Part shown: positions 1 to 64,000 of the stretch, one piece after another
How positions within the stretch are numbered: the stretch's first letter is position 1
Layout: each line of letters starts with the position of its first letter
Assembly (NCBI GenBank): GCA_035084275.1
Contig: CM068742.1
Span: 122,636,001-122,700,000 of the forward strand
Reading direction: 5' to 3'
Length of the DNA: 64,000 nt
Source of the DNA: Hydrolagus colliei
Taxonomy: Eukaryota
Made by a program: the position numbers and the translations under genes
The notes under the pieces: generated by a model
Told to the model about the DNA's origin: nothing
What the model saw: only the letters and a program-made list of their open reading frames with translations
The model's database searches: none

Positions 1-519
1 AAGACTTTGAAATGTCCTCCCAACTTTAAAGGTGCTGTAGCAACTGCGAATATTATTATAAATTATCCTGTTTTGCCCCGGCAACATTTGCTCTGAATTT
101 CCGCTTCCGACAGCTGCATGCTTTGACTTTTATGAGTTTATATGAGTCTGTGGGCTTATCACCTACTTCTACAGAAAAGCCAGGGTGCCCAGCAAGCAGG
201 GTATTCAAATAGTTCAGTCTTTATTTGATGAAGGGGTGGATAATGGTCTCAGAATCCCAGGGCGAGAGGCAGTGTTATGAACACACCCACATGATAAACA
301 GGTGTGTGCCTTGACCGGTCACTAGGGATGGGGAATCATCCTACTCAGCTTCTGTTAATCCTAGCCCAACCGGATAATTTTACCAAACAGAGATATCGAT
401 GGCAAGCTATGCGGTTTTAACTGGTTAGACTCCTGTAGTACTCCAACGCACACTGTGAGGTCCCCAAGCCTTGGTTCTTGCCAACCTGGCCCTAATACTT
501 TCCAGATTTAGGTAAGCAG

Positions 520-915
520 GATGCATCTGAGGGCTGTAAGTCCCTAGCAGATGGATGAGGTGAAGTTCCTCGAGCTTGCGCTGTGGTTCATTGGAACAGT
601 GTAGGAGACCATGGATGGAGAGGTCAGAATCTAAGTGGGAAGGAGAGTTGAACTGGCAAGAAACCGGAAGATCAGGATTATGCTTGTGGTCAGAACGGTG
701 TTCAGAAAATTGGTTACCCAATCTGCATTTTGTTTTCCCAGTATAGCGGAGACTACACTGTGAGCAGCATATGCAGTATTCTACATTGGTGGAAGCAGAT
801 GTAAATCGCTGTCTAACATGGGAAGTTTTTTAGGGGCCTGGGACAGTGGTCTGGGAGGAGATGAAACCGCAGGTATTGCATCTCCTGTGCTAGAGTGAGA
901 AGGTGCTGGGGGCGG
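520..915 (-). mobile_element. Penelope-like retroelement fragment (GIY-YIG endonuclease C-terminus)
   Basis: Minus-strand translation has ..YTGKTKCRLGNQFSEHRS..PDLPVSCQFNSPSH..LSIHGLLHCSNEPQRKLEELHLI, a typical vertebrate Penelope GIY-YIG end; degraded. Confidence 0.8.
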
Positions 916-1599
916 GTTGGGGGAGGAGAGCAGCTGTTGATGGTTTACTAATAGTTGCTGCTGTACTTGGGCATATTATAATGAGGTTCTGAGTGCTGGT
1001 TTTTTTCCAATTCAGTATCTGTGTGTAATAATTGACACAGATTTACTTGGTACAAACTCACATGGGATGGGTACAAACTCACAGGTGGGCATTACCCTGA
1101 TTTATACACACACACAATATATTAGAAGCATTTTATTTGACAGTGTTTATATACATTCAGCAAATTAGGAAGGGATTAACCTGATATTCACGCAAAGTAG
1201 AATTTCAGTAGAAAGCAATTTAGCTTGGAGTTTACAAAGTAGACACGTATTCAGAAAAAGAATGTTTGCATTTGATATAGCACCTTATCATGTCTGCTAG
1301 ACATCGCAAAGCTCTTCACCGAATAATAATAATTCTGGAATGTACTGCAAACAATGTATGTTTTGTGGGCTAAATGCGGCATTCAATTACACACTGCAGT
1401 GTTGCACAGTCATGGGTTAAGTGACCAAATTATTATTTCAATTAAATAGTTTTGAGGGGCTTAATACCCCCAGAACAGCAATCCGCCAATTGACTTAACA
1501 ACCAGGTTCCTACTGAGGTAAACCGAGGTGTGCGGAGTAAGGATACTTTCCCAACCTTTCTGCCTGCCTGGGGGGTAGAGTTTGGTAGGCACAGACAAA

Positions 1600-1894
1600 C
1601 ACAATATAATTTATTGATGCATAAAGCACGTAAATATGGAGAGAGGAGTTGTGCACACAGTAATATTAGGAGGAGTGTCAGAGGGTGAGCAGTGAGGCAG
1701 GTTTCCTCCCCTTCATTTCAGTCACACAACACAAGCGGTCGGATCCATCCGGCGGAAAGAGGTGATCGGGAAACTGCTGGACTGGACTCACAGTGAGACT
1801 ATCACCTTCAGACAGACAGACTTGGGGTGGGCTGTGTGGCTGCCCCCCCCCCCCCCCCCTCCACCCCCAGGGGAGAGAGAGAGAGACCCACACC
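1600..1894 (+). promoter_or_regulatory. Probable proximal promoter/5' UTR of the TTC39B-like gene
   Basis: Repeat-free, locally GC/CpG-enriched sequence just upstream of the Kozak ATG, with a poly-C run at ~1843-1859 and a GA repeat. The TSS cannot be placed from sequence alone. Confidence 0.4.
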
Positions 1895-1927
1895 ATGGCC
1901 AACCACGAGGGATGCCAGCCAGACGAG
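1895..1927 (+). CDS. TTC39B: TTC39B-like, coding exon 1 (MANHEGCQPDE)
   Basis: Strong Kozak context caccATGg. The 33-nt exon ends GAG|gtaact (phase 0) and joins exon 2 to give ...PDE-EQFEDAF, matching the position of human TTC39B ...EADE-DVFEDAL. Confidence 0.75.
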
Positions 1928-2707
1928 GTAACTCTCTCAGCCCCTCCAGCGCCTTCCCATTCATTCCTCAGCAAATCATATTGTGCTTTAATTGCAAGTT
2001 TGGATCCCAATCAGTGACAGAGGAGAGAGGAGAGAGAGATAAATAAATACCGAATGACCCGGAGTGTGTGTGTGTGCTGGAGTAATTGGGGACTAGGAAA
2101 GAATGTTTAACATTGCTTGATGCAAAGCATGTCCTTACATGACTTGGTGACTCGAGATGTGATTTTTTTTAAATAAAAAAAAAGAAAAACGTAAGGAAAA
2201 TGAAAGATTCTCATCGTTGTTCAGTTCAGATCGTGTCTTGATTTGCAAACCCCGTTGAAAAAGCTCTGTTTATTGCCGTGTTTTTGTCATTCACCTTGGC
2301 CACATTTGTGTTTGGAGGGAGGGGGTGGGGGGTGGGGGTGGAATTTGCTTTGGCGATAGATAGTAACGCCTTTATGCCTATAAATAAACAGAGATTTGGT
2401 GTGTGCGTGAGAGGGGAAGCATTTCATGAATTGGATCGGAAATGGTGGGTGTGTTTATATGTTCGATTTGATGATGAGTGTATAAACCAGCCAGTGTCTC
2501 TGTGTGTAACCCCAAGCTCAGGGCTGCCTGAACCCCCCACTGCCTGACACACTTCCTTATTGATTGCACGCTGCCACTGAGACCTTTAGACAGAGTGCTT
2601 TCTGAAGCCTGTTTGTGTTACAGCTGGAGAGGTGGGGGAGGGTAGCTTGGGCTCAGCCTCAGTGACAGATGAGTGCAATGCTGCTGTTGTAGCTTAGCCC
2701 AATTGAA

Positions 2708-2899
2708 GGGCTGGTGTCTGAGGTGAGACCTGGGCTGGTGTCTGAGGTGAGACCTGGGCTGGTGTCTGAGGTGAGACCTGGGCTGGTGTCTGAGGTGAGA
2801 CCTGGGCTGGTGTCTGAGGTGAGACCTGGGCTGGTGTCTGAGGTGAGACCTGGGCTGGTGTCTGAGGTGAGACCTGGGCTGGTGTCTGAGCTGGGACCT
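2708..2899. repeat. 24-bp minisatellite (GGGCTGGTGTCTGAGGTGAGACCT) x8
   Basis: Seven perfect units plus one variant. A further variant unit lies at ~3799-3831. Confidence 0.97.
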
Positions 2900-2904
2900 G
2901 GGTT

Positions 2905-3240
2905 GTTCTCCAATAAGGTCCCCACAATCCATGACCTTATCCTGAATGAGCACATTGATATTCTTGGGTTTACGGAAACCTGGCTCTCCCCCAGTGACTC
3001 TGACCCTCTATTTGAAGCCTATTCCTCTGACTGCTTCCCCTCTTTCGAGCATCTCACCCTCTACCATCGTTCTCTCATTGAAAATTGTGGTCTACAGCTC
3101 CACAGAAACCCCTGGCTCCTTCCTCTCTGACATCTCTTCTCCCTGTCCCTCTGCTCTGAACACCCGCTCATAATGGGTGACTTCAATCTCCACATAAACT
3201 CCCCTTGCACCACATCCTCTAACTTCACTTCTCTCCTCTC
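2905..3240 (+). mobile_element. L2-clade LINE ORF2 endonuclease fragment
   Basis: Translation NKVPTIHDLILNEHIDILGFTETWLSP..., later ..MGDFNLHINSP (APE-type EN motifs ETWL and GDFN); internally deleted. Confidence 0.8.
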
Positions 3241-3760
3241 AATAACAAAAACAACAAAATTACACTTGTATAGTGCCTTTTACGTCAGGAGGACATTCGA
3301 AGGTGTTGGACAGTCACTGCTTCAGACCTGACCTGGGGACGGGGTAGGGGGAGGGAAGGGGGGATTGGGATTTGCCGATGGGTCCATTGAAGAGGAGGGT
3401 CTTGAGGTGAGATTTAAAGTAGGCCAGGGAGGGGGCGAGGCGGAGGGACTGCGGGTTGGACTTCCAGAGGTTGGGGGCAGAGTGGCGAAAGGCTCGCCCC
3501 ACAATGGAGTTCTGGATTATCTGCAGCCTGTGGAAGGAGTAATTGGGAAGGCCGACAAGCAGGGCATTTGCTTAATTGAGCCAGGATGTAATGAAGGTGT
3601 GAATGAAGATTTCAGCGGCTTTGGAGGAGAGGTAGTGGCGGAGTCGGGCAATGTTGCAGAGATGGGGAAAGGCAGAGTGAGTCATTGCTTGGATGTGGGG
3701 GAGCAAAGACAATTGAGGGTTGAACAAGACATCTAGATTCCTGACTGGCTTGGTGAGCAA
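3241..3760 (-). mobile_element. L2 LINE 3' end with (GTT)n tail
   Basis: Minus-strand RNLDVLFNPQLSLLPHI..IARLRHYL..GRAFRHSAPNLWKS..FKSHLKTLLF, ending in GACGTAAAAGGCACTATACAAGTGTAATTTTGTTG. Confidence 0.85.
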
Positions 3761-5182
3761 CCATGGAGGTTGATGCTGCTAGCGCCTGATGCATGAGCTG
3801 AGACCTGGGCTGGTGTCTGAGCTGGGACCTGAGCTATTGCGGAGAGCTGTGTGATCAGCTTGTCTGAAATCAGTGTCTCCTCCTGAGACACTCACACCGC
3901 AGGCTTGAGCTCTCAGTAGTGGTGATTGCCACATAGGGACCTACCTAGGCAATTGAGACAAGGAAATTAGTCTTAGCTTTCCCCCCCAACCTCACTTCCT
4001 GTAGAAACACTTGACGTTTATTGAAATCAATCTGCCTACCTGAATGAGGCTGAGTTCATCACCTTGCTCAAAGGCAGTGGGCAGACACTGAATGCATTTT
4101 ATGTTTGGATAGCGATATGACACCTCACGTGTTCATTGATGTATATGTACAGTCTTCTCTTCTGAGCACCTCCCGTCCCCTTCACTCCTTTCTCACTAAT
4201 TGCAATTAATTAAATAAAAGAATTGCAAACAATCTGAATAAAGGAAGCACTTTACAAAAAAACTGGGGGTGGGTGAAGAATGACCCAATGGTCAGAATCT
4301 GATGATCCATCAGGCTTACCATTACTATGTAATTATAATCATTGCCTTTGATACAACACTTTATCATATCTTCGAGACATCTCAAAGAGCTTCACGGAAT
4401 ATATTGTAAAGCCAATTGACCATATCTTGTGGGTGAACCTCGATAGGCAATTGCAATGAAACATACAGATCCATGTTTGTCAACATTTAGAGATTAAATT
4501 AAGTATCAATATTAATTGCAGAATGAACTAGGCTGTTGTATATTTATAAATCACCCTGAAACACACATATCTGTATTACTTCACTGTGATTCTATTTTAG
4601 AACACTTCTACTATGTTCTGCAAATGGGTTTAGCAAAATCCAGGATGAAGACATAAATTCAAGCTTTTGGGATTTAATGTTTGTAGCTAGTGTTTCTTGT
4701 GTTGCAGCAGAAATGGGAAGAGAGAGAATGACTGATATGTGTAAATGTGTAATTCTTTGATATTTCATTGAATCCTCAAGAGGACTAAGGATAAGTAAAT
4801 CTCTCCCTGATTGTGTTGAAGCTATGTACTGAGTCAGAGTCAGAGGGAGTGGGGAGATTTGCAGGGTCCTAGATTAAATGATTAACAGCTCATCTGAGCT
4901 ACAAAACCTCCCACAATTAGCAGCGTTCCGGTTATGAGCTCAAATCCTGATATGCATTTCAAATAGCTAACTTTAGACTCCCAAGTCAAAAGTACTAGCA
5001 ACTGAGCCAAACTGATGCAAGACCCAATTTAAAGCATTTCAATTACTTGAAACACTTTCAACTGTTGTGTTAGTTTCTACCTTGGCATGATATGTGGCAC
5101 GATGCATAATTATTGGTGTCAGATATTGTCTTTATGAAGTTGTTTGAGAAGTTACTCCATGTAACTTACTCCATGTAATGTT

Positions 5183-5491
5183 GAGTCTTGTAGCTCAGTG
5201 GTTAGAGCACTTGCCTTGCAGGCAAGAGACCAGGCAGGGTGAAACTTTGGGCCGGTTTCCTTACTCCATAAATTTGATAATAATCCCATGAGAATAAAAA
5301 ACACTTCAATCCACGACTTTGTGGGGCAATGCTGTGTGCAATTGGCTGCCGCGTTTCACCCACAAATGTACAGTCAATTCACTTTACAGTATACAACAAC
5401 AACAGCAAAATTACACTTGTATATTCTCTGAGGTGCTTTGAGATGTCTAGAAGAAGTAATAATGCATTATATCAAATACAAGGGTTATTAT
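5183..5491 (+). mobile_element. tRNA-derived SINE (Deu-type body, L2-like 3' tail)
   Basis: A-box TAGCTCAGTGG, body motif GCTGTGTGCAATTGGCTGCCGCGTTTC, and tail ..ATCAAATACAAGGGTTATTATT. More than 10 related copies occur in the window. Confidence 0.85.
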
Positions 5492-6980
5492 TTGAAAGAT
5501 TTTATATTTATGCAGTTAATAGGCTGGAGTGTGCTTCAATGCCATAATGAGAGTGAAACTGAGCTAATACAATGTAACTTGAAAGTAACAACAGTAAACT
5601 CACGATAATTCTACCCTGGTTTACCTTGTCACTGACACTTATGTCATCGTACTGTCAATATCCCAGAGCCCTCCCCCCCTAACTCTCCATTCCTTATAAC
5701 TCATCACTAACTTCCCCCATTTTCTCTTGGAGTGATGAGCTATCAGGAGTTTAATGTATTTCTGATCAGGGTGGGCAGTAAATTCTAGTCTATTCACCAC
5801 AAGATTTCTTTGATGTATCTATCTCTCAGTCTAATTGGATTGTTTTCATTGACTGGAAGTTTTCTAGGTACTTCATGAAACCCTTCATAATCTTAAAATA
5901 CCTCTCAGGAGCTCATTCCTTGAATTTATTCGCATTTGTTATGGGCCCTAATTTGCTCCTCTTGACAGTTGAGACTTGGCTGCTGCCTGGAGAGATGAAA
6001 GAGAATAGGGAAGGAGAGATGAAAACTCGAAACAATGAAAAGGGAATTAGACTATTAAACTTGTTCAGCTTGTGGAATATCGGTTACTAACTTAATTATA
6101 AAGCAGACCTGCGGCTATGCTTGGATAACTATCTCCCAATTAAAAAAAAACAGATAATTTGCTTCATTCATGGCTGTTTGTAGGATAGCCTTGATGTCCT
6201 GATATGAAAGATCTACAAAAACTGTAAGGATTATTTCTCTGAATCTTAATACTCATTAAATAGTTGTTTAACTGCCTTTTGTCTGTTCCATATTTTTATC
6301 AGGGGAGAAATGATTCTTCTAATCTTAATGCTAGTGGAGTTTTTGCATGCTTATAATATAGTTAGGTTTGGTGCTAGACTCATTAGAAATCAAATTGAAG
6401 CAATAATGGAAAGATCAGGGAGGGAAGGGAAGGGAAAATCAAATGGACCTAATGGCCTAATTCATCTAAACTTCCCCTTTATGTTGAAAATTGGCATGTT
6501 ATGCAATTTAGTGGAGAGGAAATCCTGTTTCCTCTTAAATTGTAAACTAATACGTGAGCTTTGATGAGAAAGGATTTTGTCTGTATCTATACAGGGAGGA
6601 GGGAGAAATAACCATCTCTGAACTGTAGAAATTCTCAAGGTAATCTTTGTGAAGATGTATTTGAACACTTTTGTTGCATCATGAATGAATCACAAGGTTT
6701 CTCAGAAATAAAGCTTCACCTGTGCCATAATTAGTGCATGGTTGATCCTAATTCAACAACAACTCACAATTTAGGACACCAAGGTAACATCGCAGATTTG
6801 TTAATTTCTCTAATACTAGCAGAGTACATATGTGAATTTACATTGGGATATCATTTTCAAATACTATTCCGAATTAAATCGTTAGCATTTCAATTTCTGT
6901 AACATTTGTTTAAAGTTTTCTTTACTAACAATGCTCTCTCTCCTTGCTCAGGCTCTGTCAGTTGTGAAGTGTATTGAGAC

Positions 6981-7744
6981 TAGGGTCCGCCGATATATAG
7001 ATATATAAAATCGGAATGCGCGCACACTGAACTACAAGACCCAAAATGCTCATCTCTAAACACAATGCACAGACCGAGGTGCAAAGCCACCATATTGTAT
7101 TCATAGTCCTCGAACACAATATACAGGTATACAAGGGGTGGGGGGGGCGGGGGGAGAGAAGGCTGGAGGGGGGAGGGGGAGGGGGAGAGAGACGGCTGTG
7201 GGGGTGTGGGGGTGTGGGGGGGGACAGAGACGGCTGGGGGGTGTGTAGGGGGAGAGAGACGGCTGGGTGGGGGGTGGAGAGAGACGGCTGGGGTGGGTGG
7301 GGGGTAGAGATGGCGGGGGGGGGGGGGGGGTGTAGAGGGAGAGAGACGGCTGGGGGGGGTAGGGGGGGAGAGACGGCGGGGTGGGTGAGGGGGGAGAGAG
7401 ATGGCTGGTGGGGGTGGGGGGAGAGACGGGGTGGATGTGATAATATACAGATAGATAGAGATGGGGGGGATGTGAGAGAGACACAGAGACACAGACAGAA
7501 AAACACAGAGATGGAGAGAGTGAGAGAAACAGAGAGAGAAAAATATTTACCTGCTGAGGACATAGGCCCCGAATGCGCGCACACCCGAAATGCGCGCGCA
7601 CCAGGAACGCACGCATACTCCGAATTCGCGCGCCGCGTGCGTATGCGCAATATGAAAAACCCGAAAATATCGATATTTCGGTATATCACGATATGAGACC
7701 ATTGATATATCTAAATCGGAAAATTTCCATATCGACGGACCCTA
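6981..7744 (+). mobile_element. Non-autonomous hAT element (MITE family A), copy 1
   Basis: TIRs TAGGGTCCGCCGATAT / ATATCGACGGACCCTA with a perfect 8-bp TSD ATTGAGAC (6973-6980, 7745-7752). G/GA-rich interior. Confidence 0.9.
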
Positions 7745-7752
7745 ATTGAGAC

Positions 7753-8013
7753 TAGTGTCTGGCGATATATCGATATATCGGTTATATCAGAAAAATTCAA
7801 TATATTGAAAAAAACCGATATATCGCAAATATCGATATATCGTTTCTGACGATCTATCGATCTATCAGTATATATCGGTAAAATGCGGACTTTTTCAACT
7901 TACCTTGTCGATATCCAAATGCGCGCGCACACCGGAATGCAATATATCGGTATATGTCGATATGAGCAAACCGATATATCGATATCGGAAAATTTCCTTA
8001 TCGACGGATCCTA
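7753..8013 (+). mobile_element. Non-autonomous hAT element (MITE family A), copy 2, in tandem with copy 1
   Basis: Ends TAGTGTCTGGCGATAT / TTATCGACGGATCCTA, flanked by ATTGAGAC at 7745-7752 and 8014-8021. Confidence 0.9.
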
Positions 8014-8049
8014 ATTGAGACATTCTCCTGATATTAAAAGAACAATATA

Positions 8050-8570
8050 CAGTAAAAGCCCGTTTATCCGGGACCCATGGAACCTGGCCAATGCCGGTTA
8101 AATGGCATGCTGGATATTCGGTCGGAGACAACACCGAAAACACAATACAAAAAAAAACTTATGTTAACACATACCATATTAATAATAGACTGAATAATAA
8201 CAGATAATAACAGACTTTGTTATTCACCTAAAAATTCACTTAAAAATCACCTTTGCTGGTAGATGCCTGGGTTGAAGTCATGATGCTGGGGTAGAGGTGT
8301 CTACTAATAACTTCTGCAATGGCGGACACCACGCAAGGTATTTCGGTTTGCCGCTAATAGAGCCTTAAAGTCAACAGCACGACTTTAAGGCTCTACTAGC
8401 GACAAGTCAAAATACCTGTACAGTACTCTCGTGCGACAATTGATTCATTAAATGCGCCATTGCGATTGTGCCAGAAAATATCCGGTTAATTGGATGAAAA
8501 CTTTTTTTGGGGCATACCGGTCATACGGAAGTTCTGGTTGATCGAGTCATGGATAAATGGGCTGTTACTG
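8050..8570. mobile_element. Tc1/mariner (Tigger/pogo-like) MITE, family B
   Basis: TA TSD on both sides; TIRs CAGTAAAAGCCCGTTTATCC / GGATAAATGGGCTGTTACTG. Confidence 0.85.
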
Positions 8571-9444
8571 TAAATTATTGTATTGTAAACCAATCACTTT
8601 GGATTTCATTGTCAGATATGTCCTCACTACACAATGAAGGTTTTTAAAGAGTTAACTATTTTGAAAAGGCAGTGTTATATCTCTCACCAGAGCTACTTGT
8701 ACAGCTAAGGAAAGTTTTTGATTTTGAACGTTGAACAGCATGGTTTGAATGAGACACATCAAAACTGTGATCTTTAAACTCATATTATATTGAAGATTTT
8801 CCAGTACGCTGAGCAGGATGTCCTGTGTTGTGTCTGGCCAGATATCGGTAGGAATCAGGATGCTGTTATCTGTGGGTGCTGACACAACTGTGACCAAATT
8901 GTATTTAGATTGTTGGTATGCTCAGTGCTATGAATATTTCACTAAACCATTGTTAATATAGGATGTATCTGTTTAGACAAGTCCAAAATCCCACTTTCTA
9001 ATTGCAATTTTTAAATCTCCTACCTTAATGGAACTTGTATAATTAGTAATATTTGGTTAGTGAGATATTAGTAATAATAAAAATAATAATCCTTGCATTT
9101 GATATAGTGCTTTTCACATATTATGGATGTCTCATAGTGTTTCCCTATCTTGGTTAACTTGGTTAACTTTGGCCTCCCAGATGTTTTGGTGCCAGGAATA
9201 GTTTTTATAGAATTGGCATCGGCCCATAGATAAATTCACCAATAGAAACTTTAAGATTTAAGATCTACACAACCTTGTTTGATGGATGGCCTGGGAACAC
9301 CTAGCAGATTATTTTAAATAATAGTTAGCAATAATAATAATAAAAGTTAGTTCTTGCTATTCCTCATTGTTATCTCAACTCAATTGGAATGACAGTCACA
9401 GTAGTGATGCTATTGTGCCCTAATGCCCTTTGGTTAGGAGAGTT

Positions 9445-9763
9445 AATAAAAATAATCATAATAATCATGATCATAATCCTTGCATTTGATATAGCGCTTT
9501 TGTACGTTTTCTAGACATCTCAAAACCCTTCATAGAATATACTGTAAAGTGAATTGACTGTATATTTGTGGGCAAAACATGGCAGCTAATTACACACAGC
9601 AGTGTCCCATAAACAGTTGCGGATTGTAATGACAATTTTTAATTGAGGGATTATTATTGGCATTTGGAGTAAGGAAACTTGCCCAAGGTTTCACCCAGCT
9701 TGGAATCGAACCCAGGACTTTTGTTTGTAAGGCAAGTGGTATAAAGACTGAGCTACAGGACTC
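9445..9763 (-). mobile_element. Full-length tRNA-derived SINE
   Basis: On the minus strand: head GAGTCCTGTAGCTCAG, B-box GGTTCGATTCC, Deu-type body and (ATT)n-like tail. Confidence 0.88.
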
Positions 9764-9945
9764 TACATTTTTCTAGTGTTTTTAAAGTCCTAATCTTGCA
9801 GCTCATGTTTTAAATATTGAAATTTGAGGTCAAGTCAGCCAAATGTGATAGCGATGAAAAGCTGTGGCAGAGAACTGGAGAGTGACAATATAGTGGTAAC
9901 ATTCTTGAAAAAGGAGATAGAGGTAATGCAGGTAACGCAGGTACC

Positions 9946-10160
9946 TTCACGACACCTCATCCCACCCGGTCTCTTGCAAAGATGGCATCCCCATTTCCCA
10001 GTTCCTCCGCCTCCACCGCACCGACTCTGGCGATGCAACATTTCAGACCAGAGTGACTGAGATGTCTGCATTTTTCCTCGACCGACGATTCCCACCAATC
10101 CTGGTAGCAAAGGCCCTTGATCGTGTCCATCCAATTTCCCGCACCTCCGCCCTCACCCCT
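9946..10160 (+). mobile_element. Penelope-like element fragment (RT thumb/linker)
   Basis: SHPPGL..KDGIPISQFLRLHR..DATF..EMSAFFLDRRFPPILVAKALDRV, similar to the Penelope 'IPxSQFLRLRRI' region. Confidence 0.7.
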
Positions 10161-10580
10161 GAAGGTGGGGAAGGAGTGGGTAAGGCAGAGGGATTGAGCG
10201 AGAGAAGTATGAAATTTTGGGTGAAGGCACGGCCATCCCTGGTGGAATGGAGGATAGGAGGGACAAACTGGAAGCTGGAGAAAACCTGAGCAGTGATAGT
10301 GGGTGGTGCAGTGGAAACAAGTGAGAGGATTTTGAAATCAATCTGTTCTCTGATTTGGAGCCAGTGGAACCTGGCAAAGACTGGTGTGAAGCTATCAAGT
10401 TTTGTGTGAGTGAGTATCCAGGTGGAGGAGTTTTGAACTAATCGGATTTAATTTATGGTGGAGCTGGGGAGACATTGGAATATTCCAGCTGGAAAGTGTC
10501 TAAGGCGTGGTTGAGGGTTTTAGCTGTGGTGGTTGAGAGGTACGGACGGAGATGGGCAATGTGACGAAGGTGGAAAAAAG
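10160..10580 (-). mobile_element. Degraded L2 LINE ORF2 3' fragment
   Basis: Purine-rich plus strand. Minus strand resembles the L2 C-terminal 'FFHLRHIAHLRPYLS..HALDTF' and 'LHWLQI..RLISK' segments. Confidence 0.65.
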
Positions 10581-13280
10581 GAACAGATGTGTGCTAGAAT
10601 GTAAAGCTGGGAATTTGTTACGAAATCTGATCTGCCTTGGATTTCTGTTACGACAACAACAACTTGTATTTACATAGCACCCTTCACATGGGGTAGCATC
10701 ACGAACTAGCCTTGAATCTCACACTGCTGTGTCCATCAAAATACACAGTTATCGTTTTTATACTGTATGTTGTAGGGGTCACTGAATTGAAAGCTCCTTG
10801 AATCCTACTGACCCCCTCACTTCCTTCCCTCGGTGAACAATGGCCTGCTCCACGTCACCCCATCCCTAACTGATCTGCTCCACCATTGGGCAGGCTTTCA
10901 GTGATTCTATTCCTGGTCTATGGAACTGCATTTCGGAGTTCCTCTGACTGGCTTCCTCTTTCCTTTTATTAATGGCATGTGTCAAGACATTTTTTGACCA
11001 TGCTTTCGGTTATGTTTTCGCTCCACATCCTCTTTGTCTTTCACATGCTCCCAGCCCCAGTGTGGGCGCCCAGTCAGAAGTGTCAAGGTCTTTGAGATAC
11101 CCTCTCAATGTGAAAGATGCTATATAAATGTAAATTGTATGTGACTTTTCTGCCTGATGTGGACTTAGATCCTCAGTTGACATTGGTTATGGTTCAGGTT
11201 GCATGTATAAACAACTGTAACAAACGGAGCACAATAATAAGCAGAGTAGATAAAATGGTAGTGGAAACAGTTAATAGGGAGCCATGTGAAATAATTTGTA
11301 AAGGAAGAGAGCTCTAATTGTAAATACAATACAACAGAATTTGTATTTATCAAATTCTGTTCATGCAGCATAGCGTCTTATTGAACTGAAATTGTTCCCA
11401 CACTCTTTCTCCCAGATAAATGCAATTGTATTGATGTCACACAATTCACATTAAAAGGTTGACTCAAAACACTCAATACAAATATGCATATTTCAGGGAT
11501 CACTAGATAACGACAACATTTTGCATTTATACAGCGCCCCTCATGCAGAATAGCATCCCAGAGCACTTGACAGTGGAAGAGTCTTATGGGGAGGTGACAG
11601 TAGACACGATAAAAGAGGAAGGTCTTCAGGATCGATCTGAAAATGGGGAAGGAAGGATAGAGGATAAGGAGGGATAGAGGATAAGCTTCCAGAGTTTCGG
11701 ACCATAGTGGCTACAATCATGGCCAACGATTGTGGTACGGAGAGCAGGAGAGATATGCAGAAGGCTGGAGGTAGCACTTGGTAACTTCATTTGCAACCTC
11801 CTGAATCCTAGACACTAATTCCATCTGAAGCTTTCCCCAGAAAGACAGCAAAGAATAAGAAAAAACCGAGTGGTCCATCAAGGCTGTTCTCTCACAATAT
11901 TCACTGCCTTCCAGGAACTTGCTTCTCTTGACCCAGCTGAGATGGAATGGAATCCGCAGGTTTAGTTCTATGCTCAGTATGTTCATCTCAGCTGGGAAGG
12001 GGAGGAAGCGCATTGCCATAAATTGCACCTTTGCAAATGCTTGTGTGTGATCTCGGAGTGGTGAAAAATTATGTTTGTTTTTTCTGATTCTTCCCTAAAA
12101 TTTCATAAAAGAGTACCAATCTATCCCATGTGCAATTTCATAAAGAAATGTGCTTTTATAACAGCAAACTTAAGTCCACTCCAAGATCACACACAAGCAT
12201 TTGCAAAGGTGCAATTTATGGCAATGCGCTTCCTCCCCTTCCCAGCTGAGATGAACATACTGAGCATAGAACTAAACCTGCGGATTCCATTCTCCACCCA
12301 ATAGGCCATCGAGGCAGAGGCTATCTAAACACCAGATTACAGTGATGCAGGAGCACCAAAACCAAAGATGCTTTGTTCTGGAAAACACCTCTCGTTTTAA
12401 AGGGATTACTGTAATACTAGTTTACAGTGACTGATTTGCGAAAATCTCATTACAGTATATAAACCTGATGGTATTAAGCTGAATAATCACTTGTGGCGTG
12501 ACTTAACAGCTAGGTAATTGCTATCCTATATACAGAGTAGATTAACCATTTAAATAACCAGAGTTGTTTGAGTGTACAGAAATATGATTGTGGAGTTCAT
12601 GTTGTCGAATTATTTTCTCTGCTATGCTCTGAAAATTTTGCATCGGGTCAAAAACGCATTTCTTATGGAATGCTTTCCCTTTTCCAAATGTCAAGAACTA
12701 CACCATTTTGTAAACTAATATCAAATGACCAAGGACTGCAAGCGGAGTCTCCTTCGAGTCAAACTGGTTCCAATGTGACATGCTTGATGAAAGAATGTCA
12801 GAATCAAGTCAACTGCCTTGATGTCATCTTGGTAGATCTGGTTCCTGACAAAGGTGGGTCTGCATTAAGTCAGGGCAGTGCTGAGGATAGCCCAGCCAGC
12901 CTGACTCATTGCAGGACTTGAAGAAGTAAACCATTCACTGGGAACAGGGATTTTCTTCCTGTAAGCTACAGCTCTAATGGATAATGGCCACAGCTGGACA
13001 AGCGATGGAAACGTTGTCAGGCAGGGCTTTCAGTGCTAAACTACATTAAACTCTTGATAGCAAGATCCTGTCTTAACTTATCACTACTACTTGATTCACC
13101 AACTTGTCAATATCCCTGCAGCTTCTCATGCAAAATGTTAATAAAGGACTCGGCATTACTTGTCACTCCACTTAACACATAGTTGCATTCTAGAAATTCT
13201 TTTAGGTACTTCTTCAGATAACTTGTCCTATAAGATGGCAACTACCATTGTGGAGACCTCCTTTCCTATCATGTAGAGAT

Positions 13281-14669
13281 AAGGAATAAAAAAGGAGCAG
13301 TTACACTGTTAGGGATATATATACTATAGACCACCAAATATTTGCAAGGAGATAGAAGAGCAGATCTGCAAGCAGATTTCGGAAAGATGCAAAGTCAATA
13401 GAGTAGTGATAATGGGAGACTTTAATTATCCCAACATCGACTGGCAATAGTAGTGTTAAGGGCAAGGATGGAGAAGAATTTCTGAAATGTATACAGGACA
13501 GCTTTCTTGATCAGTATGTTTCCAGTCCAACAAGGAAGGATGCTGGATATAGTTTTGTGGAATGAGGTGGGGCAAGTACAACAGGTTTCTGTAGGTGAGC
13601 ACCTTAGAAATAGCGATCACAACATTATTAGATTCAGGATAAGTATAGAAAGGGATAAGGAACACTCAAAGGTGAAGACACTCAACTGGAAGAAGGCTAA
13701 TTTTAGTGAGTTAAAACGAGACTTGGGTGTGGGGAGCATAGTTTCCAAGTTTGCAGATGATACTAAGTTAGGGAGAATAGTAAATAGTGAGGAGGATAGT
13801 AACCATCTGCAAGAAGATATAGATAAAATGGTAAAGTTGGCAGACACATGGCAGATGAAGCTTAATACAGAGAAGTGTGAGGTGATACATTTTGGGAGAA
13901 GAAATGAGGGGAGGCAATATAGGCTAGATAGTACAATTTTAAGGGGTGTGAGGGTACAGAGAGACCTGGGGATTTGTGTTAGTGACTCTTTGAAGGTGGC
14001 AGGACAGGCAGACAAAGCCGTTAAGAAGGCATATGGGATACTAGGTTTTATAAATAGGGGTATAGAGTACAAAAGTCAGGAAGTGCTGACTAACCTCTAT
14101 AAAACTTTGGTTAGGCTTCAGCTGGAGTACTGTGTCCAATTCTGGTCACCACACTATAGAAAGGATGTTAAAGCATTGGAAACGGTGCGAAGAAGGTTTA
14201 CTAGAATGGTACAAGGATTGAGGGACTTCAGTTATGGGGAAAGGCTAGATAGGCTAGGTTTATTCTCTTTAGAACAGAGAAGGTTGAGAGGAGACCTAAT
14301 AGAGGTTTATAAAATCGTGACAGGATTCGACAGGGTGAATAAGGAAAGACTGTTTCCACTGGTGGGTGAATCTATGACTCGTGGTCACTGATTTAAAATA
14401 GTTTCAAAACGAAGCAGAGGGGAGCTGAGGAGAAATTTTTTCATTCAGCGGGCTGTTCAAATCTGGAATGCATTGCCTGAAAAGGTGGTGGAGGCCGATT
14501 CGATAACAGCTTTTAAAAGAGAATTAGATGTTTATTTAGGGAGAACAGGTCTGTTAGGTTATGGGGAGAGAGCTGGGCAGTGGGATTGAGTTGCTCTTTT
14601 GAAAGAGCTGGCACAGACTAGATGGGCCGAATGGCCTCCTTTTGTGCTGTAAAATTCTATGATTCTATG
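13281..14669 (+). mobile_element. CR1 LINE, 5'-truncated and internally deleted (EN C-terminus fused to RT C-terminus)
   Basis: EN motifs YYRPPN, MGDFNYPNIDW, SDHNII; RT motifs SKFADDTKLG, TWQMKLNTEKC, LEYCVQFWSPHY, LFSLEQRRLRGDLIEVYKI; CR1-type 3' octamer tail ATTCTATG x2. Confidence 0.95.
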
Positions 14670-14671
14670 TA

Positions 14672-15046
14672 CAGTAGAAGCCCGTTTATCCGTGACCCCG
14701 GATTGTTCGACCCCCTCCCGGGGCAATTCCCTATTCCAGCAATCACGAGTATGCTGAATTTGCATGTGCGCAATGCGTGCGCATACGCACTTATTAAACT
14801 TACGAACTTGGAGGTTTTTACCGATTGGTAAAAAATGCTTTTTTACCGATTTTTTACCAAGTGTGCTGAAATCTTTATTGTAAAGTAGCTATATAATATT
14901 CTGTTTCTATTTAATATATTATTAACATAGTATGTTTTAAAATAAGTCAATTTTTTGTGTTGGGTTTTCGGCAACGTGCCGCCCGATTATCCGGCATAGT
15001 CAATTGGTTGACCCCCCAAGCGTGCCGGATAAACGGGCTTCTTTTG
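14672..15046. mobile_element. Tc1/mariner (Tigger/pogo-like) MITE related to family B
   Basis: TA TSD; TIRs CAGTAGAAGCCCGTTTATCCG / CGGATAAACGGGCTTCTTTTG. Sits immediately at the CR1 tail. Confidence 0.85.
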
Positions 15047-16049
15047 TACCTGTGCAGGCACTTGGCAAAGGTTGGGGCCTGGACGCTCAGACGCATTGCA
15101 GAGACCTCTGGTCTATTGGCCTGCCTCCCACTTTATCTGTGATAGAATAAATAATATAATAATAGCAGTTGGCCACAGTGTGGCTCTTCAATAGCTATCA
15201 GGGCCTTGTTACATGTTGGGTAGGGATTTTATGAATCCCTTACAACTGCTGTTTAATGGAGATTTTATTGTATTGGAGTCGAAGCACTCACTGACAGATT
15301 GCTTCAGCTTTTGGTGAAGGGGAAACTAGCAGCTGCAGCTACAATGTAGTGGTACCAAAGGGTTACATTTTTGTAGGTATTGGTGTCAAATGCCAGATTG
15401 AACCATTGTTCATTGTGCAATTACACACAGTACTAGACAATATAAATTTGTTTTCCGTGATCAAATTTCAGAAATGTTAGACTGCTGTAATCAAAGGACA
15501 CTTTTGGGGAGTTCTGTTGTACTTTGAAGGAAGAAATAGGGGAAATTAATTATCTTTAGTGTCAGATTGCCTTAAGCAATGCATCGCTTGGAGTAATTAA
15601 ACAACTTTGTTTATGTATTGTGTTGTGTTGTCAGATGGCAAACCAAGCCAAAGATGCTGCCAAACATTGTTGGATCTTGAGCCATGATTCGAATTTAACT
15701 GGCTGTCATCTGTCAATATAGCCATGCATTACAGAGCAAGGAAAACATACTGATCAAAGGTCATTTTTTAAGCAACAAACTGAACAAGAGAAACCAGCCT
15801 ATTTTAATACATCAGTTGATTGATCACCTTCATCCGAGAGAGAGTCTGATTATCAGACTGTACATCCATACATTGAGGTGTATGATTGCAATCGTATTTT
15901 ATGGCAGCAGTGGCTAGCCTTAGAGCTTACGTACTGTTTTATCTTAAAGTTTCCTTATTGCTGGGGTCAGCCTGGTCCAGTTGGTAGCAGTCTCAACAAC
16001 CACAACAACTTGCATTTATACAGTGCCCTCCACGCAGAGTGGCATCCTG

Positions 16050-16330
16050 GTGTGAGTGGTAACAATCTCAACTTTGCATCAAAAAGTTGTAGGTTCAATC
16101 CCCACACCAGGACTTTCAGCTCAGTCTAGATTCACACTCAAGTTCAGTGATTGCATTGTCAGAAGTGTCGACCTTCAAATGAGATGTTAAACCCATGTCC
16201 TGTCTGCCTCTTCAGATGGACATTAAGATCCCATAGCACTACAGCACCTTGTGACGACCTCATGACTTAAAAGGCTGGCACTATACAGATGTAATTTTGG
16301 TGCTGTTGTTGTTGAAAAGAGAACAAACTT
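16050..16330 (+). mobile_element. Older Deu-domain SINE (SacSINE1/AmnSINE1-like) remnant
   Basis: Deu-like core TGCATTGTCAGAAGTG..GAGATGTTAAACC..CTGTCTGCCTCTTCAGATGGACATTAAGATCCCATAGCACTA. Similar remnants at ~44560-45140 (-), 61070-61300 and 63290-63570. Confidence 0.6.
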
Positions 16331-17690
16331 TTTTCCAGTGCCCGAGCCCTGAATACCCCACCCCTCCTATAAAATTGATCATGGCTGCAGCATATGGCTA
16401 GGCATAGATTGTCAGCCAGCACGATAAGATTTTTAAAATCAAATACAGAGAAATCATCATTATTACAATTATAGAGGGCAGCTGATTAAGGTAATTGGCA
16501 AAGAGCCAAGGGCAAATAAGTAGGATTTCCTGTTTGCCCAGGGAGCTTTTAGGATGTGAAATGTCCAGTGCAATGATCAAGGCAGAATTTATGTTCGTTT
16601 TCAAGATAGAGGGAAATAGGTGTCTAAAATCAAATAATAGCTAAAGTAGTTATTTATAGATTGTCGAAAAGACAGATAAATAGGACTAAATTATCTTTGT
16701 GAGATCCAGAAATGATGGGTTGAATGGTCTTCTGTGCTGTAAATTTCTGCAGTTCTGTTGTAAGTCTTTTATTGTATAGAGACAGCTGAATACTGTATAG
16801 TAAATGCCAGAACATTGAACTGCGCCTTTACAGCCCTCTATATGCCTCCTCTGAGATGTCAGAGCTAAGAATTAAAAGTATGTTTAGTATTTTTCTGGGC
16901 AAACTTTATATCTGTTGACAAAGAGCCTGTAAATTGTGACTACTGTAGTTTGCCTGAGTTGGTTTAGGAGAAGATTATTTGGTCAAGCAACAATTAGGCA
17001 TCATTCGCAGGCCCGGCGATTTGAATAATCTATTTCTGTGCTGTAGGTTTATATGGGATTGATACCATTGGGATAGAATTGTCATGGATCCTCCTAGTGT
17101 GAGGTTCCTCTGGGATTCCAGTTGTCTGTGGGCATGAAGTTAGTGATGTTGTAGCATAATTTGTAACTCCAGGGAAGTACTGTATGTTGGTAACAGGTTT
17201 TCGAAAGTGTTGCTAATTGAATGTACCTCTCAGGAAGGCACAGTACTCCTGCATACTTGGTGTGAGAAACAGAAAAATTAACAGGAGGTAAAATGTGTTG
17301 CTGAAAGGTAACCCTTTATTTGTGTGTCAGGATCCTGTGTCAGGGGAGGTGGAGGGGTGGGGGGGAGGGGGTTTGGTGGTGGTCATGGACATACACAGAT
17401 TAGTTGATTTGGCAGATAGTGGCAAGTGAATTTTTAATGCAGAGAAAATTAGGTTATGCATTTTTGGGTTGTCTCCAACGTCATGCAAACATGGCTGTTT
17501 ACATGACATTGCAGTGTGCTAATTAGCTACTGCAGTTGGCTACAAAATAGATACACTGTACAGTATATTATGTGGGATCCTTTCAAATGACCGTCTGATG
17601 TGAAAAGTGGTTTATCAAAATCAAGAATTGTTTGATTATTGTTTAAATCAACAGCCAAGAGAGAGACATAATTATAATTTTTTTTTACAG

Positions 17691-17725
17691 GAACAATTTG
17701 AGGATGCCTTTGAAAACATCCCAAA
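17691..17725 (+). CDS. TTC39B: TTC39B-like, coding exon 2 (EQFEDAFENIP-)
   Basis: Acceptor ttttttacag|, donor |gtaagt. The 35-nt exon encodes an acidic FEDAxE motif like TTC39B DVFEDALETIS; phase 0 to 2. Confidence 0.88.
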
Positions 17726-18129
17726 GTAAGTAATATGTGCCTATACTTTAATTCCGGGTGGTCTAACCTTTTATCTGCCTTGGGCCAGATTCCCTGTTTC
17801 AGATAGAACCATTGGCTGCAACAACAGAATTTTGTGTTTCCCTTCCGGAAACTTTACAGCATTTACACGATCATGTTGGAACAACATTATGACACTGGTG
17901 GCTGGGCACCTGAGCTGGGGGTGGTAGCTGAGGGATATGAGGAGGTGCAAAGATGCCAAAAGTGTGGGCAAAGAGTTAGGTCTTGATGTGGCTTGAAAGA
18001 GAGGAGGGAGTTGGAGTTCCTACAAGAATGGAACTCCAGTGAGTGGGGGCAAATGGGAATGGTGGGTAGATGGGGTGGGGGACATGAAGCATATTGGTGT
18101 TTGCTCTGCAAGGGGAATAGCCAGGAGGG

Positions 18130-18425
18130 GAGGTCTCTCTCTGCTCTGCTCTCACACTGTTTTTATTTCTTCCTATCCTCCACTCCCTCATGCTCTTTCC
18201 CACATGTTCTCCTTCTTTCTCTCTCCCTCAATCACTATCTCTCTATCCACTCTCTCATGTACTCCCTCCTACACACTCTTTCTCTGCTCACACATGGTCT
18301 CTCTCCCTTACTCTCTCACAATCCCCTTCTCACATCCTCTCTCACTCTTCCCTTTCACACTCCACCTTCCTTCCCTCTCAATCACTCTCTCTCCTCTCTC
18401 TCACACACACTCTCTACTCACCTCA
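18130..18425. repeat. CT-rich low-complexity tract
   Basis: Degenerate (CT)n/(CA)n polypyrimidine stretch, preceded by a GA-rich stretch. Confidence 0.8.
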
Positions 18426-18741
18426 TTGCTTATAATGTAGAACACTTGCCTGTAACGTTAAGCTTCATTTGAAACCAATTCTATTTTGATAAGTGTTGTG
18501 AGGATTATTGTACGAATGATAGTATAAAATGCAAGTTACTATTGTATTATTATTATTGTTCCATTCAAGATCTATGACAATTCATTTAAATTTACTGATA
18601 AAATATTGTCCTTTGCTTTCTACATTAAAAGGTCAAAGGTCCTTTTCAGGAATCTACATAATGCATTCAGGAATGGTTCATGAAGGATGTTTATGAATAC
18701 ACTAACATTTAAAAACAGCAACACATGACAATAATCCTTGC

Positions 18742-18845
18742 AAAAACACAAAATACTCCAGATGCTGGAAATCTGAAACAAAAACAAAACCAGAAATCAC
18801 TGGGAACACTCAGCAGGTCAGGCAGCATCTATGGAAAAAAGTGAG
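18742..18845. mobile_element. Penelope-type terminal (pseudo-LTR) remnant
   Basis: AAAATACTCCAGATGCTGGAAATCTGAAACAAAAACA..CTCAGCAGGTCAGGCAGCATCTATGGA resembles the terminal repeat of shark Penelope-like elements (from recall). Confidence 0.5.
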
Positions 18846-19292
18846 TCAATTTGATGTAGCTCTTTTCACATCTTCTAGACGTCTCAAAACACATCACAAA
18901 ATATACTGTAAACTGAATTGACTGTACATTTGTGGGTGAAATGTAGCATCTTTCATGTTGGGAGAATGTCTCCAAGCATTTCATACCAAGTTCCCACCAA
19001 ATTATCCATGTAGTTCCTTACAAAGAATCCAAGGTAATTGTGCTGTAAAAAGTTTGAAATGATGACCCTGCTAGGAAAGTATTTAGATGGCTAATGTTCA
19101 GGGTGCATTTGATACCTCTAAGGTTTGAGTACTGAGCTCCTACACAGAGCTTGTAAGAATTTTATTGCAGTGGACTGTTTTGTCTTTTACTACATCTTGA
19201 AGAATGAACAATCCACAACAATAACTTGCATTTATATAGCGTCCCTCACACATGGTAGTGTTGCAGAGCACCTGACACCAATCACCATAGTA

Positions 19293-19846
19293 TAGGCTGC
19301 AGGTCATCCAAAACTCTGCAGCCCGTGTACTATCCCGCACCCGCCTCCGCGACCATATAACCCCCACCCTCGCCCGTCTCCACTGGCTCCCCATCCTCCA
19401 GAGGATCGAGTTCAAGATCCTCGTCCTCACCTTCAAGGCCTTACATGGCCTTGCCCCGCCCTATTTAACCAATTTACTCTCCCCCTACAAGCCCACCCGG
19501 ACCCTCCGTTCAGCAGGACTTGGCCTGCTCCAAGCCCCCCGCCTGAACCACCCCACCATCGGAGGCCGGGCTTTCAGTTTTTCTGCTCCGACCCTGTGGA
19601 ATTCCATCCCACAATCCCTCCATCTCGTTTCTTCCCTTTCCTCTTTCAAGGCTGGTTTGAAGACTTTCCTCTTCGACCGTGCCTTTTGTTCCACCCCGAA
19701 TTCTTTGACCTCCCCTACTTGTTTCACCCCTTCCCGAACACCCCCCTCCCAGCTCGGGTCACACGCCTCCTGTGCCACGCCTTGGGACGTCCTCCCGACG
19801 TGAAAGGTGCTTTATAAGTGTAATTTGTTGTTGTTGTTGTTGTTGT
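19293..19846 (+). mobile_element. Young-looking L2 LINE 3' end
   Basis: Open RLQVIQNSAARVLSRTRLRDHITPTLARLHWLPILQRIEFKILVLTFKALHGLAPPYL..GGRAFSFSAPTLWNSIP..FKAGLKTFLF, then a 3'UTR and (GTT)n tail. Confidence 0.93.
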
Positions 19847-22800
19847 TTTGTGGAGTTGAGGCCATTCCTAACAATGCTTTACTTAGTCTAAGCAATGGGT
19901 TATTTTGCTAGTTAATTTTACAGCCAAACATTAACCCAGGAGTATAATACACAGGGAAAGAGTTAATCATTGGGTAGCATGCTTTTAGTCCAATGCCAAT
20001 ACTGTATGTTCCCAAAGGCTGAGTATATCAAGAATTTTCTGGAAAAGTAATATGGAAGTGTTATAAGAACTGTGATTCTTCATCAAGATTCTTTATTTGA
20101 AAAGGAAATATTTAACGGTTGAAAGCCTCTTATTGCAGTGTAGGAATTAGCATGACATGTGCATGACAAAAGAAGGGAGTTTCTTCCGCTCTCCTGATCA
20201 ACAATCTCCCAGATAAAATTGATCATTCGCTTCAAGGCTGCTTGTGGAACATTGTTGCGCGCAACTGTTGCTGTAGCATTTACAGTACTTACAGATATAG
20301 GCTATAGTCACTCAAATTTATAGTAAATTCTGTGAGTGTGCTTTGAAAGGTACTTGGAATATCAAAGCCAAGGATTTTTTATTTTGATGTGTCTTTCTTT
20401 CGCCCTCACCAAAAAATTTGACAGTAGAATAACATTACTAGTTGAATAAGGAGAATTGAACAGAAGGACAGACATGAAGAGGGCGATGTACTCTACTCAT
20501 ACTGTGAAATACTATTAGTGTGCAATACATAACATGAGCTCAGCACATCTTTCAATCCAGTTTGCACCATCTGGTTAGTATTCAGTCTTGCAATCCCTTG
20601 TGTTTTCATCACTCTGTTTAATTCCTGTCCCAGTATCACTAGCAATGATCTGCTATGAATGGAGCAGTACCCCAACATGCCAATTGCAGACAAAAAGGAA
20701 TGAGAGTTTGATTCCATCCTCTGATATTGAGCCAGTCTGGTCCTGCTATTTTCCTGAACCATTTAGGCAACATTGATTGGGTAGTTCACTTTTGTTCAAC
20801 TTGTCCTCCCTCTGGTCATGAAGTTTCTTGTCCAGTGTTGTGTTAGAATAAAAAGGTGAGAAAAAGCTTCTAGCATCCGTTTCCAGATTTCCTAACTGGA
20901 TTTTGTGGCTGAGTCCCTTGGTTCACTGCAGTACACAGAAATATGCTTTTTGTCTCTGTGTGGATTCATGTACCTTTCTTTGTTGACTATCCTACAGTAT
21001 TTGCAGATGCTTGAGAGTTTTTGTTTGATTTACAGCATTTTGGACCAGAGAGGGGTGGGAAACCAACAGAAGTACGACAGAATTCTTCAAAGGGTTAATT
21101 GACCTTTCATTTAAGCTAAAATCCGGAAGTCTCCTGTGAAGTTAATTGTTGTCTTCAGAACATTGCCTTTTATGAGCTAATCACGAATTAATGAAGGTCC
21201 TGTGAGGAAATGTAATATTCCTTAAGAAAGTCCACACCACCATTGTAGAAAAAAAAATGCTAGTATTCACAGCAATTAATAGACTTTCATGTTGTATCTG
21301 GGGAGATACTCCACTTGGGTGCAGATTTGCTTTATGAAGGTAGCATTTCAGAGATTCCAGAAGTTTGTAAACTGTTAAACACAGCCTTGATTTTTCTGTA
21401 CGTTTTATTTATAAACTGCAGAAAACTTTGATGTTGAATTCAACAATTTATCAAATTATCAAGCTTCAATCAAACCAGGAGAATTGGAAAAATCAATCCT
21501 CTTTCCTTAAAGCCTTTTGAGAGTATAAACTGTTTATAATTGACATGTTCAGATTTATAATAATCTGTTCATTTGATATATCCTTTCATCAGGAGGATAT
21601 TTCAAAGATATTACAAAGAGCTTCACAAGTTGTACTTAAAAGTGTAATGACTATTTTGTAGGTGAACACTGGGTATTTTGAAGCCCTGGGGTTAATTATG
21701 TACTTTTTTTTTCCAATTTAGCAAATTTAACGGTTGATTCAAAAATAGCTTCCATTTTAGAAGTGGTTTTAATCTGATTGGAAAGTTTCAATAAATGTTA
21801 TTGTTGAGGTTTAGACACTGGTTGATTTGTAACTCAATATGTACAACATTGCGATTATTTTTAGACGTGATTGTGCTGATTAATGTACCTTAATCATGTT
21901 GGTACCTGATTATAGCTGGTTCCTCTGAGATTGCCTCTCTGCAGATTAAAGTGAGTTACTAATCTGTCTCATACAAGTGTGCTGCTGTTTGCTGCTCCCC
22001 TATGCCACCATTGGCGGCTGTACTTTCAGCCGTTCTGCCCCTAACTTGTGGATGCCCCTGTATCAATTCATCCCCCCAGCCATGACCTCTCCTCATCTAT
22101 CTATAATTCCCTCTTGAAGACCAACCTCCTTGACCATGCATCCAACCCTACCTCTGTGCAATGCTCCTGAATCTCTATCCTGGGTGAAAGGCACTGTATA
22201 AATACAAGTTGTTCTGTTGTTTGAACCTTCAACCTGTATTCAGGAGGTAGAGTAGCTCAAAGGAACAGTGTTGTGCCTGTCCAAAAAGATTTGGACAATA
22301 CACTCTTGTATAACTATCAAATACTCTCTCTACAGAAAACAAAGTACAGCAAAGACACACTTTTTAGATTTGGTATTTCTCATGTGTTGCAAGGAATGCT
22401 TTGAAATATGAATGCCCCCATTGATACTAAATTCACTGCTTCTAATTCCCCCAAAATGGCACCGAACAGGTATATCAATTGACATTTCTTTTTTGCCTTA
22501 AGACTGGATAGATTTTTTAGAGATTTTATTTTAAGATTAAAATCTGGATGAGTTGGATGAGTACCATAATTGACCCAACAGCTGTAGGGTAAACTGGGTT
22601 TGCAATATTGGTTATTTTGAAAAAAAACTTTCTAACATAATTTTAAAAATGTCTTATTTCAACATTCTTGGGTCAGAGTTTCTCCGAGAACTTAGGAGGC
22701 AAAGCTTCCATGTGATAATTGAACACACAATGTGGCTGTTATCAGGTTCAATGGTTACTTTGGCGAATCTCAGTTGAGGCAATGATAGGAGTGATACAAC

Positions 22801-25431
22801 TGACATAAAAACAAATTTGCGAAGGCTCCTGTTTGCTCTACCAATATTCCTACCAGATTTGTTTGAATGTAAGCATTACATGAACACTGGGTTAGACTGT
22901 AAAATGCCTCTCTTTTCCTTTAGTAACCTTGCATTTGATATTGTGCTTTATCAGATCTTTGTGCTGCTGGAAAATGCCCTCCATCTGCTTCTGACCCTCC
23001 CCACCTCTAGTTTAGGCTTCCGCTTAGTCTTTGTGAAGAGCTGTACACATTCTTCCATTGTGAAATAGTATACGACATAAGTCTAAATTGTTACTGTTGA
23101 AAGCAGGAGTTGCTATTAAGTCAAATACCTTGAAGAGAGAGGGGAGAAAGAGAGAGAAAATTGGAACAGAAAAATTGATGAGGAAACCCAAACGTTGTTG
23201 GTTAACACACTGAATTGCCCTTCAAACTTTTTAATGTTATGAAACTAAGTAAACTGGTTGCGTGACTAGCTCTTTGATAAACCTGAATAGGCAACTGACA
23301 TTCAGCACAAGTAAATGGCTCTTTCTTATCTTATGTGAAAGCAATTTTGCTGTGAGAAATGTCAAACCTGATGTCCTGGCCTAATCACTCTACTGTTAGG
23401 CGTGATACAGAACTCCTCTTGTGGTGTAAATCCAGGACTAAAGCACATGCTTGATGGAGCTTTGCGCAGGTGTTTAGTTGCACATGGCCAGAGTTTACCT
23501 CAGTCCCAATTTAGAAAAATAATACACTGTTACATGATAATTTTATTGCTAGAAGTGATAACAAATCACTCCAATATTATAAGGGCCAATATAATGTAAC
23601 ATAGCTACTAGGTTATTCTCTATTTATGTAAGCAAGCCTTCCATTCACTTACTGATAAGAAATACACTTATAATCCAGGTTTGTTAATAGCGCAATTGGG
23701 ATGTGGACCCTGGCAATTCCATACCGCAAATTCTGCACAAAGAAAGTCAGCAAGCTCTGTTTATAAGCCACTGCTTCAAATATTATTGTCATGCATCACA
23801 CCTGTGATCCGGCGACGCCAAGTTTGAATCTACATCGATTCCACATGGTAGCTTTCTATGTACGTAAGCATTCAAGCCACCAGTCCTTCAAATTGGAGAC
23901 TTCACAATGTTGATTGGGGATAATTGTGCCCCATTATAAAATAGGTTGGGATTTGATGGACCCTTCCAGCAACAATAATTATGTTATAACTGAGGTCCAC
24001 TGTAACTTGCTCTTCTCGGGCATAAGTAACTCTTCCTCAGTGAATAACAGAATATAATGAACTTGGCTTATTGCTGATGGTCTTGCTGGTTTATTTCTGT
24101 TTTAATGTGCTATTGATGGTTAATTGATGGCAACATGAAATAGAGGCTACAATTACGACTGCTGTTTGGTTTTTGATATAATATATTTGATAATTTCATG
24201 GAAAAATATCTTCTGGGCATGTATGTGTATTTTATGTATTTAAATTATGTTTCATTCTTGCAGTCATTTGAGGTAAACCTAATCTCTCTTTGATTGATGT
24301 GCTAAGCGAAAGATTTGGGTTGTGGAGGATTTTAGGATGGTGAACAGCAGTGGAGTGTGGGGGTGGGGGGTGGTTGAGAGGAGGGACACATCCTGTGCTT
24401 TACTGCAAGCTGTCAGAATGTACAGCTCTTTTTATGCAATGTCACCAGTGTCTCACACATCCCGGTTCCATCCAGGGCACACACCCGTTTGTATCCGGGG
24501 ATATTGGTGAAAATGGAGGCCAGTGATTGTTTAAAACCTACCTTATGAAATGTAAGTTGAGCATTTTTATGGAAAGCCAATGATTCAGTGTTTTGTGATT
24601 GACTTTTTTTCTGTGCTATTTTTAGTGCGACAGGAATGACTGCTGAGAACAATTGTGTGGCACAATTCACTTCAATTGTATGATAGTGTGAAGCTTTTTT
24701 TAAATGTGTATGTGTGTGTAGAGACTAGAGAGCATGTGGGAGTGTGGAATATGGGGTATGTGCATGTGTGTATTGCATGATGTATGTGTGTATATGTGTT
24801 TGCATGTGCGTAACATGTGTATGTGTGCAGCACATTGCATATGTTATGTGTTTCCTTTTGAATTTAAACAGTCTTTTGCTGCCAAGCTTTATGAAGCATA
24901 TTCACTTTTATGTTCACTTTTATTTTCATGTTTCATGTATGTAAGTATTTAGATGGTGGTCAGTATCTGAATGCAACAACAAAAAAATTACATTTTTAGT
25001 GCGCCTTTCACTTCAGGAGGACATACAAATAAATCTATGTTTCTAATTATTTTGTGGTACCTGACTTTTACAATGTTTGTGTATTGGATGTTTACGCTAG
25101 GAAAAAGCAGATCAGAGGCAAATCCTGCCTGGCTCATTGGCAGCATCCGGGAGGGCAGACCAGTCACCGGGGGACAAATGTTAAGGATTGTTATTGTTAT
25201 TATTAGGAAGGATAATTCGATTCATTCAGGTTTAGGGTGGGTTCTAGCCCATATCTGAAGTCTGAATGTTAAAATAAAGTACATAGCTCGTGGAGCATAA
25301 ACAGGGAGCATGGACAGGGAGGGCCAAACAGCCTGTTTCAGTGCAGGACACTAGATACATTTCTAGTAAGCTCAGGTTGGTCAAAGTTCCTAGTCATGCA
25401 CAACTCAGCATAGTGAGCATTTTAATCATCG

Positions 25432-26790
25432 AACAACAACAACTTGGATTTATATAGCGCCCGCCACGCCAGATGGCATCTCAGAGCGCTTCACAATAAC
25501 GGATCCCTGGGTCGACCAAGCGGGAGGAGGAAAAAAGTGACCAAAAGCGCGGTCGAAAAGAAAGGTCTTTAGCCATGACCTGAAAATAGGAAAAGAGGGC
25601 GAGGTGAAGGGAGTGAGGAAGGGAGATCCAGAGCCTCAGGGTGTAGTGGCTGAAGGTACGACCGCTGATTGTGGAACGGAGGACGCCAGACCTAGTAGAG
25701 CAAAGGCAATGGGTGCTGTTGTGAGCAGGTCAGACAGGTAGGGGGGTGCAGAAGAATGGAGGGATTTGAAAAAAGAGTGAGGATCTTGAAATCGATCCGC
25801 TCCGAGTCAGGGAGCCAGTGAAGTCTGGAAAGGACTGGGGTAATTGGGGAGTGAAGTTTGGTTCAGGTGAGAATGCGTTGGAGATGGAAGAAAGCGGTGC
25901 TAGTGAGGGACCAGATGTGGTGAGAGGAAGGACAGATGGGGGTTGAACCCAATGCCAAAGTTGCGTACGGGTTCGGAGAGTTTTAGGGGCATGTCGGGTA
26001 GGTGGAGGAGATGTGAGCCATGGGATTGAAGACGTCGACGAGAGCCAAAGAGTATGGCTTCTGTCTTGTCAACATTGAGCTGAAGGAAATTCACGTTCAT
26101 TCAGCTCTTGATGTCTGACAACAACAAAATTACATTTATAACAAGCAGGCTGATAGAACATCAGGGGACTGGAGGTCGCAATTTGAGGTGGAAAGGTAGA
26201 TTTGAGTGTCATCCGCCTACATATGGAAGTGTGCCCCATGTCTGCGGATGACATCACCAAGAGGGAGCATGTAGATAAGGAAGAGAAGGGGGCCAAGGAT
26301 GGTTCTTTGAGGTACCCCGCAGGTAACTGGGTGAGAGTGGAAGGAAAAGCTGTTTATTGAGATATACTGCTGGCTGTTTGTGAGGTAGGACTCGAAGCAG
26401 GTGAGTGCAGTCCCACTGAGGTGGATGAGAGGACAGGCGGTGGAGGAGGATGGCATGATCGACTGTGTTGAAGGTGGTGGAGAGGTCCATAAGTACAAGG
26501 AGGCAGGGGGAACCCTGGTCACAGATTGAGAGGATAATGTTTGTGACCTTCGCAAGTGCTGTCTCTGTACTGTGGGCAGGGCGAAAACTGGACTGGAGGG
26601 TATTCAAAAAGGGAGTGGAAGGAGCGGAGTGGGTGGAGTTGGTTGTCAACAACGCATTCTAAAACTTTAGCAATGAAGGGCAAGTTTGAGATAGGGTGGC
26701 AGTGGCTAAGATTTGAGGGATCTTGGTTAGGTCTTTTGAGGAGGGGGGTAATGACAGTGGTTTTGAGGAGGGCAGGGACTGATCCTGAGG
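25432..26790 (-). mobile_element. L2 LINE, RT domain to 3' tail, degraded
   Basis: Minus-strand LQSSFRPAHSTETALAKVTN, LLVLMDLSTTFNTVDHAILL, CGVPQRTILGPLLFLIYMLPLG, NFLQLNVDKTEAIL; (GTT)n tail at ~25432. Confidence 0.92.
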
Positions 26791-28414
26791 GATTGATTTA
26801 TGATGTCTATAATATTTTGATGCTGAGTTGACTCTCACAGTGAGGCAGTGTATGTAACTCTCAGGCTCTGAATTATATACATGTATAGAATCGATCCATC
26901 AGAAGTGTGGAGACATTTAACTTCTCAAAGAATCTTATCTATAATCTGTTATTGGCAATAAGAATCAGGCAGCCTTAAACCCCCGCCATCCCTCTCCAAG
27001 ACACTGGAGGGATACCAGCAAATCTACCTTACACCATGGTCAATGGAACAGCTGAGTGCATTTACTATTTCAGCTAGCTCAAATCTATCGTCACTGAGTT
27101 AACCCAAGATAATTCAATTGAAGTTGTGGTTTGGTATGATGCTTATTCCTAACGCTAGTGTTTTTATTTTGAGATTGATTATTTATATAGATTACTTCTG
27201 ATAAGAATGAGGAGAAGTAGGTTTAATGCACTATTTGTCTCTTGGTGACATATGGCTACATTGGAGCCTTGTTATATTGTGGCTTTTGGGAATGAAATTG
27301 AGCCTTGGTGGGTAGGTTTCTTCTGGTGTCCTAGCCAACAATCTGCCATGACGTGCATGTCTATAATTAGCCATTCAAATCATGGCAGTTTGTGGGACAT
27401 TGCTATGTGTAGATTGTTTTATTTGCCGACAAATACAGTCACTACACTTCACAGTAAATCCTGCAAAGAGATTGAGATGTTTTGGAGGCATTATATCAGA
27501 AACAATTGTCATATTTAACATTGAACTGATACTGGGAACTCCTTCAGTAAAAGACAGGTTTAGTTCATGCGTCCTGGTATGAATTCCATGACATTCAGTC
27601 TGATAATCCTGCAGAGCTAGAGTAAAGTAGTACTGCCCAATCTCGCTAGGGCTGCAGTGGGGAAGGACTGCCTGCGTGCTGCTTACATATGCCTCAACTG
27701 GCTGTATGAAGGACAGGAGAGTTGATGTAGTTCCCCTATGAAGACAAGGCATGTAAGTAATGAACAGCTTCTCTATAATAATAATGCACAACTCAAATGA
27801 AATTTCTCCGGGGTCCTTTATATTAACAGATGTTGTGCATGATTTAATTTTTCATGTAATACCCTCTAATCCCTAGTGATGACATTGCTGCACTGTGCAC
27901 ATTTAATAATGAAGGAAGGACCCAATGCAGGACACAGCTGCAGAATAATTCAGCGATAATAAAATAATGTCACAATACGGAGTAAAATTTATTTAGACAA
28001 CCAGGTTTGTCGTAGAAAGGGAATTTGAAGGAGGCAGTTGTGCTGATTTGTTCTGGCTAGAAGATGGTGCTTGTTAATCATGAGCTATAATAGAATGCCA
28101 TAGCACTTAATGTTACGGTACAAAAATAGAACCCACATTACAAGCATTTTTGTTTTGAATGAAATCAAAAATGCTGGTCTCCGTTCACAGTGATTGTGGA
28201 ATGATATGCTTGATTCTTGGTTGAGATTCATTGAACGTATATTTTACCTAGTGCACACAAAATGCAGCTCAGTAGCTGGAATGCAAATTTTTACAAATTA
28301 ATTTTATTTTTAAACATTGTTGTGTACTTCTCACACCTGAAAACATTCGTAAATGTGAAAAACTTAGTCGACACAGTTGCTTTTATGGTTTTTATCATCT
28401 TGGTTCCCTTCTGT

Positions 28415-29070
28415 TTGGTTAAATTTGCAGATAATACCACTTTGAGAGGTAAGCTGCAATCAGAGGAGGCAACAACGGTCTCACAAAGGATCTTGATAGG
28501 GTTAATCGGGACTGATAATTGGCAAATGTGGTTCAATGTAGATAAATTCAAGGCAGTACATACAGAAGGTGAGAATAGGAAACATAAGTACTCCTTGGAT
28601 AGAATAGAACTTGTCAAGTGGGGAGCTGAAATAGATCTTGGGACATGAATTGACTCGTCACTTATTATAACAAAACTGTGTGAGGCAGCAATAAAAAAGG
28701 CAAACAGGATGTTGGACTATAGAGCCTAATCAGTTGTATTTGGATTCTTGGATGTAATTCTCAGACTGTACAGTGCTTGTTCAGACTGCACCAAGGATAG
28801 TGTTTACAAATGTGGTCACCACAACTAGAAAACCCTCGGAACTGTGCAGAAGAGAGGAAAACAGATCCCCAGTATTAGATGAATGGGCTATCAGCAAGAA
28901 TTAGACAAGCTAGGACTCTTCAGTCTGGAGAAAAGTCATCTCGTAGGGGACCTCATAGAGGTGTATAACATTTTTAATTAGATTTATAATGTAAACCCAG
29001 ATCAATACTTTAGGATGCACAAGATATTGGGTTCTAGAGGAATGAGATCAGATGAGCTCAAGGGTCTTCT
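28415..29070 (+). mobile_element. Old CR1 LINE 3' fragment
   Basis: VKFADNTTLRG, NWQMWFNVDKFKA, AAIKKANRML, LGLFSLEKSHLVGDLIEVYNI; many stops. Confidence 0.85.
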
Positions 29071-30047
29071 TCTTTCAAACCAATTTTGGCAAAACACTGA
29101 CTACTAGATTTTGAAAAGGAGTTTTGGATTTTGAAGGTTGGCTAACAGAAAGCAAAAGGGTTATTCAGAATTCCTTGCATGAAGCCTGAAAGTCTTTCTC
29201 CAGTAAATGCAAGAGTGATATTAACAAGTTTGGAGGCCTGGAATTTCTTATGGTCTTAGCCTTAAGACTACTGCCTTAAAATATAAGATCATACAAAAAT
29301 TTGGACAATTCTTCAAAAGAACTGAGGGAAAAAGTGCCAAATTAAAATGCACTTAATATGCACTTAACTTTCAAAAATGTTGCATTTCTTCACTTTTAAG
29401 ATCAATGTGTTGTGGCTAAGACAATGAGAGACTTCGGACCTCAACATCCTTAGTCCGTTAAGGTAGGTGTTAGAATAATGGATTGCTGCAAGATGGATTG
29501 CTCAGGATTCTGTTCACTGTATGTCCATACAACTGATATAACTCAGTATTAGTGAAGCACTGTATAGTACCTTTACAGGGAATTGCATAGAATACTGCGG
29601 CACAGAAATCTGTCATATTCAACCAACTGATCTGCGTGATCGAACTAATCCATGTTGCCCAACGAGTACCAGATGGGATAACCTGGAATATTGGAAACTT
29701 CTCTCCGTGCAGCAAAATGTTATACCTTCAACGGTATTGTTGTGCTGCTACAATGTATGGCTGATGTTCTTTATAGAGCTGCAGGAGCATCATAATGATA
29801 ATTGATGATAATAATAATAATCGTTGCATTTGATATAATGTCTTTCACATCAGGAGGACATGTCAAAGCACATCATAGTTAAGTGCAGAAATTGTATATT
29901 TTGTAGATGACTGACATTGTATTTTCAACCCCTGGTCTATTGATGTGATGGTTTTATTTTGCAGATGAATTATGTAATCATGAATTAAACAGGATGGTGT
30001 TCTCAGTTCTCCACAGGATTGCCCTTTGCCCCACCCAGACTGCAAAG

Positions 30048-30513
30048 TTGTGTCTGGCGATATATTTATATATCGGTTATATCGATATAATTTTTCATAT
30101 CGATATGCTGATATCAGAATTTAAAATATATTTATATCAAAAAATTAGATATAAAAAATATTGGTATATCCTAAATATCGGTATATCGTTTCCAGCCGAT
30201 ATATTGGTATTATCGGTATTATCGGTATAATGCAAACTTTTCCAACTTACCTTGTCGCCGGCATTGCAGACCTCCTGGGCCTAGAGCACAGAATGCGCGC
30301 GCGTATCGGAATATGCGCGCACATCCGAATGCGCGCGCACATCTGAATGTGCAAGTACCTCCGAATGCGTGCGCACCCCCAAATGTGCGCGCACATCCGA
30401 ATGCGCACGCATGCACAGTGTAAAAAGACATGGAAATATCGATATATCGGTATATATCGATATGAGCCCACCGATATATTGATATTGCAAAATTTCCATA
30501 TTGACGGACCCTA
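30048..30513 (+). mobile_element. Non-autonomous hAT element (MITE family A), copy 3
   Basis: Ends TTGTGTCTGGCGATAT / ATATTGACGGACCCTA. Degenerate 8-bp TSD CTGCAAAG/CCACACAG, where TG/CA is consistent with CpG decay. Internal ~18-nt (GCGCGCACATCCGAAT) repeats. Confidence 0.85.
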
Positions 30514-30543
30514 CCACACAGACATAAGAAAATATAACTCCCA

Positions 30544-31103
30544 AAAGCAACAACAGCAAAATTACACTTGTATAGTGCCTTTCACGTCAGGAGGACGTCC
30601 CAAGGCGGTGGACAGTCACTGCTTCAGATCCAAGCTGAGGACAGGGGTGGGGAGGGAGTGGGTGTTAGGAGTTGCCAATGGGTCCATCGAAGAGGAGAGT
30701 CTTGAGGCAAGACTTGAAGGAGGCCAGGGAGGGGGCAAGGCGGAAGGACTGCGGGATGGAGTTCCAGAGATTGGGGGCAGAATGGCTGAAGGCTCGCTCG
30801 CCAATGGTAGGGTGGGTGGGTTGGTGGACATGGAACAGGCCAGGGCATGCTGAGCGGAGGGGGTGGGCAGGTTGGTAAGGGGATAGGAGGTCACAGATGT
30901 AGGGTGGGGCGAGGTTGTGGAGGGCTTTAAATGTGAGGACCAGGATCTTGAATTGGATCCTCTGAATGATGGGGAGTCAATGGAGTCGGGTGAGGATGGG
31001 AGAGATGGGGGTCATAGAGTTTGGAACGGTAGAGGACACGGGCCGCAGAATTCTGGATTATCTGCAGCCTGTGGAGGGAGGAATTGGGAAGGCCGACCAG
31101 CAG
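30544..31103 (-). mobile_element. L2 LINE 3' end (same subfamily as 3241-3760)
   Basis: Shared 3'UTR ..TCTGAAGCAGTGACTGTCC.. and tail; LQIIQNSAAR..IQFKILVLTFKALH translation on the minus strand. Confidence 0.88.
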
Positions 31104-34100
31104 GGCGTTTGCATAAACAGGAGAAATTAGGATTTTTTCTAACCCTTGATCTATTCCATTCGGCCTCTAAAACTTTCAAAAGCAAATATGATGTGTTATG
31201 TGACCTCTTTCCCTCCCCTTTATTACACACTCTTTCTTGCCTTATTTTGGAGGAAGCTGATGTGTAGGCCACAAGGCTCTTTTTTCTGTCACAGTCAGAG
31301 TTTTAATAATAACAATCTTTGCAAATGATACGGTGCCTTATCACGCCTTTGAGACATATCAAAGTGCTTCACGGAATATGTTGTAACATGAATTAGGACA
31401 TATTTTGTGGGTTCCACTTACTGCTGGGTAAACAGAGGCCTTGTCCAAGGTAACTTGCCCAACGTATCACCCTGCCGGGAATGAAACCCAGGTTTCTCGC
31501 TTGCAAGGCAAGTGCTCTAACTACTGAGCTGCAGGACTCCACTGTTACGTTGTTTCTGAAGCTGACCTGCTGGAACTCCACTGTTTACCTCTGTTCTGAC
31601 TTACATAGAAGCCAGATTGTATCTTAAGGAGGCTCCTGTTGTATGGCATAAGATAGATTCCAGCGAGATATCTATGGCCTCATCTGGATACTGTAGTTAC
31701 AAATCAATTTGTAATCAAAACTCTTCTTTCAAGTAGGCCTTTTGCACTGATACTAATTCCCTTGAGTGATACTGACCAAGCAGCCAAACTAATATTGGAA
31801 ACAATATGGCTCTTGTACCCTGTCAGATTCCTGTTTGGATGGGATATTATTTTACGTTGCTCAATGACTGTGTATCCAAGCGGAAGGTAGATGACAGTGG
31901 CAATACTCTCACAAATATTGTGCTGTTCACCTGGCTGCTCATGGGTAACTCCTGGTATCTATTTACCTACCACAAGAGGGTTCAAATCTGCACTTGCCAG
32001 ATGTCAAACAAGCAATGAGTGACTATCCTCCTGGGTAGATGGTGGTATGCGGGAGCTCCTTGCCTATTCCAGGGACAGGGAGATTTCCATGTGGAGGTGT
32101 CATACATATGTGGAGCTCTGTATGTTTTGGATATGCTTAATGCATGATGATGGGTTTCCACATATATCAGATAATAATGATAATATAAGATACTGGCTGA
32201 CCAAAAAAAGTTGTATTGGAAGAGTGAACAATCTACAAAGAATTGAAAAAATTTGCATTTGTGATAAATTATCTGCCATTAGTTTCTTTAATGCTTATTT
32301 CAATTAAACTACAACAACTTACATTTATATAGCATCGTTCATGCGATAGCATCCCAGAGTACTTGCTATGAAAACTATTTTTTATAGTACTCTAATTTAT
32401 TTTCCTCTTGTTGTTCAGACAGACAGCTTCTAGCTGCACATTATAGCTTTCCTCCCAGTGTATAAATGCAGCATTGAGCTTCATACTTTATTAATCAGAG
32501 CCCATGTACTTCATAAACTGCTTTTCAAGCATTCAAACCTTGTCAGAGAAATACAGACATTGTATGTTGGTATGCCTGACCGTAAGATTTTGTCTTTACA
32601 CTGACTGTGATCATCAGTCATTTAGTTTAATGTCGCATTTTAACTTTTGTATGAAAATCGAACTTGTGTTCGGAAGCCAGTATCAGAATCATTATTATCT
32701 GTGTTTGACGTTGTTCTCTTTCCTTACACTTTTGTTCCCCTCTTTCATGTAGCATTAAAATTTTATGCATACTTTTTGATAAAAATTAATTTGGAAAGGT
32801 CCAATTTCTCCAATCTGTGAATAACAAAATGCTAATAAATTTTTTCCGCCTTACATCCCCGTAAATAAATGATTCTTGAATGCGACCTAATACTTCTTGG
32901 TATACAATTCAGGATTGACATGTGCAATAAAACTCTTTAAAGGCTTGACTATTCCTTTTTCATTAAGCTCCCATCGTTGAACGTTTATACCCTTTACTTA
33001 AATTGTATCGCTAAGCAGTTTGGTTCATTGTTTCACCTAGTTATGGATGCAGACGGTTTTATGTGGTAAGAGACTGCTCAATTCTGAATGTTCTTTATAT
33101 GCTGTAAAACTGAAAAGTATTTGATATTAAGTATGGTGCAGAATATGGACTTTAAATAGTCAATATTGATTGACAGAGTTTGTAATTTCAGAGCAAGCAA
33201 GTATTTTATTCTGTGTTAACACTGCACATGTTGTGTCAATTCAGTATGATGGTTAGACACGCTCAGGCTCTTCAGTCTTGAGAGAAGATGATGCATCATA
33301 GAAGTGTATAACATTTTAATTGGGATTGAAAAAAGTAAACCCACAAGAGAGTAGATATATGATATATGTATAGAGCTGCATAGGATACATCAGTACAAAG
33401 AACAGGAAGTATTTCCTTAAGCAGAGAGTAATTAATGAACAGGTTACCCAAAGGGTGGTTAAGGCCACTTAAAACACAGCGTTATGTTGGGGGTAGGGTA
33501 CAGGGAATGGTATGTGGATATTCCATACAGATGAAATCCGATGGGCGGAAAGCCTTTTTCATCCAAACCAATTGTGTCCAGATAGCACAGAATCTATATG
33601 GAAAAACAGCTTTACAGATTTTTTGATCAGGAATTCTTTATGCACAGATGCAGTACCAATGTAGACTGTGAATCTATTCAACATCAATTTAAAAATAATA
33701 ATATGTAATTCTTGCATTTGATATAGGGCTTTATCACATCAGTGAGAAGTCTGAAAATGCTTCACAGAATATATTGTAAAGTGAATTCATTGTATATGAT
33801 GTGTCTGAATAGTCCACTAAAATCTCATGGGACAGGACTTTGATGACTAGCAATGTTTTAGGGGATCTAATAAAAGGCTGACAGACTCCCAACACTTCAA
33901 AAAGTTGAGCAAAGGAAACGTCTTTCGGTTTACTATTGCATGTGCAGAACAATGCACAGTTCAGCCAAATGAGATTTTGCAGTGGGAATACAAGTCTTAT
34001 TTTCAGCTCTTAGTGATATACTGTTGGAAGCATTTTCAACTCATTTCCAGGATTCTAATATGGCATTAAATGTTAATGGCAAATCTCTAGCTATTTCTCT

Positions 34101-34880
34101 GCATATTTTTGGTCAAGTCGAGTGTTTGACTCTCGCGGAAACCCATTTCCATGTTTAAGAGCATCCAAACTAGACTGAGATTTACCCTGCCAATTATACC
34201 CCAGGTAAAATGAGACACTGGCTTCATGGCTGTTTGTGGGACATTTTTGTGTGCAAACTGGCTGCCTGCAAATCCACAGTCACCATTCTCTACAATAAAT
34301 CTTGTGAAATGCTTGTTGAAACATTTGGATGTGATTAGGTACTATATCAAATGTAAGTATTAATATTATACAGGAGTAGTGAAGGTGATGCTGATTGGTG
34401 GTCTGATTGGGGTATTTGTCAACCAGCTAAGTTTGCATTTCTTTACAAATTTGGGAGCCAACTTTTCTTATTATGCCTATAACTTACTTTTGAAAATACT
34501 AGGAATATATTGCATTAAAAGTACATTTCATACCGGAGTTCTTTCTCAACTTTCAAGATAGAAAGCCATGTTTGCCAGGGTTGAGGCAGCTGGGTGGATA
34601 TTGTGCGAAATATTAATGCATTATTTATAACAGCTGCTATCCAATCAACACAAAAGGCAACTTTAACACTTGCCTAGAAAAGACATTGCATTCATAGAGA
34701 GAATACAGTGAAGGTTCATTAAGGTTATAAGAATGATTTTATAGTTTGGTGGATAGACTCGAAAAATTTGTGCTTGTTTGCTGGAGCAGATGTGGTTAAA
34801 GGACTAACTGATAGAGATTCAGAAGTTTATGAGGCTCTCACCACCTCTCCTCAGCTTTCCCTCCTCTGACTCACTACCTT

Positions 34881-35176
34881 ATAATAATGATAATCCTTGC
34901 ATTTGATATAGCACTTTTCACGTCTTCTAGCCATCTCAAAGCGCTTCACAGAATATACTTTAAAGTGAATTGACTGTATATATGTGGGCGAAACGTGGCA
35001 GCCAATTGCACACAGTAGTGTCCCACAAACAGTTGTGGATCGAAATGACCAATTTTTTTTTCAAAGGATTATCATTAGGTGTATTGGTAAAGAAACCAAG
35101 GTTTCACCCTGCCTGGAATTGAACCCAGGTCTCTTGTTTGTAAGGCGAGTGCTCTAACCACTGAGTTACAGGACTC
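34881..35176 (-). mobile_element. Full-length tRNA-derived SINE
   Basis: A-box, B-box, Deu-type body and (ATT)n tail on the minus strand. Confidence 0.88.
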
Positions 35177-36039
35177 TGACCTTGGGCAGTTTTGTGAAGC
35201 ATTTTTAGATATTTTCTGACATGAAAGCTGCTGTATAAATGTAAATTGTTGTTAAAGTACTGAGTGAACCGTGTATGATTTGAATCTTTTGGTTTTAGCA
35301 TCCTGGTGTTCACTTAACTCAGCCATCAGTGTTTGACTTGAAACTTTGCATAGTTGTCCCTTGGCCAGCTGTGTGTTATGAAATCAACCTTGCCAGTGGA
35401 TTAGATTGAGCATTACATACCGCCTCATATACACTTTTACATACACATGGAAATTTCAGAAATAAATACGATAGCTTCAGAAATAGATACAATAGTTCAT
35501 TTGGCAGAACACCAGAATCTAGCTTTGCAGATACAAAATCATTATGCTTTGCTCTTATAAGGTTACTCATGTCTTTGAGTTCTCCATTAGCTGCACAGTC
35601 TGTTCCTACATCAGATGCCTGGTTCATTCTCTGGGGTAAAGAAGATCAAGACAAATGATAGGTGCATTTTGAGGTGTATTTTGTAATACAATTGTTTCAC
35701 AATTCCTTCAAGGACTCCTTATGTTACCAGGAAAAATAAGAACAACAACAACAAAACAACACGGATATTCGAGTTTTTCACGTCGGGAGGACATCCCAAT
35801 AATAATGATAAAATAATAACTCTGTTGGCCAGGAAACCCCTCCCTTCTCTCCGTACAGTGCCAAGGGATTAAATTACTGAGTTTAACTGAGTTACAGTTA
35901 ACTCATGCTGGTATATCATAGTTGCACCGCTTAGGAAAAGATGGTATCGTCTTGTGCAGATTTTCTGTCTGATTCTGTGCCTGATTTCAATTGTACGTCA
36001 GAGCCTTGATACAGATAAGTGAACTTGCGGATGGTCTAT

Positions 36040-36342
36040 AATAATAGTAACAATCGTTGCATTTGATAGACTGCTTTTCACAGGCATCCCAAAGCACTTC
36101 ACAGAAAATACTGTAACGTGAATTGACTGTATATTTATGGGTGAAACATGGCAGCCAATTGCACATGGCAGTGTCACACGTGGTTTGTAGTGACTCATTT
36201 TTTTATTATGGGCTTTTTTCTTGAGGGATTATTTTCAGATATGTGGAGTAAGGAAACTTGCCCAAGGCTTTGCCCTGCTGGGAATCAAACTCATGTCTCT
36301 CGCTTGTGAGGCGAGTCCTTTAACCACTAAGTTACAGGACTC
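36040..36342 (-). mobile_element. tRNA-derived SINE
   Basis: Same family motifs; head ends ..GTTACAGGACTC on the plus strand. Confidence 0.85.
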
Positions 36343-36775
36343 TATGAGGTTGTGTGGTGATCTACTGCACTGTACTGTTACAATGTCGTTCTTTAAACTT
36401 CCTCTTCTGATCCTGCATGTCCTCAAAACATTTCCTATGTTTGCATCCCTGATATCCATATGCTTATCAGTCTATGGCAGCTCATCCAAGGTCTATTTTA
36501 AGACTGAAATGGCCAAAATTGGAGCCCAACAACATTTTGGGCCCTAAGGATTTTATTGTGCATTATTCATAAAGACAATGGTCTAGTTGTTGACTGGTTT
36601 CAAGTTTGTCCACAGGTAATTACATTCGGTGATTTGGCTGCACATCCAATTCAGCATAATTTTCACAGTGTTTGTTGCTTGATTCTTTGTATGGTTTCTT
36701 CCCTGTGAGGAGCAGAACAGCACATATTGTCAGTACAATGGGATTTATTGCTTTCTTTCTATTATCTTATCTAAG

Positions 36776-36880
36776 GGCATCCCAGATGGACTTGAAGAGT
36801 GCCCTGGAGGAATCCGCAATTGCACTGAACTTATTCATGAATAACAAATTCTCTGAAGCACTGGAGTTATTACGACCTTG
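36776..36880 (+). CDS. TTC39B: TTC39B-like, coding exon 3 (ASQMDLKSALEESAIALNLFMNNKFSEALELLRPW)
   Basis: ctaag| ... |gtaagc, 105 nt, phase 2-2. Matches TTC39B VDLKSGLEECAVALNLFLSNKFTDALELLRPW. Confidence 0.95.
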
Positions 36881-37229
36881 GTAAGCATATGAATTTGAAT
36901 CTGCAGAAAAAACATAAGATTTCCTACAACATGGTTCATGTAGCATTTGAAGTGCCTTTCCCTCTTCCATTGTTGCACAATCTTTTTGAAATACGTCTCG
37001 TGGTCCTTAAAAAGTAAGCTTAGTTCACTGTGTAAAATCACCTCATGCACATCTGAAGTTACAAGAAAGAGAGGTGGACTGGTCTGAGCTCATTTTGACA
37101 ATGTTTTGACTGTGATAAAGTTGCTGACTTTGGCATCTACACTCTCCTATCACACTGTATTATGTTGGAGCTCTCTTGTGCTCTGAACAATCCCAGGATT
37201 AATGGGGCTAATGGCCCCATCCTGTAGTT

Positions 37230-38392
37230 AGTTAGTACATTAGTTAGAACACATGATTTGCAAGCAGGAGACCTGGGATCTATTCCAGGCTGGGGAAAAC
37301 CTTGGACAAGTTTCCTTACTCCACACACCGGATAATAATTCCTCAAAAAAAAATTATCATCACAATCCACGACTTTTTGTGGGATACTGCTATGCGCAAT
37401 TGGCTGCCATGTTTGCCCAACAAAATATGTAGATAATTTATTTTACAGTATATTCAGCCTGTCTTTCAGACATCAGGGGCTGGATGAGCGCAAATTTCTT
37501 GCTGCTGAATGTCGACAAGATGGAGGCTATACTCCTTGGCTCTCGTCAATGTCTCCATTCATACGGCTCTCACCTCCTCCACCTTCCCGGTCTGCCCCTA
37601 AAACTCTCCGAACCTGTGCGCAACCTAGGAGTCAGGTTCAACCCCCAACTGTCCTTCCTCCCCCACGTCTGGTCCATTACCAGCACTGCCTTCTACCACC
37701 TCCGACGAATCGCCCGTCTCCGGCAATACCTCACCTCAAAATCCACTGAAACCTTGGTCCATGCCTTTGTCACCTCTCGGCTGGACTATTGCAACGCCCT
37801 CCTCTCCGGTTTCCCCCACCACCGCAATCCACAAAATCCAGCTAATCTAAAACTCTGCCGCCTGCATACTCACCTTCACTAAGCTTCATTTCCCCATTAC
37901 CCCAGTCCTTGCCAGACTTCACTGGCCCTCTATCCCAGAGAGGATCGACTTCAAGATCCTCACCCTTGTTTTCAAATCCCTCCACTCCTCTGCACCCCCC
38001 TATCTCTCTGATCTCCTCTCCCCCCAACCCAGCACCCGCTGCCTTCGCTCCTCTGGGTCTGGCCTCCTCTATGTCCCCCGAATCCTCCGCTCCACCCTTG
38101 GTGGCCATGCCTTCAGCCACTACGCCCCGAGGCTCTGGAACTCCCTTCCTCAGTCCCTTCGCCTCGCCCCCTCTCTTCCCAGTTTCAGGTCACAGCTGAA
38201 GACCTTTCTCTTCGACCGCGCATTTGGTCACCTTTCTGCCCCTGCCCCTGGCTCGGTCCCAGGATCCGCTATTGTAAAGCGCTGTATGACGCCGTCCGGC
38301 ATAGAGGGCGTTATATAAATTTAAGTTGTAGTTGTTGTTATTCACGCCAAGAAGACGTGGAAAGCACTATATCCAGTGCAAGGATTATAATC
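37230..38392 (+). mobile_element. SINE (37230-37455 and 38340-38392) interrupted by an L2 LINE 3' portion (37456-38339)
   Basis: The SINE body stops at CAGTATATTC. An L2 follows (WMSANFLLLNVDKMEAILLG..RNLGVRFNPQLSF..HAFVTSRLDYCNALL) with a (GTT) tail, then the SINE 3' end resumes (AGAAGACGTGGAAAGCACTATATCCAGTGCAAGGATTAT). Confidence 0.88.
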
Positions 38393-38582
38393 ATTCTAAT
38401 GTGTGGAATAACCATTTATGAGTCAAATGCTTTGTAGATTAGGAAGATCCTAAATTCAGTCTCCTATTTGTGCTGATTTAATTGAAAACCTGGCCAGAAG
38501 TAATGGGCGTTCAAGAGGGCTTGACCAGTGGGGAAGAGTATTGTGTTTATTTCACATAAATGACTGGTTATTTACTTTACAG

Positions 38583-38714
38583 GTCGAAAACCAGCATGTA
38601 CCATGCCCTGGGTTACAGCAGTATGCATGCTATGCAGGCTGCCATGACATTCGAGCAGCAAGATATCCTGTCAGCCATTGCCATTATGAAGGATGCTTTG
38701 CGTACTTGTCAACG
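38583..38714 (+). CDS. TTC39B: TTC39B-like, coding exon 4 (SKTSMYHALGYSSMHAMQAAMTFEQQDILSAIAIMKDALRTCQR)
   Basis: tttacag| ... |gtgagt, 132 nt. Carries the SMYHALGYS and TFEQQDI motifs of TTC39B. Confidence 0.96.
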
Positions 38715-41700
38715 GTGAGTCTTCAGGTTGTATATAAATGTATGTTTGTTCAATCAGAATTTGCTTTAGGAAAAGCAATACGTCGTGTTTCCCTATCTCA
38801 CGTGTTGTGAAACGGAATAATATTTGGTGCTTTCTGAAATTCTTTTCCGATGTGCTTCGTGCTGTAACTTTCATAGTTGGCCAAAAGCAACAAGAAAAAT
38901 GGCGCACAAAACATGAATCATAGAAATTTGCAGCACAGGCCATTTTCCAATTATGTATTTTAAGAGAAATCCTTTTAGTCCCATTTACCCGCCCTTTCTC
39001 CCTACCCCCTTTAGTTTATTCCTTTTTCGGTATGTATCTAGTCCCCTGAAGGTTACTATAAAAGCATACAAATTTATAGCATGGAGGGAAGCCATTCAGC
39101 TGATTGAACCTGTACTGTAAACTACAAAACACGTAGTCACTCAACTATATGTTACAGTATAGATTATGAAGTGCCATGAGTCATCCTCCTAATATGAAAG
39201 ATGCCTTATGAAACGTAAATATTATTATAAATCAAAATAATTCTTCAAAAAGCTTTCGTTCTGCCTTCAAAATGAATGCACCTATTGATTATTTAGTTTC
39301 TAATCAATGGGAATCTGCAATCAACAACAACAAATTACATTTGTGTAGCGCCTTCCATGTCAAGAGGATGTCACACTGCACTATAGCTTGAGGCCCTCCA
39401 GTTATAAACAGTTTTCTTCAACCATTGGTGAATGAGTCCACATTAAGAATAATGCCGCCCCACTATAATGCATTTTAATAAAGCATGAATTAATTGGTAA
39501 TGGGGTTCAACTCATGACCCTGCTCAGTACAAATATGCACAGCTGACTTGCTTCGTTCCCATGCACTGCTGGCTTTTTGTACTGAAATGGCTGACTTTCT
39601 GTTTATTTGGTGGATGCAATTTTCTGCTGTGTGCATGCACATAAAACAGGAGTAATATTGAGGTGATCCACCTACCTGGGAGTCAGCCATTTAAAAAAAT
39701 ATATATGCAGGATGTAAAACAGAATTGAAGCACGGTTGCGCTGTGTTGAGCAGTTATGCGATTTAACTTTGAAAGGACATTGAAGAGTTGGGAGAGGGTG
39801 CAAAGAAGAACACCAGGGGTGATTCCAGTGAAAATGTTAAATAAAAATATGAGAGAGAGAAAATAGAGTGAAAGAAGGGACAGTCCATGGAGCCCAGATG
39901 AAGTACAGAGGAAGCCCGCGATAAAATGGCTGCCCTTCAAACCCACAGTTGGTTTCAATGCATGAACCAGTCCGATTCTGGATTGTCAGATTGCCACGAA
40001 TGTCACTTCTTGCATGCTGCACGTGTGCGATATGTACAGGAAGTACTCACAGGATGTGGTATTAATGGCCACATAATGACCTGGAGGTCAACCATTTTTA
40101 AGTGTAGGAACCTGGTTCACATGTACAGGGAGCAGGCAGAAATTGCTGATGGTGGCCAATTTTTCAAGAAATTGCATGGTGGCGTGGCTTTCATTCAGCA
40201 CACAGGAAGTGGTGTCATGGTGGCCATTTTGGCTTTATGCTATTTTGTAATGGGATATTTACATTTGTGGCTTGAACCTAGCATTATAACCTGTCTCTGC
40301 TGTATTTAGATGTGGGAGTACTGGGTGTTAAATGAATGATCCAGGACTCCACTGTTAAGCTTGACCTGAAACCAAATTTGTTGCAGACCTACTGCATCCC
40401 CACTGAGCATGCTTTTCACACTTTTAATCTCACGCAGACTGCATAATTTATTTAATTGGAAAAATTGCTGCTCACTGTTTTAGTTGACCTTTTTGAAGCC
40501 TGTTTGGTGCTCCTGGAAGCTGGCGATATTGGCATCAAATGGACATACAACAGCCTTCATTAGTTGAGTTACCTTGTGTATCATTTCATTCATTTACAAT
40601 GTGCTAGATGTTTACACAAGCGCCGATTTGAGGGATCTTATTAAGACTGTGGCAACATTTGTCCTACAGTTTGTAAATGCATTTTGAGAGGAAGACTTTT
40701 CAGTGCTACTATGACTTGATGTTCCAAGAGCCATGCTGTGAATGGTAGGATAAGGTTCATGTCTGCAATTGCCCATGGTGCGAGCTCTAGAGGCTGAATG
40801 GTCACCCACAGGAAAATCTGAGGGAATTGGGCCTCTGGGTCCTCACTTAGGCTTTGAACCAGTAGGATATATAGCAGCAATAGTAGCTGCCTGGAAGCAG
40901 GTCTCCAGTAATAAGTAAATAAAGCTTACATTGCTAGATTTCGAGTCCAAAATAAGATGTGTTTACAATGACCAAGTCTCTCTCAGATAACCGTTAAATG
41001 GTTTGTTCGGAGAGAAAAAGAGACATAGTTAATTTACACTTTTCTAAGGGAAAATATACAGAGGAAGATGCAATTCCAGAGTCTCTTAGAACATAGGAAC
41101 AGGAATAGGCCATTCCACTCTTTGAGCCTGTTCCGTCATTTAATAAGATCATGGCTGAGCTGTACCTCAACTAATCCTTTCAATTCCAATTTTGCGCTTT
41201 CTCTCCATATCCCTTAATAGCCTATCTAGTTATATAGGTAACTGGGAGAAACTAATTTGAAATAATATATCCATCTATGTGAGAACTGGAGGTGCTGGGG
41301 AACAAGAATTCAGTTTTCCTCATCTCATTATGAAATGAGTCCATAGCCTTCTTAGCTACAAAAAAAAGGGCTGCTCCCCCAAACCAGTGGTGATGATCTC
41401 TGTAGGCTCAACACCATAAAACAAATCGGGGACAATATAAAGTATTGCTGCTCCCAGAGCCAGAACAGATTGAGAGGCAAGGGATGCTCGAACAAAGAAT
41501 CCCGGTCGGGAGAAAGAATTAGCCAAGTTAGCCAACATGCATTATAACACAGCATCTGCTCACTCAGAAACTAATCCGCTTAATGTCTGATCTCAGTGCA
41601 ACTGTGCTTTGTTACCATGAGACTGGGTGGTGTGTACATTGGACATTGTATACACTGGTAGGTGTATACACAAGTATTGTGTGGCATAAGTGTGCCTGGA

Positions 41701-42767
41701 TGATCACAGGGAGATAAATTAATTGTGTGTAAAGCAAATAAATAACCTCTGTGTGTGGGTGCTACTTTGGGATCTATCTCCTATTTCAGCCTTGTTGTAA
41801 CTGAACCCTGCCCTGTAATGTATGCTAACCAGAGGGCATGTATCTTGCAGAGCATTGTGTAGCTTTGCTGCACTTCGTTTGAAGTGTTTTTAAACACAAA
41901 TCCAACATTGCTTATCCACTATTGCTTACTGCAATTGGATTTCTTTAAGAAGCTTATCTTATACTATCTCAATCCAAAAATATTTTTCTGTAACTCACTT
42001 TGAAAAACATTTTTTGGTGATTTATATACAGTACAATGCTTTTGTTGCACTGTTTTCCACAGAACAATGGGCATAAATAATTCTTGGACAATGTTGGTGG
42101 TGTATCAGTATCCCAAATCTCACATTACTTCCCATTTGTAATAATAAATAATTATCATCCTTGCATTTGATAAAGTACCTTTCACAGTGTGGTTCTCTCC
42201 ATATTTACTATTATAAAACATAGATCAGTGAAGTAGTTAGGGATGGAAATTTGGGTATAGGCACCAACATATGGTGGATGTCCAATGACCTAAGCTTTCC
42301 ATTCTTAGTTATGCCGCTGGTTCCTATCAAGTTGGGTTGTCAGTATTTCATTGCAAACCACAAAGGGCCTCCTTTATGGCATGCCTGAGTACAATTAACT
42401 CAGACATAAGTCAAGTGATTAGAAATGATAGAAAATAATAGGAATAAGAGATTTCTCACTTGGGTCTCTTGGATTGAAAAGTCTGTAACTTAAGTTTCCT
42501 AGTTTCATCTTGTATTTCGTATCCAAGCTTTCTCTAAGCACATTGCAAAAAATCTCAGCTCCAAGGACAATAACCTGGAGCTAAAGCTCCTTTTTGCCAT
42601 ATCTGATGCATTTCTTCAAGAAGTATGATACCTCCCTCTCCAGCTCTCTTCCTGTCATTCTCTGCACTATCTCAAACCTTCTGCTCTGGCGGGAAGAGAC
42701 ACAGAGCTGCACCCAAGCGTGAAGACTAATGTTTAATGTGGTATATAAGTACGTGTCTAGCAACAGT

Positions 42768-43087
42768 GGAGTCATGCTCAGTGGTTAGAGCACTCACCTT
42801 GCAAGCGAGAGACCTGGGTTCAATTTCCAGCAAGACAAAACCTTGGGCAAGTTTCCTTACTCCACACATCCAATAATAATCCCTTGAAAAATAACTACAG
42901 TAATAATAAATTGGTTGTTTCAATCCATGACTGTTTGTGAGACACTGCTGCATGCAATTTGCTGCCTGTTGCACCTACAAATATACAGTCAGTTCACTTT
43001 ACAGCATATTTTGGGAAACACTTTGAGACATCTAGAAGATGTGAAACGCACTATATCAAAAGCAAGGATTATTATTATTACTATAAT
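42768..43087 (+). mobile_element. Full-length tRNA-derived SINE
   Basis: GCTCAGTGGTTAGAGCAC..GGGTTCAATTTCC head, body and GCAAGGATTATTATT tail. Confidence 0.88.
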
Positions 43088-43562
43088 AAAACCACAATTG
43101 TCCTGCAGGAAAGGGGGGATTTCCAACACTGTTCACGAAGGCTGCATATTGATATCCAATGGGAAGATAGAAGGAACTTCCCGGGAATTGTGAGGCAGTG
43201 TGGAGAGTAATGGGTGGGTCTGGGTACTAATTAAAAGGCATCAATGTATTCAAGTGAAAACTTGATGCATACATAAGGGAGTAGGAAATACAGGGGAATA
43301 GGCAGGCAAGGGAACCATGGAATGTTAAGCAAAGGTATGGACTAGTTGGGCTGCTGTATTATAGGTAGGCCTCTGCCATTGTGAAACTCTCTGAGACGCT
43401 GTCCGGCGTGGAGGCCGCTATATAAATGCAAGTTGTTGTTATTGTTGTATCACTGTATGTGGCAAATTTTACCCCAATTCCCCCTCTAATCATTGAGCTC
43501 CTTTGTTGTAAAACAGATTAATTGATGCATTAAATATCTCAATTTACTCTGTTTTTGACCAG

Positions 43563-43639
43563 GTATCGCAAGAAGAATTCTGTTGTGGAATCTTTATCAT
43601 CTTTAGTATCAAAACAGGGGACGGACCAGTTGACAGAAG
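43563..43639 (+). CDS. TTC39B: TTC39B-like, coding exon 5 (YRKKNSVVESLSSLVSKQGTDQLTE)
   Basis: tgaccag| ... |gtacaa, 77 nt. Matches YRKKYTVVESFSSLL..EQLSE. Confidence 0.95.
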
Positions 43640-44050
43640 GTACAATAAATGTGCTGTTGTGAAATAATATCCAGCCGGCACTGCGCAGGGTACAGCCTTC
43701 ATTTGTATTCTTGTGTCTTTTTCTATTATCTGATCCTTGGTCACTGCAGGAAGTCGATTGTTTGCAGGATTAGTTCAACACTGGGAAATAATCTCCCGTG
43801 GATGGTAAATGGATGTAGAGGCAATCTGTATCTATTGGCTGTTTGACATAGAGCACTTCAGTGTGATAATGCCTGTGATCATCAGCAGTACAACACTCGT
43901 TCGAGGCTCCTCCATCTGCCGACTGATATCCCACCACACCATGTCACTGTGGATGGAGTTATTTGGTTTTTCTTTCTTTTGGATATACACTCTCACCCTA
44001 TGCCACTATTTTAATTGACAACCCTCCTGAATACCTTTTCCTTTTATCAG

Positions 44051-44118
44051 AGGAGATGCATGCGGAGATGTGCTACGCAGAATGTCTGCTTCAGAAGGCA
44101 GCGCTGACTTTAGTGCAG
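44051..44118 (+). CDS. TTC39B: TTC39B-like, coding exon 6 ([23 protein letters not shown])
   Basis: ttatcag| ... |gtaaga, 68 nt. Near-identical to TTC39B [23 protein letters not shown]. Confidence 0.97.
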
Positions 44119-45299
44119 GTAAGAAATACTTGATACCTTTATCTCAGCATGGATGTTTTAGTAAAATGAATGAAGTGAAACAATTGGCAGCATGGCATGG
44201 AGGACTGATTTAACCATTAAATTTTAATGAATGTTGGCCAATCCATGAGATCTGAGATTATTGAGATTGCAGTATTAGGTTTAGGAGAGACAATCATTGG
44301 TGGAATGTCTATTTAAAAATCAGTTGAATGCAACTCATTATGATAGTTAATGAATTGGTCTTGATAATCCTTGCATCTGATATAGTTAAAGCACCTCAAA
44401 GCAATTCATATAATTGCTGTGAAGGGTAGCGACATTATGTATGGGCAAAATGCAACAGCCATATTTGTGCACAGCAGCACCCCATGAACAACCATGAAGT
44501 GAATGACCTATTTGCATGGATTATTGCTGGGTAGAGAAACTCTCATCTCTTTATTGAGTAGTTAACGTCCACCTGAATGGGCAGATGAGACCTCAGTTAA
44601 ATATCTCATCTGAAGGACCACTCCTGTTTGACTGCATTGGAGTGTCTGTCCAGACTATGAGCTCGAACACCAAGGTGGAACTTGAATCCATAATCTTCTG
44701 ACCTAAAAATGAGAGTGCTATCAAATGAACCAGGGATGCCAAACCCATTATTTGATGATTGTCAACAAACTTGAACTTTGTTCTGTTCAGCATATGGATC
44801 CTTCTTGTGCTTGAACATACTGTGTGTGTATGTGTGTGTGTGTTGAGGGGGAGGAGGGGGTGAAATACTACAGCTAATTTGTGCACAGCAATGTGTTACA
44901 AATAGCCATGGAACAAATGACCAGTTTTAATTGGGAAATTATTAACCAGGACACCAGGAGGAACGCCCTCACTTTCTAAATAGTGCTTTCACTTTCACCA
45001 GGATGGCACCTCTAATAATGCTATAGACCTCCTTGGAGTGTTAACTTACAGTGTATAAATTCCAAGCCCTGACGTGGGGATTGAACCAACATCCTTTTGA
45101 CTGAGAGGCAAAGAGTACTACCTACTGAACCAAACTGACACATTGTATCCATAATTCCTGCACAAAGATATAGGTGTCCTACAGAAATAACAGTTGAAAA
45201 TATCACAAGCTCGAATCTGGAGGTGTAAATGTCAGAAAAGGCATTTCATTGAACTTGGTGATCTTATCCGTTTGTTCAGAGATCCACATACAAATGAAT

Positions 45300-45617
45300 A
45301 ATAATAATCTTTGCATTTGATATAGCGCTTTTCACGTGTTTTAGATGTCTCAAAGTGCTTCTCAAAATATACTGTGAAGTGCATTGATTGTAATTAGTTA
45401 GTTCTTGCTATTCCTCATTGTTATCTCAACTCAACTGGAATGACAGTCACAGTAGTGATGCTATTGTGCCCTAATGCCCTTTGGTTAGGAGAGTTAATAA
45501 AAATAATCATAATAATCATGATCATAATTCTTGCATTTGATATAATGCTTTTCACGTCTTCGAGACATCTCAGAGCGCTTCACAGAATATACTGTAAAGT
45601 GAATTGACTCTATATTT
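45300..45617 (-). mobile_element. Two 5'-truncated SINE 3' ends separated by a non-SINE spacer
   Basis: TTGCATTTGATAT..GAATTGAC motif occurs twice (45311, 45531). The spacer is shared with 9345-9477. Confidence 0.8.
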
Positions 45618-48179
45618 TAGCCTGCCTTCTCCTTGTTATCCAGCAACCCCTGCTGGTAAAGGAGAGGATTGAACTTGGTTACACATTCTTCTTTCCTCCT
45701 ATCCTCTCCCCACCACTTCAGGTTTGATATCCTGCTGCTACTCAATGTCATGGCTAACGATGCATAATGCTGAATTACCAGAGGGTGTCTGTGCTGTAAC
45801 ATTTAATGATTCACTGAAATACTGCAGCTGTTATACTGTGTGTATTTGTGCATCGTTTGAATTCACAGTACGTTATTCAATAAGTGGTCAATAATTTATT
45901 CAGTGGTTCCACACTGTGACCAAATCCTACAGTTCCCCATGCTAAAAAAAAACCCTGGGGAGTTCTGTGTAACACCTAGTAAAGTATTGGCTTATTGGTC
46001 AGGTCAGTAATGGACAACATTTTGTGACGACAAAGCATGAACATCCAGAGAATAAAACTAGTGGGTTAGGTAGTGTAGTGCAGGAAAGGTTGAGCAATGC
46101 AGCTCATCGCATGAGAGCTGCCAGCTGACTGGCATTCTCTGTTTGTGCCCAGTGATGTCATCAATGCTGTTGACAAACTGGGAATGCTGAGGATCCTTGT
46201 TTTGAACCTGGGTTGGTATTTTCTGTATCTCAAATGCATGTTCCCCCTGTACTTATTGTATCCATGTACAATAATAATAATCTTTCAACTTGATCAGCTT
46301 TCATGTTGGGAGGACGTCCCAAAGCTTTTCACAGGTTAACAATATCATGATAATCCTTGCAATCCTTGATTTAACGTAAAGTGAATTGTCTGTATATTTT
46401 GTGAGCGAAATGCATTAGCCAATTGCGCACAGCAGCGTCCCACAAACACTACCGTGGATTGAAGTGACCAATTTTTTTAAAAGGAATTATTACCCCCAGG
46501 AAAAGTGAACCGCCAATTGCCATTCCTACTTACTGCTAAGTAAACAGAGGCATTTGGAGTAAGGAAACGTGCCCAACATTTTGCGCTTAGTGGCATTTTC
46601 CACTATGCTACTGTAAAGTTGCGTATTTTATAGGTGTCCTCAGAGCATCTCCATTCACCTTCAAACTATACATATTACATAAAAGGCTTTAAGTGAAATA
46701 GAAGGATTATTATAATTATTGTGAGACAGAGAATGCCTAAAATTGAGTAACCAGGCAGATTTCTGAGTATTGAACTCCTCATTTAGTTGATAATCGGAGA
46801 GCAATGGTTTTATTCTGTGCATTTGTAGTAGCATTCTCATCAGCTTCACAGGAAGTCTGGGTTCAATCCTCGTCTGATGCAAAATGTTTAGATCCATGTG
46901 GAGTATAAACACCAGTACAGACTAATTGGGCAAATGGCCTTTTTCCATGCTGTACAATCTTTGTGGATCTCTATTTGTAATGTTATTAAACCATAACACA
47001 ATGTAGATGCCTTTAATTACAACTTTACAAATCAATCTCTTTCAAATCTGCTGTCACCTTACCACAATTTGTTTTACCCATGCATCATCTATATTTAATT
47101 GCCACTTAGGTCCTTAAAGCAATATGCAACATTTTCCTTCTTTTGGTTTTCTTTAAAAGATTTTCATAAAGTCATTGTTTTCAAAAAGTTTTGAATCAAC
47201 AAAAAATTCCTCCAGTTGGCAGACAATTTAGAAGATCCTGCATAGAAAATGGGACACATTTTTTGTAGAAACACTCTCTCTCACACACATTCATTCACAT
47301 AAGTGATGGCTCCATTTCACACATTCATAAGTTCACTGTTTTAATCACATCTGGGCCCAGCCTCTCTCCCGCTGACAGAATGGCTCCATTCTAAGACGCT
47401 TGGTGTCTCAAGATTATTACTGCCCATGTCTTTTTTGGTCCTTTGACCTCCTCATCCAATATCTTGATTTATTCTTTCCTTAGATACATTTTTAGTACAT
47501 GTTCTGTAGTCTTACTGCTGTATTTTAGGAATAATGCAATGTCAAATAAAGTTAGTCAATGAATATACAGCAAGCCCTGTATATTCAAACTCTGACTGTC
47601 CATGTGTCCATTTCTCTATAGTGGACTCTGATGTGGAATTGAAGAAATGCGGAAAAAAGTGCCTGTGTTCATGCACATGAGGTTGTCAAGGTCAAAGTTT
47701 TACCCATAGAGAAACATTGTGAATCAGCACCGTGAGGTGTTTTATTCGGAAATTGGTTAGAGGCAGAATGTGAGTTAGTTAGAGGCAGAAAAAGAAAATG
47801 TCAGAGATAGAGAGATAAAGAGAAAGAAAGTTGGGGAAGGAAACAGAGTGAAATACAAAAATATTGACGAGAAAACAAGAAAGTGAGTGAGACAGATAGC
47901 AAAAGAGGGTTTGTGTGTGTGTGTGTATGAGAGAGAGGGACTGTCACAGTGTGCTATTATTGAAAATGTAACTTGTGGTGAAACTGATTAGTATTTTGCA
48001 TGTTTACCTGTTATACACATTGCTTCCATATCCACTATCAGGCCCATCCTAATTGCTGTCATCATTAGAAAAATAAATTCCTGCTTTTAATTTTTTCTTA
48101 TCTACTAATTACCAATGTTTATCCAGACCTTTCTTATAAGAATTCTTCCCTCTGGCTTCCTTTCTTTCTCCCTCCCCAG

Positions 48180-48244
48180 GATGAAAATATGATTAATTTT
48201 CTTAAAGGAGGAATCAAAATCCGTACCAGTTACAACATATACAA
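48180..48244 (+). CDS. TTC39B: TTC39B-like, coding exon 7 (DENMINFLKGGIKIRTSYNIYK)
   Basis: ctccccag| ... |gtaggt, 65 nt. Homologous to DENMINFIKGGLKIRTSYQIYK. Confidence 0.97.
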
Positions 48245-49402
48245 GTAGGTATTTTTCTGATGCACGATTTCTGTATGAAATGTACCTTTTGTGAGAATGA
48301 TTGTCGCATTTCTTGAGGTTCCTTAAATCGATCTAGCGCCATTTAGTGGTTCTGGTTCAAATTCTTTTTTTTAAAAGGGAGAGGCAGACAACAGTGCAGT
48401 GAATTGGTCACATGTATATTCTGTGAAGTGCTTGACATCTGACCGGGCAAAAATGGTACACAAATCCTCATTGTTCTTAAAAAAAAATCCATGTGCCACT
48501 TCCATTCCAGACTTTAAGATGATGTTTAGCTTTCTGGAAAGGAAATGTGTTTTTAAAAGTTCTTCTGAAGCTTTAAAATCTTTTAATATTTTTAATGTGT
48601 AAGCGCTCTGAGTTCCTGCCCAGAGTGAAGGGCATGATATAAATAATAATCCTTGAATTCGATATAGCAGTTTCATGTCTTCTAGATGTATCAAAGCACT
48701 TCACAGGATAAACTGTAAAACGAATTGACAGCATATTTGTGAAAGAAATGCAAGTTGTCTTGTCCAAACAGACAGATAAATTCACTTTATACACAGTAGA
48801 ATATTATCAACTCGTAGGAGAGTAGGATGGGTATTCATTTGCAAATGATTATGTCCTCCTCCCATGGACAAGCTGCAACCGATGAGAAGTCAGCCGTGTA
48901 ATGTGTTGGTTAGCGTGTTGGTTAGCGTGTTGCCCGCCTTGCAAGTGAGGGGCTGACATGACATGACATAAGAACATAAGAAATAGGATCGGCCCATCGA
49001 GCCTGCCCGCAATTCAGTCATGGCTGATATTCTACTCTACCTCCAGCTACCTGCCTTATCCCCATACCCCTTAATTCCTTTATAAATGAGGACATGACAT
49101 GTCCCCCAAAAATATCCAGTCAAATCCACTTTACAGTATATTCTTTGATGACACCTCTGAAAATGCACTGTCAATAATGTTGAGTACTGCAATAGAGTGT
49201 AAGAATAGACTGAGCTCAAAAGTCCTTAAGTGTTGACAACGTTTTACTTAGGAGTTGAAGGCAAATTTTTCTGTAAGTCTTTTTAAACAAAAATGCGTTA
49301 TTGATAATAATATTTGATTTATTAGTATTGGGGGAATGGAGATGTCCTGCTGATGTGAAATGTGTTAAACAAATGCAATTTTGTTGTTGTTGTTGTGTTA
49401 AG

Positions 49403-49502
49403 AGAATGCCAGCAGATTGTGGAAATGTCAGACAACGTCAAAACCGATGTCTACTCCCAGTTTGAAGGAGGTGTAAAGTTGGGGATTGGAGCATTTAACC
49501 TT
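49403..49502 (+). CDS. TTC39B: TTC39B-like, coding exon 8 (ECQQIVEMSDNVKTDVYSQFEGGVKLGIGAFNL)
   Basis: gttaag| ... |gtaagg, 100 nt. Contains the FEGGVKLGxGAFNL signature of the TTC39/Iml2 family. Confidence 0.95.
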
Positions 49503-49606
49503 GTAAGGCATGCACCACATTACATTGGAGCTTTCCATTTTTGTAGTTTTTTTTTTACTTCCAGCTATTTTGACCAACTAATTTAAAATGTGGTTTTCCT
49601 TCTCAG

Positions 49607-49672
49607 ATGTTGTCTCTGCTACCATCAAGAATCCTTCGACTTCTTGAATTTATTGGCTTCTCTGGCAATCGG
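49607..49672 (+). CDS. TTC39B: TTC39B-like, coding exon 9 (MLSLLPSRILRLLEFIGFSGNR)
   Basis: ttctcag| ... |gtatga, 66 nt, after a 104-nt intron. Contains the LLEFIGFSGNR signature. Confidence 0.97.
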
Positions 49673-50594
49673 GTATGAGTTATTGAAACTTAGATGTTTT
49701 AGATTCATTTGAGCTGTCCCTTGAAGTCATTCCTGTGTTTTATAACCCTTATGTCTGCTTTTCAAATCCAAGGTTTATTATTTTCAGTTAAAATAATATT
49801 AGTAGCTTTGTACAGGTTACACTGTACAACATCATCTACTGGTTAGATTGGGAACTGCAGCACTGCTCAAATCTTATAACATTTAGGCAGTGAAAATTGT
49901 AACTTGTGCTTGTTGGATTTCGAATGACTGGAGATTATCCTCCAGGGAGGGGACGGAAATTAGCGAGATCTCCTTGAAGCTGAACTGGTCTGTCAATGGA
50001 ATATTGTAATTGAATGAACCTTCTGTGGTGATCTCAGTCCAGTCCCTGAGTCCGGTGTGTCTCAGGGTACTGGTGATGACACCACAACAAATCTGTCTCA
50101 TTAGCAGGATTTGGAGTGGCAGACCAGTTATTGGGGCGGAGATTCTTCCCACAACTCATGTTTACCCTGCAAGCCAAAGCCCTTACAGTACAATGGTCCT
50201 TGCTGGACAAGCAGTGGGATAGCTCATTGGCAAACTATACAGCTTTAATTTATTAAACTCCAGCAAGACTTCAATACACATCTGGATACCCCAAGAGTGT
50301 AACCAGCTAATCCCAGATATTTTACCAAGGCAAGCCTTTCACTGCTTGTCCACTCTCTACCTGTTAGGGTTTAAGCTTAAAATACGGCACCTACATCAAC
50401 ATTGTTGTTGTAACTCATTGGCTGGGAACTCTGCTCCAGAAATAGTTTGCATTGGAGCTGAATTCCTGCAAATCAGCATGGTATTCTACCAGTTACTAAG
50501 AGTTCCCATTTGGCAACTTGGATAATTCCTCATTAAGGAATCTCGATAAGATTTAATGGAATTTAGTCTCATAATGGGCCTATGACACATTTAC

Positions 50595-50932
50595 GGGTGG
50601 CTCAGTGGTTAGAGCACTTGTCTTGCAAGCTAGGGAGACCAAGTTGGGGAGACATGTATTCGAATCCAGGCAGGTCAGGGCGAAACCTTGGGCAAGTGTC
50701 CTTACTCCACACGCCTAATAATAATCCCTCCAAAAAAAAAAATAATAATAATTGGTCATTTCAATCCACGACTGTGTGTGGGACACTGCTGCGCGCAATT
50801 GGCTGCCGCGATTCGCCCACAAATATATACAGCCAATTCACTTTACAGTATATTCTGTGAAGCGCTTTGGGACATTGATAAGATGTGGAAAGCGCTATAT
50901 CAAATGCAAGGATTATTATTATTATTATTATT
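50595..50932 (+). mobile_element. Full-length, young-looking tRNA-derived SINE
   Basis: CpG-retaining body GCTGCGCGCAATTGGCTGCCGCGATTCGCCC, a long (ATT)n tail, and two 14-nt units in the head. Confidence 0.9.
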
Positions 50933-51542
50933 AACAGAGGTTCCTGCCTTCAATAAGGGGCAGATTTTGAAAAGCAACATCTTGTGGAATGTCTCAAACC
51001 TTTTTGAAGCTAAGGTTGGAATTCTGTTGCGATCCCCAGAGATTTGCCCTTTGTCGCCTCTTATCACAAGCTGCCACTGATAATGTCATTAATGATATGG
51101 GTTTATGTACACATGTTCTGTTGTATTACAGGGGCTGATTTTGTTTTGGATGACTCCTTTCGCTCTTTGCCCTTTCTGACATAATCAGAACATTGTTCCT
51201 TTGAATTAAAAAAAATGTAAGAAGGCAACAAAAAAACCTAGAGGAAATGCAAAATAATGGGAATTAAGCAAAATAGGTAAACGATCCCACCTTGTAGGTC
51301 AATATCTCAAATGCCAACAGCTCAATCTGGCTGATTGAGGTTCAACTCTGGGGATAAACCTTGAAATGTTATTCATCCCAGCAGTTTCTATACCAACATG
51401 TTATCGCCAAAATATCCAGAACTACACAAAGGATTCAATACAAGTGACTCCTCACATTCTACTAAATCATGTACAGTTTTTACTGTTTTATTGATTTATT
51501 TTAAATGCTTATCTTAATAATCATCAGGTAAAGACTCATAGT

Positions 51543-52588
51543 TAGGGTCCGTCGATATGGAAAATTTCCGATATCGATATATTGGTGTGCTCATATCGAT
51601 ATATATCGATATTTTCGGGGTTTTTATACTGTGCATGCGTGCGCATTTGGGGGTGCACGCGCATTCGGGGCACTGAACTAAAAGACCTGGAATGCTCATC
51701 TCTCCCACAAAGTGTCGCCACCGATTGTCCGAGGTCGCCATTTTGGTTGGTCCTCGATGCGCAGAGAGAGTGTGTGACAGGGGAGAGAGAGGGACAGGGG
51801 AGAGAGAGACAGAGAGGGGGGAGGGAGGGACAGAGAGAGACAGGGACAGGGGAGAGAGGGACAGAGAGAGTGTGACAGGGGAGAGAGGGATGGAGGGGGA
51901 GGGGGCAGGATGTGGATCTGGCTCAGGTGTTGGCCTATCTCCTCACGAGGTAAATATCTCTCTCTCTCTGTGTCTCTCACACTCACTCTCTCCATCTCTC
52001 TCTCTGTCTGTGTCTCTCTGTCTGTGTCTCTCTGTCTGTGTCTCCTCTCTCACATCCCCCCCACTCCCCATCTCTCCATCTATCTATTTTATATACTGTA
52101 TATTATGACATTCCCTCTCTCTCCCCCACCTCTCCCTCTCCCTCTCTCCCCCCCTCTTCCCCTGTCTCTCTCTCTTCCACCCTCTCCCCTTCTATCTCCC
52201 CCTCTCCCCCCACCCCTTGTATACCTGAATATTGTATTCGAGCGGCTTGACGGTAACACCTCGGTTTGTGCATTGTGTATAGAGATGAGCATTCTAGGTC
52301 TTTTAGTTCAGTGATTTGGATGTGCGTGCGCATTCCGATATGTGCGCGCATTCTGTGCTCTAGGCCCAGGAGGTTGCAATGCCGGCGACAAGATGAGCTG
52401 GAAAAGTTTGTATTATACCGATAATACCGATATATCGCCGGAAATGATATACTGATATTTACGATATACCAATTTTTTTTTATATCGCATTTTTCGATAT
52501 ATCAATATATTTTAAATTCCGATATCGGCATATTGATATGAAAAATTATATAGATATAACCAATATATCGATATATTGCTGGACCCTA
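51543..52588 (-). mobile_element. Non-autonomous hAT element (MITE family A), copy 4: longest, opposite orientation
   Basis: Ends TAGGGTCCGTCGATAT / ATATTGCTGGACCCTA; TSD CTCATAGT/CTCGTATT (6/8). Interior blocks are reverse-complement matches to copies 1 and 3. Confidence 0.9.
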
Positions 52589-52875
52589 CTCGTATTGCTG
52601 CCTTCACGTGCGGTAGTGTCTCAGAGTGTTTAGCAATGCTTTAATTTAACACTGAGCTGGTGATAAAGGGATGGGAATCACATAATGTTGCATGTGAGAA
52701 TTGCAGAGCCAGTTACCCAAACCAGAAGCATGCTCACAATTTAATTGCTTGGATTGTTTTCAGTCCCATTTACTTATGTGTGATGCAGTTTGAGACCTTG
52801 CTGTACTGTATGTGTTGTCATTATTATCTGTTTACTCAAGCTATCTGTTTCATGTGCCACTGTTGTGTGCTGCAG

Positions 52876-52984
52876 GAGCTGGGTTTGTCCATGTTACGGG
52901 AAGGTGCCTCCGTCCATAGTTTAAGAGCCGTATTGTGTGTCTTGACGCTTCTGATGTACCAAACTTACATCACTGTAGTCCTCG
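52876..52984 (+). CDS. TTC39B: TTC39B-like, coding exon 10 (ELGLSMLREGASVHSLRAVLCVLTLLMYQTYITVVLG)
   Basis: gctgcag| ... |gtaagg, 109 nt. Homologous to ELGLLQLREGASGRSMRSALC. Confidence 0.96.
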
Positions 52985-53577
52985 GTAAGGTGCATTTTTT
53001 TAAAAAAATCTCTCTTAATCTTTTATTTTATACTGAAAAGTTATTGCATATTTGTTATTGTGCAAAGTCAAAGCTTATCTCCAAACATTCAGGTCTCTTT
53101 TGTTCATTTCATTGGGACATCATGGTAAGTTTCTCCTGACGTAAATGGCACTCTATAAATGTTATTTTGTTGTTCATTGAATTGCAGTAAATTTGTTTGA
53201 GGAAAAGCCAAGGCTGTGCTCTTCTCTGCAAAATAATAAAATGATTTTTCAAAAATATTTGTATTTAATAATCTTCAGAATTTGCATTTATCAGTGCCTC
53301 TCATATGGGGCAGTATCCTGGAGCATGAAGGTCCCAGATTATAATCTCAATTTATGATGAGTTAACTGATGACAGACAGGGTTATACAGTACTATTGTCT
53401 TGAACATTCCTTGTATTAGGGAAAGAAAAATCAGTCAGGGTTTCGGCTCCTGATCTTTGACCAGAGACCCAATTGGAAGGTTCATGTGAATTGGGAGAGG
53501 GCAGGATCAGGTGAAATAATCCCCCCACTTCAAAACTAACACCGACACTCACTCTGAAAGTTCACACATGAATGACC

Positions 53578-53578
53578 T

Positions 53579-53609
<31 letters not shown>
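53578..53609. repeat. (AATC)n microsatellite forming the tail of a minus-strand L2/SINE 3' end
   Basis: About 8 AATC units followed by CTTACATTTATATAGCGCCTTTCACATCG. Confidence 0.85.
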
Positions 53610-53610
<1 letters not shown>

Positions 53611-54917
53611 CTTACATTTATATAGCGCCTTTCACATCGAGCGGATGTCCCAAGGTGCTGTACAGTTAGGTAGGGACAAGAGCAAGGGAGGAGGGGTCGG
53701 GGCAGGACGAAAAAAAGTAGGTAAATTGACTGTATATTTGTGGGCGAAATGCAGCAGCCAAATTGCGCACAGCAGTGTCTCACAAACAGTCATGGAAGTG
53801 GGATTAAGGGAAATGGGGGGGTGGGGGAAAAGATGTCACTTGGTGAGGTATTGGTGAGGAACTGTACTGCAGGAGAAAGCAGGAGAGCCTTGAAGAGAGT
53901 GGAAGGGAGAAAAGTGGGATACAGAAAAATAAAGTTCTGAAGACAAACACTTGGCAACCATTAGAATTGTGGTTATGTGGTTTTGTGCTTTCTTGTTCTT
54001 CAAGAATTATATAGTATTCAGAAGTTGAGCAAGAGACAGCATGCAAAGTGGGAGGTGACTAGATGCAGTTGAAGAGAACAGCTGCAGAGGGGGTGAACAG
54101 AGGATAGATATTTGGGATGGGGGGAGACAAATTGGTAAGGCTTGGGAAAAGAGTGGGGGAGTGTGATTAATTTGGATAGCTCTTCTAAGGAGCCAGGATG
54201 GGCTGAATGGCCTCCTTCTGAGATATAAAATTCTATGTTTCTATAACAACAACAACAACAACAATTTACATTTATAGAGCGCCTTTCACGTCGGGAGGAC
54301 GTTGGGGGAAGTTTCAGTTATTAGGGCCTGAAGGCTTGGCCACATCCTGATGGAACAAATCTGCATTTGGGTAAATCACACTTAAGTATTTGAATACTTA
54401 AAAAGAGGGACCCGCCCGACCTGACCCGCTCTACTATCGGTGGACAGTTTTTCTGCCTCCAAATTCCAGAACTCCATCCTACAGTCCCTTTGCTTTGCTT
54501 CCTCCCTTGCATCCTTCAATGCCGGTGTCAAGACCCTCCTTTTCGATCATGTCTTCTGCCGCCCTTCTGATTCTCTCCCTCTCACTCCCCTCCCCCATGC
54601 CCTGCCCCTTTCCCATGCTCGTATCCCGACCTGACTGTTCAGTGCCTTGGGATGTCCTCCCGATGTGAAAGGCGCTCTATAAATGTTATTTTGTTGTTCT
54701 TGTTGTTGGAATAGAAATGATCCTGTTAATTTGAAAATACAGTATCCCACAACCAGCCTGAAGTGAATGTATCTCTAACATGCCACAAAGGGCTCGGTAA
54801 CATTGTTCAAAGGCTTCTTTTGCTATTTGTCTGACTGAACTTCAAAACATCTGATGATCTAAAAAAGTCAGTTTAGGTGAACAGGGCAAGAAAAATGTTG
54901 AGAAGAAGCATCTCAGA

Positions 54918-55448
54918 TAATAATAATAAATAATCCTTGCATATTGATATAGCGCTTTTCACGTGTTCTAGACCAGCGGTTCTCAATCAGGGGTACATGT
55001 ACCCCAGGGGATACAAAATTACTTCCAGGGGGTACAGGTGGCGGTACATTTATTTATTTAGCTCTCTTATTTAGCATTTTATAGCTTTCCAAATTGTTTA
55101 TTTAATTGTTATTAGATGTGTGTGTATGTGGTTGGATGGGGGGATACGATAATTTTGAAATTAAGAAGGGGCACATTATTGAAAAAGGTTGGGAACCACT
55201 GTTTTAGACGTCTCAAAGCGCTGTATATTTGTGGGTGAAATGTGACCATCAATTGCCCACAGCAATGTCACACAAACAGTCATAGATTGAAATTACCAAT
55301 TTTATTGCTGTCGTTTTTCTTGGAGGGATTATTATTAGGCATGTGGAGTTAGAAAACTTGCTGAAGGTTTCGCCCTGATCTGCCTGGATTCAAACACAGA
55401 TCTCACACTTGTAAGGCAAGTGCTCTAACCACTGAGCTAAAAGACTCC
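54918..55448 (-). mobile_element. tRNA-derived SINE carrying a nested Charlie MITE
   Basis: SINE tail at 54918 and head at ~55448; body split at TTCTAGAC. Confidence 0.85.
54974..55201. mobile_element. hAT-Charlie-type MITE
   Basis: TIRs CAGCGGTTCTCAA / TTGGGAACCACTG. The 8-bp TSD TTCTAGAC/TTTTAGAC fits the Charlie target NTCTAGAN. Confidence 0.9.
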
Positions 55449-56259
55449 AGATACTTGAACAATATCCACTTGGAGTGATTAACTCTCAATGAGAGTGTTG
55501 TCATCCTGCCTTGGTACATACCTCCAAAAGACCGAAAGTCTCTGATGAGCTCACAAGAGGTCCACATAACAAGATAACATGGGGATCAGATAAAGACCGA
55601 AACTGCAGATACTTGCAGAGAAAATCCCTCTATACCGCAAGGAATTGGTATTCAATCAGAATGTAATTGTGAACAGCACGTACTCCTGCAATTCCTGATA
55701 AGGATGTGCTTGAGAGCTGGATGGATGTTTCACAGATTTTGACATATGTGACTCCTAGGCTTTGATAACCTTATTAGATTGCTTGACAGATAGGAAGGCC
55801 TGGATTAGTGCAATTTCCTTCAGCTGAATGTTGGCAAGACTCAAGTTATACTCTTTGGTTCCTATCAATGTCTTCTCCTGCAGGTCAGAACTCCTCAACA
55901 TTCCTGGACTCTCCCTCAGACTCACTGAACCCATTCCCTAGACTCTTTTAAATCCTCCCCCTTCCTCCGCACTTCCAAATCTCACCTAAAGACCTTCCTT
56001 TTTAATCATGTTTATGGTCACCTACCCTCTCCCACTGGCTCAGCGTCAGACTGTCGAGTGCTCCAGGATGTTACCCTGCGTGATAGGGCTAGATCAATGC
56101 AAGTTGTTGTTGTAGGTTCTTAGATAAAGTGAGTGTATTAGCCTATTTTGCAACTCCTCTGGCGTTATTACAAATTATACATTTGACCACTTTGGTATCT
56201 TTATGAGGGAAAATCACTGAATGGTCAAATTTTACTGATCTCTTCAAATCTCTTGACAG

Positions 56260-56327
56260 GTTCTGGCGAAGGCAATCTCGTAGAAGCTGAAGCACTCATT
56301 GAGCCTTACATCGAGAAATACCCCAAT
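56260..56327 (+). CDS. TTC39B: TTC39B-like, coding exon 11 (SGEGNLVEAEALIEPYIEKYPN)
   Basis: ttgacag| ... |gtatgt, 68 nt, phase 1 to 0. Confidence 0.95.
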
Positions 56328-56569
56328 GTATGTTTCTTTTTATTCTTGACTACCTTAAAGTCGCAATGACAAAACAATAAATTTGGAATATTTTGAGGAT
56401 GGAAGCCCAGATATAGCATTTATTAGTGTGAAAGAGGACAACCTGACAATTTAGTGAGCCATCCCATTTAAGGTCATAAACATTCATTTGGAGAAAGTTA
56501 GAGTTCATTTAGGTCTTGGTGTCTGATAGATAATCAGTCAGAAAAGCATCGACCCTCGAATTGAGGGTA

Positions 56570-56880
56570 GAGGTAAAGAAATAGTTAGGTGTTGGTTACA
56601 TACATGTGAAAATGACCCCCCCGTCTCTGTGAATGATATCAGCAAGTGGAAGCATGTAGATGGTAAAAAGAAGAGAACTGAGGTTAGAACCCTGGGAAAC
56701 TCCACGAGTGATGTTTGCCATTGGAAGAGGTGAGTAACACCTGAGATAGGGAAGAGTAAAACCAGGAGAATCTTCAACTGTGGAGGCTAAGCAAGGGGGA
56801 GAAATTGTGGAGAAGGATGGAGTGTTGAAGGTATCCAAAGTTGCAGAGAAGTTCAGGAGAACAAGGAAGCAAAGAGAGCA
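56570..56880 (-). mobile_element. Old L2 RT fragment
   Basis: ITRGVSQGSNLSSLLFTIYMLPLADII on the minus strand. Confidence 0.75.
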
Positions 56881-57316
56881 CTAAATAGAGTTACATAGAG
56901 TAATATGGCACAGAAACATTAAGGCCAACTAGACTGTGCCAGTGCATATATTCCACAAAAGCCACTGGTGTTCCACTGCCCTGTATCACTCTATGACCTG
57001 GTGGCAGATAGCAAATTCTTAAATTATTTAATGGAATTATTTTAAGAATGATTGAAAACGGACTTCAGAGTTAAGATGGAATTCACCAATTTGCCAAATA
57101 ATGCATTCTCTAAAATACTACATAAATAGAATAAATCTAGGCTCACATGGAATTTTTCCCAAGACATTGAATCTTGAAAAATAACAAAAGATTTTTGGGT
57201 AGTAATCATTGCCAAATGTATTGGACACATTTTTTGCATCCAAATGTGAATAAACGTTCAATCGAATGTGTAACTTTGTATTAAATGTTAATTGTGAACT
57301 TTCTGCTCCCTTTTAG

Positions 57317-57376
57317 GGTTCACTTATCTTATTTTATACCGCTCGAATAAGAATACTCAAGGGACAGTTTGAGAGC
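57317..57376 (+). CDS. TTC39B: TTC39B-like, coding exon 12 (GSLILFYTARIRILKGQFES)
   Basis: cttttag| ... |gtaagt, 60 nt. TPR helix homologous to GSLVLFYHARIELLKG. Confidence 0.96.
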
Positions 57377-57520
57377 GTAAGTTTTATGTATTTCATCTGC
57401 CATGAATTGCAAGTAATATTTGTGGCAAGTGTGAGTTTTTTTTTACCAACATTGCACTTGTTAGTTATGGCTCTGGTAGGAATAGGAATTATTCAGCTTC
57501 CACCACTTTACTAGATAATA

Positions 57521-57690
57521 CAGTAAAAGCCCGTTTATCCGGCACCCTCGGGACCCGGTCAATGCCAGTTAAAGCACGTTCCGGATATTCGTCTGAAAAC
57601 ACACAAAAAAGTTTTTAAATGCATTTTTCCGGCTAAATTCCAGTTAATCGAATGCTGACTTTTTTTTGATGTGCCGGTTATACGAAAGTT
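57521..57690. mobile_element. Truncated family B Tigger-like MITE
   Basis: TA followed by the TIR CAGTAAAAGCCCGTTTATCCGG, identical to 8050. The right TIR is missing. Confidence 0.75.
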
Positions 57691-57865
57691 GCATTTTCCA
57701 ACTGCGACAAAGCAAACATACTCCTCCTATCCCCATGTTTCCCATAGGCCCCTGTATTTTCCAACTGCAGTTTTACTAACCGCGGAGGTTTTCAGGAATG
57801 CATCCCCTGTATGTATATACATACAGTATATACATAATGTATTTATATCTTTCCCTGGAATATAG

Positions 57866-58027
57866 GCTCAACAAAAGTTTGAGGAATGCATTGCAGCACA
57901 GCAAGAATGGAAGCAGATTCATCATCTCTGTTACTGGGAGCTGATGTGGAGTTACATCTTTCAGCAGAATTGGCTGAAGGCATATCAGTATGCGGATCTG
58001 CTCTGCAAGGAAAGTCGGTGGTCACAA
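57866..58027 (+). CDS. TTC39B: TTC39B-like, coding exon 13 (AQQKFEECIAAQQEWKQIHHLCYWELMWSYIFQQNWLKAYQYADLLCKESRWSQ)
   Basis: aatatag| ... |gtgagt, 162 nt. Contains the EWKQxHHLCYWELMW signature. Confidence 0.97.
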
Positions 58028-58040
58028 GTGAGTAAACTGC

Positions 58041-58300
58041 TAATAATAATAATCCTTGCATTTGAATATAGCACTTTTCACGTCTTCTAGATGTCTCAAA
58101 GCGCTTCACAGAGTATACTGTAATGTGAATTGACTGTATATTTGTGGGCGAAACGCAGCAGCCATTTGCGCACAGCAGTGTCCCACAAACAGTGGTAGAT
58201 TGAGTGACCAAATTATTATTGTTCTTTTTTATAGGGATTATCAATAGGTGTATGGAGTAAGGAAACTTGCCCAAGGTTTCCCCCTGGCCGGAAATCAATC
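58041..58300 (-). mobile_element. SINE (head truncated) inserted 13 nt after the exon 13 donor
   Basis: (TAA)n tail followed by TCCTTGCATTTGAATATAGCAC.. and the family body. Confidence 0.85.
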
Positions 58301-61300
58301 CCATAAACATAAATGTTCACACACATAATCGATGTCTGTGAGCGTGGTGAATTTGTGGAAGTCCCAACCAAACATATTTGTAATAAACTGTGCAGTTGAT
58401 TTTTTCCCCCTCCCCTCGAGTAAAAGGCAATCTTGAATGAACGGTGGAGGGAATGCTGTTACTAATGGTGAAGAGTGAACGGGCGAGTGGGTCGTTATAT
58501 AACAAAAGGCAATGGATATTAGACGCAAAATACGAACGAGAAAAATAGTAGTGCAACTGCTCAGTACAGTACACCCAAATTATGAATAGTTATTCCTCCT
58601 ATCAAACAAAGCACACAGGGAATGGAGCACCCTGCATATTGCCATACAAATGCATTTGTGAATTCCTGACAACCTTCCACGAGGTACAACTCAATCCATC
58701 AGTACTTGCTGCCAAAATGCCAAACGCTCGCCTCCAAACTGAAATAAATACCAGCTCACAGCTTTGAAATTGTATTACTTTGTACAGCAGATTTACTGTG
58801 GTCATCCTGTGATGTTAGCAAACAGGATTCCCCATGATTCTGGTGGAAGGGTAAATACTAGGTCAGCCCTCTCCTACCCCTCCTCCTTCCCCCACCCCCA
58901 TCCCCATGCTTTCAAGGGTCACAGAACATAACAGAATATAACTTACAGGGTTTCCAGAAACGTTCTCTTCAAGTCTTTGGGGAACTCATTATCGACTAAC
59001 AGACAAGGACATGTTCCTGGTACAATTAAATGAGCTCATTTACAATCTCTTGCCCTATCTCTGGTGATATCTCATAACAGAAAGCACTAAACATATATAT
59101 ATATATATACAACCAAAAAACTTGCATAGCTAACATTTCTAAGGCTTCTATTGATTCATCTTGTCTGGCTGCAGTTAAAATACATGTATGTATTTCAGCT
59201 AACAGTTGTGAGAACTAAAAGGAACAATTATTTGAAAATTATCTTAAACACAGCTCAGTTCAGACTCTACTCATGGTGGGGGAAACTACATCCACAACCG
59301 GGTGCGGATTCGTCGGGTTCAGTATTGAATCGTTTTCAAAGTAAATGTGTTTGTCCCAGTTAATTTGACTTCCCAGCCAGGAACATGGGTTTAGAATCAT
59401 CACTAAGGGTTGTCTCCCAATTGCTCAACCTGGAAATATTATTAGCTCCAAAACAATTCATGCACCTTTCAATGCAACAAAAGATGTGTTGCAGTTCCTG
59501 TCAGTAACTGCTAGCAATGTGGCACCTGAGGCACAGATCACCAGTAGTTTCCTTAAATGCTGAAATGATACACAAAACTATACCTCACCTTCAAACCACC
59601 GAGGAGTGGCCTACAAGTATTCTACCTCGGAACCAATTGCAAGATTGCGCAATCAACTTGAACAGTACAGAAATGAAGGCAACCACAACAGATCCTATTT
59701 ATACAATTGATGCTTATTGAATTGTACAGAACATTAACATCATTAATATTTATTTGAGAATCCCATTATTTTTGATTTGACTGTCAAATTGTTCCTCTGC
59801 ATAGCCATTTACAGTGGGAATTTATCTATGGTAATTACTTTGCATCAAAACATGTAGCCTCTGTTTAATTTGGAGCTATTTAAGTACATACACAGGCTTG
59901 AGGATACATTCAGTTACCTCTCATTAAACCTAGATCCTTCGGTTCTGACTTGGTTCAGTTATCCACTTTGTTCAGGTAGTTTTACTCAGAGTATGTTCAC
60001 CACGTTGCAGTTCCATAAATTAATTGTAGCTTGCAAAGAGTTGTTTTTTAAGTGTCACTTCAAGCAAGGTTTTCTTTTCTTGTTTGAATTCTTTATGTTA
60101 ATTTTGCTGAAGTGCAGAAACAAATCACATCTGTTACAAAGTATGACAACTCTCAATTGGCTCAGGATCACACATTGCTGAATAAAACGTACTCCTATGT
60201 GGATTTTTTTGTTTAATGAAAGCACATATTGTATCTCTTCCTAAAAATCAAGCCTTGGCACCAGAACTCATGTTTTTAAACAAAACTCACTCGTAGATGT
60301 GCAGAATTCTGACATTACAAAGCGTATTTTCTCAGTCCCTTTCTGTTGCTTTTTTGTTTAAATTGGGGAGCATAGTGACATGAAACATGAAAGTAAGCAT
60401 TAGGGAAGAATTAATTTCACTAAAGTTGTTTGTGAACTAAACAGTATTTCAGGTGGGTTTGTGCGGATGTCTGCACAAACAGGTGCTTGTGTGTGTACAT
60501 ATGTGCTTGTGTACATTTTGATGTTTGTGTGTATGTGTGTATCTGCATATACGTTGGTGTGTGTGCCTACGCCAGTATGTGTGTATGTACACAGGTATAT
60601 GTGGCCTTCAGCCACTCTGCCCCCAAACCTCTGGAATTCCACCCCGCAGTCCTTCCACCCCGCAGTCCCTCCACCTCGCCCCCTCCTTAGCCTCCCTCAA
60701 GCCCCGTCTTGAGATCCTCTTCAACCATGCCATCGGTTTTCCCCCCTTCCCCTCCCTTCCCTCCACCCTTCCTGAGCTTGACCCCAGCTCAGTCTGAAAC
60801 ACTGACATTCCCGTGGGATGTCCTCCCAATGTGAAAGGCACTATACAATATATTTTTGTTGCCCTCCACCATCCCTGATCTCGACACCCAGCTTGGATCT
60901 GAAACACTGATTGTCCATTGTCTTGGTAGATTCTTCGGACATGAAAGATGTTGTATCAATGTATTTGTGTTGTAATGTTCATTAACCTTGGGGTACATAA
61001 TTGTGTTCATCTCCCTTGGTTGGAGTATGTTTAGATTGAAATTCCAAATACAGCAATAGAAATTAGATATTAAATAAAGCTCCATCTGCCTGTTCAGTTT
61101 GATGTTGAAGATCCCATCGGACTATTGGAAAAGAGAAAGGAGCTTCTCCCAGTGTCTTGTCCAACAATCCTACAAATAAAGAATTAATTTCATGACTGTT
61201 CATGGGACATCGCTGTGTGCAAACTGGATGCCGTGTTTGTTTATAAAAGTTGCTATACTTTACTAAAATTCTGCGAAGCACTTTGAGATGATGAATGACC

Positions 61301-61917
61301 TAATAATAATAACTACAATATTTCAAAGGAGTAATTTTCAGGGGTAGGAATGGACTACTCTTTCAAAAGATTAGCACTGACACGTTAGGCCAAATGGACA
61401 CTTTCTCTGCTGTATATTTCTATGGTTCTTTCGAAAGTGTATGCAGTTCACAAATAACTGAATATTTTGTAGTTAAGTTGTTGACTATCATAAAAATAGC
61501 ACTGCTTGACAGCCCTAAAATAACTTGATTTAAGTGATGTAATATGCCCATGGCCAATGAGAAGAAATTTTTACTGAGGAGAACAATTGCCCAACACGGT
61601 TCATTGAACAGAGGTTTCCTTTTCTGTATTGAAACGTTTAATTCAAGTCGATTTTTACTTCTGGGACATTGAATGCATCAATTGATGGGACTGTCACAGT
61701 TTTGAGTATCGGAAATTGGTTATTTGGTAATGAAGTTTATTCCCTCACTCTCAATGGTAATCTAAAACTGTCTCACAACTGAGTGTGACAGTTTAATGTA
61801 ATTGGGTGATATGCCAAACTTGGAAACATTCTTAAATCACCAGCTGGAAAAATACAATTGTATATTGATGGGAAGTAGAATGCTGTTGTTGAAATAATTT
61901 TTTGGCATTCGTTTCAG

Positions 61918-62009
61918 GCAATCTACGTGTTCCAAAAAGCTGCCATTCTCAGCATGCTCCCTGAGGAGGATGTGAAAAGGACAGGAGAGGATGTAGAAGC
62001 GCTCTTCAG
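61918..62009 (+). CDS. TTC39B: TTC39B-like, coding exon 14 (AIYVFQKAAILSMLPEEDVKRTGEDVEALFR)
   Basis: gtttcag| ... |gtcagt, 92 nt. Contains the KAAILSMLPEED motif. Confidence 0.96.
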
Positions 62010-62364
62010 GTCAGTTACTCAAGCACTTGAGTAGCACTCGCCTCTGGCAATTTTTGTGGGTTCATGCCCTATACCTGCCCTTTGAGCTCCCAACTGACAT
62101 TTCAGTTTAGTACTGGGGAAGCTCCGCGTTGTTAGTGATATTAAACCACATGCCCGTCCTTCAGGTGAATCTTCAAGATCCCAGGGCGCTATTTGAAAGA
62201 GAAGAGAGTCCCTCCTGGTATCCTGGCCAACAAACCCCAGATACATAAGTCATGAATGACATATGAAGAACTTTTAGACTTTCTAACATAGAAGACAGAT
62301 GCTGCATCAAATCCAAGTGTTGGACACCGGAAAGAGCACCTTGTTCCCTGCAGGGAATATATAT

Positions 62365-62734
62365 AATATGATAATCCTTGCATTTGATATAGTGCTTTTC
62401 ACATCTTATCGACGTCCCAAAGCGCTTCACAGAATATACTGTAAAATGCATTGACTGTATATTTGTGGGCGAATCGCGGCAGCCAATTGTGCACAGCGGT
62501 GTCCCACAACCATTCGTGGATTGAAATGACCAATTTCATTTTTTTTTGAGGGATTATTATTATTAAGCGTGTGGAGTAAGGAAACCTGCCCAAGCTTTCG
62601 CCCTGACCTGCTTGGATTCGAACACGGGTCTCCTCAGCTTGGTCTCCCCAGCTTGGTTTCCTCAGCTTGGTCTCCCCAGCTTGGTCTCCCCAGCTTGCAA
62701 GACAAGTGCTCTAACCACTAAGCCACAGGAGCTC
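62365..62734 (-). mobile_element. Full-length SINE with an expanded 14-nt minisatellite in its tRNA-like head
   Basis: Same subfamily as 50595; five GGTCTCC(C/T)CAGCTT units at 62627-62696. Confidence 0.9.
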
Positions 62735-63037
62735 CACAATCCACTCCACAATCCAATATTGCAACAATCCACATGCCTTGGCTGTGAGGTGATCTTGCAT
62801 GGGGATCTTTCGCAGGAGATAGAGTTGGCAATTTGAGACATTCTGAATGTGACCCAGTTTTTCCCTGCACATTATCTTTCAATCACAATGTCATGGATGG
62901 CACAGGGTTCTTTCATACTCTCCAAACATATATGGTGCAGAAACTTCAGCCAAATATTTATGCATGAATCCTGCAGTTTAAAATTTGGTTCCTTTTTGAA
63001 TTTTGAGCTAACTGGATTATGAATCTTTGGTTTGCAG

Positions 63038-63158
63038 ACGAGTTGAAAGTCTGAAGCAACGGTTTGCTGGCAAGTCGATACCAACTGAGAAGTTTGCTGT
63101 GAGAAAATCCAGGCGGTACAATTCTCCAAACCCTGTGAAACTTGTCCTACCATCGCTG
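63038..63158 (+). CDS. TTC39B: TTC39B-like, coding exon 15 (RVESLKQRFAGKSIPTEKFAVRKSRRYNSPNPVKLVLPSL); gene continues beyond the window
   Basis: tttgcag| ... |gtgaga, 121 nt. Contains the AGKSIPTEKFAVRK signature. Exons 1-15 total 1293 nt, an uninterrupted 431 codons. Confidence 0.97.
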
Positions 63159-64000
63159 GTGAGAGAGTAGTTTTCTTTTTATGTGCCTTTTTCCTTAGCA
63201 AAACAGAGGTGGCTTTCTTAGTGTAAAGTTCTTGAAGAGGACTTCACAGAGATTTGGTGGATCAAGAATGATAATCTGAAGTTCAGCCTGTTGTACTGGT
63301 TCAGTTGGGTGCACTCTTGTCTCTGAGTCAGTAGGTTGTGAATTCGAACTCCACGTTGAGGCTTTAAAAAGTTTGGCTGGGAATCTGTTCCATTGCTGGG
63401 GGTGTGCTGCATTGCGCTATATCAAAAGCAAGGATTATTATTATTGTTGGGGGAGCTATTATTTGGATGAGACTTTAAATTGAATTCCTATCTATCTGTT
63501 CAGATGGACATTAAAGATCCCATGGCACTATTTGAAAAGAGAAGGGAGTGTCCTGGTCAACAAACCCCAGGTGAAATTGATGATTCAATTCTTGGATGTT
63601 TGTGGGGTAAACATGTTGGTTGATAAATTTATTTCTGCTGATATTTTGGAGGGTATTTTAAAACAGAATATACAGAGTATTACATTAACAAAAAAACCTA
63701 GAGTAAATAAATTGTGACCATGTGTTTAACTGCTGGCCATTCTAACATTTTTAGCTGTTTGTTTTCATGTGACCAGAATATTCCAAGCAAAATTTCTTGA
63801 GTCAGCAATTCCCAGATCTGTTGGCAAATGTTATTTTTATTTGCAGATCAGTTCTCTGGATTAAAGGATTTTGTAAACTGCGGCAAGCTACCAGTACCTT
63901 GTAAAGACTCTGAAATGTGCACTGTTTAGCTTCAGTTTTCTATTACTTGTATTTAACATAACACTTTTAACGTTGGCAGGGCTTGAACAGAACAATTGCA

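What the first reader, a model, noticed from the sequence alone, without database searches (positions are those of the whole stretch)
6973..8021. Tandem double insertion of two different hAT MITE derivatives at one site, with three copies of the 8-bp TSD
Seen: ATTGAGAC-[764-bp element]-ATTGAGAC-[261-bp element]-ATTGAGAC, and each element has its own pair of TAG..CGATAT terminal inverted repeats. The two are not copies of each other: copy 1 has the GA/G-rich core but lacks most of the left subterminal array, and copy 2 has that array but no core. Known: an 8-bp TSD with TAGGG-type ends marks the hAT superfamily, and TSD-separated tandem dimers form when a cut-and-paste element inserts precisely at an existing TSD. 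Inference: a second insertion targeted the first one's TSD. This implies strong site preference or homing, and is a possible seed for satellite DNA.
Basis: partly seen in the sequence, partly recalled or inferred. Interest (0 to 1): 0.7.

Follow-up and report, generated by a model that had tools for sequence, protein, structure and literature searches.

The report
Two transposons stacked at one site
Two different short copies of a common cut-and-paste jumping gene sit end to end between three copies of one 8-letter landing site, likely because the second landed on the site copy made by the first; this genome holds at least 30 such pairs, and the arrangement is a known kind.

Summary
Confirmed: ATTGAGAC–764 bp–ATTGAGAC–261 bp–ATTGAGAC, each element with its own 16-bp TIRs. 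Both belong to an abundant non-autonomous hAT family (about 6,400 exact right ends). Near-full-length relatives encode a BED-finger/hAT transposase. The two members come from different size subfamilies and are less alike than random copies, so this is not a local duplication. It is not unique: 30 of 46 TIR–8 bp–TIR junctions examined have three target copies, in all orientations, and 19 of the 46 join this family to a younger sister subfamily. Spacer 8 is about 86-fold enriched over neighbouring spacings. A simple target-sequence model predicts 13–25-fold, leaving a 3–6-fold residual, and dimer targets are less consensus-like than that model predicts. Extra end-directed targeting is therefore possible but not shown. 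No trimers or arrays were found, so the satellite-seed idea is unsupported. No empty-site allele was found, and the order of the two insertions is unresolved. Double insertion at a regenerated target is published (P element, hobo), and this scan has noted it on other DNA. Verdict: new member of a known kind.

The parts
6973..6980 (+). Target-site copy 1 (ATTGAGAC)
   Evidence: flush with E1 left TIR
6981..7744 (+). Element E1, 764 bp, non-autonomous hAT, ~830-bp G-rich-core subfamily of family A, with a ~90-bp deletion in the left subterminal array not shared by 7 aligned relatives
6981..6996 (+). E1 left TIR
   Evidence: (I14)
7134..7426 (+). G-rich minisatellite-like core of E1 (27-33-bp units)
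7729..7744 (-). E1 right TIR (exact family consensus)
7745..7752 (+). Target-site copy 2, shared spacer between the elements
7753..8013 (+). Element E2, 261 bp, ~320-bp coreless subfamily of family A, with further 56- and 25-bp deletions
7753..7768 (+). E2 left TIR (2 differences from family consensus)
7763..7842 (+). E2 left subterminal CGATAT repeat array (17-bp period); BED-finger binding sites by inference
   Evidence: function inferred from Hermes (PMC10368747 passages)
7998..8013 (-). E2 right TIR (2 differences from consensus)
8014..8021 (+). Target-site copy 3

Best explanation
Two independent non-autonomous hAT copies likely inserted one after the other at the same 8-bp target, because the first insertion duplicated a site the transposase already favoured and the second likely used one of those copies. 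Shown: three target copies flush with four TIRs; members from different subfamilies; a family target preference of [GC]TnnnnA[GC]; a BED/hAT transposase in longer relatives; 30 such dimers in all orientations. Inferred from hAT chemistry: the transposase was supplied in trans and made 8-bp staggered strand transfers, one of which falls at the bond between the resident element's end and its TSD. Also inferred: re-use is driven by sequence preference, by the T that the TIR supplies next to the target, and by local site quality that a simple weight matrix does not capture. Which element came first is unresolved.
For: 45 junctions with an 8-bp spacer against 0 in the control; 30 of 46 examined have three target copies. 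Orientation among 18 A-A junctions: 12 head-to-tail, 5 head-to-head, 1 tail-to-tail, which unequal exchange cannot give. Members of 14 complete A-A dimers align at only 70-89% in pieces. E1 and E2 are 81% alike in the right subterminal 57 nt; 44 and 53 of 60 unrelated singles match them better. In 5 of 5 A-B dimers with one divergent outer copy, it lies on the side of the older family A, as sequential insertion predicts. Dimer targets score closer to the consensus than singles (3.5 vs 3.1 of 4; n = 38 vs 99; p = 0.004), the direction McGurk and Barbash report for P-element dimers (PMC5932611, passages). Background is flat from 9 to 130 bp (about 0.23 vs 0.22 per offset), so there is no distance-graded attraction.
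Against: The weight matrix predicts 12.5-fold (A into A) and 25-fold (B into A) enrichment. Observed over local background: 42-fold (95% CI 11-127, p = 0.03) and 144-fold (57-383, p = 7e-5). This dimer's own target scores 3 of 4. Sequence preference as modelled is therefore not the whole story. No empty or single-element allele was seen.
Confidence: 0.72

Rival explanations
1. Same double insertion, but resident ends actively direct it: transposase bound to the resident TIR and subterminal repeats holds or pre-bends the adjacent TSD, so even mediocre targets are re-used, across sister subfamilies.
For: 3-6-fold residual over the weight-matrix prediction, and fewer full-consensus targets than predicted. 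3 A-B junctions at spacers 1, 3 and 5, and one B copy nested in an A TIR (L069). A and B TIRs differ at only 2 of the first 14 bases, and their transposase DNA is about 90% identical.
Against: No excess at 9-30 bp over 31-130 bp. The matrix rests on 60 A and 39 B decayed sites and ignores dinucleotide, shape and chromatin terms. Nucleotide-level hotspots exist for P elements without resident elements (PMC2577343, passages). Counts are small (13 and 5 junctions; 9 and 12 background). Dimer targets are still more consensus-like than singles.
Confidence: 0.22
2. One insertion was duplicated locally (unequal exchange or repair through the TSDs), and the two copies then lost complementary internal parts.
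For: Head-to-tail orientation and superficially complementary content (core versus array); both copies are of similar divergence from their relatives (7.4% and 5.7%).
Against: E1 and E2 are less alike than either is to most random copies. Each matches a separate dispersed subfamily. Inverted and A-B dimers cannot arise this way.
Confidence: 0.03
3. The 8-mer is a fixed internal part of a longer composite element, or the structure is an assembly artefact.
For: No contig laid spans the whole dimer. The family carries an internal TIR-like repeat about 143 bp from the left end.
Against: Of the 9 exact junctions, only this one has this spacer, and spacers differ across the 45. The two members differ in sequence, which a collapsed or duplicated assembly would not produce. 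Contigs of two runs cross the first TSD into E1.
Confidence: 0.03

Closest known systems
TE tandem dimers formed by double insertion (P element, hobo, jockey, R1 in Drosophila; McGurk and Barbash 2018, PMC5932611; abstract and passages seen)
   Same: One TSD-length spacer between intact TIRs; dimer targets closer to consensus than singles; site preference as the proposed cause; hobo is itself a hAT with an 8-bp spacer.
   Different: Here the dimers are old (members 70-89% alike) assembled loci in a vertebrate genome with all three TSD copies readable. About half join two subfamilies with different TIRs. Junction TIRs are intact by construction of my search, whereas most hobo dimers (24 of 36) had junction deletions, a class I would miss. 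No expansion to arrays was seen.
Target-site restoration by P-element TIRs and the singed-weak double P element (Linheiro and Bergman 2008, PMC2577343; abstract and passages seen)
   Same: Insertion regenerates the target; double insertions lie exactly 8 bp apart; the TIR's first base matches the preferred flank (T at +1 is 0.51 for B).
   Different: The TIR flank effect is weak here (1.4-fold for B, 0.6-fold for A over six bases), and all orientations occur, not mainly inverted ones.
MITE multimers in rice, maize and mosquito (review PMC5172404, passage seen; the primary paper by Jiang and Wessler 2001 was not held)
   Same: Non-autonomous elements piling up at each other by independent insertions, within and between families.
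   Different: As described in the passage those are adjacent or nested insertions; here the excess is confined to the exact TSD register.
Hermes and other Ac-group hAT elements (PMC10368747 and PMC3942097, passages seen)
   Same: 8-bp TSD, nTnnnnAn target, short TIRs, subterminal repeats, BED finger plus C-terminal dimerisation domain.
   Different: The two window elements encode nothing. The related transposase matches Hermes only weakly by sequence (E 5e-4).

Membership tests
hAT superfamily (non-autonomous derivative) | 8-bp target-site duplication | tested here: met
   51 of 60 unbiased singles have both ends with an 8-bp TSD at 3 or fewer mismatches; 34 are identical.
hAT superfamily (non-autonomous derivative) | Short TIRs of 10-25 bp with subterminal repeats | tested here: met
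   16-bp TIRs and CGATAT arrays; range from PMC3942097 passage.
hAT superfamily (non-autonomous derivative) | A related long element with the same ends encoding a hAT transposase | tested here: met
   L239: 4,798 bp, family-A TIRs, 8-bp TSD; zf-BED E 3e-9 and Dimer_Tnp_hAT E 4e-19; E1 and E2 ends align to it.
hAT superfamily (non-autonomous derivative) | Intact, active DDE transposase in the genome | not tested
   The gene is in several ORF pieces (introns and/or breaks); catalytic residues and intactness were not checked. Weak match to the Hermes catalytic region.
Ac group of hAT | nTnnnnAn target preference | tested here: met
   T at position 2 and A at position 7 at 0.72 (A) and 0.73 (B) in symmetrised matrices.
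Ac group of hAT | Transposase falls in the Ac clade | not tested
   No tree was built.
Double-insertion tandem dimer | Spacer equals one TSD and equals both outer flanks | tested here: met
   Three identical copies here; 30 of 46 junctions genome-wide have three copies within 2 substitutions.
Double-insertion tandem dimer | Members of independent origin | tested here: met
Double-insertion tandem dimer | Empty or single-element allele at the orthologous site | tested here: inconclusive
   8 of 12 listed runs were laid. None showed an empty site; 2 show an apparent 1.3-kb deletion across the region.
TE-derived satellite or expanding array | Three or more homogenised units sharing one junction | tested here: not met
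   No trimer in 41 loci checked; the 3 flagged were chance matches.

The most novel reading that the evidence does not exclude
This vertebrate hAT lineage has an end-directed insertion route: transposase engaged on a resident element's end presents the adjoining TSD as a target in exact register, with relaxed sequence demands, so a younger subfamily systematically docked beside copies of its older sister. The 30 dated dimers would then be a fossil record of end-guided target capture in a eukaryotic cut-and-paste transposon.
Probability: 0.22. Interest if true: 0.55.

Novelty: new member of a known kind. Interest (0 to 1): 0.3.

Why it matters
As a single locus it is ordinary: double insertion at a regenerated target is published. 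Its use is as a census. One genome yields 30 dimers with all three TSD copies, two subfamilies whose order can be read, and a flat local background. That allows a number to be put on target re-use (about 86-fold) and on the share that simple sequence preference explains. If the 3-6-fold residual survives a full target model, resident ends steer insertion, which would matter for hAT vectors such as Tol2 and Hermes and for how TE clusters arise. The absence of trimers suggests that heterologous dimers rarely seed satellites.

Tried and rejected
(1) 'The middle TSD copy is hypermutable or made by a special mechanism', suggested by 4 of the first 9 junctions: rejected. In the full set the middle copy differs in 5 of 13 informative dimers, as 1 in 3 predicts (p = 0.77). 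(2) Ordering E1 and E2: the three TSDs are identical, and divergences of 7.4% and 5.7% are not separable, as E1's figure includes a poorly alignable G-rich core. (3) Empty-site search in reads: (X12, X1, X5, X11) was swamped by repeat contigs. In one search (unique left flank; X6-X9), X7 and X8 laid nothing. All are contigs of shallow or small-share runs, so absence proves nothing. (4) Host gene: 26 of the 119 ORFs listed for 1-16000 were scanned, with no hit above cut-off; unresolved. (5) Distance-graded tethering: no excess at 9-30 bp. (6) Seven of the 45 junctions (L073-L075, L077, L078, L088, L091) have a partner that is not family A or B and no third TSD; treated as chance and not counted. 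(7) Literature: 6 searches found no paper on cross-subfamily hAT dimers in a vertebrate or on end-directed hAT targeting. The library omits most subscription journals, and no supplements were read, so this is weak evidence of absence. A cod hAT-MITE 'tandem' paper (PMC12368964; abstract and section 8 read) describes internal tandem repeats at inversion breakpoints; that section reports no TSD-separated dimers.

Full report
Observation. The sequence shows ATTGAGAC at 6973-6980, 7745-7752 and 8014-8021, enclosing elements of 764 bp (E1) and 261 bp (E2). Each has a 16-bp TIR pair. The 8-mer itself is common (4 found, 2.9 expected), but two further exact copies flush with TIRs have a chance of about 4e-10. 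The window lies at C1:122636001-122700000 of a 1.0-Gb genome.

The family. Both elements belong to an abundant family, here called A. There are 5,144 exact 15-base right ends under a pattern that excludes one base at one place, so about 6,400 in all (estimate). Of 60 singles taken in order along C1, 51 have both ends with an 8-bp TSD (34 identical, 11 with one mismatch, 5 with two, 1 with three) and lengths of 142-1,891 bp. The target matrix is [GC]TnnnnA[GC], matching the nTnnnnAn preference stated for Hermes (PMC10368747, passage). A sister subfamily B has TIRs that differ at two bases and 4,569 counted ends (about 2,900 copies by my estimate). 19 of 20 B copies have identical TSDs, so B is likely younger; those 20 were chosen for two exact ends, which biases them young. 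A Pfam search of the genome led to a 4,798-bp element with A TIRs (L239) and 4.8-5.2-kb elements with B TIRs (L240-L242); L239 is about 90% and L241-L242 95-97% identical to a further transposase copy, L236. Their ORFs carry zf-BED (E 3e-9) and the hAT dimerisation domain (E 4e-19) and match Hermes weakly (E 5e-4). Membership of hAT is therefore tested, not assumed. Whether any transposase copy is intact was not tested.

E1 and E2 are independent. E1's best relatives are 815-874 bp long with the G-rich core, and E1 lacks 90 columns of their left array (7 of 11 loci yielded a full element). E2's relatives are mostly 274-362 bp without core, and E2 lacks 56 and 25 columns (26 of 29 loci). In the right subterminal 57 bases E1 and E2 are 81% alike, while 44 of 60 singles match E1 better and 53 of 60 match E2 better. 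A local duplication is thus very unlikely. Divergence from relatives (7.4% and 5.7%) does not order them.

The structure recurs. I examined those 45 plus one B-B junction, most with 4 kb of flank each side. One search classed 15 as three identical copies, 8 with one outer copy different, 5 with the middle different, 9 with one far end not found, 8 with a partner end not recognisable as A or B, and 1 unresolved. One of the 8 (L092) has three copies and a truncated junction end, and the unresolved B-B case has three identical copies. That gives 30 of 46 complete dimers. By partner, 18 junctions are A-A, 19 A-B and 1 B-B. A-A orientations are 12 head-to-tail, 5 head-to-head and 1 tail-to-tail. 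Members of 14 complete A-A dimers align at 70-89% in pieces, and the B-B pair at 94%. In all 5 A-B dimers with a divergent outer copy it lies on A's side, so B likely came second. My early idea that the middle copy is special failed (5 of 13, p = 0.77).

How strong is re-use? With exact 9- or 10-base ends, spacer 8 has 5 A-A, 13 A-B and 1 B-B junctions. For spacers 31-130, one search gave 29 matches. I dropped 7 by eye (2 segmental duplicates, 1 internal to a dimer, 4 with a 9-mer that is neither A nor B), leaving 12 A-A, 9 A-B and 1 B-B in 100 offsets. Spacers 9-30 give 5 in 22 offsets, the same rate, and spacers 0-7 give 3 A-B cases. Enrichment at spacer 8 is 86-fold overall (95% CI 44-167), 144-fold for A-B (57-383) and 42-fold for A-A (11-127). 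A weight matrix that includes the native flank and the TIR-side flank predicts 25-fold and 12.5-fold; the excess has p = 7e-5 and 0.03. Dimer targets are more consensus-like than singles (p = 0.004), as site preference predicts. Site preference is real and large, yet as modelled it falls 3-6-fold short. The matrix is small, decayed and mononucleotide, and nucleotide-level hotspots are known for P elements (PMC2577343, passages), so unmodelled site quality is the simpler reading. End-directed capture remains open at about 0.2.

Alleles. Contigs of X12 (no differences; possibly the source sample) and X1 (4 differences) run from the left flank through the first TSD into E1. Contigs of X6 and X9, from two studies and 95-99% alike, leave the window at 6943 and continue with bases that match 8285-8311 at 25 of 27 (compared by eye). 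This suggests a 1.3-kb deletion allele covering the dimer site and half of the neighbouring element, but the matched stretch is repetitive and the contigs are shallow. It is not an empty site and does not test the order.

Mechanism. Inferred from hAT chemistry: a transposase supplied in trans binds TIRs and subterminal repeats, excises a non-autonomous copy, and joins its ends across an 8-bp stagger; gap filling duplicates the target. Either copy is again a target of above-average quality, with a T supplied by the TIR at +1. A later insertion into it yields target-element-target-element-target. Expansion to a satellite would need homology between units; E1 and E2 share about 100 bp at 83-85%, and no trimer was found in 41 loci.

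Comparison and verdict. McGurk and Barbash (PMC5932611; abstract and passages) established TSD-separated dimers by double insertion for P, hobo and others. Linheiro and Bergman proposed target restoration by TIRs. MITE multimers are reviewed in PMC5172404 (passage). This scan has noted similar stacks on other DNA (not checked here). Six paper searches found no account of cross-subfamily hAT dimers in a vertebrate; supplements were not read and could hold such lists. The finding is real and correctly read in outline, and it is a new member of a known kind. Its modest interest lies in the genome-wide census and the testable residual.

Noticed in passing
window 8050-8570: A 521-bp TA-flanked element with TIRs starting CAGTAAAAGCCC (Tc1/mariner- or pogo-like by my recall, not tested) begins 28 bp after the third TSD. 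It has an internal 37-bp inverted repeat at 8336-8417 and is high-copy.
   Followed up: partly
window 6944-8284 (runs X6, X9): Contigs from two studies appear to skip about 1.3 kb including the whole dimer site; possible deletion allele in a related population or species.
   Followed up: partly
window 51543-52588 (-) and about 30048-30513 (+): Two further family-A copies: 1,046 bp with a TSD differing at 2 bases, and about 466 bp with a decayed left end and no matching TSD at the assumed border.
   Followed up: partly
L069 (G000:C21:1460521-1468521): A B copy is nested inside the right TIR of an A copy that is itself half of a head-to-head dimer.
   Followed up: partly
G000:C2:87619284, C3:108872985, C22:11390815: A-B junctions with spacers of 1, 3 and 5 bp: B likely inserted at targets overlapping the last bases of an A TIR. 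Flanks not fetched.
   Followed up: no
L207, L218, L225 (G000 C6:8896833, C6:44491814, C1:36196803): A ~1.2-kb subfamily of A keeps only the transposase's C-terminal dimerisation-domain segment between its TIRs.
   Followed up: partly
L035 and L036 (G000:C6:24194803 and 24239893): Two independent dimers lie only 45 kb apart; C3 also holds many of the 45 junctions. Clustering not tested.
   Followed up: no
G000:C3:104117884-104851476: About nine near-identical hAT dimerisation-domain hits within 0.75 Mb; possibly a tandem gene array or segmental repeats of another hAT-derived gene.
   Followed up: no
family A, about 143 bp inside the left end: The short subfamily carries an internal near-copy of the left TIR that could act as an alternative end.
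   Followed up: no
window 2708-2902: A 24-bp unit repeated 8.1 times at 98% identity, embedded in LINE-like sequence.
   Followed up: no
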